Source: an uncultured Gammaproteobacteria bacterium (lineage in GTDB: Bacteria > Pseudomonadota > Gammaproteobacteria > Arenicellales > JAANXG01). Taken from it: 51,802 nucleotides of DNA. The notes under the pieces are model-generated. The model did no database searches. It was not told the DNA's origin and worked only from the letters and a program-made list of their open reading frames with translations. Location of the stretch: contig CALZGZ010000040.1 in assembly GCA_945787105.1 (NCBI GenBank), positions 1 to 51,802 of the forward strand. The letters run 5' to 3'. Within the stretch, counting starts at the first letter, position 1. Every line of letters begins with the position of its first letter. Both the position numbers and the translations under genes were made by a program. This document shows positions 1 through 51,802 of this stretch, one piece after another.

Positions 1-941
1 TCCTTGAATCGGTGGCCAAGGCCGGTAAGCCACTGATGATAATCGCCGAGGATGTCGACGGCGAGGCGCTGGCTACGCTGGTGGTCAACACCATCCGCGG
101 CATCGTAAAGGTGTGCGCCGTAAAGGCCCCTGGCTTCGGCGACCGCCGCAAGGCAATGTTGCAGGACGTCGCGATCCTTACCGGCGGTAATGTGATCAGC
201 GAAGAGGTCGGCATGAGCTTGGAGGCCGCGAGCCTTGACGACCTTGGTCATGCCAAGCGCGTTCAAATAACCAAGGAAAATTCCACCATCATCGATGGCG
301 CCGGCAAGACCGAAGACATCGAGGCACGCGTAAATCAAATTCGCTCCCAGATCGAAGAAGCCACTTCAGATTACGACAAGGAGAAGATGCAAGAGCGAGT
401 CGCCAAGCTCGCCGGTGGTGTGGCGGTAACCAAGGTCGGCGCCGCAACTGAAGTGGAAATGAAGGAGAAAAAGGCCCGCGTCGAGGACGCCCTGCATGCC
501 ACCCGTGCAGCAGTGGAAGAGGGTGTGGTGCCGGGCGGCGGCGTGGCGCTGGTTCGCTGCATCGAGAGTGTAGGAAAAGCTAAGGGCGAGAATGCCGACC
601 AAGACACCGGGGTTCGGATTGTGTTGCGCGCGCTGGAAGAACCACTGCGTCTGATCGTCACCAATGCCGGTGAAGACGGTTCGGTTGTTCTCAACAAGGT
701 CCGTGAGAGTAAAGGCAACACCGGTTACAACGCCGCCACGGAAGAGTACGGTGACATGATGGAAATGGGTATCCTGGATCCGACCAAGGTAACCCGCATC
801 GCGTTACAGAACGCGGCCTCCATCGCCGGCTTGATGATCACCACCGAAGCCATGGTGGCAGAAATCCCGGAAGAGAAACCGGATATGCCAATGGGTGGCG
901 GCGGCATGGGTGATATGGGTGGCATGGGTGGCATGATGTAA
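1..941 (+). CDS. groEL: Chaperonin GroEL (Cpn60), C-terminal ~310 aa; 5' end outside window
   Basis: The frame is open from the window edge (codon phase from nt 3) to TAA 939-941. [38 protein letters not shown] and the Gly-Met tail [16 protein letters not shown] are diagnostic of GroEL. Confidence 0.97.
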
Positions 942-972
942 TCTGCCTTACCTCCATTATAATGATCAAAAA

Positions 973-998
973 CCCCGCTCTTCGAGCGGGGTTTTTTT
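973..998 (+). terminator. Rho-independent terminator of groEL
   Basis: GC-rich hairpin ccccgct-cttcg-agcgggg (973-991) is followed directly by seven T (992-998), 32 nt after the groEL stop. Confidence 0.85.
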
Positions 999-1153
999 AT
1001 GGTTCTGCTGACTGCACGATGGGATATACCAAACCCAACTTGCGAACAATCTTATGCCCTGGCGTTGCAAACCGCGGGTGCCGGGCAGGGCAAGGTGGCG
1101 CCGGCGCCCGGCGTAATGAGAAATGAGAAATGAGATAAGCCGGGCAATGACCG

Positions 1154-1168
1154 TGGCGTTGGTGTTGC
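1154..1168 (+). promoter_or_regulatory. Candidate sigma-54 (-24/-12) promoter upstream of aapJ
   Basis: tGGcgttggtgttGC matches TGGCAC-N5-TTGC with exact GG/GC spacing, about 95 nt upstream of the aapJ ATG. This rests on sequence match only. Confidence 0.35.
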
Positions 1169-1262
1169 GGTGTGGTTGTGTTAGCTTTGTCTCCCTCGGA
1201 TATCAACAACCGCTGTCCGGGCGTGGTGACCGGATAGTCAATACCCCTGGGAGGAAGACACA

Positions 1263-2282
1263 ATGAAGACGTTGAAATCACTCGCGGCAAGCGTTGTGTT
1301 ACTGACGCTGTCCATTGCCGTTGCGCAAGCGGCAACCCTCGATACGGTCAAACAGCGGGGGCACGTCCAGTGCGGCGTCAATACCGGTCTGCCTGGTTTT
1401 TCGTTTCCGGATGACCGCGGGAAATGGAGCGGCCTGGACGTCGACGTGTGTCGGGCGATCGCCGCCGCCGTATTCGGCGACGCCGGCAACGTCAAGTTCA
1501 CCCCGTTGACCGCCAAGGAGCGGTTCACCGCGCTGCAGTCCGGTGAAATCGACGTATTGTCGCGTAACACCACCTGGACAACGACCCGCGACACCTCACT
1601 GGGGCTGAATTTCGCAGGCGTGAACTATTATGACGGCCAAGGCTTCATGGTGAAAAAAAGCCTGGGCGTAAACAGCGCCAAAGACCTCGGCGGCGCCAGT
1701 GTTTGCATCCAGGCCGGCACCACCACCGAGCTCAATCTCGCCGATTACTTTCGGTCGAGAAACATGAAATACACGCCCATCACGTACGATAAAGCGGCGG
1801 AGACGGTTGCCGGTTTCGACGCTGGCCGCTGTGACGTGTTGACCTCTGATCAGTCCCAACTCTATGCGCTACGCATTCAATTGAAGGATCCCGGTGGCGC
1901 CATCGTGCTACCGGAGGTCATTTCTAAAGAACCACTCGGACCCGTGGTACGTCAAGGTGACGATCAGTGGTTCAACGTCGTCAAATGGAGCCTGTTCGCG
2001 ATGCTGGAAGCCGAGGACATGGGGGTGGACTCGAAGAACGTCGACGACATGAAGGCGAATAGCAAAAACCCCGCCGTGCGCCGGTTGCTGGGGCTCGAGG
2101 GAATCGGTGGCAAGGGCCTCGGATTGCCCAATGAGTGGGCTTACAACATTGTCAAAATGGTCGGCAACTACGCCGAGGCGTTTGATCGTAACGTGGGCAC
2201 GGGCAGTAAGCTCAACATTGCGCGCGGTATCAATGCGCTGTGGAAAGACGGCGGTCTGCAATACGCGCCGCCATTTCGTTAA
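1263..2282 (+). CDS. aapJ: General L-amino-acid ABC transporter, periplasmic substrate-binding protein
   Basis: 339-aa ORF with signal peptide MKTLKSLAASVVLLTLSIAVAQA and SD gggagg at 1248-1253. It resembles the AapJ/BztA family (TLDTVKQRGHVQCGVNTGLPGFS...) and is followed by two permease genes and an ATPase gene. Confidence 0.9.
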   Translation: MKTLKSLAASVVLLTLSIAVAQAATLDTVKQRGHVQCGVNTGLPGFSFPDDRGKWSGLDVDVCRAIAAAVFGDAGNVKFTPLTAKERFTALQSGEIDVLSRNTTWTTTRDTSLGLNFAGVNYYDGQGFMVKKSLGVNSAKDLGGASVCIQAGTTTELNLADYFRSRNMKYTPITYDKAAETVAGFDAGRCDVLTSDQSQLYALRIQLKDPGGAIVLPEVISKEPLGPVVRQGDDQWFNVVKWSLFAMLEAEDMGVDSKNVDDMKANSKNPAVRRLLGLEGIGGKGLGLPNEWAYNIVKMVGNYAEAFDRNVGTGSKLNIARGINALWKDGGLQYAPPFR

Positions 2283-2296
2283 TCAATCGCTAACGA

Positions 2297-2332
2297 CTGC
2301 ACCGGCGCGCTCCGCGCGCCGGTGCAGTTTTG
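2297..2332 (+). terminator. Intra-operon hairpin (partial terminator/attenuator) after aapJ
   Basis: Near-perfect 14-bp GC stem ctgcaccggcgcgc / gcgcgccggtgcag is followed by tttt, 15 nt after the aapJ stop and 23 nt before aapQ. Confidence 0.55.
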
Positions 2333-2354
2333 CGGATACGGATATGGCGGATAG

Positions 2355-3551
2355 ATGACCGAAAAAAAACCAACCGCCGCCGCACCTTCCGCGCCCAAGA
2401 CGCCAATATGGAATAACCCGACGTTTCGCTCGGTGGCGTTTCAAGCCATCGTTTTGATGTCGGTGGCCGCGTTTTTTGTATACATTGCCAACAACACGCT
2501 GACCAATATGGCGCAGCGGGGCATTGCCACCGGTTTCGGGTTTCTGGATTTACAGGCCGGATTTGGCATCCTGATGTCATTGATCGAGTACGATGAAACC
2601 CACACCTACGGGCGCACCTTCTTCGTAGGCCTGTTCAACACCCTTCTGGTTTCATTTCTCGGTATCTTCTTCGCCACCCTGCTGGGTTTCATCATCGGTA
2701 TCGGGCGGCTGTCGCGGAACTGGCTGATTGCCCGGGTCGCAGCGGCCTATATCGAGATTTTCCGCAACATCCCATTGCTGCTGCAGATCCTGTTCTGGTA
2801 CTTCGCGGTGCTCAGCGCGCTGCCGTCGCCGCGTAACAGCCTGTCGTTGCTCGATCTATTTTTCCTAAATGTGCGCGGGTTGTACTTACCGGCACCGCAA
2901 CCGGAACCGGCCTTCACCGCCGTGAGCGTGGTCTTCGCGCTCGGCACCATTTCAAGCTTTTTCGTCGCTCGATGGGCGCACAAGAGACAGGACCTTACCG
3001 GACAACAATTTCCGGTATTGCTTACCGTCCTCGGCCTCATCATTGGCCTACCGATACTCGTGTTCGCAGTGACCGGCTTTCCGTTGACCTGGGACATGCC
3101 GAGACTTCAAGGTTTCAATTTCCGCGGTGGACTGTCGGTGATACCCGAACTCGTGGCCTTGCTGCTCGCGCTGTCGATCTACACCGCCGCGTTTATTGCC
3201 GAAATCGTGCGCGCAGGAATTCTCGCTGTCAGTCACGGACAAACTGAGGCATCTTTTGCGCTGGGACTGCGCCCCACTCTGACACTGCGGTTAGTGGTCA
3301 TTCCCCAGGCGTTTCGCGTCATCATCCCGCCGTTGACCAGCCAATATTTGAACCTCACCAAGAACTCGTCATTGGCGACCGCGGTGGGCTATCCCGATCT
3401 GGTGGCGGTATGGGCCGGCACCACGCTGAACCAGACCGGGCAGGCGGTGGAAATCATTCTCATGACGATGGCGGTGTATCTGACAATTAGCCTCGTGATT
3501 TCAATGTTCATGAACTGGTACAACAAAAAAACTGCCCTCGTGGAGCGCTGA
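2355..3551 (+). CDS. aapQ: Amino-acid ABC transporter permease
   Basis: 398-aa multi-pass membrane ORF with a HisM/GlnP-type permease core (EIFRNIPLLLQILFWYF, EIVRAGILAVSHGQTEA). Its position matches aapJQMP order. Confidence 0.88.
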   Translation: MTEKKPTAAAPSAPKTPIWNNPTFRSVAFQAIVLMSVAAFFVYIANNTLTNMAQRGIATGFGFLDLQAGFGILMSLIEYDETHTYGRTFFVGLFNTLLVSFLGIFFATLLGFIIGIGRLSRNWLIARVAAAYIEIFRNIPLLLQILFWYFAVLSALPSPRNSLSLLDLFFLNVRGLYLPAPQPEPAFTAVSVVFALGTISSFFVARWAHKRQDLTGQQFPVLLTVLGLIIGLPILVFAVTGFPLTWDMPRLQGFNFRGGLSVIPELVALLLALSIYTAAFIAEIVRAGILAVSHGQTEASFALGLRPTLTLRLVVIPQAFRVIIPPLTSQYLNLTKNSSLATAVGYPDLVAVWAGTTLNQTGQAVEIILMTMAVYLTISLVISMFMNWYNKKTALVER

Positions 3552-3555
3552 TCCT

Positions 3556-4671
3556 ATGATCCAGTCGACGCCGCGCGATACGTTTAAACGGGTTCGGGAT
3601 ATGCCCCCACCGGTGTTGACCATCGGGGTGCTCGGCTGGCTGCGAACCAACCTGTTTTCATCGGCCGCGAACACGGTGTTGACACTGTTTGCGGTCTATC
3701 TGCTCTATGTTGCGATACCGCCGGTGATCAATTGGGCATTCATAGCTGCGGATTGGGTCGGTACGAGCCGCGAGGATTGCACCGGCGGCGGCGCTTGCTG
3801 GGTGTTCGTCCTCGCGCGGCTCAATCAGTTTATCTACGGCTTCTATCCCGACGCCCAGCAATGGCGCGTGAATTTGGCTTTCGGTCTATTGATCGCGCTG
3901 TTCGTGCCGCTGTTCGTAAGGAGTTTCCCCAATAAAACCTGGCTGGGTTTTTTTCTGTTGTTCGGTTATCCGATCATCGCGTTCGTATTGTTCTACGGCG
4001 GCGTACTGGGCTTGCCCTTAATTTCTACTGACCAGTGGGGCGGATTAATGCTGACGCTGATCATCTCTGCGGTGGGGATGGTCGCGTCTTTGCCGCTCGG
4101 TGTTTTATTGGCGCTGGGTCGCCGTTCGGAGATGCCCATCGTCCGTGCTTTCAGTGTGGCCTTCATCGAACTTTGGCGAGGCGTACCGCTGATCACTGTG
4201 TTGTTCATGTCGTCGGTTATGCTGCCGCTGTTCTTACCCGAAGGCGTAACCTTCGATAAGTTGCTGCGTGCGCTGATCGGAATCACTTTGTTCGAGTCTG
4301 CGTATATGGCGGAGGTTGTCCGCGGTGGGCTGCAGGCGATCCCGACCGGACAATATGAGGCGGCCAAAGCGCTGGGCCTCAACTTCTGGAAAAGTATGTT
4401 GCTGATTATCCTGCCCCAGGCACTGAAGCTGGTGATTCCGGGAATCGTGAATACTTTAATTGCGCTGTTTAAAGACACGACGTTGGTTATTATCATTGGG
4501 CTTTTCGATATTCTTGGGGCAGTAGAATCCGCCATCAAAGATCCCAGTTGGCTGGGATATGCCGTCGAGGGTTATGTGTTCGCGGCGTTCATATTCTGGA
4601 TTTTCTGCTACGGTATGTCGCGCTACAGTCAGGGGCTGGAACGTAAGTTGAGCACCGGCCACAATCGCTGA
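3556..4671 (+). CDS. aapM: Amino-acid ABC transporter permease
   Basis: 371-aa membrane ORF starting 4 nt after the aapQ stop. It carries the EAA-loop-like motif AEVVRGGLQAIPTGQYEAAKALGL. Confidence 0.88.
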   Translation: MIQSTPRDTFKRVRDMPPPVLTIGVLGWLRTNLFSSAANTVLTLFAVYLLYVAIPPVINWAFIAADWVGTSREDCTGGGACWVFVLARLNQFIYGFYPDAQQWRVNLAFGLLIALFVPLFVRSFPNKTWLGFFLLFGYPIIAFVLFYGGVLGLPLISTDQWGGLMLTLIISAVGMVASLPLGVLLALGRRSEMPIVRAFSVAFIELWRGVPLITVLFMSSVMLPLFLPEGVTFDKLLRALIGITLFESAYMAEVVRGGLQAIPTGQYEAAKALGLNFWKSMLLIILPQALKLVIPGIVNTLIALFKDTTLVIIIGLFDILGAVESAIKDPSWLGYAVEGYVFAAFIFWIFCYGMSRYSQGLERKLSTGHNR

Positions 4672-4947
4672 CATGGTCGTATATAACACCAAGGCGCCCC
4701 GCCCCTGTTTGTTGGATATACACCGGGGGGACCCGCAGTGTCTTTTCTAGGAAATAACGACATCGATGCGCCGGATTGCTCGGCAAAGCCAGGGGCGGGA
4801 CTATCCCGGCGCTGGCTCGGTCTCGAACGCCTGTACTTGCGCTTCACTCAACCCATAGCTACGGCTATGCATTTCGCTCCAACGCGGCGTCCAACCGCCC
4901 GATCCCTTCGCCATCATCCGGGATCCTTGGTGCAATACACGACCTGG
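4672..4947 (+). mobile_element. MITE-like repeat, full-length copy A (276 bp) in the aapM-aapP spacer
   Basis: Imperfect TIRs are catggtcgtatataacaccaag (4672-4693) and cttggtgcaatacacgacctgg (4926-4947), 17/22 complementary. The 88-nt core 4802-4889 is 83/88 identical to copy B and 70/88 to copy C. Confidence 0.85.
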
Positions 4948-4955
4948 GAGACAGC

Positions 4956-5735
4956 ATGAACGACATCGAATCACCACAATCCAGCTCCCAGGTCGCCGAC
5001 GACGTCATCATCCTCATCGAGGCGATGCATAAGTGGTATGGACAGTTTCATGTGCTCAAAGAAATCAACTTGAAGGTAAGAAAAGGCGAGCGCTTCGTGA
5101 TATGCGGTCCGTCCGGTTCCGGAAAATCAACCTTGATTCGTTGTATCAACCGGCTCGAGGAGCACCAAAAGGGGCGCATCGTGGTTGACGGCACCGAACT
5201 CACCGATGACCTCAAGAACATCGAAAGCGTACGCCGTGAAGTTGGAATGGTGTTCCAACATTTCAATTTATTCCCCCACCTGTCCATTCTCGAGAACTTG
5301 GCGCTGGCACCGATCTGGGTGCGCAAGCTGCCCCGCGCAGAGGCAGAAGACATCGCTATAAAATATCTCGAACGCGTCAAAATTCCTGAGCAAGCCAGCA
5401 AGTATCCGGGCCAACTGTCCGGCGGTCAACAACAGCGGGTGGCCATTGCCCGAGCATTGTGTATGAATCCGAAGGTCATGTTGTTCGATGAGCCGACTTC
5501 GGCGCTGGATCCGGAAATGATCAAAGAAGTCCTGGATGTCATGGTCGAACTCGCCGAGGAGGGTATGACCATGCTGTGCGTGACTCACGAAATGGGGTTC
5601 GCGAAGACGGTGGCGAATCAGATGATCTTCATGGATGAGGGACAAATCGTCGAACAGAACGAACCCGAAGAGTTCTTTACCAACCCCCAGTCCGAACGCA
5701 CCGAGCAGTTCCTGAGCCAGATCCTTACCCATTAA
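4956..5735 (+). CDS. aapP: Amino-acid ABC transporter ATP-binding protein
   Basis: Walker [10 protein letters not shown], signature [15 protein letters not shown] and Walker [12 protein letters not shown] are present. I start it at ATG 4956 (MNDIESPQ..., SD gggag 4946-4950). The 4776 start in the ORF track lies inside the repeat element. Confidence 0.92.
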
Positions 5736-5781
5736 TATTAGTCGGTTGTGGGCCCAGCTCATGTTCACTAGTAGAAATTGA

Positions 5782-6420
5782 TTAAGTCCGTTTTCGCGCC
5801 AGCATCATACCGTCGCGCACGGTGAGCAAGACGTTCTCCACCCGATCGTCTCGCTGTACGCGTTGGTTGAACGCCACCAGCGCGTGATCGGTATCTTTTT
5901 TTGGATCCAACACACGACCCGACCACAAGGTGTTATCGGCTACCAACAACCCCTCCGGCCGGAGTAACGACAGGGCCTTCTCATAGTATTGCCGGTAGTT
6001 TTCCTTGTCTGCATCGAGAAACACCAGATCGAATGGCCCAATTACCGTGTCCAGGGTTTCCAGCGCCGGTCCCAACACAATGCGGATCTTATCGCCGTGG
6101 GGGCTGCGACTAAAAAACGACTTCGCAATTGCGCAGTGCTGGTGGTCGATCTCGCAACTGATCAGTTCCCCATCCACTGGCAGTACCTCGGCCATGGCCA
6201 GTGCCGAATAACCGGTAAACAAACCAATCTCCAATACCCTGCGGGCGCCGATGAGCTGGACCAGCATTCGTAAAAATCCCGCCTCGAGCGGCCCAGTCAC
6301 CATTTGTGGGTTGGCACAGTGTTCGTAGGTATAGGTCTGGAGTTCCTGCAATAAAGGCGAGACACCACGGGAGTGGGCGATGGCGTATTCTTCGAGCCTG
6401 GTATCGATGAGCGGTATCAT
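5782..6420 (-). CDS. Class I SAM-dependent O-methyltransferase (caffeoyl-CoA OMT-like family 3)
   Basis: 212-aa ORF with SAM motif VLEIGLFTGYSALAMA and the FDLVFLDADKENY motif typical of family 3 O-methyltransferases. Confidence 0.8.
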   Translation of the reverse strand: MIPLIDTRLEEYAIAHSRGVSPLLQELQTYTYEHCANPQMVTGPLEAGFLRMLVQLIGARRVLEIGLFTGYSALAMAEVLPVDGELISCEIDHQHCAIAKSFFSRSPHGDKIRIVLGPALETLDTVIGPFDLVFLDADKENYRQYYEKALSLLRPEGLLVADNTLWSGRVLDPKKDTDHALVAFNQRVQRDDRVENVLLTVRDGMMLARKRT

Positions 6421-6491
6421 GTTTGTGAGATCATTAGAAAAGCCGTTAGGCTGTCAGATTATAACCAGCAAGGAAAGAGCTTTGTGGCGCC

Positions 6492-9401
6492 ATGAGTAAG
6501 ACGTTGTCGGCAACAAAAAAACCGCCCTGTTTCGATGGGATTCCCGACTCCCTGCAAGAGCGCCTGGCACAGTATTGGCAAGACTTTCAGGCAGCTTCCC
6601 GCGAGCAGATGGGTGCGCTGAAGATAAACGTCCGTCAACAGCGTCAGTTGCTCCAGGTGTGGGCTGGCAGCGATTTCGTTGCCAAAACCTGCCTACAAAA
6701 GCCGGCCTTAGTGTCGGACTTGATGCAAAGCGGCGATCTGGACCGTACCTACGACCCAGGTGAGCTGATGCGACGCGCCGCGACGGTGTTCGCAAACGTT
6801 GCGGACATGGCCACGTTACAGCGCGTCATGCGCCGGTTTCGGTTACGCGAGTCGGTGCGTATCGCATGGCGGGATCTGGCGGGTATGGCTTGTCTAGACG
6901 AGGTCATGGCGCTGATGACGGAACTGGCGGACTGCTGTGTCCAGCAGGCGCTGGATTACGCCTATCGCTGGATGACCGAGTCGATGGGAACGCCCCGTGA
7001 CAAGTCAGGCGGGCAATCGGTGCCGTTTATTGTCTTGGGGTTGGGCAAGCTTGGCGGCAGGGAACTGAACTTCTCCTCTGATATCGATTTGATCTTTACC
7101 TACGGCGCGGATGGCGAAACCGATGCCCAGCGGCCGATTAGTAACCACCAGTTTTTCACCAAGCTTGGGCGGGAACTGATTTCGGCATTGGAGACCAGGA
7201 CCGAGGACGGCTACGTGTTTCGTGTCGACATGCGGCTACGCCCCAATGGCCGTAGCGGTCCACTGGCCTTGTCGTTTGACGCCACGGAAAACTACTACCA
7301 GACCCATGGCCGCGGTTGGGAACGTTATGCGTTAACCAAGGCACGCGTGGTTGCCGGCGACCGACAGGCGGGTGAACGGCTATTGGCGCGTTTACGCCCC
7401 TTTGTTTATCGCAAATATCTGGATTATGGCGCGTTCGAATCGATCCGCGAGATGAAGCAACTGATCGAACGCGAACTGGAGCGCAAGGATATCGCGCGAA
7501 ACATCAAACTGGGTCAAGGAGGCATCCGCGAAATCGAATTCATTGCACAGAGCTTCCAGCTGATTCGCGGCGGTCGCGAACCTGCTTTGCAGTCCAATCG
7601 GCTATTCGAGGCACTAGATCAGCTGGATAGTATCGGGGCGCTCGAGACGAAGGTAGTCGCGGAATTGAAACAAGCCTATCTATTTCTGCGCAACTTGGAA
7701 CATCGGCTACAAATGATGCATGACCAACAAACGCATATGCTGCCGCTGGGCGACGATGAGCAAACACGACTGGCATTCGTAACCGGCTACAGCGACTGGT
7801 CCGCCTGTGAACGCCGAATCCATGAAGTGATGCAAACAGTGCACGATCACTTCAAGCAGGTTTTCGTCACCCGTACCGAGTCTCAGCCGGCAGTCATTTC
7901 ACTGCAAGACGTGTGGTTGGGCGCCGCGGACGAGGATGTCGCGCTGCAGTCTCTGGCGGTAAGTGGATACTCGGATCCCAAGACTGCGCTAGAGCAGTTA
8001 CAGGCATTTCGACACAGCAAGGCATATCACGCGCATTCAAACTACGGACGTGAGCGCGTCGATCGACTCATGCCGCTGTTAATACATCAAGCCGCATCTA
8101 CACAAAATCCGAACAACACGCTTCAGCGCCTGCTCCAACTGGTCGAGACCATTGGCCGCCGATCCGCATATCTAATGCTACTGGTTGAAAACCCTTTGGC
8201 ACTGTCGCAACTGGTCAGACTCAGCGCCGCCAGCGCGTGGATCAGCAGCTGGATTAGCCGCTATCCCTTACTGCTGGACGAATTACTGGATCCGATCTCG
8301 ACTTCAGTGTCCGTCACCCCTGAATCATTGATAGGTGAAATTCAGCAGCGGTTGGCATCGGTGAGTGGCGATGACCTCGAGGACCAGATGGAGGTTCTGC
8401 GGGAGGTTCGTCAAGCCCAGACATTAAAAGTTGCAGCCGCCGATGTGCTTGAATTTGTCACCACTCAAGATGTGGCGCGCCAACTTTGTGTGATCGCCGA
8501 GGCGATGCTCGATACGGTGGTGACGCTTGCTGGCAACAGCTTGCGCGCCGCATACGGTGAACCGAGTCCGGTGGATGAACCTAGGCGGCCGGAATTCGGT
8601 ATCGTCGCCTACGGGAAACTAGGCAGCTTCGAGCTCGGCTACCACTCCGATCTCGATCTCGTGTTTTTGCACCATGGCGCTACGCTCCATGGCATGACTG
8701 TAGGCGGCGACCGCAGCCTGCCTAATCAGCAGTACTACGGACGGCTCGGCCAGCGGATTGTCCATATGCTCACTACGCGGACACCGTCGGGGGTAATTTA
8801 CGAAATCGACACCCGGTTACGGCCCAGCGGCCGGTCCGGGCCGCTGGTCACCGCGTTGGATGCTTACCACAGCTACCAACTGCAGCGCGCCTGGACCTGG
8901 GAACATCAGGCCCTGGTGCGGGCGCGGATGGTCAACGGCAGCGAGGCGATGAAGTGCCGCTTCGAGGCGATCCGCTTTGAGGTGTTGACCCAAGCGCGGG
9001 ACCCCAAAGCGCTGAAGCGTGATATATGCGCGATGCGGCAAAAGATGGTCGATGCGCGCGATCGTTCGAACGACGATTGTTTCGATCTAAAACAGGGAAT
9101 AGGCGGAATAGTTGACATTGAGTTTATAGTCCAATATTACGTTCTTGGTTGGGCCCACATGCACCCTGAGCTGACCGGTCCGAGAAGCAGTCTCGAAGTA
9201 CTCGGTGTGCTGGAAGCCACCGGCCTGGTTAGCCATGCCGACTACCAGGTTCTGGCTGACGCTTACCGCCGTTACCTGACAACGGAGCACCGTTTGAAGC
9301 TCGCGGAACAGGCACCGCTGGTGAGTGGGGACGATTTGGCCGATACCCGCCGTATGGTGGCCGCTTTGTGGCAAAGATTTTTCGAACAGGAGTCGGCATG
9401 A
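6492..9401 (+). CDS. glnE: Bifunctional glutamine synthetase adenylyltransferase/adenylyl-removing enzyme
   Basis: 969 aa with two nucleotidyltransferase modules (GKLGGRELNFSSDIDLIF and GKLGSFELGYHSDLDLVFL). It is followed by ilvE-waaF as in Pseudomonas. Confidence 0.95.
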   Translation: MSKTLSATKKPPCFDGIPDSLQERLAQYWQDFQAASREQMGALKINVRQQRQLLQVWAGSDFVAKTCLQKPALVSDLMQSGDLDRTYDPGELMRRAATVFANVADMATLQRVMRRFRLRESVRIAWRDLAGMACLDEVMALMTELADCCVQQALDYAYRWMTESMGTPRDKSGGQSVPFIVLGLGKLGGRELNFSSDIDLIFTYGADGETDAQRPISNHQFFTKLGRELISALETRTEDGYVFRVDMRLRPNGRSGPLALSFDATENYYQTHGRGWERYALTKARVVAGDRQAGERLLARLRPFVYRKYLDYGAFESIREMKQLIERELERKDIARNIKLGQGGIREIEFIAQSFQLIRGGREPALQSNRLFEALDQLDSIGALETKVVAELKQAYLFLRNLEHRLQMMHDQQTHMLPLGDDEQTRLAFVTGYSDWSACERRIHEVMQTVHDHFKQVFVTRTESQPAVISLQDVWLGAADEDVALQSLAVSGYSDPKTALEQLQAFRHSKAYHAHSNYGRERVDRLMPLLIHQAASTQNPNNTLQRLLQLVETIGRRSAYLMLLVENPLALSQLVRLSAASAWISSWISRYPLLLDELLDPISTSVSVTPESLIGEIQQRLASVSGDDLEDQMEVLREVRQAQTLKVAAADVLEFVTTQDVARQLCVIAEAMLDTVVTLAGNSLRAAYGEPSPVDEPRRPEFGIVAYGKLGSFELGYHSDLDLVFLHHGATLHGMTVGGDRSLPNQQYYGRLGQRIVHMLTTRTPSGVIYEIDTRLRPSGRSGPLVTALDAYHSYQLQRAWTWEHQALVRARMVNGSEAMKCRFEAIRFEVLTQARDPKALKRDICAMRQKMVDARDRSNDDCFDLKQGIGGIVDIEFIVQYYVLGWAHMHPELTGPRSSLEVLGVLEATGLVSHADYQVLADAYRRYLTTEHRLKLAEQAPLVSGDDLADTRRMVAALWQRFFEQESA

Positions 9402-9453
9402 CACGGTGTCGGCTCCAACAAGATTCCGATTGGCCGGACGAGGAGTTACGACT

Positions 9454-10374
9454 ATGACATTTGCCGACCGCGAAGGTGTAATCTGGATGGACGGTGAGTT
9501 GATACCGTGGCGTGATGCAACCGTCCACGTACTCACCCATACGCTCCATTATGGTCTGGGTGTGTTCGAAGGGGTGCGCGCCTACAAGACAGACAAGGGC
9601 ACCGCCATCTTCCGACTGCAGCACCATACCGAACGTCTTTTCCGTTCCGCCCACATCATGGGGATGCGTTTGCCGTTCGACAGGGACACGTTGAACGAGG
9701 CCCAAAAACTGGTGGTACAAAAAAATGATCTAGCCAGCGCCTATATTCGGCCGATCGTTTTTTATGGCTCGGAGGGTATGGGACTGCATGCGGATAATCT
9801 TCGTGTTCATGTGGCCGTGGCCAGCTGGGAGTGGGGGGCGTATCTGGGCGATGAAGGCCTTGCCAACGGAATCCGCGTAAAGACGTCCTCATTTTCACGC
9901 CACCATGTCAACAGTACGATGTGCAAGGCTAAAGCCAATGGCCACTACTACAACTCTATTCTCGCCCTGCAAGAAGTTGCCAAAGCAGGTTACGACGAGG
10001 CGCTCTTACTGGATCTAGAAGGTTTTGTCGCCGAAGGCAGCGGTGAGAATATCTTTATCGTACGTGACGGAAAGATCTTAACTCCGGACTTAACGTCAGC
10101 ATTGGAAGGCATTACCCGCGACACTATTTTACAGTTGATTGCCGAGTTGGGCTTGGAAGTAAAAGAGAAACGCATCACCCGGGACGAGATCTATGTGGCC
10201 GATGAAGCATTCTTCACCGGGACTGCAGCGGAGGTAACACCGATCCGGGAACTGGACGACCGGGCAATTGGTCGCGGTGAACGAGGACCGATTACCGAGC
10301 AACTGCAAACCATGTATTTTGACACCGTGTATGGGCGACGCGATCAGCACCAGGATTGGCTGACCTACTTATAG
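9454..10374 (+). CDS. ilvE: Branched-chain amino-acid aminotransferase
   Basis: Class IV aminotransferase motifs GVFEGVRAY, EGSGENIF and EGITRDT. I start it at ATG 9454 (MTFADREG...) with SD aggag 9441-9445. The longer 9325 ORF overlaps glnE. Confidence 0.93.
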   Translation: MTFADREGVIWMDGELIPWRDATVHVLTHTLHYGLGVFEGVRAYKTDKGTAIFRLQHHTERLFRSAHIMGMRLPFDRDTLNEAQKLVVQKNDLASAYIRPIVFYGSEGMGLHADNLRVHVAVASWEWGAYLGDEGLANGIRVKTSSFSRHHVNSTMCKAKANGHYYNSILALQEVAKAGYDEALLLDLEGFVAEGSGENIFIVRDGKILTPDLTSALEGITRDTILQLIAELGLEVKEKRITRDEIYVADEAFFTGTAAEVTPIRELDDRAIGRGERGPITEQLQTMYFDTVYGRRDQHQDWLTYL

Positions 10375-10393
10375 CCGACCGGCATACCGAGGC

Positions 10394-11506
10394 TTGTCAC
10401 GTGCCTCCTTTATCAATATCGCACCCGTTGTGAGCACAGTCTTCGCCAATGATCGCATCCTGGTGGTCGGCCCGTCTTGGGTCGGCGACATGGTGATGGC
10501 GCAAAGCCTGTTCAAGACGTTGAAACAACAATGTCCCCAAGCGACCATCGATGTATTGGCGCCGTCTTGGTCGGCGCCGTTGCTGGAACGCATGACCGAG
10601 ATCAACGAGGTTGTGGTCGCACCGTTCCAACACCGTCGGGCTGACATACGGAAACGCTTGCAATTGGGACGGCGGTTGCGCCGCTCAAGCTATCAGTGGG
10701 CGATTCTGTTACCGAATTCCTGGAAATCCGCATTAGTGCCATTCTGGGCGCGGATTCCGCGCCGTACCGGCTATGTCGGCGAGCATCGCTGGGGATTAAT
10801 CAATGATATCCGGCGGCTGGACCGTGATCGCCTACCCATGACCATGCAACGATTCGTGGCCCTGGCTGGATCCGCCGACCAACCGCCTCCGCCCCGGGCG
10901 TCGATGCCGGTCCCCGAGTTGCTGGTCGACCCCGGCCAGGTGAGGACGGCATTGACGGCCACGCAGTTGCCGGCACCGGATCAGCCAATCCTAGTGTTGT
11001 GTCCGGGGGCAGAATTTGGTCCCGCCAAGCAATGGCCCGCGGAGCACTATGCTCAAGTTGCGCGTCGATATTTGTCTCAAGGCTGGGGGGTTTGGTTGAT
11101 GGGATCGCAGCATGACGCGCAAGCGGCGGCGCGCATTGCGGCGTTGTGCGCAGCCGAGTGTGTCAATCTCGCCGGAAGAACCAGCTTGGCACAAGCGATC
11201 GATTTGATGTCGCTCGCCAGTTTGGTGATTTCCAACGACTCAGGCTTGATGCATGTTGCCGCTGCCCTTGGCCGTCCCTTAGTCGCCGTGTACGGGTCGT
11301 CCGATCCAGCGGTGACGCCACCGTTGACGCCGAATAGCACCGTGGTCACATTGAATCTGAGTTGTAGCCCGTGCTTCAAGCGCCACTGCCCGCTGGGGCA
11401 TCTGAAATGTTTGCGCGACTTGACGCCCGACCGGGTCGCGACCGCTGCCGATCAGCTCATCACTGACGCATTTCAGGCCGCCACCACCCAGCCCATGGGC
11501 CCATGA
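10394..11506 (+). CDS. waaF: ADP-heptose:LPS heptosyltransferase II
   Basis: The GT9 N-terminus ILVVGPSWVGDMVMAQSLFKTLK matches WaaF. The start is uncertain (TTG 10394 or GTG 10430). The stop overlaps the waaC start (ATGA). Confidence 0.88.
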   Translation: MSRASFINIAPVVSTVFANDRILVVGPSWVGDMVMAQSLFKTLKQQCPQATIDVLAPSWSAPLLERMTEINEVVVAPFQHRRADIRKRLQLGRRLRRSSYQWAILLPNSWKSALVPFWARIPRRTGYVGEHRWGLINDIRRLDRDRLPMTMQRFVALAGSADQPPPPRASMPVPELLVDPGQVRTALTATQLPAPDQPILVLCPGAEFGPAKQWPAEHYAQVARRYLSQGWGVWLMGSQHDAQAAARIAALCAAECVNLAGRTSLAQAIDLMSLASLVISNDSGLMHVAAALGRPLVAVYGSSDPAVTPPLTPNSTVVTLNLSCSPCFKRHCPLGHLKCLRDLTPDRVATAADQLITDAFQAATTQPMGP

Positions 11507-12531
11507 AGGTTCTCCTCATCAAGACCAGCTCCCTTGGCGACGTGCTGCACACACTGCCTGCGTTGACGGATGCGTTTAATACGCGGCCGGACATTCGTTT
11601 TGACTGGGTGGTTGAAGAGTCATTGATGGACATACCCGGATGGCACCCGGCTGTGGATCGGACTATCGTGTTTGCCAACCGGCGCTGGCGCCGCGAACCG
11701 TGGGCGATTTTTGGGGGTGGCCGCCGGTTGTGGCGCGAGCTGCGCCGAACACACTACGACTTAGTGATTGATGCCCAAGGATTGATCAAGAGCGCGATGT
11801 TGTCAGTCATCGCCCGCGGAAGTCGTTACGGACTGGCGCGGGACAGCGCTCGTGAACCTCTCGCTGCCTGGGTGTATCATCATGGAATCAAAGTCAATCG
11901 TCATCAGCACGCCATCGATCGACTCCGGCAGCTGTTCGCTGCTGCTTTGCGGTATCCACCACCAGAATCCGATGTCGATTATGGCATTAGCCATGACCGC
12001 TTGGGACCGGCTTCGTATCCCGAGAGTGGGAACTACGTGTTGTTTCTGCATGGTACCACCTGGCCAAGCAAACATTGGCCGGAACCCTACTGGCGCGAGC
12101 TGATTCGCCTCGCCAATGATGACGATCTCATGGTTCTATTACCCTCTGGAAACGCTATGGAGAAGGCACGCGCCGAGCGGCTGGCCGCCGACAACGCTCT
12201 CGCACGGGCGTTGCCGGTGCTGGATCTGTCCGAACTCGCCAGTCTGCTCGCAGTTGCCGCCGGCGTCGTCGCCGTCGACACGGGCCTTGGCCACCTGGCC
12301 GCTGCGGTCGCCGCTCCTTGCGTGTCGATCTACGGTGCCACCGACCCGCGGCTTACCGGAACCCGGGCCTCCGAACAACATCATCTGGTCGCCGAATTTC
12401 CGTGCGCCCCGTGTTTACGCCGCCGCTGTAGCTATTCCGGGGAAGCGGCGGTCACGCCGGCATGTTACACCACCGTGCCACCTGCTAAGGTGTGGGGTAC
12501 ACTTCAGACGAGCCTTAAAAAACGCAAATAG
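11503..12531 (+). CDS. waaC: ADP-heptose:LPS heptosyltransferase I
   Basis: MKVLLIKTSSLGDVLHTLPALTDA is the canonical WaaC N-terminus. It overlaps waaF by 4 bp. Confidence 0.92.
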   Translation: MKVLLIKTSSLGDVLHTLPALTDAFNTRPDIRFDWVVEESLMDIPGWHPAVDRTIVFANRRWRREPWAIFGGGRRLWRELRRTHYDLVIDAQGLIKSAMLSVIARGSRYGLARDSAREPLAAWVYHHGIKVNRHQHAIDRLRQLFAAALRYPPPESDVDYGISHDRLGPASYPESGNYVLFLHGTTWPSKHWPEPYWRELIRLANDDDLMVLLPSGNAMEKARAERLAADNALARALPVLDLSELASLLAVAAGVVAVDTGLGHLAAAVAAPCVSIYGATDPRLTGTRASEQHHLVAEFPCAPCLRRRCSYSGEAAVTPACYTTVPPAKVWGTLQTSLKKRK

Positions 12532-12535
12532 ATCT

Positions 12536-13582
12536 ATGCAGCACACTGTATTGGTCACCGGGGGAGCCGGTTACATCGGGTCCCACACGACGCGCCAATT
12601 GCTCCATACCGGCTATCGGGTCCTGGTGGTCGATAATCTATATTCCGGCAACAAATGGGCGATTCCGGAACAGGCGGTCTTCGTAGAACTCGATGCCGGC
12701 AATCGGGAGGCGGTGGGTCGCCTCATACACGAGCACGATGTCACCGCGGTAATCCATTTCGCCGGACATATCGTGGTACCGGAGTCGGTGAGCGATCCGG
12801 CTAAGTATTACGCCAACAATGTAGCGAACTCCTTGCACCTGATCGAGGCATGCCGCGATAGCGGCGTACGGCATTTTATCTTTTCATCCAGTGCTGCCGT
12901 GTATGGCACACCTGCGAGCATACCCGTCGATGAAGAGGCCGACACCGTACCGATCAATCCATATGGTTTCTCAAAACTGGCTACCGAGTGGATGCTGCAA
13001 GATCTTACCAACAGCGACCGCATCAACAATAAGCCGGCCAGTCAATGCTTCAATCACGTGGCGTTACGCTATTTCAATGTTGCTGGCGCAGCATTGGATG
13101 GTTCACTCGGTCAGGCGACACCAGATGCCACGCATCTGATCAAGGTGGCCTGTGAGGCCGCTTGTGGCAAGCGCGACCAAATCGCCATTTTCGGCACCGA
13201 TTATGACACCGAGGACGGGACGTGCATACGCGATTACATTCACGTAGAAGACCTCGCTCGCGCCCATGTGATGGCACTTCGCTATCTGCTTAGTGGCGGT
13301 GAATCTCAAACATTGAACTGCGGCTACGGACATGGATTCAGTGTGCGCGAGGTATTGGGTATGGTACAAAAGGTGAGCAAGAAACGATTCGCTGTAGTAG
13401 AGGCGAAGCGTCGACCCGGTGATCCGCCGGCACTCGTCGCAGAGAAGACGAAGATACATGAGGTCCTGGGCTGGATTCCCGAGTATGACGATCTCAAAAT
13501 GATATGCGAGAGCGCATACAAGTGGGAGCACAAGCTGGAGCAGTTGCACCGAAAACCTGGGATGGAAACCAAAGCGGGTTAA
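12536..13582 (+). CDS. galE: UDP-glucose (or UDP-GlcNAc) 4-epimerase
   Basis: Rossmann motif VTGGAGYIGSHT and SDR catalytic YGFSK (YxxxK). ATG 12536 gives 348 aa. The ORF-track extension to 12116 overlaps waaC out of frame. Confidence 0.88.
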   Translation: MQHTVLVTGGAGYIGSHTTRQLLHTGYRVLVVDNLYSGNKWAIPEQAVFVELDAGNREAVGRLIHEHDVTAVIHFAGHIVVPESVSDPAKYYANNVANSLHLIEACRDSGVRHFIFSSSAAVYGTPASIPVDEEADTVPINPYGFSKLATEWMLQDLTNSDRINNKPASQCFNHVALRYFNVAGAALDGSLGQATPDATHLIKVACEAACGKRDQIAIFGTDYDTEDGTCIRDYIHVEDLARAHVMALRYLLSGGESQTLNCGYGHGFSVREVLGMVQKVSKKRFAVVEAKRRPGDPPALVAEKTKIHEVLGWIPEYDDLKMICESAYKWEHKLEQLHRKPGMETKAG

Positions 13583-13586
13583 CGCC

Positions 13587-15626
13587 ATGCGTTTTGCTTT
13601 TTGTGCGTACAAAATTTTTCCCTACGGCGGGCTTTCACGGGATATGCTGCGGGTCATAGATGAATGCCAACGTCGGGGACACGAGCTAGTCGTCTACTGT
13701 AGTGAATGGCAGGGTCCGCTTCTGAACGAAGTGGAGGTTCGGATTCTCCGCTGTCACGGCTTAACAAATCACACACGGGCGGCAGCATTTCACCGTCGGT
13801 TGCAAAAGCATCTCGCGGGCGAACAGTTCGACGCCATAATCGGATTCAACAAGATGCCCGGTTTAGACATTTACTACGCCGCGGATTACTGCTACGTCGG
13901 CCGGGCAATATCGCGACATCGCGTAATGTATCTTCTAACCTCACGTTATCGGTACTACGGTAAGTTCGAACGTGCGGTGTTCGGCGTGGACAGCAATACC
14001 AAGATCCTGTGTCTTTCAGAGCGCGAAAAATCCATTTATCAACAGTTCTACCAAACCCCCGATAACCGCCTGAGTATGCTGCCCGCAAATTTGGATAAAC
14101 AGAGACTCACCGAAGGCTGTGCGCGAACGGTAAGTAGAGTCCGTAGTACGCAAGGCGTGCCAGATGGTTCGTGTATGCTGTTATTTGTCGGTTCCGGTTT
14201 TAAAACCAAGGGGCTGGATCGCACCATTCGCGCGTTGGCGGCGTTGCCAGAAGAGATGTTGGTGAAAGCATTCTTAATGGTGGTTGGACAGGACAACGCC
14301 AAACCGTTCCGACGGCTAGCTCGGCGACTCGGGATATTGGACAGGGTGCATTTCCTGGGCGGCCGCTCCGATGTCCCGGAACTGCTCCACGCCAGTGATC
14401 TGCTCATTCATCCAGCTTACAACGAAAACTCCGGGATGATCTTGCTGGAAGCAATCACCGCCGGACTGCCGGTGTTGACCACTGACGCATGCGGTTATGC
14501 GTCGCACATCGAGTGCGCCCGGGCCGGTCGGGTTTTGCGGTCACCCTTTGTTCAGGAGGCCCTGAACCGCGAGCTGGCGAGGATGTTAGTCAGCGATGAG
14601 CGTGAGAACTGGCGACGGAATGGACTTGCGTATCGAGCCAATCCGAATCTTTACGGCATGCCTACCTACGCAGTAGACAAGATAGAACAATGGGCGCGGG
14701 AGAAAAACGTCGCACCCCGACCCCAGCCAACAAGGCGCCCCCGTGGGCCGACTTTGTTGTGGCTCCGGCAGGATTTTCAAGAGGCGTTAGAGCCACATTG
14801 CACGTTTGACGATGTAATGACGATTTCCGGTGACGTATATCGCGAGGCACCAGGGCGAAGAACCTTACGCTTCACAAGAAACGGAAAAGCGTACTTCCTA
14901 AAAGCCCATAGCGGCGTCGGGTGGCGCGAGATCTCGAAAAACTTGCTTTACCTCCGGACGCCGGTAATCGGGGCACGAAACGAGTGGCACGGGATTCACT
15001 TACTGCGCCGACTTGGTATCGATACCCTGTGCGTCGTCGCCTACGGCCTCTCGGGTCGAAATCCCGCCCGGCGGCGCTCATTCATCGTCACCGAGGAAGT
15101 CCCTGCAACCATCACTGTGGAGGAATATTGTGGCCAGTGGAACACAAGTCCGCCTACAACACACGCACGTATCCGCTTCAAAAGATGGCTGATTGAAAAA
15201 ACAGCGGAGATCGCGCGAACCCTACACCGTAACGGTGCCAATCACCGTGATTTCTACCTATGCCATTTCCTGTTGAAAATCGACGGTCCCTTAGATAACC
15301 CGGTACCAGAAAAAACCGCCATCTACGTAATCGATTTGCATCGTATGCAGCTGCGACGGCGCACACCGACGCGTTGGTTGGTCAAGGATATTGCCAGTTT
15401 GTATTACTCTGGCATGAACATTGGTTTGACACAGAGAGACTTGTTTAGATTCATGAAAGTCTACGACGATAGATCATTGCGCGAAATATTCGCCAATAGA
15501 TACCAGTTCTGGCGTCGCGTGGCGAATCGGGCTTTACACTTACACAACAGTGAGAGACGCAAGATGCGAATACCAGACTCTTCTGTTGAGAGACAAACTG
15601 CGGTATCCACGACAATCCCTCACTGA
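13587..15626 (+). CDS. waaG/waaP: Fusion protein: LPS core alpha-1,3-glucosyltransferase WaaG (aa 1-370) + LPS heptose kinase WaaP (aa ~390-660)
   Basis: The N-half matches WaaG (YKIFPYGGLSRD, GFNKMPGLDIYYAAD, GSGFKTKGLDR, LIHPAYNENSG). The C-half matches WaaP (VYREAPGRRTLRF, GWREISKNLL, SFIVTEE, NHRDFYLCHFLL, VIDLHR). A Pro/Arg linker REKNVAPRPQPTRRPRGPT joins them in one uninterrupted frame. Confidence 0.9.
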   Translation: MRFAFCAYKIFPYGGLSRDMLRVIDECQRRGHELVVYCSEWQGPLLNEVEVRILRCHGLTNHTRAAAFHRRLQKHLAGEQFDAIIGFNKMPGLDIYYAADYCYVGRAISRHRVMYLLTSRYRYYGKFERAVFGVDSNTKILCLSEREKSIYQQFYQTPDNRLSMLPANLDKQRLTEGCARTVSRVRSTQGVPDGSCMLLFVGSGFKTKGLDRTIRALAALPEEMLVKAFLMVVGQDNAKPFRRLARRLGILDRVHFLGGRSDVPELLHASDLLIHPAYNENSGMILLEAITAGLPVLTTDACGYASHIECARAGRVLRSPFVQEALNRELARMLVSDERENWRRNGLAYRANPNLYGMPTYAVDKIEQWAREKNVAPRPQPTRRPRGPTLLWLRQDFQEALEPHCTFDDVMTISGDVYREAPGRRTLRFTRNGKAYFLKAHSGVGWREISKNLLYLRTPVIGARNEWHGIHLLRRLGIDTLCVVAYGLSGRNPARRRSFIVTEEVPATITVEEYCGQWNTSPPTTHARIRFKRWLIEKTAEIARTLHRNGANHRDFYLCHFLLKIDGPLDNPVPEKTAIYVIDLHRMQLRRRTPTRWLVKDIASLYYSGMNIGLTQRDLFRFMKVYDDRSLREIFANRYQFWRRVANRALHLHNSERRKMRIPDSSVERQTAVSTTIPH

Positions 15627-15688
15627 GTCATGTTTCGGTTACACCGCTTTACAACCGCACGCCTAGAGCTCGACTGTAAAAATATCCA

Positions 15689-15752
15689 GCCCGCATATTG
15701 CACCACGGCGTTCCGCCACCATCATCCGGGATCCTTAGTGCAACACATGCGC
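15689..15752 (+). repeat. Internally deleted derivative (~64 bp) of the MITE-like family, copy D
   Basis: gcccgcatattgcaccacgg ... ccatcatccgggatccttagtgcaacacatgcgc contains left-TIR and right-arm/right-TIR sequences of the family joined without the core. Confidence 0.7.
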
Positions 15753-15765
15753 TCGCAGTGATGTC

Positions 15766-16449
15766 GTGATCATAAGAAGTCGCTTCACACAGCTTACGGT
15801 CTATCACGAACAGTATGACTCGCCCTTGCTGCAGTCGATACTCATGAGCCCCGACGCCTATCTGGTCGACACGGGTTACCAGAAACTTTATAAGCATGAT
15901 CGCACAACTAGCGTCGTTCTGGTGGCAGGTGACAATCAGAAGTTCGTCATTAAACGCTATAACACAAAGGATCTATGGCATATTATACGGCGCTCCGTGC
16001 GCTCCAGCCGGGCCGCCATATGTTGGCGGCGCGCCTACCGATTTATGGACATTGGTATCACTACCGCCCCTCCAGTAGCGATGATCGAAAAAAGGTTCGG
16101 GCCGTTGCGGGGACGTTCTTATTACATCACCGAACACGTCAACGGCACCCTCTGTATCGATTATCTGAGCGACATCGCCGACGCCGATCATGTCATCGGC
16201 GGCATCAAAAGGATCTTCTCCAACATGCTGGCGCACCACGTCAGCCACGGTGACATGAAGGCCGCCAACTTACTGGTAACCAACAAGCAGGTTGTCTTAT
16301 TGGATTTAGATGCAGCTAAGGAACATAAAACAGTGTCCCGGGCCGCGCGTGCCTATCGGCGCGACAGATCACGGTTTCTGCGCAACTGGAACCCACAGTC
16401 CAGTCTACACCTACGCCTGGACAAGGAGATTCCGAACCTTGAGGATTAA
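15766..16449 (+). CDS. Lipopolysaccharide kinase (Kdo/WaaP) family protein, second paralogue
   Basis: 227 aa with a protein-kinase-like core: FVIKRY (Lys), SHGDMKAANLL (catalytic loop) and LLDLDAAK (metal-binding Asp). It has a GTG start and lies directly downstream of waaG/waaP. Confidence 0.75.
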   Translation: MIIRSRFTQLTVYHEQYDSPLLQSILMSPDAYLVDTGYQKLYKHDRTTSVVLVAGDNQKFVIKRYNTKDLWHIIRRSVRSSRAAICWRRAYRFMDIGITTAPPVAMIEKRFGPLRGRSYYITEHVNGTLCIDYLSDIADADHVIGGIKRIFSNMLAHHVSHGDMKAANLLVTNKQVVLLDLDAAKEHKTVSRAARAYRRDRSRFLRNWNPQSSLHLRLDKEIPNLED

Positions 16450-16461
16450 CGTGACGAACAT

Positions 16462-18003
16462 TCACGAAGCGCCGCTGGTAGTTTTGAACACCAGCACGCG
16501 ATCGCCTTTTCGGTTCTGAAACGTCTTAACCGGACGCAGTCCCAGTTTGCTCACCAACCGCCGCTCATGATCCGATCGTTTGCCGCTGATTTGCACCGCA
16601 AGGTAATCGTAATCTTTCCAACCACCGCCCCACACAGTTCGCATGGTCTCGGTCCAATCATATTTAGCGCCATCCCGATACGCTGGCTTTCCTGAGTAGT
16701 AAATCAACGCTCGATTATTACTGTAGAGCTTTTCGTTGGTAGTGCTGTGTGCCGCAACCCAGCGGCCGGCAGCTTTAAGGTACCGCTTATCCGTGAACCG
16801 GTCCAAGCCTTTTACGCCAACGGCAAGGCAGATCACCGCCAACACGGGAAATACCCAGCGATTTACGGACGTCATGCCAGGCCGTTGCTCGCGCCAACCA
16901 CGGTAAAAATACGCAAGGCTAAACGGTACGGCAAGCAACACGGTCAACACCAACCCTAAGGTGTAGCGCCCGGTCAAAAATAGCTTAGTCAGCGTGAATA
17001 TGGTTAGGATCAATAGATTGACTAAAATCAACGCCGCCCACAGCGGGCGCAACGCCATGTTTGGAAAGGCTAAGTTGCGCCACACTGCGTGTACCCCCAA
17101 GAACGCATACACAATAACGAGCTTTCGTAAGACTTCAACAACGACAATGGTGATCAGCGTCAACATAAATACGACATAGGCGTACTTACCCGAGAATTCT
17201 CCTAGAAACTCTTGCCGCAAAGCGTGCAATTTGAACCACAACTCGGAACCGATCCGCTCCCACGCCAGGGCCACACTAGAAAGCGGATGCGACAAAACTT
17301 TGGTTTGTTCGGCACCCAACTCAGAACTCAACGTCCACAACGAGAAAACGCTGAACAACAATATTCCTAGCAAGATCAATATAACTGACGCGCTCAAACG
17401 ATAAACGGTTGAGTCTCGAAACCGATGAGCCAACATAATAGCGGGCATGAAAAGTAGAAATGCCACACCTTCAATTCGAAACAGGAACGCCGTGAGCGTG
17501 CATACCAACCACGCCAAGATTGCCTTGCTCTTGGGGTTTTGCCAGTAGCGAAATAAAAACACTAAAGACCAGATGTAGAATGCCAGATATCCAGTGTCCC
17601 GAATGACATAAGATCGGTACTTGTTCAATCCCGGCAACAGCAGTATCAGCAATGCGGCGAACACCACCACGCGGCGATCGCCCCCTAGCTCCACAACGGC
17701 GGCCATAAATCCCACCACCAATAACACATACAAGCCGGTGTTCACCGCGTGAGCGGAGATCTCGACATTAAGACCCGTCAACTTGCTGGTTGCGGCAATC
17801 AGCATCGAATAAAACGGCCAATGATGAATGGCTATGGCGTCCTGCCATTGTCCATTCAACAGCCGTTCTGCGACTCTGAAGTATTGGATGCCGTCGTTGT
17901 TAACGATCGGATCAATATAAACGCACCAAACAGAAAGCAGAACGCTGACCAAAGCGCTCCAAAATACCACTGAGAAATGTTTATGCAAGAATCGAGAAGA
18001 CAT
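16462..18003 (-). CDS. Glycosyltransferase family 39/83-like (ArnT/PMT-type) integral membrane protein
   Basis: 513 aa with about 11 hydrophobic spans and an N-terminal region (NNDGIQYFRVAERLL...WPFYSMLIA) like ArnT/PMT_2 enzymes. It is noticeably AT-rich relative to its neighbours. Confidence 0.65.
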   Translation of the reverse strand: MSSRFLHKHFSVVFWSALVSVLLSVWCVYIDPIVNNDGIQYFRVAERLLNGQWQDAIAIHHWPFYSMLIAATSKLTGLNVEISAHAVNTGLYVLLVVGFMAAVVELGGDRRVVVFAALLILLLPGLNKYRSYVIRDTGYLAFYIWSLVFLFRYWQNPKSKAILAWLVCTLTAFLFRIEGVAFLLFMPAIMLAHRFRDSTVYRLSASVILILLGILLFSVFSLWTLSSELGAEQTKVLSHPLSSVALAWERIGSELWFKLHALRQEFLGEFSGKYAYVVFMLTLITIVVVEVLRKLVIVYAFLGVHAVWRNLAFPNMALRPLWAALILVNLLILTIFTLTKLFLTGRYTLGLVLTVLLAVPFSLAYFYRGWREQRPGMTSVNRWVFPVLAVICLAVGVKGLDRFTDKRYLKAAGRWVAAHSTTNEKLYSNNRALIYYSGKPAYRDGAKYDWTETMRTVWGGGWKDYDYLAVQISGKRSDHERRLVSKLGLRPVKTFQNRKGDRVLVFKTTSGAS

Positions 18004-18014
18004 CGATGTGCGTC

Positions 18015-18044
18015 ATCGCTGCCGGTTAATACACCGGCAGCGAT
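18015..18044. promoter_or_regulatory. Perfect 12-bp inverted repeat in the divergent GT39/creatininase promoter region
   Basis: atcgctgccggt-taatac-accggcagcgat. No 3' U-run on either strand, so it is not a terminator. A TATAAT hexamer lies at 18088-18093. Confidence 0.4.
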
Positions 18045-18100
18045 CAAAAAGACAAACGTTAACGTAACAGGTCAATTTCCGCGCTTGTATAATAGCGACT

Positions 18101-18865
18101 ATGGATGGTAAATCCCACCGAACTAGGCCACCGACACCAGGCGCATTTGTTGCGTCGCTGTCCTGGCTGGAGGTCGAGAAGCGGGTTGCCAATGGCGCGG
18201 CCGGCGTGTTACCGGTCGGAGCAAGTGCCAAGGAACATGGCTATCACCTCCCCATGAATACTGATCAAATACAGGCAGAGTGGCTTGCGCAAAGACTGAC
18301 CGAAAAGTTCGACATCCTTGTGTGGCCCACCGTCGGCTATGGATATTATCCGGCATTCACCGAATACCCCGGAAGTTGTTCAATCTCGGAGCGCACGTTT
18401 ACCGCAGTGGTGCGAGAGATCTTATCTGAGCTATTCCGTCATCGAGTGCAGACGGTAATCATCCTAAACACCGGCGTTAGCACCAAAACAGCGTTGCTGC
18501 AGGTGAGTGAGGAATTGGCCGGCACGCATTTGATTAACGTATATGAGGGGCCGTCCGTTGTCCAACTAGCACAGACGCTATTGCGGCAATCACATGGCGG
18601 TCATGCCGATGAGCGAGAGACCTCCATGATGCTCGCCATCGACGCCGATGTGGTGCGCATGAACAAATCCGTCGTGTGGGATAGACCCATGGGAGCAGGT
18701 CCGCTGCGCCGGCACGACGATCATGCACCCAATTATTCCCCGGCCGGCGTCATCGGCGACCCAACATTGGCGAGTCGGGAAAAAGGCCGTATGCTGCTGG
18801 CAGCGATGATAAACGACATATCCACGCGTCTTCACCAGATTATTGCCTCAAGGGCGGTACCCTGA
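18101..18865 (+). CDS. Creatininase-family amidohydrolase
   Basis: 254 aa with LPVGASAKEHGYHLP and GHADERETS, which are metal-ligand motifs of the creatininase family. Confidence 0.8.
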   Translation: MDGKSHRTRPPTPGAFVASLSWLEVEKRVANGAAGVLPVGASAKEHGYHLPMNTDQIQAEWLAQRLTEKFDILVWPTVGYGYYPAFTEYPGSCSISERTFTAVVREILSELFRHRVQTVIILNTGVSTKTALLQVSEELAGTHLINVYEGPSVVQLAQTLLRQSHGGHADERETSMMLAIDADVVRMNKSVVWDRPMGAGPLRRHDDHAPNYSPAGVIGDPTLASREKGRMLLAAMINDISTRLHQIIASRAVP

Positions 18866-18867
18866 AC

Positions 18868-20532
18868 ATGAGATTTACAACACGGGCTATTGCCACCGAG
18901 AGGCTCGAAGCCCCGTCGGTCGTGCAAATCGCCGGCCGCATATGGCGAAAGGATGCAAGCTTGTGGTCGACTCACGCTGACGTGCAGCGACGCATACTCA
19001 ATCGCCTGGGGTGGCTCGATGCGGTGAATTGGACACCACCAAGTATCGAGCGGTTGAACCTATTTGCCAACCAGGTACGCGAGGATGGATTCACCAATGC
19101 GGTACTGCTAGGCATGGGGGGATCCAGTCTCGCCCCTGAGGTGCTGAGCAGGACCTTCGGTTCAGCACCAGGTTATCTACAGCTCGAAGTCTTGGATACT
19201 ACGGCTCCCGATGCGATCCATGCGGTTGAAAATAAGGTGTCATTACCGAGTACGCTGTTTATTGTATCCAGCAAGTCGGGCACCACCACCGAAACCATGT
19301 CTTTGTTCGAGTATTTTTATCATCGGCTGGAAGCCGAAAAGCCCACACCGGGAGAGCACTTTATCGCCATTACCGATGCGGGAACATCGTTGCAGCAGTT
19401 GGCCGAGCAACGGCATTTCCGCGACTGCTTCCTGGCCCCGGCAGACGTCGGCGGGCGGTATTCGGCGCTCACTTATTTCGGCATGCTGCCTGCTGCGTTG
19501 CTTGGCATCGATCTCGAGGCCCTGGTGAGCACCGCGGTTAATGCCGCCGATAGCACCAAGCCCACTGCCGATCCCGCTGAGAACATCGCCATTCACTTAG
19601 GAGCCACGCTCGCGGACCTGGCGCGCGACGGCCGGGACAAGCTTACCTTGTTGCTGTCACCCTGCCTCGCGCCACTGGGCGCCTGGATCGAGCAGTTGAT
19701 TGCGGAAAGCACGGGCAAAGAAGGCCAAGGTCTCGTCCCGGTGAACAATCCGATACCGGGATCCAACCACGCTGACCAGGCTTTTGTCTCCATAACCACC
19801 GCCGCAGAACAGGACCGCGAGATAGCGCGCGAGTTGGACCGTTTAGGCGAACTCGGTCATCCGGTTATTCATTGGTCAATCAATGACGTGACGGAACTCG
19901 GGGGAGAGTTCTTTCGCTGGGAATTTGCCACTGCCGTGGTGGCTTACAAACTGGGTATTAATCCCTTCGACGAACCCGATGTCGCCGATGCCAAAATGGC
20001 GACTAACAGTTCCCTCGAGACCCTCAATAGCGGAACCCTGGCAACTGATGCGTCGACCTTGTACCACGACGACGTGTGCGAATGGTTCGGCGACAAACGA
20101 TATCAGGACACTTCAGGAGATCCAATCGGCCCGCTAAAAAAACTCGCAGCTGAGGTGCGTCCGGGGGATTTTCTGGCGATTCTTGCCTATCTACCGCCGT
20201 CGCCAGGAGTCGACTCCAGGCTGTACGTGATTCGTCGGCTGCTACAAGAGCGATTCGGCATCGTAACTTGTCTTGCTTACGGTCCGCGTTACCTGCATTC
20301 CAGCGGCCAACTCCATAAGGGAGGACCTAACTCTGGAGTCTACCTGCAATTCACCAGCGAGACCGAACATGACCTGCCGATCCCTGGCCAGGGTTATTCT
20401 TTTCAGCAGTTGATCACGGCGCAGGCCGCTGGCGATTTCAATGTGCTAACCCGACGCAGACGACGAATATTACGCGCGCACCTGCGAGGATCCGTAGTCG
20501 CCGCCCTGGAGGCCCTGAGCGATGTTCTGTAA
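18868..20532 (+). CDS. pgi: Glucose-6-phosphate isomerase (SIS-type, like the PGI half of Tal-Pgi enzymes)
   Basis: LGMGGSSLAPEV, VSSKSGTTTET and DVGGRYSALT are PGI/SIS motifs. It starts 2 nt after the creatininase stop. Confidence 0.8.
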   Translation: MRFTTRAIATERLEAPSVVQIAGRIWRKDASLWSTHADVQRRILNRLGWLDAVNWTPPSIERLNLFANQVREDGFTNAVLLGMGGSSLAPEVLSRTFGSAPGYLQLEVLDTTAPDAIHAVENKVSLPSTLFIVSSKSGTTTETMSLFEYFYHRLEAEKPTPGEHFIAITDAGTSLQQLAEQRHFRDCFLAPADVGGRYSALTYFGMLPAALLGIDLEALVSTAVNAADSTKPTADPAENIAIHLGATLADLARDGRDKLTLLLSPCLAPLGAWIEQLIAESTGKEGQGLVPVNNPIPGSNHADQAFVSITTAAEQDREIARELDRLGELGHPVIHWSINDVTELGGEFFRWEFATAVVAYKLGINPFDEPDVADAKMATNSSLETLNSGTLATDASTLYHDDVCEWFGDKRYQDTSGDPIGPLKKLAAEVRPGDFLAILAYLPPSPGVDSRLYVIRRLLQERFGIVTCLAYGPRYLHSSGQLHKGGPNSGVYLQFTSETEHDLPIPGQGYSFQQLITAQAAGDFNVLTRRRRRILRAHLRGSVVAALEALSDVL

Positions 20533-20598
20533 CGCTTCACTATTGAATATCAATGGTCTGGACATTATCTCTCTGTATGGGTTTAATGGTGATTGAAT

Positions 20599-20904
20599 AT
20601 GAACCAGCTTCGTAATCTGATGTACCGGCCGTTTTTTCGGCGCCTGCTATGGTTGGTTTTTACGGTATTGTTTTTTTACTCGGGACTGTATTTCACCGAA
20701 TGGATATTCGAGCCGGACACCTTTGCCGGCGGGCCCCTGAGGTGGGCATTGGTGGCGCTGTTCCCGCTCCTGGTACCGCTGTTCTTTATCGTCAATAGAC
20801 GCTTCGGATGCGCAAGTGGATCGTGCGGTCTGTCCCCCAGTCCCGATCACGGTACGGATAAACGTGGCACCGGCATGAATATAATGCGCATGCCCGGAGC
20901 TTAA
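20599..20904 (+). CDS. Hypothetical small membrane protein (2 predicted TM helices)
   Basis: ATG 20599 starts two hydrophobic segments (LLWLVFTVLFFYSGLYF and WALVALFPLLVPLFFIV). I recognise no family. It overlaps the convergent gene end by 4 nt. Confidence 0.45.
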   Translation: MNQLRNLMYRPFFRRLLWLVFTVLFFYSGLYFTEWIFEPDTFAGGPLRWALVALFPLLVPLFFIVNRRFGCASGSCGLSPSPDHGTDKRGTGMNIMRMPGA

Positions 20905-21416
20905 TCGGAAAAAAAGTCACCGATACGAGCACGCCGCCAGGTCGCGTTCGCGACTCGCCACTCACCATCGGATTGTATCCAGCTTAGATCGAACTGAAAC
21001 ACATCAGCACGCAAGTCCCACAGTTGATCCGCTGACTCAATACGACGTCCCGTCATTGCCACCAGCAACGATGTGGATGCACGTGCCGGCTTAATGATCT
21101 CGAGATCGGTAATCTTGGACAACAAATGAATATTGCGATGGCGAAGCAAATACCCTTGTAACAGACGAACCACTGAGCGTTTTTCGTAACCCTGCTTGTC
21201 CTTGTAGCCTTCAGCCACGAATTCTTTCAATGTTCCAATGTCACGCTGCTGTGCGGCCTGTTCCGCGATGGCAATGACGGCTCTAATTTGCGCCTCGGGT
21301 TCCTGCGGGTCGGATTTTTCACACCCCGCCACCAAGCCATACCCCGGCGACAACAACACAGCAAGGATTGCCAACCGCAGGTGCAATTCAATCTTTGTCA
21401 CCGGTCGGCGGTACAT
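20901..21416 (-). CDS. Hypothetical lipoprotein
   Basis: 171 aa with a signal peptide and lipobox LVAGC. The rest is unrecognised. Confidence 0.6.
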   Translation of the reverse strand: MYRRPVTKIELHLRLAILAVLLSPGYGLVAGCEKSDPQEPEAQIRAVIAIAEQAAQQRDIGTLKEFVAEGYKDKQGYEKRSVVRLLQGYLLRHRNIHLLSKITDLEIIKPARASTSLLVAMTGRRIESADQLWDLRADVFQFDLSWIQSDGEWRVANATWRRARIGDFFSD

Positions 21417-21592
21417 GGGGATTACTTGAGTAAAATGCGTGACACCAAATTAATCTTTATGCCACTTACCGCATTCCTCGCGAGCGATGGATATCGAGCC
21501 CATGTAGATGCGTATCACGTGTCAGATGGGCGGTGATATCAAGCACCAAACGCATGTCCGAAGTCTGACCCGCGTTTTGCACCAAAGCAAGC

Positions 21593-23086
21593 TCAACCTA
21601 CCGCCGGCTTCTCTTTATCCCTCCGACGTATTTTGACTGGTTTTTTGTTGCCCGTGGGCCTGGCTCTCTTAGTTTTGGTGGCGGCGGTTTTTAAATTTGC
21701 TGGTTCGCGCGCCTCGTCGGTCGTCCGTGACTTCTTGTTCCGCTTGTGCCTGTGTTCATCCTCTGTGGACTTAGTACTGCCCACATCCTTATGCGCGGTC
21801 TTCACATGACGATGACCATCTGCCTTGGATCTGCGCGTGCGTTTGCCTTGCTCGGCTCGCTTCTTGGTTGGGGCATGTCGAGACTTGCGCTTGGGTCGAA
21901 CTGGAGGTTTCGGCTGTAATAATGCTTCGTGATCGATGTTGCCGACTGGGATTTTATGACCAATATACTGTTCAATGTCTTCCAGCGAAAACGCGTAGGT
22001 TTCGCAAGCGAAACTAATTGCGTCACCACTGGCCCCGGCTCGAGCGGTGCGCCCCACTCGATGCACATAGTCTTCGGCGTCTTGCGGCAAATCAAAGTTA
22101 ACCACGTGGCTCACGTCAGGGATATGCAGGCCGCGGGCAGCAACGTCGGTGGCTACGAGCACGGGAACGTCGCCGACCTTAAAGCTCTGCAATAACCGCT
22201 CGCGCTTACTTTGGGGCACGTTTCCGGATAACACCCCCGTTACGTAGTCGTTGCCTCGCAACCAAGCCTCGACATTTTCCGCGCCGTGTTTGGTGTTCAC
22301 GAATACTAAAGTGCGCACGGCACCTACCTGTTCGAGCACTCTCAACAGAAGTGGTATTTTTTCCTCATTGCTTGGGAAATACACCATTTCGGTGACCTGA
22401 TCGACAGTCAAGTGTTCCGACTCGATCTTTATCACCTGTGGATTGTTCATATGCTCGTAAGCAAGCTCGTTTACCCGCATTGAGAGTGTTGCCGAAAACA
22501 ACATATTTAGTCGCTGCTCAGGGGCCGGCATGTGACGAAACAGATAGCGGATATCGCGGATGAACCCGAGGTCAAACATACGGTCCGCCTCATCCAGTAC
22601 CACCACCTGCAAGGCGCTCAAATCAAACAGCTTCTGCTTGAAATAATCGATCACGCGCCCGGGCGTGCCGATTAGGACATCTACACCTTCCTCCAGCGTA
22701 TGGCGTTGTTTTTCGTATCCCGTCCCCCCATATATCAATCCAAGCTTATATGGGGTGTGCCGACCTAACACTTGGGCATCCTTGTGAATTTGGATCGCCA
22801 ATTCCCGGGTCGGGGCTAACACGAACCCAAGCGGTTGTCTGGCGGTTCGCTCAGCGGCGGCTGGGTGGCGTAATAAATAGGCGAAAAGTGCGAATAAAAA
22901 CGCGGCAGTTTTGCCGGTTCCCGTCTTTGCCTGCCCCGCCACGTCTTGGCCAGCCAACGCTATCGGAAGTGCTTCCGCCTGAATGGGGGTACAGTATTCG
23001 AAACCGGCGTCGCTGGCGCCTTGCAACAAAGGGGAAGGCAGGTCAAGATCTGTAAAAGCTTGGCTGCTAAGATGTTTTTCCGTCAT
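21593..23086 (-). CDS. rhlB: ATP-dependent DEAD-box RNA helicase RhlB with long basic C-terminal tail
   Basis: AGQAKTGTGKT, VLDEADRMFD, SAT and HRVGRTARAG motifs. It is divergent from trxA-rho as in E. coli and Pseudomonas. Confidence 0.9.
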   Translation of the reverse strand: MTEKHLSSQAFTDLDLPSPLLQGASDAGFEYCTPIQAEALPIALAGQDVAGQAKTGTGKTAAFLFALFAYLLRHPAAAERTARQPLGFVLAPTRELAIQIHKDAQVLGRHTPYKLGLIYGGTGYEKQRHTLEEGVDVLIGTPGRVIDYFKQKLFDLSALQVVVLDEADRMFDLGFIRDIRYLFRHMPAPEQRLNMLFSATLSMRVNELAYEHMNNPQVIKIESEHLTVDQVTEMVYFPSNEEKIPLLLRVLEQVGAVRTLVFVNTKHGAENVEAWLRGNDYVTGVLSGNVPQSKRERLLQSFKVGDVPVLVATDVAARGLHIPDVSHVVNFDLPQDAEDYVHRVGRTARAGASGDAISFACETYAFSLEDIEQYIGHKIPVGNIDHEALLQPKPPVRPKRKSRHAPTKKRAEQGKRTRRSKADGHRHVKTAHKDVGSTKSTEDEHRHKRNKKSRTTDEAREPANLKTAATKTKRARPTGNKKPVKIRRRDKEKPAVG

Positions 23087-23192
23087 ATAATTACAAGGAT
23101 ACCAGGAATCACTGGCTTAGTGGACTTGCAATCCCGATTTGAATGGGCACAAAATTAGATATAACACCAAGCTAAAGAGGCGTATATTTTCG

Positions 23193-23522
23193 ATGTCAAC
23201 TCCCAATATCGTTCAAGCTACTGACGACAACTTCGATGAAACCGTACTCCACAACGAGCATCCAGTACTGGTTGATTATTGGGCTGAGTGGTGCGGGCCC
23301 TGCAAGATGATCGCTCCGGTGTTAGAGGAGGTCGCCGAGGAATACGCCGGTCGTTTGACCATTGCCAAATTCAATATCGACGATAACCCAAACACACCAC
23401 CAAAGTATGGAATCCGCGGTATCCCCACGTTGATGTTATTCAAGAATGGAAACGTCGAGGCCACCAAGGTTGGCGCTATGTCCAAGTCCCAGCTCACCGC
23501 ATTTCTTGACGGAAACCTATGA
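23193..23522 (+). CDS. trxA: Thioredoxin 1
   Basis: 109 aa from ATG 23193 ([14 protein letters not shown]...) with the active site [10 protein letters not shown]. Confidence 0.95.
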
Positions 23523-23580
23523 ATCAACCGCTGGACCTTGGGTTCAGCCCGTGCTATCTTTTGTATGTAACGATAAAGTT

Positions 23581-23632
23581 TTCCCTCTAACCCTCTAACT
23601 CCACCAGTTTATCCAATTTACCTCCGATTTCA
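23581..23632 (+). promoter_or_regulatory. C-rich/G-poor rut-like tract in the rho leader (candidate autogenous attenuation site)
   Basis: By hand count, this 52-nt tract has 20 C and 2 G. It lies 38 nt upstream of the rho ATG. Confidence 0.4.
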
Positions 23633-23669
23633 GGTGCCGATAAGGCGCCACCACACTATTTAGTTACTT

Positions 23670-24932
23670 ATGCCACTATCACTGGGAGAATTAAAAAAGA
23701 AACCACCTACGGAACTCGCTGATATTGCGCGTTCCATGGACCTCGATGGCCTGGGCCGGATGCGCAAGCAGGATCAGATCTTCGCAATCCTGAAGGCCCA
23801 AGCAAAAAAGGGTGAGGACATCACCGGCGAGGGTGTCGTCGAGATACTGCAGGATGGCTTTGGTTTTTTACGCTCGGCGGACAGTTCTTACCTGGCAGGA
23901 CCGGACGATATCTATGTGTCTCCCAGCCAGATCCGGCGATTCAACTTACGCACCGGGGACACCATCACCGGCCTTATTCGTCCGCCCAAGGAATCCGAGC
24001 GCTATTTCGCACTGCTCAAGGTCGAGACCATCAACTTCCAGTCTCCGGACGAGGCCAAGAACAAGATTCTGTTCGAGAACCTCACGCCGTTGCACCCCGA
24101 TGAGCGTATCCGGCTGGAGCAAGAAAATGGCACCACCGAAGATCTGACAGCGCGGGTGATTGACCTTGTCGCACCGGTCGGAAAGGGCCAGCGGGGCCTT
24201 ATCGTGTCGTCCCCCAAGAGCGGCAAGACGGTGATCTTGCAGCAGATCGCGCACTCCTTCACGGCCAACGATCCCGACTCTATCTTGATGGTTCTACTGA
24301 TCGATGAACGCCCAGAGGAGGTGACGGAAATGCAACGGTCGGTCAAGGGTGAGGTCATTGCCTCTACCTTCGACGAACCAGCGGCCCGACACGTGCAGGT
24401 GGCGGAGATGGTCATCGAAAAGGCCAAGCGGCTGGTGGAGCACAAAAAGGACGTGGTTATTTTGCTAGATTCCATCACCCGTCTGGCACGGGCCTATAAC
24501 ACGGTGCAACCAGCCTCTGGCAAGGTGCTCACCGGTGGTGTGGATGCGAATGCACTGCAGAAACCAAAAAGGTTCTTCGGCGCCGCACGCAATATCGAAG
24601 AGGGCGGCAGCCTAACTATCCTAGCGACCGCACTCATCGATACCGGCTCGAAAATGGACGACGTGATCTACGAGGAGTTCAAAGGTACCGGCAATCTGGA
24701 GATTCACCTGGATCGCCGTATATCCGAGAAACGCGTATACCCGGCAATTATCATCAGCAAATCGGGTACGCGCCGCGAGGAATTGTTGACCGATCCCCAG
24801 GAGCTCCAAAAAATCTGGCTGCTGCGCAAATTGCTACATCCCATGGATGACGTTGAGGCCATAGAGTTCCTGCTAGATAAGCTCCGTGCCACCAAGAGCA
24901 ACACGGAATTTTTTCAGTCTATGAAACGCTAG
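23670..24932 (+). CDS. rho: Transcription termination factor Rho
   Basis: 420 aa with the N-terminal [24 protein letters not shown]-binding GFGFLR, P-loop SSPKSGKT and typical length. Confidence 0.97.
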
Positions 24933-24996
24933 CGGTTGGTGCTGCCGTGTATTGGTGCCGTGTACGGGGTGAACTCGGGGCGGGCAGTCAAGTGGG

Positions 24997-25025
24997 TTGC
25001 AAATGCACGGGGTTTTGCCTATCAT
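24997..25025 (+). promoter_or_regulatory. Candidate sigma-70 promoter of rpmE
   Basis: -35 TTGCAA (24997-25002), 17-nt spacer and -10 TATCAT (25020-25025), 35 nt upstream of the rpmE ATG. Confidence 0.5.
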
Positions 25026-25059
25026 CCGCGACCCCTCGGGGACCAACCAGGAATATGAA

Positions 25060-25266
25060 ATGAAAGCCGCTATCCATCCCAAGTATGACGTGATTAAGGT
25101 GTCCTGCGCGTGCGGTAACTCGTTCGAGACCCGTTCCACCCTCGGGAAGGATCTCCATGTCGAAATATGCTCCGCTTGTCATCCGTTCTATACCGGCAAG
25201 CAAAAAATTGTCGACACTGCGGGCCGGGTCGGTCGTTTCAAACAGAAGTACGGCCGTCCCTCCTGA
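25060..25266 (+). CDS. rpmE: 50S ribosomal protein L31 (Zn-binding type A)
   Basis: [22 protein letters not shown]...[13 protein letters not shown], 68 aa, with both CxxC pairs present. Confidence 0.95.
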
Positions 25267-25350
25267 TCTCGCCATCCGGCGCGTCATCCACGCGTCACCG
25301 GGCAGCCGTGTCGCCGGTCAGCGCGACCCATCCACCACTGCTGGGAGAGC

Positions 25351-25525
25351 CTAGCCCGCGCTCCTCACCAAGCGCCCCGCCCCTAGCCCGAATAGTTCAC
25401 CACGGCTCGCGGAGGATTAGGCGCACACTCGGGCACCCAGCGTCACCGCGGGCATTGACTACATTCCACGCTCCAAACAAAATGTTAGCTCTTCTTTTCA
25501 GCGCCGTGGTGCAATAGACGGGCTG
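25351..25525 (+). repeat. MITE-family related element, copy F (~175 bp, divergent interior)
   Basis: The left end ctagcccgcgctcctcaccaagcgccccgcccct and right end ccgtggtgcaatagacgggctg match the family TIRs and the first ~20 nt of the copy A left arm. The interior is not alignable by eye. Confidence 0.55.
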
Positions 25526-25672
25526 CGGTAGAGCGCCTCAGTCGGCGCGTGCGGCGCGGAGAACCGGGTCGCGGCGGGGGGGGAAACAGGGGTTTTCCAG
25601 GCATATCACCTAATGCCCCGTGGTTGGCCACCCTGTCTGTTATTGTGGGCGTGCTGGGGACAATCAGTAGAC

Positions 25673-25843
25673 TTAGATTTCTACGAGTTCGAAGTCGGTT
25701 TTGCCGGCGCCACAATCTGGACACTGCCAGCTATCGGAGACATCCTCCCACCGCGTACCCGGCCGGATACCCTGTTCCGGTAAACCCTTTTCTTCCTCGT
25801 AAACAAACCCACAAATAACGCACATGTACGTCTTGTATTCCAC
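25673..25843 (-). CDS. Rubredoxin
   Basis: GTG 25843 (SD ggag 9 nt upstream) gives the 56-aa MEYKTYMCVICGFVYEEEKGLPEQGIRPGTRWEDVSDSWQCPDCGAGKTDFELVEI with two CxxCG knuckles. Confidence 0.9.
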   Translation of the reverse strand: MEYKTYMCVICGFVYEEEKGLPEQGIRPGTRWEDVSDSWQCPDCGAGKTDFELVEI

Positions 25844-25959
25844 AGCCAGACTCCGAACGTTGATAGTGACCTGGCCCGCATTTTTCACCGGCGGCGCCAC
25901 ACCCCGAGTCCGCGCTAGCGCTTAAGGCATTGAGCCAAACAACGTGTTACCGCAGTCAC

Positions 25960-26032
25960 GCCTATCCCCGCCCCGGGCTGGTTCTCGCGTCCTGCGCCAG
26001 CATCCGGGATGCTAATGAAAAATGCGCGCTAG
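25960..26032 (+). repeat. Internally deleted MITE-family fragment, copy E (~73 bp)
   Basis: gcctatccccgccccgggctggttctcg matches the core start. cgtcctgcgccagcatccgggatgctaatgaaaaatgcgcgctag matches the right arm and TIR of copy C. Confidence 0.55.
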
Positions 26033-26105
26033 ACGCAATGCGCTATTATAGTCGACGATAATCTTTTACTTAAATGCAGGCGCTGGTACGAAGGTATTTT
26101 CCCAC

Positions 26106-26924
26106 ATGCTCCGCTCCGAGACAGGCCAACCACAACAGATACCGACCGTGCTGGTATTCGGCGGACATGACCCCAGCGGGGGTGCCGGCATCGCCGCCGA
26201 TATCTCAACGCTACTTGCGTTGGGTTGTCACCCGATGGTGGTCATCACCGCCATTACGGTCCAAAACACAAGCCAACTACTGCGCTATCAGTTGCTGGAC
26301 CCACAGCTGATTGCGGCGCAAGCCGGAGCGTTGTTGGAAGACGCCCCCATCGCCGCCTGTAAGACTGGCATGTTGGGGTCGGCGGCTATCGTTGCGGCCG
26401 TGGCCGAGGCCGTCACGGCGTTGTCGACGGTCCCGCTGGTGGTAGATCCGGTGCTGTACGCGGACCGCGGGGGGCCGCTGGGCGAAGCCGATCTGGTTGC
26501 GGCGTTGCAAACCTCATTGCTGCCCCGTGCCGCACTGGCCACCCCTAACGTCAATGAGTGCCGCGCACTAACTTCCACCGCCGAACCGGATCAAGCGGCC
26601 AGAGAGCTCATGGCGCGGGGTTGTCGTAATGTCCTCGTGACCGGCACGCACGCACCGACTCCCAAGGTTGTGCACCGCTTGTACCAGGCATCCAACGAGG
26701 CGGTAAAGATGTCACAATGGCCGCGACTGAATGGGATCTTTCACGGTTCCGGTTGTACACTTGCCACCGCGGTGGCCGCCCACCTGGCGCATGGGGAGAC
26801 CATGGCCGATGCGGTCAATCACGCCCTGGAATATACCTGGCAGTCGCTCCGGCGTGCTTATCGGCCTGGATCCGGGCAAAGCATCCCGCAACGATTATGG
26901 CGTTTGCATAGGGTCGATCCATGA
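26106..26924 (+). CDS. thiD: Hydroxymethylpyrimidine/phosphomethylpyrimidine kinase
   Basis: VLVFGGHDPSGGAGIAADI is the ThiD N-terminal signature. It overlaps thiE by 4 bp. Confidence 0.9.
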   Translation: MLRSETGQPQQIPTVLVFGGHDPSGGAGIAADISTLLALGCHPMVVITAITVQNTSQLLRYQLLDPQLIAAQAGALLEDAPIAACKTGMLGSAAIVAAVAEAVTALSTVPLVVDPVLYADRGGPLGEADLVAALQTSLLPRAALATPNVNECRALTSTAEPDQAARELMARGCRNVLVTGTHAPTPKVVHRLYQASNEAVKMSQWPRLNGIFHGSGCTLATAVAAHLAHGETMADAVNHALEYTWQSLRRAYRPGSGQSIPQRLWRLHRVDP

Positions 26925-27541
26925 GTGTCCGGGGGCTTTATGTGATCACTGACCCAGAACTGATTCCGGCGCACCGGTTGCTCGACGACGTTGTTGCGGT
27001 AGTCGCTGGCGGTGCGCGTACCGTTCAATACAGAAACAAGACTGCTGATTACCGAGCCCGGCTGCAGCAGGCGCGGGAGATACGACAAATCTGCCGGGAT
27101 CGCAATGTGACGTTCATTGTCAACGACGATGCGGAATTGGCCGTTGCGCTCGATGCCGATGGAATTCATATCGGCGAACAAGATTCGGCGCTGCCAGATG
27201 CGCGTCGCATAGTGGGGCCGACGCGGCTGATTGGGGTCTCATGCTACAACGACCTGAACCGCGCGCGCGAATCATGGGAACGTGGGGCCGATTATGTTGC
27301 GTTTGGGAGCTTTTATTCATCCGCCACCAAACCTAAGGCGCGGCGTGCCTCGCTGGCATTATTGCGGCGAGCCCGGCGAGAGCTACCGATACCCATCATT
27401 GCGATCGGCGGAATAACGCTGGAAAATGGTGCGTCACTGTTGGAGGCGGGCGCCGATGCGTTAGCAGTTATCCACGCTGTGTTCGGCGCAGCAGACCGGC
27501 GCATCGCGGCTGAACAGCTGGCGAAATTATTCTACCAATGA
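26921..27541 (+). CDS. thiE: Thiamine-phosphate synthase
   Basis: 206 aa with RGLYVITD, VQYRNK and GADYVAFG motifs of the TMP-TENI family. The thiD-thiE-hemL order matches Pseudomonas. Confidence 0.9.
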   Translation: MSVRGLYVITDPELIPAHRLLDDVVAVVAGGARTVQYRNKTADYRARLQQAREIRQICRDRNVTFIVNDDAELAVALDADGIHIGEQDSALPDARRIVGPTRLIGVSCYNDLNRARESWERGADYVAFGSFYSSATKPKARRASLALLRRARRELPIPIIAIGGITLENGASLLEAGADALAVIHAVFGAADRRIAAEQLAKLFYQ

Positions 27542-27553
27542 GACGAATACAAG

Positions 27554-28831
27554 ATGAAAGAATCATTGTTTGAGCAAGCCAGACGGTATATCCCCGGTGG
27601 CGTTAATTCGCCGGTGCGGGCATTCAAAAGTGTTGGCGGCGAGCCGGTATATATCCATCGCGCTCAAGGCGCATATTTATGGGACGAGGATGACAACCGC
27701 TATATCGATTACGTCGGGTCGTGGGGACCAATGATCCTTGGCCATGCCCATCCTGACGTCATCGCCGCAGTCAAGTCGGCAGCGGATAAGGGGTTGAGTT
27801 TCGGCGCCCCCACTCAAGTAGAGACCGACATGGCCAAGATGATTTGTGACCAGATACCCTCGGTGGACAAGGTGCGCATGGTCAGTTCCGGTACCGAGGC
27901 AACGATGAGCGCAATTCGTTTGGCTCGTGGATACACCGGGCGCGATAAATTGGTGAAATTTGAGGGTTGTTATCATGGGCATGCGGATAGCCTGTTGGTT
28001 AAAGCCGGATCCGGGGCGCTAACGCTGGGCGTCCCGACCTCTCCCGGCGTGCCCAAATCGCTGGCGGCATACACCTTGACTCTCGATTACAACAACTTAC
28101 AAGAAGTACGCGAGGTCTTCGAGGACATCGGTGACCAGATCGCGGCAATCATCGTGGAACCGGTGGCGGGAAATATGAACTGCGTGCCGCCGGTCCCAGG
28201 TTTCCTCGAGGGGCTGCGTGAGCTTTGCGATCAACACGAAAGCGTACTCATTCTTGATGAGGTGATGACCGGGTTTCGGGTCGGATTGACCGGGGCACAA
28301 GGGCTGTACGACATTGAACCGGATCTGACCACGTTCGGAAAAATTATCGGGGGCGGCATGCCGGTGGGAGCTTTTGGTGGCCGTGCCGAGATCATGGATT
28401 TCATCGCACCTGACGGCCCCGTCTATCAAGCGGGGACACTCTCGGGCAACCCGGTGGCGATGGCCGCTGGTTTGGCCACTCTAAAGCTCATCTCAGAGCC
28501 GGGATTTTATGAACGCCTGAGCGAACAAACTGCGCGCCTGGTCACCGGCCTGAGCGCCGCTGCCGCGGAAATCGGTATCCCGCTTTGCACGCAAAATGTC
28601 GGCGCTATGTTCGGCATATTCTTTACCGAAGATGACGAGGTCACCCGTTTCCAGCAGGTCACCGCGTGCGACCTCGCGCGGTTCAAGCGCTTCTTTCACG
28701 GCATGCTGACCCGGGGTATTTATCTAGCACCTTCAGCATTTGAGGCCGGTTTTGTCTCCGCGGCCCATACCGAGCAGGACATCGACGCCACCTTGGAGGC
28801 GGCGCGTCAAGTGTTTCATCAGATCGCCTAG
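27554..28831 (+). CDS. hemL: Glutamate-1-semialdehyde 2,1-aminomutase
   Basis: 425 aa with [10 protein letters not shown] and the PLP-lysine region [18 protein letters not shown]. Confidence 0.96.
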
Positions 28832-28863
28832 ACGATCCAAGCGTCGCACGTAGTGAGTAGCGA

Positions 28864-30783
28864 CTAGGTGCCGATTACGCCGCCATCTTCCTTGGTCACC
28901 GCAACCACTGCCGGTCGTGGCGGATGATCCGGGCGGAAATCGGGCCAGCGCGTGGCGGGGTTTTTATAGGTCGACCCTTCGCCGGGATGTTGAATCGCAC
29001 AAAAGAAGGTCGTGTTATCGGGGGTGAAAAACGGTCCGCAGACCTCCGCCCCCACGGGCGCGCGTAGGAAATGCCGTGTTAACGCCCGCCCCGGACCGCT
29101 GACATCAGAGGCCCAAACCCCATCGGCAAGACCGTGCCGATTCGCGCCATCGGTGGCTATCCACAACCGGCCGTCACGGTCAAAAGTGCAATTATCTGGA
29201 CTAATCAGCCATCCGTTCTCGGAAACGTGATCGTGATAACGGGCGCCGTGGGCAGGATTTTCGGGATCACCCGCGAGCAGGAACAACTCCCAATGAAATT
29301 TCGGTGCACCGTGATCGCCGTCCGGGGGTATCAGCTCCAGGATATGGCCAAACCTATTGTGGGCACGTGGATTTGCGGCGTCCACTTCGGTGCGTATTCG
29401 AAGTTCGTTGGCGGCCAGCACCACGAACACCGAACCGGTCACGGGATTGACCGTCACGCTCTCCGGCCGATCCATCCGCGTGGCACCGACCAGATCAGCG
29501 GCTTTGCGCACATCGATAACGACGTCGGCCTGACTGTGGAATCCGTTACGCTTGGTGAACGGCTCGTGACCGAAAACCAACGGATGCCAAATCACCTTGC
29601 CCTCGGCGTCAAATTCGGCGACAGACAAGATCCCATCATCGAGCAAATCAAGGTTCGCCGGCTGACCCTTCGGGTCATACCGATCGCGGCTCACGAATCG
29701 GTAGACATACTCGTACTCCTGATCATCGCCCGTGTAGCAGACAACACGGCCATCGTTATTGATATGCACGCTGCAGCCTTCGTGTTTGCAACGACCCAAC
29801 GCGGTGCGCTTTTTTGGTATTGAGTGCGGATCAAAGGGGTCGACCTCGACTATCCACCCGGCGTGCAGTGGTTCGTTAGGATTTACTTCCAGGTTCCATC
29901 GCCGATAATGACGGCCCCAGGGCAAAATGAGCGGCGTATTGGACAGACCGAAACGCCGGTAGTTTTCCGCCTCCGGCAACCCATCAATGTCTCCGGCGAA
30001 ATAAAACTGTACGTTTTCCTCGGCGGTGAGCACCGTCCCCCAAGGGGTAACGCCACCGGAACAGTTTGCGTAGGTCCCCCAGGTAGTCACCCCGTCCGGC
30101 GAGAACCGCGTTTTCATCCGGCGGTGTCCCGCCGCAGGGCCGGAAAGACGCGTCTGGGTGACTGGGGTAATACGGCGGTTGAAGCCGGAATCGGTGATCA
30201 GGCGCCAGTCGCTTGCGGCACGTCGCAGCTCCACGATCGACATACCGTGAGCCATGATCTCCACTGCAACTTGCGGTGCTGAGCGCGAAAGTCGTCGGGG
30301 TGTGCCTGGAAACATCAAGCTGCCAAGTGTGTATTCGTGATTGACCGCCAACAGGCCGTGATCTGACGTTGAACCGCCGCGAGGAAGCGGCAGATAGGCG
30401 ACAAAATCATTGTTGTACCCGAACTGCAATCGCTGGGACTGCGCCGACTGTCGATAGGGATCGAAGGCCGGCGCGTTGGGGAACAACGGCTCTCCCCAGC
30501 GCAACAGGACCTGCGCGTGGTAACCCACCGGCACATGTAACCGGTCGTCGCGGCCACGGGGTACCTCGGCAAAGCGCAAACTTGACCCACCGCGCCCGGA
30601 TGTGTCCCGCGCCCACCCTGTATGGCTGGCGACCAGTCCCAGGACCGCGGCACCGGCCCCAAGTGTCTTTAGCGTCTGTCTTCGCGACAAACGTAATGTC
30701 AGGATATCGTAAAAGGTTGGTGCGGTATCAGGGCTGACGGGCCCATCGTCTGGGTCAAGTGGATGTCGGTAGGGAGCGGTCAT
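28864..30783 (-). CDS. phoX: PhoX-family (DUF839) secreted phosphatase with twin-arginine signal
   Basis: ATG 30783 gives 639 aa. The Tat motif is SRRQTLKTLGAGAAVLG. PhoX-like beta-propeller motifs are SPDNCTFDRDGRLWIATDG and FTPDNTTFFCAIQHPGE. The start overlaps the upstream stop (ATGA). Confidence 0.85.
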   Translation of the reverse strand: MTAPYRHPLDPDDGPVSPDTAPTFYDILTLRLSRRQTLKTLGAGAAVLGLVASHTGWARDTSGRGGSSLRFAEVPRGRDDRLHVPVGYHAQVLLRWGEPLFPNAPAFDPYRQSAQSQRLQFGYNNDFVAYLPLPRGGSTSDHGLLAVNHEYTLGSLMFPGTPRRLSRSAPQVAVEIMAHGMSIVELRRAASDWRLITDSGFNRRITPVTQTRLSGPAAGHRRMKTRFSPDGVTTWGTYANCSGGVTPWGTVLTAEENVQFYFAGDIDGLPEAENYRRFGLSNTPLILPWGRHYRRWNLEVNPNEPLHAGWIVEVDPFDPHSIPKKRTALGRCKHEGCSVHINNDGRVVCYTGDDQEYEYVYRFVSRDRYDPKGQPANLDLLDDGILSVAEFDAEGKVIWHPLVFGHEPFTKRNGFHSQADVVIDVRKAADLVGATRMDRPESVTVNPVTGSVFVVLAANELRIRTEVDAANPRAHNRFGHILELIPPDGDHGAPKFHWELFLLAGDPENPAHGARYHDHVSENGWLISPDNCTFDRDGRLWIATDGANRHGLADGVWASDVSGPGRALTRHFLRAPVGAEVCGPFFTPDNTTFFCAIQHPGEGSTYKNPATRWPDFRPDHPPRPAVVAVTKEDGGVIGT

Positions 30784-31304
30784 AACTGCGTGGTCGGGCC
30801 CCACCCAGCGAGTCCCCGATACTGTTCGCTGGCAAGCGCGGCGACCAACGACAGGAACTTGCGCTCGGGAAATTTGCCACTCTTGTTCAGCTTCATTTGT
30901 GCCGCCGCGTGTATCACCGCTGGATGAATGTCCTGGGCAGTCGCATTGTTTGCACTGGTTCGCACCCACTGCTCAAGCCGGTTGTGGCTAAACAAGTGCA
31001 TCAAAGCCACAAACCGCGCCATCGCGCTCTCGAATCGACGCTTGTCATCACCGAAATGATCCCGCAACGCCACCGCGGCCTTGACGTAGGGGCCATTGAC
31101 CGCGGCCGAGTCAGTGTTCGCAATCAACGGCTCGCGGTGTTGGCCGGCGTGAATTGCGGTCTCCACCAGCAACCCGAACTCATCCGGCGCAAAGATAGAT
31201 TCGTCGGCGGCGGCCATCATTAACTGTGATATTAACCGAGTTGCGGGAGGCCTGTCGGCACCCCCCAATCTGGCAGTATCCCCTGACCGGCACGGGCTGG
31301 GCAC
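30780..31304 (-). CDS. Hypothetical alpha-helical protein translationally coupled to phoX
   Basis: The ORF is open from GTG 31304, with alternative ATG ATG at 31220/31217. No signal peptide and no family recognised. Its stop overlaps the phoX start. Confidence 0.55.
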   Translation of the reverse strand: MPSPCRSGDTARLGGADRPPATRLISQLMMAAADESIFAPDEFGLLVETAIHAGQHREPLIANTDSAAVNGPYVKAAVALRDHFGDDKRRFESAMARFVALMHLFSHNRLEQWVRTSANNATAQDIHPAVIHAAAQMKLNKSGKFPERKFLSLVAALASEQYRGLAGWGPTTQL

Positions 31305-31334
31305 TGGTGCTGCCGGTCCGGTATTACTGCAAAG

Positions 31335-31991
31335 TCATTTCATGGCGTGCATATAGGCGGACACGTCTTTGATTTGCTGGTCGGACAACAAGAATGCGAT
31401 GCGGGTCATGATGTCACCATAGCTAAAACGTGCCCCGGCCTCAGGCGTTTCGTAGCTGGCCTTGAATGTCAACAACTGGTCCTCCAGGTATTTCCGATGT
31501 TGACCGGCGACCCGGGGATAACGTACGGGTACACCATGGCCCTGAGGTCCGTGACAGCTGATACATGGCGCAACTTGCAACGGGGCATAACCACCGCGAT
31601 ACAAGCGCTCGCCACGAAGCACCGCGTCTTTTTCTTCCTCTGTCACCAGGCCTGGTTTTATTTCCTGGTTGGAGTAGTAGGCATCGAGATCGGCAAGGTC
31701 TTGTTCCGACAGGCCGGCGGCCATCCCCATCATGATATCATTCTTGCGCTGGCCGGATTTAAACAGCGACAACTGAGCCGCGATATACCCGGACACTTGT
31801 CCAGCGAGGCTGGGATAGGCGGGATTGGCACTGTTGCCGTCCGCGCCGTGACAGCTTGCACACACCTTTGCCTTTTGCTTTCCGGCCTCAGCGTCGGCGG
31901 CGGGCAAGTCGAGGGGCGGTTCCAGGTGGCTGGCGTTACCCGCAAAGGAAAAGGACGCTAATACTGCAACAAAAGCTACTTGCTTGATCAT
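31335..31991 (-). CDS. cc4: Dihaem cytochrome c4
   Basis: Signal peptide MIKQVAFVAVLASFSFAGNA and two haem motifs, CASCHG and CISCHG. It is divergent from engB as in Pseudomonas. Confidence 0.92.
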   Translation of the reverse strand: MIKQVAFVAVLASFSFAGNASHLEPPLDLPAADAEAGKQKAKVCASCHGADGNSANPAYPSLAGQVSGYIAAQLSLFKSGQRKNDIMMGMAAGLSEQDLADLDAYYSNQEIKPGLVTEEEKDAVLRGERLYRGGYAPLQVAPCISCHGPQGHGVPVRYPRVAGQHRKYLEDQLLTFKASYETPEAGARFSYGDIMTRIAFLLSDQQIKDVSAYMHAMK

Positions 31992-32168
31992 AGACTACTC
32001 CACGTGAGGGACTCGAATACATACGCTCGGATCGACAACACTCGAGGAGATCGATACACAGCGCTCTAGGTCCGACCAACGCGGCGACCCATTGAGGCCC
32101 ATAGATTGCTGGGGTTTTTATATCATGTCACCGAGAGGGTCTCAATACCGCGAACCACCGCCGATATC

Positions 32169-32831
32169 ATGACTGACGAACCTATTCTGCCACCATTATT
32201 ACGCCACCCACAGTTCTTGATCAGCGCCCACAATGCTGATCAATGGCCGCCGGACCACGGCGCGGAAGTTGCGTTTGCGGGGCGATCAAATGTTGGGAAA
32301 TCCAGCGCTATCAATACCATTACCAGCCGGCGGGGCCTGGCGCGTACCAGCAAGATCCCAGGACGGACGCAGCAAATCGTTTTCTTCCGCCTCGACGACG
32401 ACCGTCGTTTGGTGGACTTGCCTGGGTATGGCTATGCGAAGGTGCCAGAATCACTGAGGCGGCATTGGGGTCACATGATCGAGCGATTTCTTGCCACGCG
32501 GTTGAGTCTTCGTGGCTTGATACTGCTCATGGACATTCGCCACCCGTTAACGGTGCTCGACCGTCAGATGTTGGGGTGGACTGAGAGCGCCGACTTGACA
32601 GTACACGTATTGGTGACCAAATCCGACAAACTCAGCCGTAGCAAGGCGCAGCAGTGCCTGCGGGAAGTAACGATACAACTCGGTGGTTTTTCTAACGCGG
32701 TTTCGGTGCAACTTTTCTCCTCACTAACACGAAGCGGTTGCACAACAGCGCGTGAAGTGTTATCGAAATGGCTGACGTGCACAGAAAGAAAAATGCCCCG
32801 GACGCAAGGGGAGGACATTCCGGGGCCATAA
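32169..32831 (+). CDS. engB: Ribosome biogenesis GTP-binding protein EngB/YihA
   Basis: G1 GRSNVGKSS, G3 DLPGYGYA and G4 TKSDK. ATG 32169 gives 220 aa. Confidence 0.92.
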   Translation: MTDEPILPPLLRHPQFLISAHNADQWPPDHGAEVAFAGRSNVGKSSAINTITSRRGLARTSKIPGRTQQIVFFRLDDDRRLVDLPGYGYAKVPESLRRHWGHMIERFLATRLSLRGLILLMDIRHPLTVLDRQMLGWTESADLTVHVLVTKSDKLSRSKAQQCLREVTIQLGGFSNAVSVQLFSSLTRSGCTTAREVLSKWLTCTERKMPRTQGEDIPGP

Positions 32832-33192
32832 ATGCTTCGATTCCGCGATGAACAGAATCTACCCGCTTAGGGAGGGCAAGCGGGAGGACAACTTCCACGT
32901 TATCCTGATTAATGAGACCAATCCTTCGAGAATAAGTTCCAAACCCAGTCGAGATTGTAAATAATCGCAACAAATCCAGCGGCCCTGCTGACGGCATGCT
33001 TCGAGTGGGGTTAATATGTCGTCGCGCAGAGCTGATTTCGATGGACGGTCGTCCGGGGTGGGGCGTCCCCCCAACAACATCCCCGAGCATCAGTATGATG
33101 CAAGTCCCGCCCCGGACTACCTATTTACAAACAATGGGTAGCACGGCATAGTTCTAGTCACAGCAAAAGCATATGTCTGCTATCCTTAAAAC

Positions 33193-34356
33193 GTGAAGTT
33201 CCCACCAATTGCTTATATAGTCATTGTCGCGCCACTGCTCTTGGTGGAGGCTTGCGCTACGTGGTCCCCGTCGGTTTCACCCCCGCCCGAAACGAAATCA
33301 TCGGATTCGACCACCCAACCGGATCGCTCGCCCAGCAGTGCGCCAGCGACCCCACAGACACCGAAACCTCGGCGGGTTGAAAAAGCGACTGCAACAACCG
33401 TTGAAAAAGCGGCGACGAAGACTCCTGAGCACATGCCCCAGGAGCGGAAACTCGAAACACCCACATTAACCGCCAAGGCAGATCCACGTATCCCCCAACC
33501 GACACCATTGTCACCAGATCAGCAACAACAGGTGTCCCAACTCTGCCATCGGGTCGCCAACAAACTCGCGAGCGTAAGTCTCAATGACTGCCTGTCAATG
33601 GATCTAAGACCGACGCAATACCATTCGGCAAACGAACTGCCTATATTGGTCCGCGAGTTTCCACCGATGTCCAATCGCGAGCCACTGGGGCGGGTACTTT
33701 TGATTGGCGGCACTCATGCTGACGAGTTGACTTCGATCAGCTCGGTATTCAAATGGATGCACAAATTGCACCGCTATCACACCGGACTGTTTCATTGGTA
33801 CATCACGCCGTTGCTCAATCCCGACGGGCTGCTGGTGAATAAATCGACGCGAACCAATGCTAACGGCATAGATTTGAATCGCAATCTTCCGACGCCGGAG
33901 TGGCAGCGGTTAAGTAGGGATTACTGGGTGAAAACCACCGGGCGTGATCCCCGCCGCTATCCTGGTGACACACCAGGCAGCGAACCGGAAACTCAATGGC
34001 TGGTCGAGGCAATCGACCGTTTCAGGCCGGACATAATTGTGAGTGTGCACGCGCCTCACGGTATCGTCGATTACGATGCGCTTGATCGCCGTTCAGCACC
34101 TCGCCGTATCGGCATTTTGCATCGAGACTTCCTCGGCACATTCCCCGGATCCCTGGGTAACTACGCGGGCGTCCACAAGGGTATTCCAGTGGTCACGCTG
34201 GAAATGCCGCACGCCTACGTGATGCCCAGTTCACAGCAAATCACCCATATGTGGGTTGATTTAGTGTATTGGCTGCAACGAAACGTGCCGAAGATCAGAA
34301 TGGCGAAAACCGGGCTAAACGGCCAGGCGCTATTGCCCCCAAGAGTGGGCAAGTGA
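33193..34356 (+). CDS. M14-family zinc carboxypeptidase/murein-peptide amidase-like lipoprotein
   Basis: Signal peptide ending VEAC, followed by a Pro/Thr/Ser-rich linker. M14 motifs are GGTHADE (HxxE), NPDG, NANGIDLNRN, PGSEPET and VSVHAPHG. Confidence 0.8.
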   Translation: MKFPPIAYIVIVAPLLLVEACATWSPSVSPPPETKSSDSTTQPDRSPSSAPATPQTPKPRRVEKATATTVEKAATKTPEHMPQERKLETPTLTAKADPRIPQPTPLSPDQQQQVSQLCHRVANKLASVSLNDCLSMDLRPTQYHSANELPILVREFPPMSNREPLGRVLLIGGTHADELTSISSVFKWMHKLHRYHTGLFHWYITPLLNPDGLLVNKSTRTNANGIDLNRNLPTPEWQRLSRDYWVKTTGRDPRRYPGDTPGSEPETQWLVEAIDRFRPDIIVSVHAPHGIVDYDALDRRSAPRRIGILHRDFLGTFPGSLGNYAGVHKGIPVVTLEMPHAYVMPSSQQITHMWVDLVYWLQRNVPKIRMAKTGLNGQALLPPRVGK

Positions 34357-34463
34357 TCTTTCCCTGACGAACCGCGACCCACGTATGTAACACGCCACCG
34401 TCCGGTGCGGTCCTGGCGCCAGTATTGCTGTTTTTGTCCCCGCGCCTGATAGTTATTGCTCAA

Positions 34464-34740
34464 CTAGCCCGCATATTGCACCAAGGATCGCGGATAATGG
34501 CGAAGGGATCGGGGCGACTGGTTTCCCCTGCTGCGCGGGGACGAGCGCCGCGCTGGAGCGAAATACATAGCCGTAGCTATGGGTTGAGTGAAGCGCAAAT
34601 CCAGGCGTTCGAGACCGAGCCAGGGCCGGGATAGGCGTAACTTCGAATACAAAACGTCGCACCGAACATTTATCGACTTCATTGTCGCCAACAAACTGTT
34701 AGGCCCTCTTTTCGCCGACTTGGTGCAATATGCGGGCTAG
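34464..34740 (-). mobile_element. MITE-like repeat, full-length copy B (277 bp), perfect 22-bp TIRs
   Basis: ctagcccgcatattgcaccaag (34464-34485) is the exact reverse complement of 34719-34740. The core 34546-34633 (inverted) matches copies A and C. It lies between convergent gene ends. Confidence 0.9.
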
Positions 34741-34867
34741 CACCGATCCAATTCCGCCGCCAGCATGCCGGTTCACCAGGCGCTGCTGATACCCGTTATC
34801 GGCATGCACCAACAACGCCCAGCTTAGAAAAACGGGCAACAGGCCCCAAACATGTCAACGGAAACTA

Positions 34868-35956
34868 TCAGCTCGTGCTGGTTTCACGAATGATCTTCCA
34901 GCCCTCTGCACCACGCTCCAGCACGAGCTTTTTGCGAGTGACATCGCTGAATGTATCGGATTGATAGGCCTGCAGGAACAAAACCGTAGCGGTGCGTCCA
35001 TTTACTGATGTATTGAAATCGGACAGCTCGATGTGGATTTGTTTCTTAGCGGTGATACGCAGTTTGCGATGCTGTTTCCATTGGTTTCGAGATAGACCGG
35101 CATTGGGACGAAATCGGGCACTGTAGAATGATAGGTATCGTCCAACTTCCCGGCGCGACCAGGCGGCGGCCCAGTTTTTGATGGTTGTTTCTAGTTCCCC
35201 GCGATCATCGCGGGCCGGTTTTGACCGTAATGCCACCCGCTTCGAATCAGGTGTGGCCGGGTTAATCGGCTTCCCGTTATTGGCTGCAATCGAGGGACGA
35301 CTGGCTACCTTGACGGGCTCGGTAATCGGTGGCGCCGGCTTGACTTTTGCGTCATCCGCGGACTCGCTGCCACCCGTTGACAAACTTGCCGGTGGCGACG
35401 CCTCGCCCCGGGCAACCACAGTTTTGGGAAGTGCCTCGGCAGACCAGGAAATCAACGTGCTCACCGTGCGGGGGTTGGGTTTTACCAACTCGCCATCCAA
35501 CAACAGCGCGTTCTTATAGGCCTGGCTCGCCATAGTTGCATGGAGATTATTCAGGCTTTCATAGACCTTGGCATAGATCGAGTGGGTGTTCAGTGCCGCT
35601 ACCAGCAGCTGCCGCGCCTTCTCGTACTGCTTACCGTTAACGTAGATGGCCGCGAGATTGACAAATGGTTCCGGCAGGTGAGGGTGCTCGCGAATCAGCC
35701 GCTCATAGATCTTGGCCGCCTCTCCCGGGCGGCCTGCCTTCTCCTGGGCGCGGGCCATTAAAAAAACCGCCCTGGGGTCCCCCGGCTTCCTAGTAACGTA
35801 GCGGTCGACATAGTTCAAAGCCAAACGGGTCTTGCCGGCATCGATCAGAACCTCGATATTATGCAGCTCCTGGTCGTCATCCACCGCTGCGGACGCGGTG
35901 ATCGTCACCAAACTAAGCAGGAGCAATGGAAGTCTAAACCATGTGGCTGTGGACAT
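34868..35956 (-). CDS. Secreted TPR protein with C-terminal NTF2-like (Cds6-type) domain
   Basis: Signal peptide MSTATWFRLPLLLLSLVTITASA, TPR-like N-half, low-complexity linker, and a C-terminal WAAAWSRREVGRYLSFYSARF...LVLERGAEGWKIIRE typical of Cds6/NTF2-like domains. Confidence 0.7.
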   Translation of the reverse strand: MSTATWFRLPLLLLSLVTITASAAVDDDQELHNIEVLIDAGKTRLALNYVDRYVTRKPGDPRAVFLMARAQEKAGRPGEAAKIYERLIREHPHLPEPFVNLAAIYVNGKQYEKARQLLVAALNTHSIYAKVYESLNNLHATMASQAYKNALLLDGELVKPNPRTVSTLISWSAEALPKTVVARGEASPPASLSTGGSESADDAKVKPAPPITEPVKVASRPSIAANNGKPINPATPDSKRVALRSKPARDDRGELETTIKNWAAAWSRREVGRYLSFYSARFRPNAGLSRNQWKQHRKLRITAKKQIHIELSDFNTSVNGRTATVLFLQAYQSDTFSDVTRKKLVLERGAEGWKIIRETSTS

Positions 35957-36036
35957 TGGTCGTCGATTTACCGTTTCTCGATTGCAGTCATGATCTGTTT
36001 GATATGCGTCGGTACTTTCCGTACGACGCGAACGCT

Positions 36037-37713
36037 CTACGACTCACGGTTGTCCCCGGCAACCACGTCCGCCGCTTTGACCCAGGCACCCAAGCGCTCC
36101 GGGGCGCGAACCTTTTTCCATTTGCCTTGCACTTCGAGCACCTCGACCGATTCCCCCTTGTTGAATGTGCCTAATGGATAAGAGTTGCGAGCGGTTGATG
36201 GTACCGGCCGGGCGCGTACGTCTGCAGCATTGACCGTTCCTTGTCCACTATCACCGTCCACGTAGCGGCCGTACACCCATACCTCGAGTCCCCCAGGAAC
36301 CTGTACATAGACCCAGTCTCCTTCGCGAAGTACCAACCGCACGGTGGTATTCGGCAACAATTCACCGATCTCGGCAAGGGTTTCGCGATGAAACGGGTAG
36401 ATCTTGGCGCCTCCCTGTGCCACTCGCATTACCGCGGCGGCCTCCATCTCGGCGGTTGTTGCCGGGGTCGCAGCCGCGGATTCGGCACCCATATCGGGTT
36501 CCGCCGCCGATGTCGCGTCCTGCGCCTGGGTGACCGGTCCCAGCTCCACGTCGCGCGCCTTGACCCACGCTCCTAATCGCTGCGGGCCACGCACCCTTTT
36601 CCAGTCACCTTGCACCGCCACGACTTCAACCGATTCGCCATTATTGAACGTCCCCAGCGGGTAGGAGTCGCTTGCGGTCGAGGGCAGCGGCCGCGCCCGG
36701 ACGTTCGGATTATTGACTATCCCCGACCCGCTTTCACCGGTTACATAACGGCCGTATACCCACATCTCAAACCCGCCGGGCACCTGAACATACAGCCAGT
36801 CCTGGTGCCGGAGCAAGACCCGAATCGCACTGCCAGGCGCCAATTCGCCAAGCGTTGGGAGTGACTCGCGATAGAACGGGTAAACCTTCGCCCCCTGCGC
36901 CCCGATGCGCGCGACGTTTTGCCCGCTCATTGGCGCTTCGGTTTCCATCGTGCGGGGCTCAGTTTCGGCCGGCATTGTCGTTTCCGGCACCGGCGCTGCG
37001 CGCGCGGTTTGCTGCGATGACAAGGGCTCTTCAGACGCTGCCGCCGTATCAGCAGACATGACCGTGGCAGGCATAGCCGCGGTGGCTGCGGCGTCTTCCG
37101 GCGCGGACGCGGCGCTAACAGCTTGCTCGGTGACATCGGCACCTATCGGGGACGTTGCCTTGGCAAACAACTGCGGATATTTGTTCTCGATGACGTTCAG
37201 CGCCTTGTCTGCCCGCGTGTAGCCGTTGTCAGAGGCCTTGCGAAACCATTTTATCGCCTCTTCGACGTTCTTTTCGGTGCCCTGCCCGAGGTAATAGGCC
37301 GTTGCCAGATTGTGTTGCGCGGCCCCGTACTCGCGTTCCGCGGCGCGGCGCCACCACTGCACCGCGTCCTGCAAATTACGCGCGACGCCGCGCCCTTCCC
37401 AATAGGCGACGCCGAGATTGAAAAGTGAATTGACGTGATCTTGCTCTGCCGCCTTCCGGTACCAGTCCAGCGCCTTACCGAAATCAGCAGGGCGACCTTG
37501 GCCCTTGTGGTACAACACCGCCATCGAATACTGGGCCTGGGCGTCACCCTGGTTCGCCAACGGTTCCCAAAACTGGCCGGCCTTAACAAATTCACCTGCC
37601 TCATAGGCGGTAATCGCCTGCTGCATCGGGTCATCTTGGGCAAATGTTGGGCCGCATAGCAGCCACCCGGCTAGGATTACGGAATGTATATTCGCTCGAA
37701 CGCTACGGAGCAT
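36037..37713 (-). CDS. Secreted Sel1-repeat protein with duplicated double-SH3b modules
   Basis: ATG 37713 (SD gaggt) gives 558 aa with signal peptide ...LLCGPTFAQ. Sel1 repeats include AQYSMAVLYHKGQG, LFNLGVAYWEGRGV and HNLATAYYLGQG. Two SH3_3-like modules of about 119 aa follow. Confidence 0.8.
   Translation of the reverse strand: MLRSVRANIHSVILAGWLLCGPTFAQDDPMQQAITAYEAGEFVKAGQFWEPLANQGDAQAQYSMAVLYHKGQGRPADFGKALDWYRKAAEQDHVNSLFNLGVAYWEGRGVARNLQDAVQWWRRAAEREYGAAQHNLATAYYLGQGTEKNVEEAIKWFRKASDNGYTRADKALNVIENKYPQLFAKATSPIGADVTEQAVSAASAPEDAAATAAMPATVMSADTAAASEEPLSSQQTARAAPVPETTMPAETEPRTMETEAPMSGQNVARIGAQGAKVYPFYRESLPTLGELAPGSAIRVLLRHQDWLYVQVPGGFEMWVYGRYVTGESGSGIVNNPNVRARPLPSTASDSYPLGTFNNGESVEVVAVQGDWKRVRGPQRLGAWVKARDVELGPVTQAQDATSAAEPDMGAESAAATPATTAEMEAAAVMRVAQGGAKIYPFHRETLAEIGELLPNTTVRLVLREGDWVYVQVPGGLEVWVYGRYVDGDSGQGTVNAADVRARPVPSTARNSYPLGTFNKGESVEVLEVQGKWKKVRAPERLGAWVKAADVVAGDNRES
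36055..36900 (-). repeat. Internal tandem duplication (two ~360-nt modules, 36538-36900 and 36055-36417) inside the Sel1/SH3b gene
   Basis: The modules are GAKVYPFYRESLPTLGEL...GAWVKARDVELG and GAKIYPFHRETLAEIGEL...GAWVKAADVVAG. They are 81/119 aa identical by hand alignment and separated by an Ala/Thr/Glu linker. Confidence 0.85.
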
Positions 37714-37884
37714 CGTCTTACCTCGCTTTATGCCAGTGTCTATACCTTGGACAGACCGGGCCACCTTGTACCGCCGACCCCTTTGTTAACATCGGATATC
37801 TATCCATGACAGTCAAGCTATTGTATGACATTTTTCGGATAACGTCCTGAATTTGCAGTGCTTCAGCGCCGGCTCCCGGGTTAT

Positions 37885-40578
37885 TCAAGCGTGGGCCAGC
37901 GCCCAATTGGCGCCGCTACCGACATCCACCTCAAGTGGGACTGTCAGCTGCGCGACGCCACTCATCAACTCTGCAATCGCAATGCCGGCATGTTCTAGCT
38001 CGGATACGGGGACCTCGAACACCAATTCATCATGCACTTGCATAATCATCCGCAAGGCTTTGCTATCTTCGCGGATCCAGTCGTCGATCACCAGCATCGC
38101 CATCTTAATCAAATCCGCGGCGGTACCCTGCATCGGCGCGTTTATCGCGGTGCGTTCCGCATACTGACGCCGTGCGTGATTACCGGCGTTAATCTCCGGC
38201 AAATAAAGGCGTCTACCGAATAGGGTCTCGACATAACCTCGTTCGTGGGCACGTGCGCGGGTTTCGTCCATGAAACGCTTCACCCCGGGATAACGCGCAA
38301 AATACAGCTCGACATATTCCTGGGCAGCGGCGCGATCGATACGCAATTGGCGAGCCAAGCCGAACGCCGACATGCCATAGATTAGGCCGAAGTTAATAGC
38401 TTTCGCATGCCGGCGCTGTTCGTCGGTGACGTCTTGAGGGGGTAATCCGAACACCTCTGCGGCCGTCGCTCGATGGATATCTGCACCCGCAGCGAATGCC
38501 TGCAACAGGCCAGGATCCTGCGATAAATGCGCCATGATACGTAACTCTATTTGCGAATAGTCCGCCGACAGGATGACATCGCCGGGCTCCGCTACAAACG
38601 CCTCCCGGATGCGCCGGCCTTCTGCGGTGCGTACTGGAATATTTTGCAGATTGGGATCCGCCGACGACAAACGTCCGGTAGCCGCCACCGCTTGATGGTA
38701 AGAGGTGTGTACGCGTCCGGTTTTCGGGTTCACCATATCCGGCAGTTTGTCGGTGTAAGTTGACTTCAACTTGCTGAGCGCACGGTATTCAAGAATGAGT
38801 TGTGGCAAATCATAATCAACCGCGAGTTCTTGGAGCACGTTTTCGGCGGTGGATGGCTGTCCCTTTGGGGTCTTGCGCAACACCGGCAACTTAAGGCGAT
38901 CGTACAATACTTCTTGGATCTGCTTGGGAGACGCGATGTTGAACGGGCCGCCGGCGGCTTCATGGATTTGTTTCTCCAATGTTGCGATTCTATTCTTTAG
39001 CTCGTCACTTTGTTTAGCAAGCATCTCGGAATCAATGTTTACGCCGCGACGCTCGATACGAGACAGTACCGGAACCAACGGTATCTCTATCTTCGCGAAC
39101 AGATCCCGCAGCGTCGGCTCCGCCTCGAGTCTCGGCCACAACGCGTGATGGAGACGCAAAGTAATATCCGCATCCTCCGCGGCATACTGTGCCGCCTCAT
39201 CAATGTCGATTTGATTGAACGTCAGCTGCGATTTTCCTTTGCCGGCGATCTCCTCGAAGCTGACTGTCTTGTGGCCGAGGTGCTTCAACGCCAAGGTGTC
39301 CATATCGTGACGATTGGCCACGCTATCCAGCACATAAGATTCCAACATAGTGTCAAATGCAATACCGCGCAGCTCTATATCGTAGCCGGCGAGCACACAG
39401 TGATCGTATTTCAAGTTCTGTCCGACTTTGGACCGTGCCGGGTCTTCCAGCAACGCGGACAACTTTGCCAGAACCAACTCCCGCGTAAGCTGTTGCGGCG
39501 CATTGGTATAATCGTGTCCGAACGGCACATAAGCAGCCTCGCCGGGTTGCACCGCAAATGATACCCCCACTAATTCCGCAGACACGGCATCCAGCGACGT
39601 GGTCTCGGTGTCAAACGCAAATAACGGCGCATCGACAAGACGCTTGAGCCATGCATCCAACGCCGACTCATCAGTGATCACGATGTAATCCCGCTTGATC
39701 TCATCGTTCCTAGGCCCACCGCTGAGCCCGCCCAACTCCGCCAACCAACCTTGAAATTCCAGGCGCGCATATAATTCTTTCAGCTTCTCTTCGTCCGCCG
39801 GATCAACACGAAGATCGGTGGGATCAACATCGAGCTTTACGTCGCGTTTCACAGTCACTAACTGCCGGGATAACGGCAGTAAATCTACGCTGTCGCGCAG
39901 GTTGGCGCCGACCTTACCCGCGACCTCATCCGCGTTTTTGATAATCGCGTCCAGCGAGCCGTATCGACGCAACCATTTCCGGGCCGTTTTTGGGCCAACC
40001 TTCGCGACACCGGGAACATTGTCTGATGCATCACCAATCAGCGCGAGATAGTCGACAATTCGCTCCGGTGGCACACCGTATTTCTGTTCTACAGCATCTC
40101 GATCGTAGACTGCGTGGCGCATGGTATCCACCAGGCTCACGTGATCATTCACGATCTGGGCGAGATCCTTGTCGCCGGTCGATACAATGGTATCCATTCC
40201 GTGTGCCCCGGCCTGTGATGCTAAAGTAGCGATCACGTCATCCGCTTCCACGCCATCAATGGTGAGCAATGGTAGCCCCATCGCCCGTATTAATTCGTGC
40301 AATACCGGAACCTGTTGACGGAGCTCGTCGGGCATCGGTGGTCGCGTGGCCTTGTACTTCGGATACATGTCGTGGCGAAATGTTTTACCCTTGGCATCGA
40401 ACACAATCGCTACGTAGCCGGGATCATAATCGGCCAGTAACCGCCGGATCATGTTGATAACACCGTACACCGCTCCCGTGGGCTCGCCAGAGGAGCTTGC
40501 GAGCTTGGGCAGGGCATGAAACGCCCGGTACAAGTAAGAGGATCCGTCGACGAGAATGAGTTTGTTAGCTTTGTTCAT
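37885..40578 (-). CDS. polA: DNA polymerase I
   Basis: 897 aa with an N-terminal 5' nuclease, a 3'-5' exonuclease, and polymerase motifs A (DYSQIELR), B (RRHAKAINFGLIYG) and C (QVHDEL). Confidence 0.98.
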   Translation of the reverse strand: MNKANKLILVDGSSYLYRAFHALPKLASSSGEPTGAVYGVINMIRRLLADYDPGYVAIVFDAKGKTFRHDMYPKYKATRPPMPDELRQQVPVLHELIRAMGLPLLTIDGVEADDVIATLASQAGAHGMDTIVSTGDKDLAQIVNDHVSLVDTMRHAVYDRDAVEQKYGVPPERIVDYLALIGDASDNVPGVAKVGPKTARKWLRRYGSLDAIIKNADEVAGKVGANLRDSVDLLPLSRQLVTVKRDVKLDVDPTDLRVDPADEEKLKELYARLEFQGWLAELGGLSGGPRNDEIKRDYIVITDESALDAWLKRLVDAPLFAFDTETTSLDAVSAELVGVSFAVQPGEAAYVPFGHDYTNAPQQLTRELVLAKLSALLEDPARSKVGQNLKYDHCVLAGYDIELRGIAFDTMLESYVLDSVANRHDMDTLALKHLGHKTVSFEEIAGKGKSQLTFNQIDIDEAAQYAAEDADITLRLHHALWPRLEAEPTLRDLFAKIEIPLVPVLSRIERRGVNIDSEMLAKQSDELKNRIATLEKQIHEAAGGPFNIASPKQIQEVLYDRLKLPVLRKTPKGQPSTAENVLQELAVDYDLPQLILEYRALSKLKSTYTDKLPDMVNPKTGRVHTSYHQAVAATGRLSSADPNLQNIPVRTAEGRRIREAFVAEPGDVILSADYSQIELRIMAHLSQDPGLLQAFAAGADIHRATAAEVFGLPPQDVTDEQRRHAKAINFGLIYGMSAFGLARQLRIDRAAAQEYVELYFARYPGVKRFMDETRARAHERGYVETLFGRRLYLPEINAGNHARRQYAERTAINAPMQGTAADLIKMAMLVIDDWIREDSKALRMIMQVHDELVFEVPVSELEHAGIAIAELMSGVAQLTVPLEVDVGSGANWALAHA

Positions 40579-40701
40579 GCGTCGTTAATTGTAAACACTG
40601 GCGAACTCTCTGATCCATTCCCGGTCTATTTCATGTACCCAGCTTTGGATCGCGGTGGTTGGGTGTTAATCTAGGTCTGAGCTCCGGGAGACATATCATC
40701 C

Positions 40702-41046
40702 ATGCGTTATTTTGCCAGCCTTATTACTATCGTTTTTTGCGCTGTCGGCCAATTCGTCGAGGCGCAAACGCCTCCCGATGAACCGGCAACCACCGATAAA
40801 CAGGCCGTTGAACGAGGCGCCGGAGAAGACTCCGGTACCGCGGATATACGTGAATACAAGGAAGGTAGCCAAGCGATTACCGAGTACCGCCGATTCGGCC
40901 AGCTGTACATGCTGAAGATCAAACCTAAAGGCGCGGCGCCATTATACATGATCGATCAATATGGCGACGGCGAATTGAACACGCGGCCGGCGGACTCCAT
41001 CGAGGACGACGTCAACCTGCCCAAGTGGCGTTTAGGCAGTTTTTGA
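40702..41046 (+). CDS. DUF2782-family secreted protein
   Basis: 114 aa with a signal peptide. The segment ITEYRRFGQLYMLKIKPKGAAPLYMID resembles the DUF2782 proteins usually divergent from polA in Pseudomonas-like genomes. Confidence 0.7.
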   Translation: MRYFASLITIVFCAVGQFVEAQTPPDEPATTDKQAVERGAGEDSGTADIREYKEGSQAITEYRRFGQLYMLKIKPKGAAPLYMIDQYGDGELNTRPADSIEDDVNLPKWRLGSF

Positions 41047-41195
41047 CGCTCGAGTTTCGGCCGTGGGTACGTTGCGCTGGTACGACATCTGACCCTGCGC
41101 ATTGCCGACAAACCCGATTGCGGTTGACAGGCCCCCAACCTTATTTAGCGAGGCCCATCGAATCCCTGTTGTGAGATCGGCTAGGACAAATCAGC

Positions 41196-41903
41196 ATGCA
41201 ACCGCAACAGGTTGAACTTGGCGAAGGACTGAGTTGGTACACCTGCGGTTGGCAACTGTTCCAACGCTATCCAGTCCTATGGATCTTAATATTCTTGATC
41301 CTGGCCTTACTCAACCTCATGCTTGCGCTCATACCGGTGGTGGGTCAATTGGCGCTGGTGCTGGTGGGGCCTGTGTTTTTAGGCGGTCTGTACCATGCCG
41401 CGAAAACCGTGGAAGACGGTGGACGGCTTGCCATCAAGATGCTGTTTAGCGGCTTTGGCGACAAGCCCAAGACTTCGTCACTGTTAATACTTGGCGCGAT
41501 GATGTTGGCCGCCACTATCGTACTCACCCTGATCGCGGCAAGCCTGCTTGGTGGTTCATTGATGACCGGTTATGTTAGCGGTAGCGATGTCGCCGCGAAA
41601 ATCTCCGCTGGTGTGGGCACCATCCTCGGATTGTTAGTACTTTTGTCGTTGGAGGGCTTGTTCATTATGGTGATGGTTTATGCTGTTCCCCTGGTCATGC
41701 TGGATGACGTGACGCCAATTGACGCTGTTAAGTCGAGTTTCAATGCTTGCTTAATCAACATTGTGCCGTTTCTGCTTTTTGGCGTGATCTACCTAGTGCT
41801 TGCGTTCTTGGCGGCGATTCCGTTCTTTCTTGGTTATCTGGTTCTGATCCCGGTGACGCTATGTGCCGCCTATTGCAGTTACAAGAGCGTATTTCACTCA
41901 TGA
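41196..41903 (+). CDS. Multi-pass membrane protein (BPSS1780/DUF2189-like), function unknown
   Basis: 235 aa with 5-6 hydrophobic spans and the N-terminal GLSWYTCGWQLFQRYPVLW. Its stop overlaps the next start (ATGA). Confidence 0.65.
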   Translation: MQPQQVELGEGLSWYTCGWQLFQRYPVLWILIFLILALLNLMLALIPVVGQLALVLVGPVFLGGLYHAAKTVEDGGRLAIKMLFSGFGDKPKTSSLLILGAMMLAATIVLTLIAASLLGGSLMTGYVSGSDVAAKISAGVGTILGLLVLLSLEGLFIMVMVYAVPLVMLDDVTPIDAVKSSFNACLINIVPFLLFGVIYLVLAFLAAIPFFLGYLVLIPVTLCAAYCSYKSVFHS

Positions 41904-42265
41904 AATGTTTCCGCGTCGCTGCCGTTGTTGTCCTGTTGTTCAGCAGTGCCGCATGGGCCGCCGAAATTCGCTTTTACACAGCCAATAGCAGACAACAACA
42001 AAGCCTGATCACGCTGGTCACCGGCACCGGCAAGCCGGGTTGCCACAACTTTTTGACCAAACGCCGCGTCTACCGCATTTCACAGGTTGGATTTGAATAC
42101 TGCCGCATTTTCGCCGAGAAGAACTGTAATGCTGAAGCGGTTGTAACTGCCCGTTGGAAAAATAAGAAACCACCCACCGACAAGTTGAAACCAGGGGCAC
42201 GCTGGTTCTTGGCGGGTGAGCGAGGCGCAAAGATCGCCTCTTGGGCGTGTCATAAAACGCCATGA
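41900..42265 (+). CDS. Small secreted protein with four Cys, function unknown
   Basis: ATG 41900 gives 121 aa with signal peptide MKCFRVAAVVVLLFSSAAWA. It is translationally coupled on both sides (ATGA overlaps at 41900 and 42262). Confidence 0.6.
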   Translation: MKCFRVAAVVVLLFSSAAWAAEIRFYTANSRQQQSLITLVTGTGKPGCHNFLTKRRVYRISQVGFEYCRIFAEKNCNAEAVVTARWKNKKPPTDKLKPGARWFLAGERGAKIASWACHKTP

Positions 42266-43206
42266 CCGTACCGGTACAGGTCTACTACGGCGATGATCTC
42301 GGGCGTTACGCCTTTGGTAACGGCCATCCGTTTGGTCCTGATCGCATTCAGGCCTTTTGGGAGGAGACGGTCAAACAAGGCCTCGACAAGCTGGTGGACG
42401 TCGCCGCACCGGTGCGCTGCAACGAGCAGGCATTAACCCGGTTTCACGATCCAGCATACGTCGCGCGGGTCAAGAGACAATCACGTTCGGGTCGAGGATA
42501 TCTCGATTATGGCGATACCCCGGCATTCCCGGGCATGTTCGAAGCCACCTGCTATGTTGTCGGCAGCGACCTCGAGGGGTTGACGCATGCCATGAACGGA
42601 AGTTATCCGCGAATCTTCGTTCCCATTGCCGGACTGCATCACGCGCGCCGTGACAACGCCGCCGGCTTTTGCGTTTTCAACGATGCCGGTATCTTGATTG
42701 AGACACTGAGACAAGTCTTCGCCGTCAAAAAGGTTGCCTATGTAGACATCGATGCCCATCACGGCGATGGCGTATTTTATGCGTTTGAGTCCGACCCCGA
42801 CTTGATTATTGTCGACATTCACGAAGACGGTCGTTTTTTATATCCCGGCACCGGGTTTGCGAACGAAACCGGCACCGGCGTGGCGCAGGGCACCAAGCTG
42901 AACATACCACTACCTCCCGGAGCTGACGATGCCGTATTTTTCAGAATCTGGCCGGAGGCGGAGGAATTCCTGCGCCAGGGCAAACCGGAGTTTATCCTGT
43001 TACAAGCCGGGGCCGACAGCATCAAAGGAGACCCGATTACAGACATGGCGTTTTCTCCTCAGGCCCACGGTCATACCGCCAACCGCCTGTGCACTCTCGC
43101 GGATGAATTTTGCCAAGGCCGAATAGTTGCTATGGGCGGTGGCGGATATAACCGAACCAACCTCGCCTTGGGATGGAATGAAGTGCTCAAAGCGATGATT
43201 GCTTAG
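42262..43206 (+). CDS. Histone deacetylase-family (AcuC / acetylpolyamine amidohydrolase-like) Zn-dependent deacetylase
   Basis: 314 aa with catalytic GLHHARRDNAAGFCVFND, Zn ligands DIDAHHGDG and GADSIKGDP, and the GGGGY tyrosine, all present. Confidence 0.85.
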   Translation: MTVPVQVYYGDDLGRYAFGNGHPFGPDRIQAFWEETVKQGLDKLVDVAAPVRCNEQALTRFHDPAYVARVKRQSRSGRGYLDYGDTPAFPGMFEATCYVVGSDLEGLTHAMNGSYPRIFVPIAGLHHARRDNAAGFCVFNDAGILIETLRQVFAVKKVAYVDIDAHHGDGVFYAFESDPDLIIVDIHEDGRFLYPGTGFANETGTGVAQGTKLNIPLPPGADDAVFFRIWPEAEEFLRQGKPEFILLQAGADSIKGDPITDMAFSPQAHGHTANRLCTLADEFCQGRIVAMGGGGYNRTNLALGWNEVLKAMIA

Positions 43207-43225
43207 TAGCCGCTGTCGTGCCCCT

Positions 43226-43502
43226 GCAGCGCGTATATTGCTCCAACGCGCTCCACCCCGATTCATAGTTTATACACCGGGGAGGCGCGCAGGGTCGGTT
43301 CCAGGAAAGGGCGCTATTCGATGCTCTACGTCGCTTGGCAAGCATCGGGTCGGGACGATCCCGGCGCTGGTGCGACCACGAACACCTGCACTGGCGCTTT
43401 ATGCAATCCCTAGCTACGGCTATGTATTGCGCCCCAGCGCGGCGTCTCGCCGCCCGCGTCTTGCGCCAGCTTCCGGGATCCGTGTTGCAATATGTCGGTT
43501 GA
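43226..43502 (+). mobile_element. MITE-like repeat, full-length copy C (277 bp)
   Basis: The 88-nt core 43357-43444 aligns without gaps to copy A (70/88). The left arm shares tatacaccgggg... with copy A. The TIRs are degenerate (cgtatattgctccaac / cgtgttgcaatatgtcgg). Confidence 0.8.
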
Positions 43503-43986
43503 GCACCGCCATGTTGCGAAGATGCCGATCACGATCTGGATCTGTTACCGCCGGGACCATTGATATGGTACGCACGTAATGTGCTGGTAGCGCAAACTCC
43601 TTGGCACCGGCGATGACAAACTGTCTGTACCAGTGATAAGGCGCTAGATCAGGATTAACGTAATTGGGGTCTGCGACATACATATATGCCGCAGTGCGGT
43701 CAGAATTCACGTTTACCGGAATCTCGAGTTTCAAATAACCCCTGCCTTCGAAGCTATCGAGTAAGATTTGCTGTGCCGCGGAGATATGATAGACCACGCC
43801 ATGTATGACATCATCGGGGTTGTTCGTGTGGTAAGCGTCACATTTCGCCGAACCGTCACCACTGCGCTTGTGAAACCGCAGCTGATGGCCCGCTATATGG
43901 CCTGCGACGCCAGCCGCAAACTCCCCTACACGAGCTCGCAATCTCGCGCTCAACATGTTCGAGCCAAAGGCAAAATAGCGCATCAC
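43420..43986 (-). CDS. Gamma-glutamylcyclotransferase (AIG2/GGCT-like) family protein
   Basis: MMRYFAFGSNMLSARL is the GGCT N-terminal signature. The last ~26 codons and the stop lie inside MITE copy C. Confidence 0.75.
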   Translation of the reverse strand: MMRYFAFGSNMLSARLRARVGEFAAGVAGHIAGHQLRFHKRSGDGSAKCDAYHTNNPDDVIHGVVYHISAAQQILLDSFEGRGYLKLEIPVNVNSDRTAAYMYVADPNYVNPDLAPYHWYRQFVIAGAKEFALPAHYVRTISMVPAVTDPDRDRHLRNMAVLNRHIATRIPEAGARRGRRDAALGRNT

Positions 43987-44041
43987 GACATTCTATCTGC
44001 ACAACGGGCGTGCGTTGCTAGTGATTTTCCCGGGACGCCGT

Positions 44042-44767
44042 TCAGGCGGCGAGATCGGTCAGCACTCGATTGCGCCCCTGAGTCTTGGCTTGCGCAAGAA
44101 TCCGGGTTGCTCGAGCTAGCAATTGATTTAGATCTTCGCCACGCCGGAAGACTGTGACCCCTATACTCACGGTGAGCCTCGCCTTGCGGCGGGTGGTGAT
44201 CCCAATGTCTGTCTTGTAAACGGCAGATCGTATGCGTTCGGCGATTTGACAAGCGCCGCTCATATTGGTCTCCGGCAAGATTGTCAAAAACTTGTCTTCG
44301 TCGTAGCGCCCGATACGATCAGGCATTCTAATCGTTTCAGTCAATACCTCGGTGATGGTCTGCAGGGCGGAGTCGCGCGCCGTGTCACCGTACTCGCTGA
44401 TAAGATCCTGCAGGTGGTCGATGCCGACTACTGCCACGGAGAGTCGGTTACCATATCGATCGGCCAGCGCCATGAACTCGAAAAGCTTGACCGTGATGCC
44501 GTGCCGGCTCAGGGTTTGAGTAAGCTCGTCCAGCTCGTCAACACGGCTAGTTTCAACGGTGTGTCTCATTAGCGGCTTCACCACCGACGCGTAGATCAGT
44601 GCTGTCAGACCGACGGCGACCAAGGCCGTATAGGCCGCCGGCACCCACCATGAAGGCAGGCCCACCCCCCACATCCCGATGCCGAGAGCGGTAAATAATC
44701 CCGCACAGCTCGCTACCCCTAACCGCGTCAAGAGCGTAACCCGATTACGGTACGAGAAGTTGGACAT
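44042..44767 (-). CDS. Membrane-anchored degenerate GGDEF-domain protein (DEDKF in place of GGDEF, RxxD I-site retained)
   Basis: Two N-terminal TM helices. The GGDEF-domain scaffold is DELTQTLSRHG, VGIDHLQDL..YGD, RMPDRIGRYDEDKFLTIL, TVSIGV and AKTQGRNRV. Confidence 0.8.
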   Translation of the reverse strand: MSNFSYRNRVTLLTRLGVASCAGLFTALGIGMWGVGLPSWWVPAAYTALVAVGLTALIYASVVKPLMRHTVETSRVDELDELTQTLSRHGITVKLFEFMALADRYGNRLSVAVVGIDHLQDLISEYGDTARDSALQTITEVLTETIRMPDRIGRYDEDKFLTILPETNMSGACQIAERIRSAVYKTDIGITTRRKARLTVSIGVTVFRRGEDLNQLLARATRILAQAKTQGRNRVLTDLAA

Positions 44768-44852
44768 CTTTGCTTGGGCCCGCCTGATCTAATGTTAAGA
44801 AGTTACTTTAACAATATATACCAACCTGGGCTATGCCGTGCAATTCCGGGGG

Positions 44853-47009
44853 TCACAACAACTGGAGATTGGCGTAGGCCAACACCAACCACTTGCTGCC
44901 CACGGCCTCAAAATTGACTTGCACGCGGGTGTATTGTCCTCGACCTTCGATACTCAGCACCACACCATCGCCAAACTTCTGGTGGCGGACGTGGTCTCCC
45001 AGCCGCATACCGTTTTCAGTTTCGCCGTCAGTTGCGCGCACATCCGTGTCTAGTGAGGGTCGCATGGTAAAACCGCCGCGTACCTCTTCAATCAATTCGC
45101 GCGGGATCTCCCCGAGGAATCGAGACGGACTAGTATAGGCCTCGCGGCCGTGTAAACGACGTACCTCTGCATAGGTGATATACAGCTGGCGCATTGCGCG
45201 GGTCATGCCCACGTAACACAAGCGCCGTTCTTCCTCCAGACGTCCGGGCTCCTGTAACGAACGTTGGTGCGGAAACAGTCCCTCCTCCAAGCCGGTTAGG
45301 AACACAGATGAAAATTCCAGGCCTTTCGCCGAATGTAAGCTCATGAGTTGTACGCAGTCCTCCCATTCCTTGGCTTGGGTATCACCGGCCTCGAGTGCTG
45401 CGTGGGTAAGAAAGGCCGTCAGCGCGTCCATGTCATCCTCCGGATCGTGCTCAAAATTTCGCGCTGCGTTCACGAGTTCTTCCAGGTTCTCAACACGGGT
45501 CTCAGCCTTTTCGCCTTTTGCTTTACGGTAGTGATCAGTGAGTCCGCTTTGCTGCAGCATGATGTCCGTCTGGTCCACCAACGGTAGTCCATTGACCTGC
45601 GTGTTGATATCGTTAATCAGCGTTACGAAACGGGACAGCGCCTGCGTGCTGCGCGCCGTTAATTGGTGGCTATGGATCAAAGCCAACGCCGCATCCCACA
45701 TTGCCACCTGATTGGTGCGGGCGTATTCGCGTACGAGCTCCAGGGTCTTATTACCAATACCGCGGGTGGGGACATTGACTACACGCTCGAATGATGGGTC
45801 GTCCTGGCGGCTGGCCACCAAACGCAGATAGGCAAGGGCATCTTTGATCTCAGCGCGCTCGAAAAAGCGCAATCCACCATAGACCCGATAGGGCATGCCG
45901 ACGTCCAGCAATATTTCTTCGAACACCCGCGACTGGGCATTGGAACGATACAAGATTGCCGCCTCAGACCTACGCTGGCCAGTGTCTACCCAGGACTGGA
46001 TCCGGTCCACCACGAACCGCGCTTCGTCGACTTCGTTGAACGCCGCATACAGCCGCACCGGTTCGCCATCATCGCCTTCTGTCCACAGGCTTTTGCCCAA
46101 CCGTCCTTTGTTGTGATCAATCACCGCATTGGCCGCGGTGAGGATTGTGCTGGTAGAACGGTAGTTCTGTTCCAGCCGGAAAACCGTGGTTCCTGGAAAG
46201 TCCTTTTCGAACTGCAATATGTTTTCGATACGCGCCCCCCGCCACGCGTAGATGGACTGGTCATCGTCGCCGACCACAAAAATATTGCGGTGGTGCTGTG
46301 CCAACAATTTCAACCATTCGTACTGAATGGCGTTGGTGTCTTGGAACTCGTCCACGAGTATATGCTGAAAACGTTGCTGATAACGTGCCCGCAACAATTC
46401 GTTGTTGTGCAACAGTTCAAACGCTCGTAACAACAGTTCGGCAAAATCAACCAGCCCGAAGCGTTGGCACAATTCTTCGTAGGTCTGGTATATCTGCAAT
46501 AGCTGACGCTGTTGCGTATCGTGGGTCTCGGGGATGTGTTGTGGCCGACGGCCTTCTTCTTTGTGCCCGTTGATGAACCACTGGATCGATTTTGGCGGCC
46601 AATATCCTTCGTCCAAGTTCAGTTGTTTGAGCGTCCGGCGAATCATCCTCAGCTGATCATCAGTATCGAGTATTTGAAAACCCTGGGGCAACCCGGCGTC
46701 TCGCCAGTGGGCGCGCAGCAACCTATGGGCGATGCCGTGAAATGTCCCCATCCACATTCCGCTAACCGGATAGCCGAGGATTTCCTCGATGCGCCCGCGC
46801 ATCTCCTGGGCTGCTTTGTTGGTAAAAGTTACCGCCATGATCGACAGCGGCGATACCTGATGGACTTGAACCAGCCACGCCACACGATAGGTCAGTACCC
46901 GGGTTTTACCGCTCCCGGCACCTGCCAGTATCAGCAATGGCCCCGGCGATGAAGATACTGCGTCGCGCTGTGCCTCATTTAGCTGTTTAAAGATATGGGA
47001 GACATCCAT
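44853..47009 (-). CDS. uvrD: DNA helicase II
   Basis: MDVSHIFKQLNEAQRDAV...LAGAGSGKTRVLTYRVAWL closely parallels the E. coli UvrD N-terminus. ATG 47009 gives 718 aa. Confidence 0.95.
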   Translation of the reverse strand: MDVSHIFKQLNEAQRDAVSSSPGPLLILAGAGSGKTRVLTYRVAWLVQVHQVSPLSIMAVTFTNKAAQEMRGRIEEILGYPVSGMWMGTFHGIAHRLLRAHWRDAGLPQGFQILDTDDQLRMIRRTLKQLNLDEGYWPPKSIQWFINGHKEEGRRPQHIPETHDTQQRQLLQIYQTYEELCQRFGLVDFAELLLRAFELLHNNELLRARYQQRFQHILVDEFQDTNAIQYEWLKLLAQHHRNIFVVGDDDQSIYAWRGARIENILQFEKDFPGTTVFRLEQNYRSTSTILTAANAVIDHNKGRLGKSLWTEGDDGEPVRLYAAFNEVDEARFVVDRIQSWVDTGQRRSEAAILYRSNAQSRVFEEILLDVGMPYRVYGGLRFFERAEIKDALAYLRLVASRQDDPSFERVVNVPTRGIGNKTLELVREYARTNQVAMWDAALALIHSHQLTARSTQALSRFVTLINDINTQVNGLPLVDQTDIMLQQSGLTDHYRKAKGEKAETRVENLEELVNAARNFEHDPEDDMDALTAFLTHAALEAGDTQAKEWEDCVQLMSLHSAKGLEFSSVFLTGLEEGLFPHQRSLQEPGRLEEERRLCYVGMTRAMRQLYITYAEVRRLHGREAYTSPSRFLGEIPRELIEEVRGGFTMRPSLDTDVRATDGETENGMRLGDHVRHQKFGDGVVLSIEGRGQYTRVQVNFEAVGSKWLVLAYANLQLL

Positions 47010-47071
47010 GGCTAGCAACAATGTGTGCTCAACATAGCCGTCTACGGCGGTTGTATAGTGAAACGGGATGC

Positions 47072-48901
47072 CTACTCAACAGTCACTGATTTGGCCAGGT
47101 TCCGCGGTTTGTCGACATCGGTTCCTTTGATAACCGCGACATGATAGGCGAGCAGTTGCAGGGGAATGGTGTAGATAATCGGAGAAATGCAGTCGTCCAC
47201 CGGGGCAACTTCAAAAACGTGGCTGTCCTCGTCGCTGAGGATGCCGGACTGGGGGTCGGCAAAAACAAATAGTTTACCGCCCCGGGCGCGGACCTCTTGA
47301 ATATTCGACTTCAGTTTCTCCAGCAACTGGTTGTTCGGCGCCACCGCCACCACCGGCATATTACCGTCGACCAGGGCCAGGGGGCCATGTTTGAGTTCAC
47401 CTGCAGCATACCCTTCGGCGTGAATGTACGAGATTTCTTTGAGTTTTAAGGCCCCCTCCAGGGCCACCGGATAATGGGCGCCGCGGCCCAGAAACAGCAC
47501 ATGTTGTTTATCGGCAAACTGCCCGGCAATGCCGCGGATTTGTTCATCGAGCGCCAGCGCTTGATCGATCTTTGCCGGCAACGTGCGCAACTTACCAATC
47601 AGCCGTGCCTCATGCTCCGCGCGCAGCCCGTGGCGACGCGCTAACGCAATCGTTAACAGAATCAATGCGGTAAGTTGGGCGGTAAACGCCTTGGTGGAAG
47701 CGACACCGATTTCGGGCCCGGCATGGGTCATGAACGCAATATCCGATGCGCGCACCAAAGAACTCTCAGGGACATTACAAATCGTGAGTGAATGTTGATA
47801 ACCATTTTTTCGCGCGTATTCCAAAGCCGCCAAGGTATCCGCGGTCTCTCCGGATTGGGAGATCGTGACGAACAGCGTGTTGGGTCGCACGACCTGGGGG
47901 CGGTAACGAAACTCGCTGGCGATCTCGGCATCACACGCGACCCCCTGCCACGCCAGCCAGTACTTGGCGACCAACGCAGCATGATAACTGGTGCCACAGG
48001 CGACGATTTGCACTGAATCGGTGGCGTCGAATATATCAGTTGCTCGATGTCCAAACGACGCATCCAATAATCGTCCGCCGGTGATACGACCCTCCAGGGT
48101 GTCGGCCACCGCGCTGGGTTGTTCAAAAATCTCTTTGAGCATGAAGTGCCGGTATTCACCTAAGTTAACCGCATCCACGGTCAAGGCGGACTTGCGCACG
48201 CTACGTTCTACGCGCTTGCCACCGCGATCGTAGATCTGGACCCCGCCGCGGGTAATATCTGCCACGTCCCCATCTTCGAGCACAATGTAGTCCTGAGTCT
48301 CTGCCAGCAGGGCCGCGATGTCAGAGGCGATAAATGATTCTCCATCGCGTATACCGATCAGCAATGGCGGACCGTTGCGCGCCGCCAGTAGCCGCCCCGG
48401 TTCACGCGTGCTGATGACGCCTAAGCTGTATGCCCCCTCGAGCTGCGCGATGGCGGCCTGTACCGCCTGCAATAGATCTTTCCCCTGGTCCAGGTGACCG
48501 TAGATCTGGTGTACGACCACCTCGGTGTCGGTATCCGAGGTGAATTCAAAGCCGACTTCGCGTTGCTGTTGGCGTAATGTTTCGTGATTTTCGATAATGC
48601 CGTTGCACACGACGGCCACGGTCCCCCGACAGATATGCGGATGGGCGTTGCTCTCGGTGACGCCTCCATGTGTCGCCCAACGCGTATGCGCAATACCGGT
48701 CACCCCCGCGATCTGGTCGTGACTCAATGCGGGTGCCAATTCTTTAACCCGGCCGACCTTGCGTGTTCTTGCGAGATGCCCGCGGTCATCGATGACCGCG
48801 ACACCGGCGGAATCGTAGCCCCGGTATTCGAGCCGCCGCAGTCCTTCGAGTAGAACCGGCACCACATCACGACCCGCCACCGCTCCGACTATTCCGCACA
48901 T
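47072..48901 (-). CDS. glmS: Glutamine--fructose-6-phosphate aminotransferase
   Basis: ATG 48901 gives 609 aa starting MCGIVGAV (N-terminal nucleophile Cys) and ending KSVTVE. The ORF-track extension to 48970 is spurious. Confidence 0.97.
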   Translation of the reverse strand: MCGIVGAVAGRDVVPVLLEGLRRLEYRGYDSAGVAVIDDRGHLARTRKVGRVKELAPALSHDQIAGVTGIAHTRWATHGGVTESNAHPHICRGTVAVVCNGIIENHETLRQQQREVGFEFTSDTDTEVVVHQIYGHLDQGKDLLQAVQAAIAQLEGAYSLGVISTREPGRLLAARNGPPLLIGIRDGESFIASDIAALLAETQDYIVLEDGDVADITRGGVQIYDRGGKRVERSVRKSALTVDAVNLGEYRHFMLKEIFEQPSAVADTLEGRITGGRLLDASFGHRATDIFDATDSVQIVACGTSYHAALVAKYWLAWQGVACDAEIASEFRYRPQVVRPNTLFVTISQSGETADTLAALEYARKNGYQHSLTICNVPESSLVRASDIAFMTHAGPEIGVASTKAFTAQLTALILLTIALARRHGLRAEHEARLIGKLRTLPAKIDQALALDEQIRGIAGQFADKQHVLFLGRGAHYPVALEGALKLKEISYIHAEGYAAGELKHGPLALVDGNMPVVAVAPNNQLLEKLKSNIQEVRARGGKLFVFADPQSGILSDEDSHVFEVAPVDDCISPIIYTIPLQLLAYHVAVIKGTDVDKPRNLAKSVTVE

Positions 48902-48936
48902 ATCGAACACCCCATAGTAGTCAAGTGACGCCCCGG

Positions 48937-50307
48937 TTATCGCTTCGTGTCCTTGCGGGGGCGTCGCCACCCGGAAACATGCCGCTGCCGAGCCCTTGTT
49001 ACCGCAAGCGCTCGCTCGGGGACATCGCTGGTTATCGTGGACCCCGCACCTACGGTGGCACCTTGTCCGACTTTCACCGGCGCCACCAGCTGACTGTTGG
49101 AGCCTACGAACACATCGTCCCCAATCTCGGTACGGTGTTTACGCGCGCCATCGTAGTTGCATGTAATGACCCCGGCGCCGATGTTGGTATTTCGACCTAC
49201 GGTAGTGTCACCCACATAACTCAAATGGTTCACCTTTGCGCCTGCGCGAAGCTCACTATTTTTGATTTCGACAAAATTGCCGATGTGCACCCGCTCTTCA
49301 ATGACGACACCGGGACGAATACGGGCAAATGGGCCGATCCGCGCACCGGCGCCGAGGGTCGCCCGCTCGATGACACAGTTCGCAAGCACCACCACGTCGT
49401 CGCCTATTGTTGCGTTCCGGATCACGTTATTGGGGCCAATGCTGACACGATCGCCCAGCGCCACCGCGCCTTCCAGCACTACGTTGATGTCCAACACACA
49501 ATCACGCCCCGCGGTAACCTGGCCACGAATATCGAGCCGGCTGGGGTCGATGACCGTCACACCATGGTCCATCAGCGCCGCTGCCAAGCGGCGCTGATGG
49601 ACCCGCTCCAAGAGCGCAAGGTCTTGTCGGCTGTTTACGCCTAGCACTTCTTCCATTGTGGGAGCCGCCAGACCCTGGATCACAACGTTGTCTTGATTGG
49701 CTAACGCTGCCACATCAGTTAAATAATATTCCTTCTGGTCATTGTCATTGGTGACCCGCGCCAACCAGCGCCCCAGTGCCTGTACCGGCGCAACCAGGAT
49801 CCCCGTGTTGACCTCATTGATCGCGCGCTGATCGTCGGTGGCGTCCCGTTCTTCGACGATGCCCTCAATGCGTCCCTCACTGTCGCGCAGAATCCGCCCG
49901 TAACCGGTGGGATCCTCCACTATTGCGGTCAACAAAGACACGCCGCTGTGCCCGGCTCTGCTGATCAGGGTGCGCAGTGTTTCGCAACGCACCAGTGGCA
50001 CGTCCGCATACATCACCAATACCAACGCATCCCCGGATACCCCCGGCAATGCCTGTTGCACTGCGTGACCGGTACCGCGTTGCTCGGCCTGCACCACCCA
50101 ACGTACCGCGTCGCCGTCGCTCACCGCGCGCACCGACTCGTCGTCGTGGCTGCACACTACATGGACAGCGCGAGGGTTGAGCGCCATCGCCGTTTCGAGT
50201 ACGTGGTTGATAAGCGGCCTGCCCGCCAAGGTGTGCAATACCTTGGGCAGGTCGGATTGCATCCGCTTGCCCTTGCCGGCAGCGAGAACGATGACTTCGA
50301 GGCTCAT
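48937..50307 (-). CDS. glmU: Bifunctional UDP-GlcNAc pyrophosphorylase / GlcN-1-P acetyltransferase
   Basis: ATG 50307 gives 456 aa starting MSLEVIVLAAGKGKRM, with C-terminal left-handed beta-helix hexapeptide repeats. Confidence 0.96.
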   Translation of the reverse strand: MSLEVIVLAAGKGKRMQSDLPKVLHTLAGRPLINHVLETAMALNPRAVHVVCSHDDESVRAVSDGDAVRWVVQAEQRGTGHAVQQALPGVSGDALVLVMYADVPLVRCETLRTLISRAGHSGVSLLTAIVEDPTGYGRILRDSEGRIEGIVEERDATDDQRAINEVNTGILVAPVQALGRWLARVTNDNDQKEYYLTDVAALANQDNVVIQGLAAPTMEEVLGVNSRQDLALLERVHQRRLAAALMDHGVTVIDPSRLDIRGQVTAGRDCVLDINVVLEGAVALGDRVSIGPNNVIRNATIGDDVVVLANCVIERATLGAGARIGPFARIRPGVVIEERVHIGNFVEIKNSELRAGAKVNHLSYVGDTTVGRNTNIGAGVITCNYDGARKHRTEIGDDVFVGSNSQLVAPVKVGQGATVGAGSTITSDVPERALAVTRARQRHVSGWRRPRKDTKR

Positions 50308-50387
50308 TGGCGTGTGCGGTGGGTAACTGCTCGTCGCGGGCAAAACACTATACCACTAGGCGGGGATGAGTACAGACGATTTAGCGC

Positions 50388-50873
50388 CTACTGGACAGCC
50401 GACAGATCCGGATCGGCGTGCCCGGTTCTGAGTTCTTCTTCGCCGGCCTTGCGAATACCGACGACCGTGACCTCATAGGTCAGGGCCTTGCCCGCCAACG
50501 GATGGTTCGCGTCCACCGTCAACCGGCCATCCTCAATCTTGGTGACGCGGAGCTGGCGCCGATCGCCCTGTTCATTTTCTGCCTCGAACTCAGCACCGAC
50601 GTAACATAATTCATCTGGCACGTTGTCGAGCACATCGGTAAAGATCAAAGATGGGTCGTGCTCACCGAACGCCTCGTCTGCGCTCAGGTTGACCACCGCC
50701 CTATGGCCGACGGTTCGGCCTTCCAGGGCGCGCTCGATTGCCGGGAACAGCGGACTTTGCCCACCGTGAATATAGGCAACGGGCAGGTCACGGTACTCGC
50801 AGATCTCACCACTGTCGTCGCGGATCACGTAAGTAAATGACACTACCGTGTCGGTCTTGATGGTTGCTGACAT
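50388..50873 (-). CDS. slyD: FKBP-type peptidyl-prolyl cis-trans isomerase (SlyD-like)
   Basis: 161 aa. VVSFTYVIRDDSGE...YIHGGQSPLFPAIERALEGRTVG...FGEHDP is typical of SlyD/FkpB with an IF insert. Confidence 0.8.
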   Translation of the reverse strand: MSATIKTDTVVSFTYVIRDDSGEICEYRDLPVAYIHGGQSPLFPAIERALEGRTVGHRAVVNLSADEAFGEHDPSLIFTDVLDNVPDELCYVGAEFEAENEQGDRRQLRVTKIEDGRLTVDANHPLAGKALTYEVTVVGIRKAGEEELRTGHADPDLSAVQ

Positions 50874-50917
50874 CAGGAGTCTTCCGAGGCCCGTGAGTGC
50901 GCGCCGCGCCGGCGAGT

Positions 50918-51343
50918 CTAGCCCCGTCCTCGTTTGCGAAGTTTTTGAATAGCGCGCAGTTGAGCCGCCGCTTGTACCAGTTCGGCCTTGGCCTTGGCAT
51001 AATCCATCTCCGATTTACGGTCCTTCATCTCTTGTTCGGCCTGCTTCTGCGCTTCCAGCGCCGCAGCTTCGTCAAGGTCGGTGGCGCGTATCGCGGTATC
51101 CGCAAGCACGGTAACAACATGGGGCTGCACCTCCAATAAGCCACCGGAAACAAAAAAGAACAACTCTTCTCCCGCCGGGGTTTCGATTCGAATCTCACCC
51201 GGCCTGAGGCGGCTCAACAAAGGCGCATGACGAGGATAGATGCCGACCTCGCCCATTTCTGCAGGCGCATACACCACCGTTGCTGGTCCAGAGTGGATCT
51301 CTTCTTCGGCGCTGGCGATGTCTACGTGAATTGTCATTGCCAT
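50918..51343 (-). CDS. atpC: F0F1 ATP synthase subunit epsilon
   Basis: 141 aa starting [19 protein letters not shown], immediately downstream of atpD. Confidence 0.95.
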
Positions 51344-51362
51344 CTGTTCCTTCCTCTCTCAA

Positions 51363-51802
<440 letters not shown>

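Follow-up and report, generated by a model that had tools for sequence, protein, structure and literature searches.

In the 51,802-nucleotide stretch of DNA from an uncultured gammaproteobacterium that was analysed here (the window), a single open reading frame appears to carry both the WaaG glycosyltransferase and the WaaP heptose kinase of lipopolysaccharide (LPS) core assembly, and the locus raises the question of whether this is a genuine two-enzyme polypeptide and, if so, what it does, how common it is and whether the joining of the two modules matters. We propose, with a probability of about 0.8, that the gene encodes a predicted bifunctional inner-core LPS enzyme and is the fourth in a waaF-waaC-galE-waaG::waaP-kinase run.

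Architecture of the fused gene

The gene and its parts are as follows.

13587..15626, + strand: fused waaG-waaP gene, 679 aa, with an ATG start and no internal stop in the ORF listing
13587..14696, + strand: WaaG-type GT4 (GT-B) glycosyltransferase module, residues 1-370, assigned from PDB matches, fold and the EX7E motif
14697..14750, + strand: connector, residues 371-388, REKNVAPRPQPTRRPRGP, 18 aa between the modules
14751..15572, + strand: WaaP-type heptose(I) kinase module, residues 389-662, assigned from NF011703, 6DFL and fold
15573..15626, + strand: C-terminal tail (residues 663-679) with predicted disorder, and stop codon

The ORF starts 4 nt past the galE stop codon and is uninterrupted from 13587 to 15626, which confirms an earlier note on this DNA in its reading of one in-frame 679-aa ORF with WaaG followed by WaaP. 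Pfam places Glyco_transf_4 at residues 13-166, Glycos_transf_1 at 189-346 (E 9e-31) and Kdo/WaaP (PF06293) at 410-626 (E 1e-43) of the product. The note had equated residues 1-370 with a full WaaG and residues ~390-660 with a full WaaP, and the searches agree on both. In the PDB sequence search, residues 3-366 match WaaG end to end, both from Pseudomonas aeruginosa (8B5S, chain positions 4-369, E 7e-100) and from Escherichia coli (2IV7, chain positions 3-368, E 4e-96), and P. aeruginosa WaaP (6DFL) aligns with residues 393-638 (E 1e-66). Residues 391-660 score 338.3 bits against a cutoff of 170 with NF011703, the RfaP equivalog of NCBIfam, and cover model positions 3-265 of 268. By sequence comparison, then, the WaaG and WaaP matches of the fused protein are far beyond chance and both halves are matched end to end. 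In the AF2 model, residues 668-679 of the C-terminal tail have pLDDT below 50.

The closest known relative of the first module is P. aeruginosa WaaG (PA5010; 8B5Q/8B5S/8B62), with 45% identity over residues 3-366, a TM-score of 0.95 and an rmsd of 1.7-1.8 A, but that enzyme is a stand-alone protein of 373 aa, whereas in the window the WaaG module is joined to WaaP and galE is inserted upstream. E. coli WaaG (RfaG; 2IV7/2IW1), which has the same place in the pathway, is 43% identical with a TM-score of 0.94. For the second module the closest is P. aeruginosa WaaP (PA5009; 6DFL, acyl-ACP-bound), which is 40% identical, has a TM-score of 0.89 and shares the catalytic set. It is a stand-alone protein of 268 aa with a free N-terminus, in contrast to the window's kinase, which continues from the last WaaG helix and has one 4-residue and one 3-residue insertion relative to it.

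The junction between the two modules

The single ORF could in principle be an assembly or sequencing artefact in which an indel of 1-2 nt near the waaG stop merges two separate genes. The window is a 51.8-kb metagenome-type contig, and in split relatives the two genes lie only ~7 nt apart, so that one indel could fuse them. Public reads aligned at 80% likeness gave short contigs from relatives over the region, and the five public sequencing runs that share 5-9% of the sampled words represent relatives only, none of them reaching across 14624-14704; support for the junction therefore comes from independent assemblies and not from reads of the source sample. These assemblies stand against the artefact. 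All 120 best matches, drawn from NCBI, JGI, ENA and Logan assemblies, share the fused frame, and the fused state is found in the related loci L001-L006 and in L012 and L013. Six related loci compared at the junction differ by substitutions and one in-frame 3-nt indel only, with the frame kept; a homolog from a different contig of 99.8 kb (P0001) has a connector identical to that of the window; and two closed metagenome chromosomes (4.7 and 5.2 Mb) have the fusion within the same gene order. A locus that is truly ridden with frameshifts (L014) looks quite different, as its WaaG is broken too. The artefact explanation is close to refuted, and we regard it as negligible.

The earlier note had placed a Pro/Arg-rich linker at 14697-14753, which in extent essentially matches the connector at 14697-14750; its Pro/Arg-richness is lineage-specific, and only its length is conserved. 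Among 120 fused homologs, down to 51% identity, connector sequence is variable and length near-constant, which also argues against an artefact. Inspection of 14697-14760 by eye for a separate WaaP start showed neither an ATG nor a GTG in frame, nor any start codon properly spaced behind a Shine-Dalgarno-like motif; two in-frame TTG codons lie at 14754-14759 without such a motif.

Gene neighborhood

The locus is otherwise ordinary, a conserved core-LPS operon of an uncultured gammaproteobacterium, and P. aeruginosa has the same neighborhood, in the order waaF-waaC-waaG-waaP-kinases. The genes around the fusion are the following.

10394..11506, + strand: waaF-like heptosyltransferase (GT9), first of the core cluster, Pfam Glyco_transf_9 E 5e-70
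11503..12531, + strand: waaC-like heptosyltransferase (GT9), overlapping waaF by 4 nt, Glyco_transf_9 E 3e-61
12536..13582, + strand: galE, UDP-hexose 4-epimerase, 348 aa, TIGR01179 GalE equivalog with 445 bits against a cutoff of 262
15766..16449, + strand: second, shorter Kdo/WaaP-family kinase, 227 aa, Pfam Kdo E 4e-8
16462..18003, - strand: 513-aa polytopic membrane protein with a sub-threshold PMT_2 match (E 0.005, 17 bits against a cutoff of 26)

The waaF-like position is likewise occupied in L012 and L013, and galE is directly upstream of the fusion in these two loci and in L001-L005. The best PDB matches of the galE product are UDP-glucose 4-epimerases; a 488-aa galE ORF starting at 12116 was discarded as a spurious upstream extension that overlaps waaC. 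The product of 15766..16449 scores 21.6 bits with the WaaY model (Pfam cutoff 20.3), its NCBIfam matches (RfaY and others) all fall far below their cutoffs, and it is probably a further core kinase; a Kdo-family gene also follows the fusion locus in L012, L013, L014 and L015. The membrane protein has no NCBIfam match and is possibly an ArnT/PMT-like GT-C transferase, with a link to the LPS-core system that is tentative. At the same place L013 has a 502-aa protein without a Pfam match.

The transferase module and its donor sugar

In sequence and in predicted fold, the N-terminal module is a WaaG-family GT4 enzyme with a GT-B, two-Rossmann fold superimposable on WaaG; its AF2 model has pLDDT above 85 and aligns in Foldseek with 8B5S and 2IV7 at TM-scores of 0.94-0.95 and rmsd of 1.7-1.9 A. 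All 121 fused proteins have E280 and E288 of the EX7E motif, which P. aeruginosa WaaG shares, and 120 of them also have K208, the Lys that is conserved in retaining GT4 enzymes, the remaining row being gapped. This module would attach to heptose II of lipid A-Kdo2-Hep2 the first hexose of the outer core, a transfer that would take place at the cytoplasmic face of the inner membrane, and its predicted attachment at O3 of heptose II fits the neighbors, with waaF and waaC upstream and kinases downstream.

The earlier note had called this half a glucosyltransferase, a name that now appears doubtful. P. aeruginosa WaaG has a UDP-GalNAc-type donor pocket, while in E. coli F97, R208, A282, A283 and I285 specify UDP-glucose (PMC10579960). 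The window protein lacks these E. coli residues and has Y97, T207, N281, S282 and M284 at the corresponding positions (Y/T/N/S/M, against Y/T/N/T/T in P. aeruginosa and F/R/A/A/I in E. coli); it thus shares Y97, T208 and N282 of the P. aeruginosa pocket, with S in place of T283 and M where P. aeruginosa has T at position 285. Pocket position 208 is T, not R, in 120 of 121 fused proteins. The transferase half is therefore probably not of the glucose-specific WaaG subtype, and the JGI name 'glucosyltransferase' is probably wrong for the fused family. Because of the donor pocket and the galE gene directly upstream, the sugar is most likely a galacto-configured one, such as GalNAc or Gal, and not glucose. 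The family is not uniform at positions 282-285 (N/T, T/A/S and T/G/M), so a firm name for the sugar would be premature. P. aeruginosa WaaG fails to complement E. coli waaG (PMC10579960), a sign that WaaG-type function is not fully understood.

The kinase module and acyl-ACP

In the AF2 model the C-terminal module folds like a eukaryotic kinase and includes the C-terminal subdomains specific to WaaP, and it superimposes on chain A of 6DFL with a TM-score of 0.89 and an rmsd of 2.4 A over 264 alignment columns. The earlier note had pointed to the Lys of YFLKAH and to the motifs NHRDFYLCH and VIDLHR, and all are present, as K439, H553-R554-D555 and D583. P. aeruginosa WaaP residues K51, E78, H161, D163 and D188 have been shown to be essential (PMC6147952), and the whole WaaP catalytic set (K51, E78, H161-R-D163, D188-x-H190, D206) has its counterparts in the window protein; all 121 fused proteins have K439, E466, H553-R554-D555, D583-L-H585 and D601 unchanged. 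The C-terminal module would use ATP to phosphorylate heptose I on the same lipid A-Kdo2-Hep2 acceptor, with O4 as the predicted site.

These residues also bear on whether one module might be a catalytically dead scaffold, leaving the protein with a single activity. Pseudo-enzyme domains do occur in fusions, and nothing specific to this family points that way; on the other side, all checked catalytic residues are invariant in the 121 fused proteins apart from the gapped K208, synonymous-only change is abundant in both modules, and both pass strict family and fold matches. We consider a dead module highly improbable and retain the prediction of two activities.

P. aeruginosa WaaP on its own is insoluble unless acyl-ACP is present (PMC6147952), and a covalent partner could plausibly help, which raises the idea that WaaG, as an attached module, takes the place of acyl-ACP as the stabilizer that keeps an otherwise insoluble kinase folded. 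The basic ACP-docking patch is, however, retained. Of the seven basic residues that contact ACP, the window protein has six (K532, R533, R617, R621, K624 and R632; R221 is replaced by Q). Across the fused family K532, R533 and R621 do not vary, and conservation of R617 and R632 is at least 90%; in P. aeruginosa numbering K140/R141 correspond to K532/R533 and R226 to R621, and the positions of R222 and R237 reach the same minimum of 90%. Of the hydrophobic tunnel, L143 and L219 are kept and V147 is T in the window protein. Continued binding of acyl-ACP would predict such a pattern, so that replacement of acyl-ACP by the WaaG module is very unlikely and the kinase module is probably still acyl-ACP-dependent. 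WaaG and WaaP are under study as targets for antibiotic adjuvants, and P. aeruginosa requires WaaP for viability (PMC6147952, PMC10579960). Since free WaaP is hard to keep soluble, the fusion may offer a ready-made construct for structural work on how the two enzymes bind their shared lipid-anchored acceptor.

Distribution and evolution of the fusion

The earlier note had taken the architecture to be unusual, which it is not. In a search of 5.8 billion clusters all 120 best matches are full-length fusions with PF00534 and PF06293, among the top 149 clusters at 50% identity at least 42 have the two modules together, and the fusion is retained down to ~30-35% per-domain identity. The window protein is an ordinary, uncharacterized member of a widespread fusion family that comprises well over a hundred sequence clusters of environmental Gammaproteobacteria, the taxonomic spread of the carriers being taken from record titles and NCBI taxonomy. 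As for the claim that the fusion was undescribed, a literature search found no paper that describes a WaaG-WaaP fusion and none that reports a biochemical study of any member of the fused family, but the proteins are common and already named, after one half. The NCBI and JGI names cover a single half, either 'RfaP' or 'UDP-glucose:(heptosyl)LPS alpha-1,3-glucosyltransferase'. Proteins of ~680 aa are thereby named after one activity, probably with the wrong donor sugar, so that pathway reconstructions for Gammaproteobacteria from marine and sediment settings conceal the other.

In more distant relatives (L007-L011) the waaG stop is followed after 7 nt by a waaP GTG start in another frame, and stand-alone WaaPs of 276-277 aa are abundant. 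As the parts are separate, adjacent genes in L007-L011 and one ORF in the window, WaaG and WaaP are a true Rosetta-stone pair, as the earlier note had suggested, and so widespread a natural fusion is genomic evidence for a functional link between the two steps.

On the WaaP tree the fused proteins of the family that spans 51-93% identity form one clade (FastTree SH-like support 99; SH-aLRT 99 under the IQ-TREE C20 mixture). Seven stand-alone WaaP calls are nested in it, five of which were examined, and all five are secondary or artefactual. P0150 was rejected as a fission product as its locus, L014, is frameshifted; P0142 is not a simple fission, the L015 lineage having deleted galE and the GT module and kept WaaP; P0164 was also rejected as a fission product, L016 being rearranged beside IS genes on a contig of 3x coverage; and P0130, called as a stand-alone WaaP, starts at a non-start residue inside the fused-aligned region and is probably truncated. 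In P0145 and P0148 the first residue is a Met that falls within the kinase module when aligned with the fused proteins. Judged from these sequences, loss of the transferase module within the window's fused clade is secondary and rare. A single origin for all fused proteins was rejected, as the addition of 42 deep representatives gave nine changes between the fused and split states, a count unreliable in its exact number given long branches and a biased stand-alone sample; a single origin thus holds only for the window's own family. The fusion may have arisen by loss of the boundary between abutting waaG and waaP genes, the state seen in the split relatives, in an event that would have occurred once, in the ancestor of the Arenicellales-type family, and would have been kept by selection.

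Possible coupling of the two modules

Fusion of two steps of one envelope-sugar pathway in one polypeptide is known from HldE, a fused heptose kinase/adenylyltransferase whose halves are separate genes in other bacteria. HldE is well studied and acts on soluble sugar nucleotides; the WaaG-WaaP protein differs in that its predicted acceptor is lipid-anchored and in being uncharacterized. A plausible benefit of the fusion would be a fixed 1:1 stoichiometry, with the kinase co-localized with the membrane-associated transferase on one lipid-anchored substrate.

How closely the two modules cooperate is a matter on which the evidence points both ways. The fusion may be a neutral one, with the modules as beads on a string that lack a defined interface and channeling and gain nothing beyond the co-expression that an operon gives anyway. 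The connector evolves fast, since in the six-assembly comparison its codon changes are mostly at the amino-acid level and both modules have many synonymous-only changes, and the block-mean pLDDT of the AF2 model drops to 66-78 over residues 371-390. Most Gammaproteobacteria use two separate genes, deep diversity shows several switches between the fused and the split state, and L015 dropped the GT module yet retained WaaP. Against neutrality stand the almost constant length of the connector among the 120 homologs, the persistence of the fusion to ~30-35% per-domain identity and the AF2 model of the whole chain (679 residues, pLDDT 90.9), in which a pTM of 0.87 favors a fixed mutual orientation. 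On these grounds we think a neutral fusion somewhat unlikely.

At the other extreme the protein might be a rigid bifunctional machine that carries out both steps without release of the acceptor, with acyl-ACP docked and UDP-GalNAc or UDP-Gal supplied by GalE. The single indication of rigid packing is the pTM, which would be consistent with it, and we treat this stronger version of the proposal as speculative and rather unlikely. PMC10579960 gives Pseudomonas as the sole known source of the GalNAc-(1->3)-Hep core motif, and a rigid machine fed by GalE would, if real, extend it to Arenicellales and other marine and sediment Gammaproteobacteria.

The earlier note had also held that WaaP acts only after WaaG, which is more than the literature consulted supports. 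A waaG mutation reportedly interferes with core phosphorylation, as the title of a study by Yethon et al. from 2000 is said to state, and that title goes no further. One paper draws the WaaG and WaaP steps in the reverse order (PMC4483631).

The WaaG-WaaP Fusion and Its Junction

The fused gene is a single open reading frame of 679 codons with an ATG start and zero internal stops, and its parts are as follows.

13587-15626, + strand: waaG-waaP fusion
Residues 13-166: Glyco_transf_4 (Pfam)
Residues 189-346: Glycos_transf_1 (Pfam)
14697-14750, + strand: connector, residues 371-388, REKNVAPRPQPTRRPRGP
Residues 410-626: Kdo/WaaP domain PF06293 (Pfam)

The NCBI curated RfaP equivalog NF011703 scores 338 bits (cutoff 170) over residues 391-660, corresponding to model positions 3-265 of 268. 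In a sequence search of solved structures, residues 3-366 match WaaG of P. aeruginosa (8B5S; E 7e-100) and of E. coli (2IV7; E 4e-96), both in the absence of large gaps, and residues 393-638 match P. aeruginosa WaaP (PaWaaP; 6DFL; E 1e-66). The coordinates, motifs and domain limits proposed in the earlier note are therefore correct.

An assembly indel could in principle have joined two truly separate genes into one ORF, which we regard as very improbable on the evidence of independent assemblies, rather than of reads from the source sample. All 120 of the best matches in a 5.8-billion-cluster protein collection, drawn from NCBI, JGI, ENA and Logan, are 631-732 residues long, cover 94-100% of the query and contain both PF00534 and PF06293, and the identical single-ORF state is present at six related genome loci (53-86% identity). 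When five of these loci are aligned with the window by codon, the junction differs by substitutions and one in-frame 3-nt indel and by nothing else, and the connector is identical in a 93%-identical protein from another contig of 99.8 kb. The fusion also occurs with the same gene order on two closed metagenome chromosomes of 4.7 and 5.2 Mb (L012 and L013), where GlnE and a class-IV aminotransferase are followed by the heptosyltransferase gene(s) (one in L012, two in L013), the epimerase, the fusion and a Kdo-family kinase. Five public runs sharing words with the fusion region yielded relatives only, with 0 contigs spanning 14624-14704. The WaaG-WaaP fusion is real, and its continuity in one frame is confirmed by the ORF, the Pfam and NF011703 domains and the same frame in independent assemblies. 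The closest relative in the genome collection (L005:6001-8094, 86% identity) is 697 residues long, the 18 extra residues lying outside the junction.

Catalytic Residues, Predicted Fold and Acyl-ACP Patch

Both halves retain their catalytic residues. The EX7E glutamates of the GT4 module, E280 and E288, are found in 121 of 121 aligned fused proteins and the conserved K208 in 120 of them. The PaWaaP residues needed in vivo are K51, E78, H161, D163 and D188 (PMC6147952), and their equivalents K439, E466, H553, D555 and D583 are invariant in the 121 fused proteins, as are H585 and D601. Synonymous-only codon changes are numerous in both modules of the codon alignment; changes in the connector are chiefly at the amino-acid level, with its length kept. 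The fused protein is very probably bifunctional.

An AlphaFold2 model built from a 120-sequence alignment has a mean pLDDT of 90.9, with block means of 66-78 over residues 371-390 and disorder in the last 12 residues, and its pTM of 0.87 for a chain of 370 + 290 residues suggests a defined mutual orientation of the two modules. By Foldseek the N-terminal half of the model superimposes on WaaG of P. aeruginosa and E. coli with TM-scores of 0.94-0.95 and the C-terminal half on PaWaaP with 0.89. No solved chain spans both modules, since the best query-normalised TM-score was only 0.52.

PaWaaP requires acyl-ACP for solubility and contacts it through K140, R141, R221, R222, R226, R229 and R237 (PMC6147952). 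The window protein has a basic residue at six of these seven positions, with K532, R533 and R621 invariant and R617 and R632 at least 90% conserved across the fused family. Binding of acyl-ACP is thus probably retained in the fused kinase, which speaks against a reading in which the attached WaaG module takes over the role of ACP.

Donor Sugar and Proposed Reaction

The specificity of WaaG for UDP-GalNAc or UDP-glucose is switched by five pocket residues, which are Y97, T208, N282, T283 and T285 in the UDP-GalNAc pocket of P. aeruginosa and F, R, A, A and I in the UDP-glucose pocket of E. coli (PMC10579960). With Y, T, N, S and M, the window protein is the same as the P. aeruginosa enzyme at 97, 208 and 282 and has S for T283 and M for T285, whereas it differs from the E. 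coli enzyme at all five positions. Among the 121 fused proteins T208 is present in 120 and Y97 in 115, and positions 282-285 are variable. The gene 4 nt upstream of the fusion is galE (TIGR01179, 445 bits; cutoff 262), and its position directly upstream is conserved.

12536, + strand: galE start (ATG), 4 nt past the waaC stop, supported by homology

A mechanical ORF list places this start 140 codons upstream, at ATG 12116 and overlapping waaC; homology supports 12536. Together, the pocket residues and the adjoining conserved galE make a galacto-configured donor, not UDP-glucose, most likely for the transferase.

We propose that the product would be a membrane-associated enzyme with two activities and lipid A-Kdo2-Hep2 as its acceptor, in which the GT4 module would glycosylate heptose II and the kinase module would phosphorylate heptose I, with core phosphorylation probably continued by a second, shorter Kdo-family kinase. 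The fusion would secure 1:1 stoichiometry and co-localisation. A waaG mutation reportedly interferes with core phosphorylation, going by the title of work by Yethon et al. from 2000. WaaP is drawn ahead of WaaG in PMC4483631, and the order of the two steps is not settled in the literature consulted.

Distribution and Origin

Across 1.84 billion representatives at 50% identity, exhaustive scanning with HMMER gave 972 proteins at E ≤ 1e-30, and at least 42 of the top 149 contain both complete halves, with per-domain identities down to about 30-35%. Carriers with a name are MAGs labelled 'Gammaproteobacteria bacterium', 'Arenicella sp.', 'Arenicellales bacterium' and 'Candidatus Poriferihabitaceae' (order Arenicellales), and a few bins have other names. 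Database names follow one half, either 'lipopolysaccharide core heptose(I) kinase RfaP' or 'UDP-glucose:(heptosyl)LPS alpha-1,3-glucosyltransferase'. The earlier note had implied that the architecture is unusual; given these fused clusters and half-names, and the uniformly fused best matches, that claim essentially falls. The fusion is a common architecture, visible in databases, and the window locus is therefore one more member. A full-text literature search found no description of a WaaG-WaaP fusion. What interest remains comes from the absence of experimental work, the systematic naming after one half, a donor that is likely not glucose and a two-module arrangement predicted to be rigid.

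In the more remote relatives L007-L011 (39-42% identity), from marine gammaproteobacterial MAGs, waaG and waaP are distinct genes. The waaG stop of L007, TGA, lies 7 nt ahead of the waaP start GTG, which is in a different frame, and the fusion could have arisen by loss of such a boundary. A WaaP-module tree gathers the fused proteins of the 51-93% identity family, 121 in all, into a single clade (FastTree SH-like 99; SH-aLRT 99 in an IQ-TREE C20-mixture tree of a reduced set). The stand-alone WaaP calls nested within it that were examined are secondary or artefactual. The L014 locus (2776-4798 of a 187-kb ENA contig) is frameshift-ridden, its fusion homolog being called in three pieces of 217, 179 and 265 residues with WaaG fragmented too, which is not a true fission; either the long-read assembly is error-prone or the gene is a pseudogene, and gene callers can thus yield false 'stand-alone' WaaPs. 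At L015:713-4065 neither galE nor the transferase module is left, and the lineage retains waaF, a short waaC, a waaP with a new N-terminus overlapping waaC, and a kinase; here the sugar-transfer step was lost by secondary deletion. The L016 locus is rearranged beside IS genes, the P0130 protein, whose first residue is not a start and falls within the aligned region, is probably truncated, and the initial Met of P0145 and P0148 aligns inside the kinase module of fused proteins. When 42 deeply divergent fused representatives were added, fused and split states interleaved with 9 changes needed and many long branches, against a single origin of all fused proteins. Taken together, the trees support one fusion origin for the family of the window protein and point to several fusions or fissions across the whole diversity.

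Neighboring Genes and Related Architectures

Downstream of the fusion are the following genes.

15766-16449, + strand: compact second Kdo/WaaP-family kinase, 227 aa, after a 139-nt gap
16462-18003, - strand: multi-pass membrane protein, 513 aa, convergent with the kinase genes
18101-20532, + strand: creatininase-family amidohydrolase, 254 aa, then a 554-aa protein with a partial phosphoglucose-isomerase domain

The second kinase matches Pfam WaaY just over the cutoff, with every NCBIfam equivalog far under its own cutoff, and a Kdo-family gene likewise follows the fusion in L012 and L013 and the WaaP gene in L014 and L015. The membrane protein has a sub-threshold match to PMT_2 (GT-C, ArnT-like; E 0.005) and no NCBIfam match, a 502-aa protein without a Pfam match occupies the same place in L013, and it may be a periplasmic transferase modifying core or lipid A. 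ORFs similar in size and termini to the last pair occupy the same relative position in L001, L002 and L005, three related loci with the fusion.

In the split-gene relatives (L007:4765-7149, likewise L008-L011) the WaaG-like module lies within a stop-to-stop ORF of about 794 residues with two GT4 modules, whose Glycos_transf_1 stretches cover roughly 222-347 and 596-751. The ORF may represent a tandem GT4-WaaG fusion, or else a pair of genes in one frame without an intervening stop. The representatives P0259, P0264 and P0333 (762-773 aa) match this make-up, and P0280, P0283 and P0295 (745-787 aa) also have two Glycos_transf_1 stretches. Larger relatives of the fusion include P0254 (1126 aa), which combines WaaG and three Kdo-family kinase stretches in a single protein, and P0262 (879 aa), in which an additional GT4 N-domain-like segment separates WaaG from WaaP.

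What the first reader, a model, noticed from the sequence alone, without database searches (positions are those of the whole stretch)
34464..34740. Type copy of a ~277-bp MITE-like family: perfect 22-bp TIRs, conserved 88-nt hairpin core, six copies in 52 kb
34464-34485 is the exact reverse complement of 34719-34740. Full-length relatives lie at 4672-4947 (276 bp) and 43226-43502 (277 bp), in the opposite orientation to this copy. Deleted or variant derivatives lie at 15689-15752, 25351-25525 and 25960-26032. The 88-nt core aligns without gaps in all three full copies: A versus B is 83/88 and A versus C is 70/88, by hand. At its centre is the hairpin catagc-tacg-gctatg. All copies are intergenic or at gene ends, and no transposase is present in the window, so this is a non-autonomous element or an unusually long REP-type repeat. 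The outermost 6-7 nt of the ends differ between copies but stay self-complementary within each copy (A: ggtcgt.../...acgacc; B: agcccgc.../...gcgggct). That points to sub-families or to selection for end pairing. I cannot match it to a named repeat family from memory.
Basis: seen in the sequence. Interest (0 to 1): 0.7.

Follow-up and report, generated by a model that had tools for sequence, protein, structure and literature searches.

The report
Structured MITE family of IS1380 insertion sequences
The repeat is real: it is a roughly 250-270 bp non-coding mobile element that borrows the ends of IS1380-family insertion sequences, is widespread in uncultured Gammaproteobacteria and beyond, and carries an unusually well-conserved folded interior whose role is still unknown.

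Summary
The window, from an uncultured gammaproteobacterial MAG, carries three full copies, three internally deleted copies and one solo end.

**What it is.** A MITE.
- The ends are about 20-bp inverted repeats flanked by Y-TA-R.
- Related Thioalkalivibrio strains lack the element precisely, leaving a single CTAG.
- A metagenome scan with the end sequence found 1.59-1.63 kb elements with the same ends. Each encodes an IS1380-family transposase.
- The named relatives ISPa33 and ISPosp7 have the same kind of ends and flanks.
- The window holds no transposase, so mobilisation in trans is inferred.

**What is unusual.** The interior is not derived from the IS. The whole element folds as a three-way junction:
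- P1 is the paired ends.
- P2 is a roughly 120-nt hairpin with a conserved apex (UAGC-CRUM-GCUA).
- P3 is a variable arm.

P2 shows strong compensatory variation (92% of cells paired; 21 of 29 pairs changed on both sides). Wobble pairs favour one strand (G-U:A-C 51:9, and 65:25 in an independent set). This points to selection on a single-stranded form, RNA or ssDNA.

No Rfam family, plasmid, E. coli genome or searched paper matches it.

**Verdict.** A new member of a known kind. The function of the fold is open.

The parts
34464..34740 (+). Copy B, full length (277 bp), with the folding strand on +. The outer C/G and TA sit at 34464-34466 and 34738-34740.
   Evidence: Perfect 22-bp inverted ends. 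CM hit of 95.8 bits. RNA fold of -127.6 kcal/mol, z = -6.85.
34464..34485 (+). Left inverted repeat of B (P1 5' strand): CTAGCCCGCATATTGCACCAAG.
   Evidence: Exact reverse complement of 34719-34740. 19 of 22 bases match the end of the IS1380 element in L131, read.
34486..34632 (+). P2 of B: a long irregular hairpin with the apex CAUAGC-CGUA-GCUAUG at 34566-34581.
   Evidence: Consensus structure and covariation.
34525..34546 (+). Nested GC-rich mini-hairpin (CCCCTGCTGCGCGGGGACGAGC) in the 5' arm of P2. It is absent from A and C.
   Evidence: Alignment gap. Unique in the window. Recurs at the same spot in other copies.
34634..34716 (+). P3 module of B. It includes the ACAAAnnGU motif and is unrelated to the P3 of A and C.
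34719..34740 (+). Right inverted repeat of B (P1 3' strand).
4672..4947 (-). Copy A, full length (276 bp), with the folding strand on -. It lies between the permease and ATPase genes of an ABC transporter operon.
   Evidence: CM hit of 139 bits. Folds as P1-P2-A-P3, -137.5 kcal/mol, z = -6.98. Gene context.
43226..43502 (-). Copy C, full length (277 bp), the most decayed. Its ends no longer pair and it has one mismatch in the apical stem.
   Evidence: CM hit of 104 bits. 73.6% identity to A over the whole length. Fold.
15686..15754 (-). Mini derivative: both ends plus the first ~15 nt of the P2 5' arm, with the rest deleted.
25383..25525 (+). Derivative lacking P2 (left end + P3 + right end).
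   Evidence: Its P3 resembles that of L050.
25871..26033 (-). Derivative with the central 76 model positions of P2 deleted.
   Evidence: CM hit at 25935-26015, 21.4 bits, E = 0.0024, with model positions 29-105 missing. Sequence.
25351..25374 (+). Solo end-like sequence CTAGCCCGCGCTCCTCACCAAGCG, abutting the copy at 25383.

Best explanation
[quoted passage not shown] They use the ends of a clade of IS1380-family insertion sequences, the relatives of ISPa33 and ISPosp7.

**Shown**
- The element is bounded by roughly 20-bp inverted repeats of the form (R)CCCGYATATTGCAY....
- It sits in Y-TA-R sites.
- It is present or absent between related strains with exact boundaries.
- Its end sequence is shared with 1.56-1.63 kb elements that encode an IS1380-family DDE transposase.

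**Inferred**
- That transposase, encoded elsewhere in the genome, binds the MITE ends and moves the element in trans. It duplicates TA, or possibly the whole YTAR.
- Copies then decay, lose hairpin modules by deletion, and are replaced at the same site.
- The interior does not come from the IS. It folds, together with the ends, into a three-way junction (P1 ends, P2 conserved hairpin, P3 variable arm).
- One strand of this fold is under selection in the proliferating lineage.

**My best guess for the fold (about 0.35).** It acts in RNA made by read-through transcription. It forms a compact, self-contained module whose paired ends make an RNase III-type stalk and whose apex binds a protein. A role as folded single-stranded DNA during mobilisation is the main alternative.
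For: **Copies and distribution**
- They include Thioalkalivibrio denitrificans and T. sulfidiphilus, many uncultured Gammaproteobacteria, a Zetaproteobacteria MAG, Acidobacteria, and shorter relatives in Flavobacteriales.

**Boundaries and flanks**
- Typical length is 240-270 bp.
- 44 of 61 distinct copies have TA on both sides. The outer bases are Y on the left and mostly R on the right.

**Mobility**
- Metagenome contigs of related strains skip exactly 256 nt (L032 7395-7650) and 258 nt (L048 7405-7662). A single CTAG remains.
- Orthologous site B holds a different sub-family in one relative: 68% identity, against 78-85% in the flanks.
- It holds an inverted copy in another relative.
- Two further relatives have only a 64-78 bp spacer there.

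**Partner**
- L151:70-1661, L131:1064-2655 and L181:3133-4761 carry the same ends around one 438-448 aa ORF.
- That ORF matches Pfam PF13701 (E 1e-168) and NCBIfam NF033539 'IS1380 family transposase' (E 1e-122 to 1e-130).
- ISPa33 and ISPosp7 have the same kind of ends and CTAG, CTAA or TTAG flanks.

**Non-autonomy**
- No IS1380-type transposase is in the window.
- No gene family is consistently adjacent in 108 loci.

**Fold**
- 92.1% of cells are paired. 163 cells are changed on both sides, against 49 +/- 6 in shuffles. Pairing drops to about 30% when partners are slid.
- 21 of 29 pairs show compensatory change.
- 37 of 63 elements give the three-way junction as their minimum-energy fold. 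P3 has about 20 different closing helices.

**Strand bias**
- G-U:A-C is 51:9 in P2 and 42:16 in P1.
- The alifold energy is -26.8 against -15.4 kcal/mol for the other strand. 26 of 27 sequences are more stable on the sense strand.
- The bias is reproduced in copies picked by their ends only: 65:25, p = 3e-5.
Against: - Trans-mobilisation was not observed. No genome was shown to hold both the MITE and the IS: the IS copies come from metagenome contigs and plasmids.
- The duplication length is unresolved.
  - 15 non-palindromic flank pairs fit a TA duplication and 2 fit 4 bp.
  - One ISPa33 copy has CTAA on both sides.
  - A characterised IS1380 member, IS1247, makes a 5-bp repeat (PMC3281130).
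- There is no direct evidence of an RNA.
  - The element has no sigma-70-like promoter.
  - Its orientation relative to neighbouring genes is random: 17 against 13.
  - The only RNA hit is one metatranscriptome contig that may be DNA carry-over.
- P3 shows no wobble bias, 9:11.
- Seven of nine copies not chosen by the apex pattern have at least one apex substitution. Individual loci therefore seem unconstrained.
Confidence: 0.75

Rival explanations
1. The fold works as single-stranded DNA, not RNA. One strand of the element folds so that P1 brings the two ends together. That folded strand is the substrate or a cofactor for mobilisation, in the manner of IS200/IS605, REPINs, integron attC sites or single-strand origins.
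For: - The strand-specific wobble bias extends to the terminal helix, 42:16.
- Derivatives in the window have lost exactly one hairpin module, as expected if hairpins extrude in DNA.
- Conservation looks lineage-level rather than locus-level.
- Orientation relative to genes is random and there is no promoter. That is awkward for an RNA role.
Against: - The matching IS encodes a DDE transposase. From general knowledge, this class acts on double-stranded ends.
- A position where G-U is the commonest pair (columns 54/85) is more natural in RNA than as a G-T mismatch in DNA.
- No HUH or tyrosine recombinase was seen near copies.
Confidence: 0.2
2. The fold has no function. The interior is simply a palindromic filler whose arms are kept alike by DNA-level processes. 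Its wide distribution reflects horizontal spread with the IS.
For: - MITEs in general fold into hairpins, as reviewed in PMC2229807 and PMC3184786 (abstracts listed).
- Many copies carry apex mutations.
- P3 shows no wobble bias.
Against: - Arm homogenisation would give Watson-Crick pairs with no strand preference. The observed ratios are 51:9 and 65:25.
- Compensatory changes separate sub-families in all six helices.
- AT-rich Flavobacteriales relatives keep the apex while the rest has drifted.
Confidence: 0.15
3. It is an IS630/Tc1-mariner-type MITE, a TA-duplicating element like Correia or Stowaway, rather than an IS1380 derivative.
For: - The flank statistics fit a TA duplication inside a CTAG-like target.
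- From general knowledge, that is the IS630 pattern.
Against: - Every full-length element found with these ends encodes an IS1380-family transposase.
- No IS630-type gene was found between such ends.
Confidence: 0.05
4. It is a REP/REPIN-type repeat spread by a RAYT (IS200-like HUH) transposase.
For: - The hairpin is maintained by compensatory change.
- It is intergenic, in high copy number, and breaks assemblies.
Against: - It is much longer than REPINs, and its ends match a DDE IS.
- A motif search for IS200/RAYT-like ORFs in 3,663 ORFs of the fetched loci found none.
- It spans several phyla.
Confidence: 0.03

Closest known systems
ISPa33, ISPosp7 and ISMaq4 clade of the IS1380 family (transposase NF033539 / PF13701)
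   Same: - The terminal inverted repeats are of the same kind. ISPa33 has CCCGGATTTCTCATGA. ISPosp7 has CCTGAATATTTCAC and CCCGCATATTTCAC.
- The flanks are the same: CTAG, CTAA or TTAG.
- Metagenomic members carry CCCGCATATTGCA, identical to the MITE.
   Different: - The ISs are 1.56-1.63 kb and encode a roughly 440-aa transposase, 48-56% identical to the metagenomic partners.
- They lack P2 and P3.
- Only about 20 nt at each end is shared.
Correia / NEMIS elements of Neisseria
   Same: Both are small inverted-repeat elements with TA-containing flanks and no linked transposase. Both fold into a long hairpin through their ends. (This rests on general knowledge and on PMC4853749.)
   Different: - There is no sequence relation.
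- Correia elements are 100-155 bp and confined to one genus.
- This family is about 250 bp with a three-way junction, and spans classes and phyla.
ERIC / IRU (enterobacterial repetitive intergenic consensus)
   Same: Both are imperfect palindromes in intergenic regions, with longer variants made by internal insertions.
   Different: No similarity in 5,426 E. coli genomes. ERIC has no known IS partner.
REPINs mobilised by RAYTs
   Same: Both are hairpin elements whose arms co-evolve.
   Different: The size, the ends and the partner enzyme class all differ. No RAYT was seen.
piggyBac transposons (eukaryotes)
   Same: - IS1380 transposases serve as the prokaryotic outgroup of piggyBac transposases (PMC10813416).
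- TTAA or CTAG flanks next to CCC...GGG ends recall the piggyBac pattern TTAA-CCC...GGG-TTAA (general knowledge).
   Different: The host domain differs. The duplication here may be only TA.

Membership tests
MITE (non-autonomous inverted-repeat transposon) | Small size and no coding capacity | tested here: met
   Typical length is 240-270 bp. Only spurious ORFs overlap the element. No conserved neighbouring gene.
MITE (non-autonomous inverted-repeat transposon) | Terminal inverted repeats | tested here: met
   22/22 in copy B. 15-26 nt in most copies of 60+ loci.
MITE (non-autonomous inverted-repeat transposon) | Target-site duplication | tested here: inconclusive
   TA on both sides in 44 of 61 copies. 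Empty sites keep one CTAG. The length of the duplication, 2 or 4 bp, is not settled.
MITE (non-autonomous inverted-repeat transposon) | Many dispersed copies with presence/absence polymorphism | tested here: met
   for the copies. for the polymorphism and site turnover.
MITE (non-autonomous inverted-repeat transposon) | An autonomous element with the same ends | tested here: met
   IS1380-family elements L131, L151, L179, L181, and ISPa33 and ISPosp7.
IS1380-family derivative | Mobilised by an IS1380-family transposase | not testable with these tools
   This needs a transposition assay. Here only the shared ends and flanks are shown.
IS1380-family derivative | Interior derived from the IS by deletion | tested here: not met
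   The IS copies contain no P2: no apex match, and no model hit in L131, L151, L179 or L181. Similarity ends about 20 nt from each end.
Any Rfam 15 RNA family | Match to a curated covariance model | tested here: not met
   0 hits at gathering thresholds over the whole window. 0 hits at E <= 10 over 34400-34800.
REP / REPIN | A cognate RAYT (IS200-like) gene; short REP hairpins in inverted pairs | tested here: not met
   No IS200/RAYT-like ORF in the fetched loci. The architecture is a 250-nt three-way junction.
IS630/Tc1-type MITE | An IS630-family partner with the same ends | tested here: not met
   All partners found belong to the IS1380 family.
ERIC | Sequence similarity to the enterobacterial consensus | tested here: not met
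   No match in the E. coli genome collection.

The most novel reading that the evidence does not exclude
The element is a mobile cassette for a structured nucleic acid of about 230-270 nt. The paired ends serve both as transposase sites in DNA and as a processing stalk or end-joining helix in a single strand. The conserved P2 apex recruits a protein. If so, an IS1380/piggyBac-type transposon lineage would depend on, or spread, a folded RNA or ssDNA three-way junction. That would be either a new class of bacterial non-coding RNA, or a single-strand step in a transposase family thought to act only on duplex DNA.
Probability: 0.2. Interest if true: 0.75.

Novelty: new member of a known kind. Interest (0 to 1): 0.5.

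Why it matters
**For annotation.**
- This repeat breaks assemblies of many environmental Gammaproteobacteria. Many hits lie at contig ends.
- It creates spurious ORFs and altered gene ends.
- The covariance model and the end motif would let it be masked.

**For transposon biology.**
- It links a very widespread MITE to the ISPa33/ISPosp7 branch of IS1380.
- A survey of 183,232 genomes found 97.4% of MITEs confined to one genus (PMC11602168). This family is found across classes and phyla.

**For gene mobility.** IS1380 elements are known to mobilise adjacent DNA from a single copy (the 'TMos' described in PMC3281130). Hundreds of chromosomal copies of matching ends are potential substrates for such events.

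**For RNA and DNA structure.** The fold has covariation as strong as many accepted RNA families and a clear strand preference. This makes it a concrete test case for why MITEs fold.

Tried and rejected
- **Rfam.** Searched at gathering scores and at E <= 10. Nothing was found.
- **Papers.** Exact-string search for the apex and the ends found nothing. Keyword searches found only general MITE and structured-RNA literature.
- **Plasmids, E. coli genomes and viral contigs.** No copy of the element.
- **A linked protein gene.**
  - Clusters of neighbouring ORFs were ABC ATPases, dehydrogenases, GGDEF proteins and similar paralogues.
  - End pairs 0.7-1.2 kb apart in genome loci simply flanked housekeeping genes, as did L227 and L145.
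- **IS110 / bridge-RNA idea.** Rejected, because near-identical copies in one MAG have unrelated flanks beyond YTAR.
- **IS200/IS605, TnpB omega-RNA and REPIN ideas.** Rejected on the ends, the flanks and the absence of HUH genes.
- **Apex invariance.** The 'invariant' apex in the first data set was an artefact of my search pattern. Copies chosen by their ends show covarying variants.
- **Orientation bias.** A first crude gene call suggested an antisense bias, 22 against 9. It vanished with GC3-based gene calls, 17 against 13.
- **Exact empty site for window copy B.** The intergenic DNA of the relatives is too diverged to align.
- **Sequencing runs for the window organism.** None could be listed.

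Full report
**1. The observation**

The sequence at 34464-34740 has perfect 22-bp inverted ends. Two full-length relatives lie on the other strand at 4672-4947 and 43226-43502.

A and C are alike along their whole length (73.6%). B shares only its left end and the central core with them (B positions 11-171). Its right third is a different module.

The three 'derivatives' are real but extend further than stated:
- 15686-15754 is little more than the two ends.
- 25383-25525 has lost the core.
- 25871-26033 has lost the apex of the core.
- A solo end lies at 25351-25374.

tblastn with the partner transposase finds no copy in the window. The neighbours are ordinary chromosomal genes: rho, LPS-core enzymes, an ABC amino-acid transporter, polA, engB and thiD. 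The window is contig CALZIS010000005.1 of an uncultured gammaproteobacterial MAG, GCA_945787705.1. It is close to 'FCS_M_Gamma_074'.

**2. The family elsewhere**

The hosts are:
- Thioalkalivibrio denitrificans and T. sulfidiphilus
- many uncultured Gammaproteobacteria, including Chromatiales, Arenicellales, Steroidobacteraceae, Sedimenticolaceae and Methylococcales
- one Zetaproteobacteria MAG with about 15 near-identical copies
- an acidobacterial MAG
- AT-rich shorter relatives in Flavobacteriales

Many hits sit at contig ends, as expected for a repeat that breaks assemblies. Elements are typically 240-270 bp.

No gene family is consistently adjacent. Orientation relative to neighbouring genes is random once genes are called by GC3: 17 antisense, 13 sense, 14 convergent and 9 divergent. 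Only 1 of 72 lies inside a gene.

The element is absent from 2.9 million viral contigs, from PLSDB plasmids and from 5,426 E. coli genomes. It matches nothing in Rfam 15, even at E <= 10. No paper in the library contains its apex or end sequence.

**3. Evidence that it moves**

Contigs from soda-lake metagenomes were laid on two T. denitrificans loci. Related strains skip exactly the element:
- 256 nt at L032 (7395-7650)
- 258 nt at L048 (7405-7662)

A single CTAG is left in each case.

Orthologous site B shows turnover:
- The window and FCS_M_Gamma_074 carry different sub-families there, 68% identical, while the flanking spacer is 78-85% identical.
- ES_Gamma_065 carries an inverted copy with the same right boundary.
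- Two more distant relatives have only a 64-78 bp spacer.

The copies in the window that lack exactly P2, its apex, or everything but the ends fit deletion across hairpins.

**4. Flanks**

Of 61 distinct copies, 44 have TA on both sides. The base outside is C or T on the left, and G or A (rarely T) on the right. The target is therefore Y-TA-R.

Among copies whose two flanking 4-mers differ:
- 15 keep the inner bases complementary, which fits a TA duplication with R...Y as the element's last bases.
- 2 fit a 4-bp direct repeat.

Five plasmid copies of the identical ISPa33 show CTAG/CTAG three times, CTAA/CTAA once and TTAG/CTAG once. A characterised IS1380 member, IS1247, makes a 5-bp repeat (PMC3281130). 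I therefore leave the duplication as 'TA, possibly YTAR'.

**5. The partner**

A metagenome scan with the end sequence alone returned mostly MITEs. It also returned end pairs 1,591, 1,591 and 1,628 bp apart, with no core inside.
- Each surrounds one ORF of 438-448 aa.
- The ORF matches Pfam PF13701 (E about 1e-168) and the NCBIfam equivalog NF033539, 'IS1380 family transposase' (E 1e-122 to 1e-130).
- tblastn found a further full copy (L179), a second copy in tandem in L131 that shares one CTAG, and a fragment. It found none in the window or the genome loci.

The closest annotated relatives, at 48-56% identity, are ISPosp7, ISPa33 and ISMaq4. ISPa33 ends in CCCGGATTTCTCATGA. ISPosp7 ends in CCTGAATATTTCAC and CCCGCATATTTCAC. 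These resemble MITE sub-families seen in soil MAGs, Thioalkalivibrio and Arenicellales.

Only about 20 nt at each end is shared between IS and MITE. The interior is therefore not a deletion remnant of these ISs.

**6. The fold**

A diverse 27-sequence alignment of the core gives a consensus hairpin of 29 pairs, 21 of them with compensatory changes. On this structure:
- 92.1% of cells are standard pairs.
- 163 cells are changed on both sides, against 49 +/- 6 in shuffles.
- Pairing drops to about 30% when partners are slid by 1-3 columns.

Folding whole elements gives the same architecture in 37 of 63 cases, including copy A:
- P1 is the two ends, about 21 bp.
- P2 runs from about position 22 to position 143.
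- One A follows P2.
- P3 is closed by a 5-11 bp helix whose sequence differs between sub-families.

The fold prefers one strand:
- G-U:A-C is 51:9 in P2 and 42:16 in P1.
- The consensus energy is -26.8 against -15.4 kcal/mol.
- 26 of 27 sequences are more stable on that strand.
- P3 shows no bias, 9:11.

My first data set was chosen by the apex, so its invariance there meant nothing. Among 42 copies chosen by their ends, the apex varies with covariation: CAUAGC/GCUAUG, CGUAGC/GCUACG, GAUAGC/GCUAUC and CAUGGC/GCCAUG. The inner UAGC...GCUA and a C-R-U-M loop are mostly kept. The wobble bias recurs at 65:25, p = 3e-5.

**7. Interpretation**

The MITE-of-IS1380 reading rests on direct sequence evidence. 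Only the act of trans-mobilisation is inferred.

The fold is harder to explain.
- Selection on a single-stranded form is the simplest explanation for the strand bias. The elements lie in both orientations relative to genes, so a strand-specific mutation bias should average out.
- Many individual copies carry apex mutations. The constraint therefore seems to act on the lineage that proliferates, not on each locus.
- RNA is favoured by a position where G-U is the commonest pair.
- RNA is disfavoured by the lack of a promoter, the random orientation and the absence of clean transcript evidence. One metatranscriptome contig contains a copy, but DNA carry-over cannot be excluded.
- Folded single-stranded DNA is the main alternative. 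A functionless palindrome is less likely, given the bias.

**8. Novelty**

MITEs that fold are well known, for example Correia, ERIC, RUP and REPINs. I rate this as a new member of a known kind.

It is unusual in three respects:
- its breadth, set against a survey in which 97.4% of MITEs were genus-specific (PMC11602168)
- its link to the IS1380/piggyBac-related transposases (PMC10813416)
- the strength and strand-specificity of its covariation

ISfinder and Dfam could not be queried, so a prior catalogue entry cannot be excluded.

Noticed in passing
window 34525-34546; also L034, L061, L081, L091, L111: A 22-nt GC-rich mini-hairpin (CCCCTGCTGCGCGGGGACRAGC) sits in the same internal loop of the P2 5' arm in members of different sub-families, in one to three tandem copies. 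It is either an optional extra arm or a tiny element with its own site preference.
   Followed up: partly
L036, L055, L093 (soil and other MAGs): An insert of about 52 nt lies immediately after the apical hairpin (GGCGCTCTCGCCCATCCCTGGGCTTCGCGCCATAAGTACTTCCTGTACAAAAG). It is another nested small repeat.
   Followed up: no
L010, L014, L075, L093, L107: The 5' arm of P2 next to the apex is replaced by a different GC-rich sequence (...GCGCAAGCCCCGCAGGGGTGAGGCGCAGGGA...), so the 5' arm is mosaic as well. In L010 the canonical left end still lies further upstream and the element is 336 bp long.
   Followed up: no
window 43420-43986 (- strand): The GGACT/AIG2-like ORF runs about 80 nt into copy C. 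As called, its last ~27 codons are encoded by the MITE, so the insertion may have replaced the original C-terminus.
   Followed up: partly
window 4672-4958: Copy A lies inside an ABC amino-acid transporter operon, between the permease stop codon (4669-4671) and the ATPase start codon (4956). The ATPase Shine-Dalgarno sequence GGGAG begins right at the edge of the element.
   Followed up: partly
L109 / L111 / L112 (orthologues of window 34357-34867): The same CTAG site holds three different elements in three related MAGs: two sub-families and one inverted copy. This implies repeated insertion or replacement at one site.
   Followed up: partly
L131 860-2660: Two IS1380 copies lie head to tail and share a single CTAG, as if one had inserted into the flank of the other.
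   Followed up: partly
L151, L131, L181, L179: In the ISs, the end downstream of the transposase gene (CCCGCATATTGCAYGAG) is closer to both MITE ends than the upstream end is (for example CCCGAATATTTCATCAAT). The MITE may be built from two copies of one IS end.
   Followed up: no
window 1-51802: The cumulative GC skew rises to about 12-14 kb and then falls steadily, a possible skew turning point.
   Followed up: no
L015 (Saccharimonadales MAG), L028 (Flavobacteriales MAG): Shorter elements of about 150 bp keep the same apex but have quite different inverted ends (TAGACCTCTCCCACTACCTCCC; TAGTGGTTCAATTCA). They are still flanked by TA. This suggests that the P2 apex is older or more constrained than the ends.
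   Followed up: no
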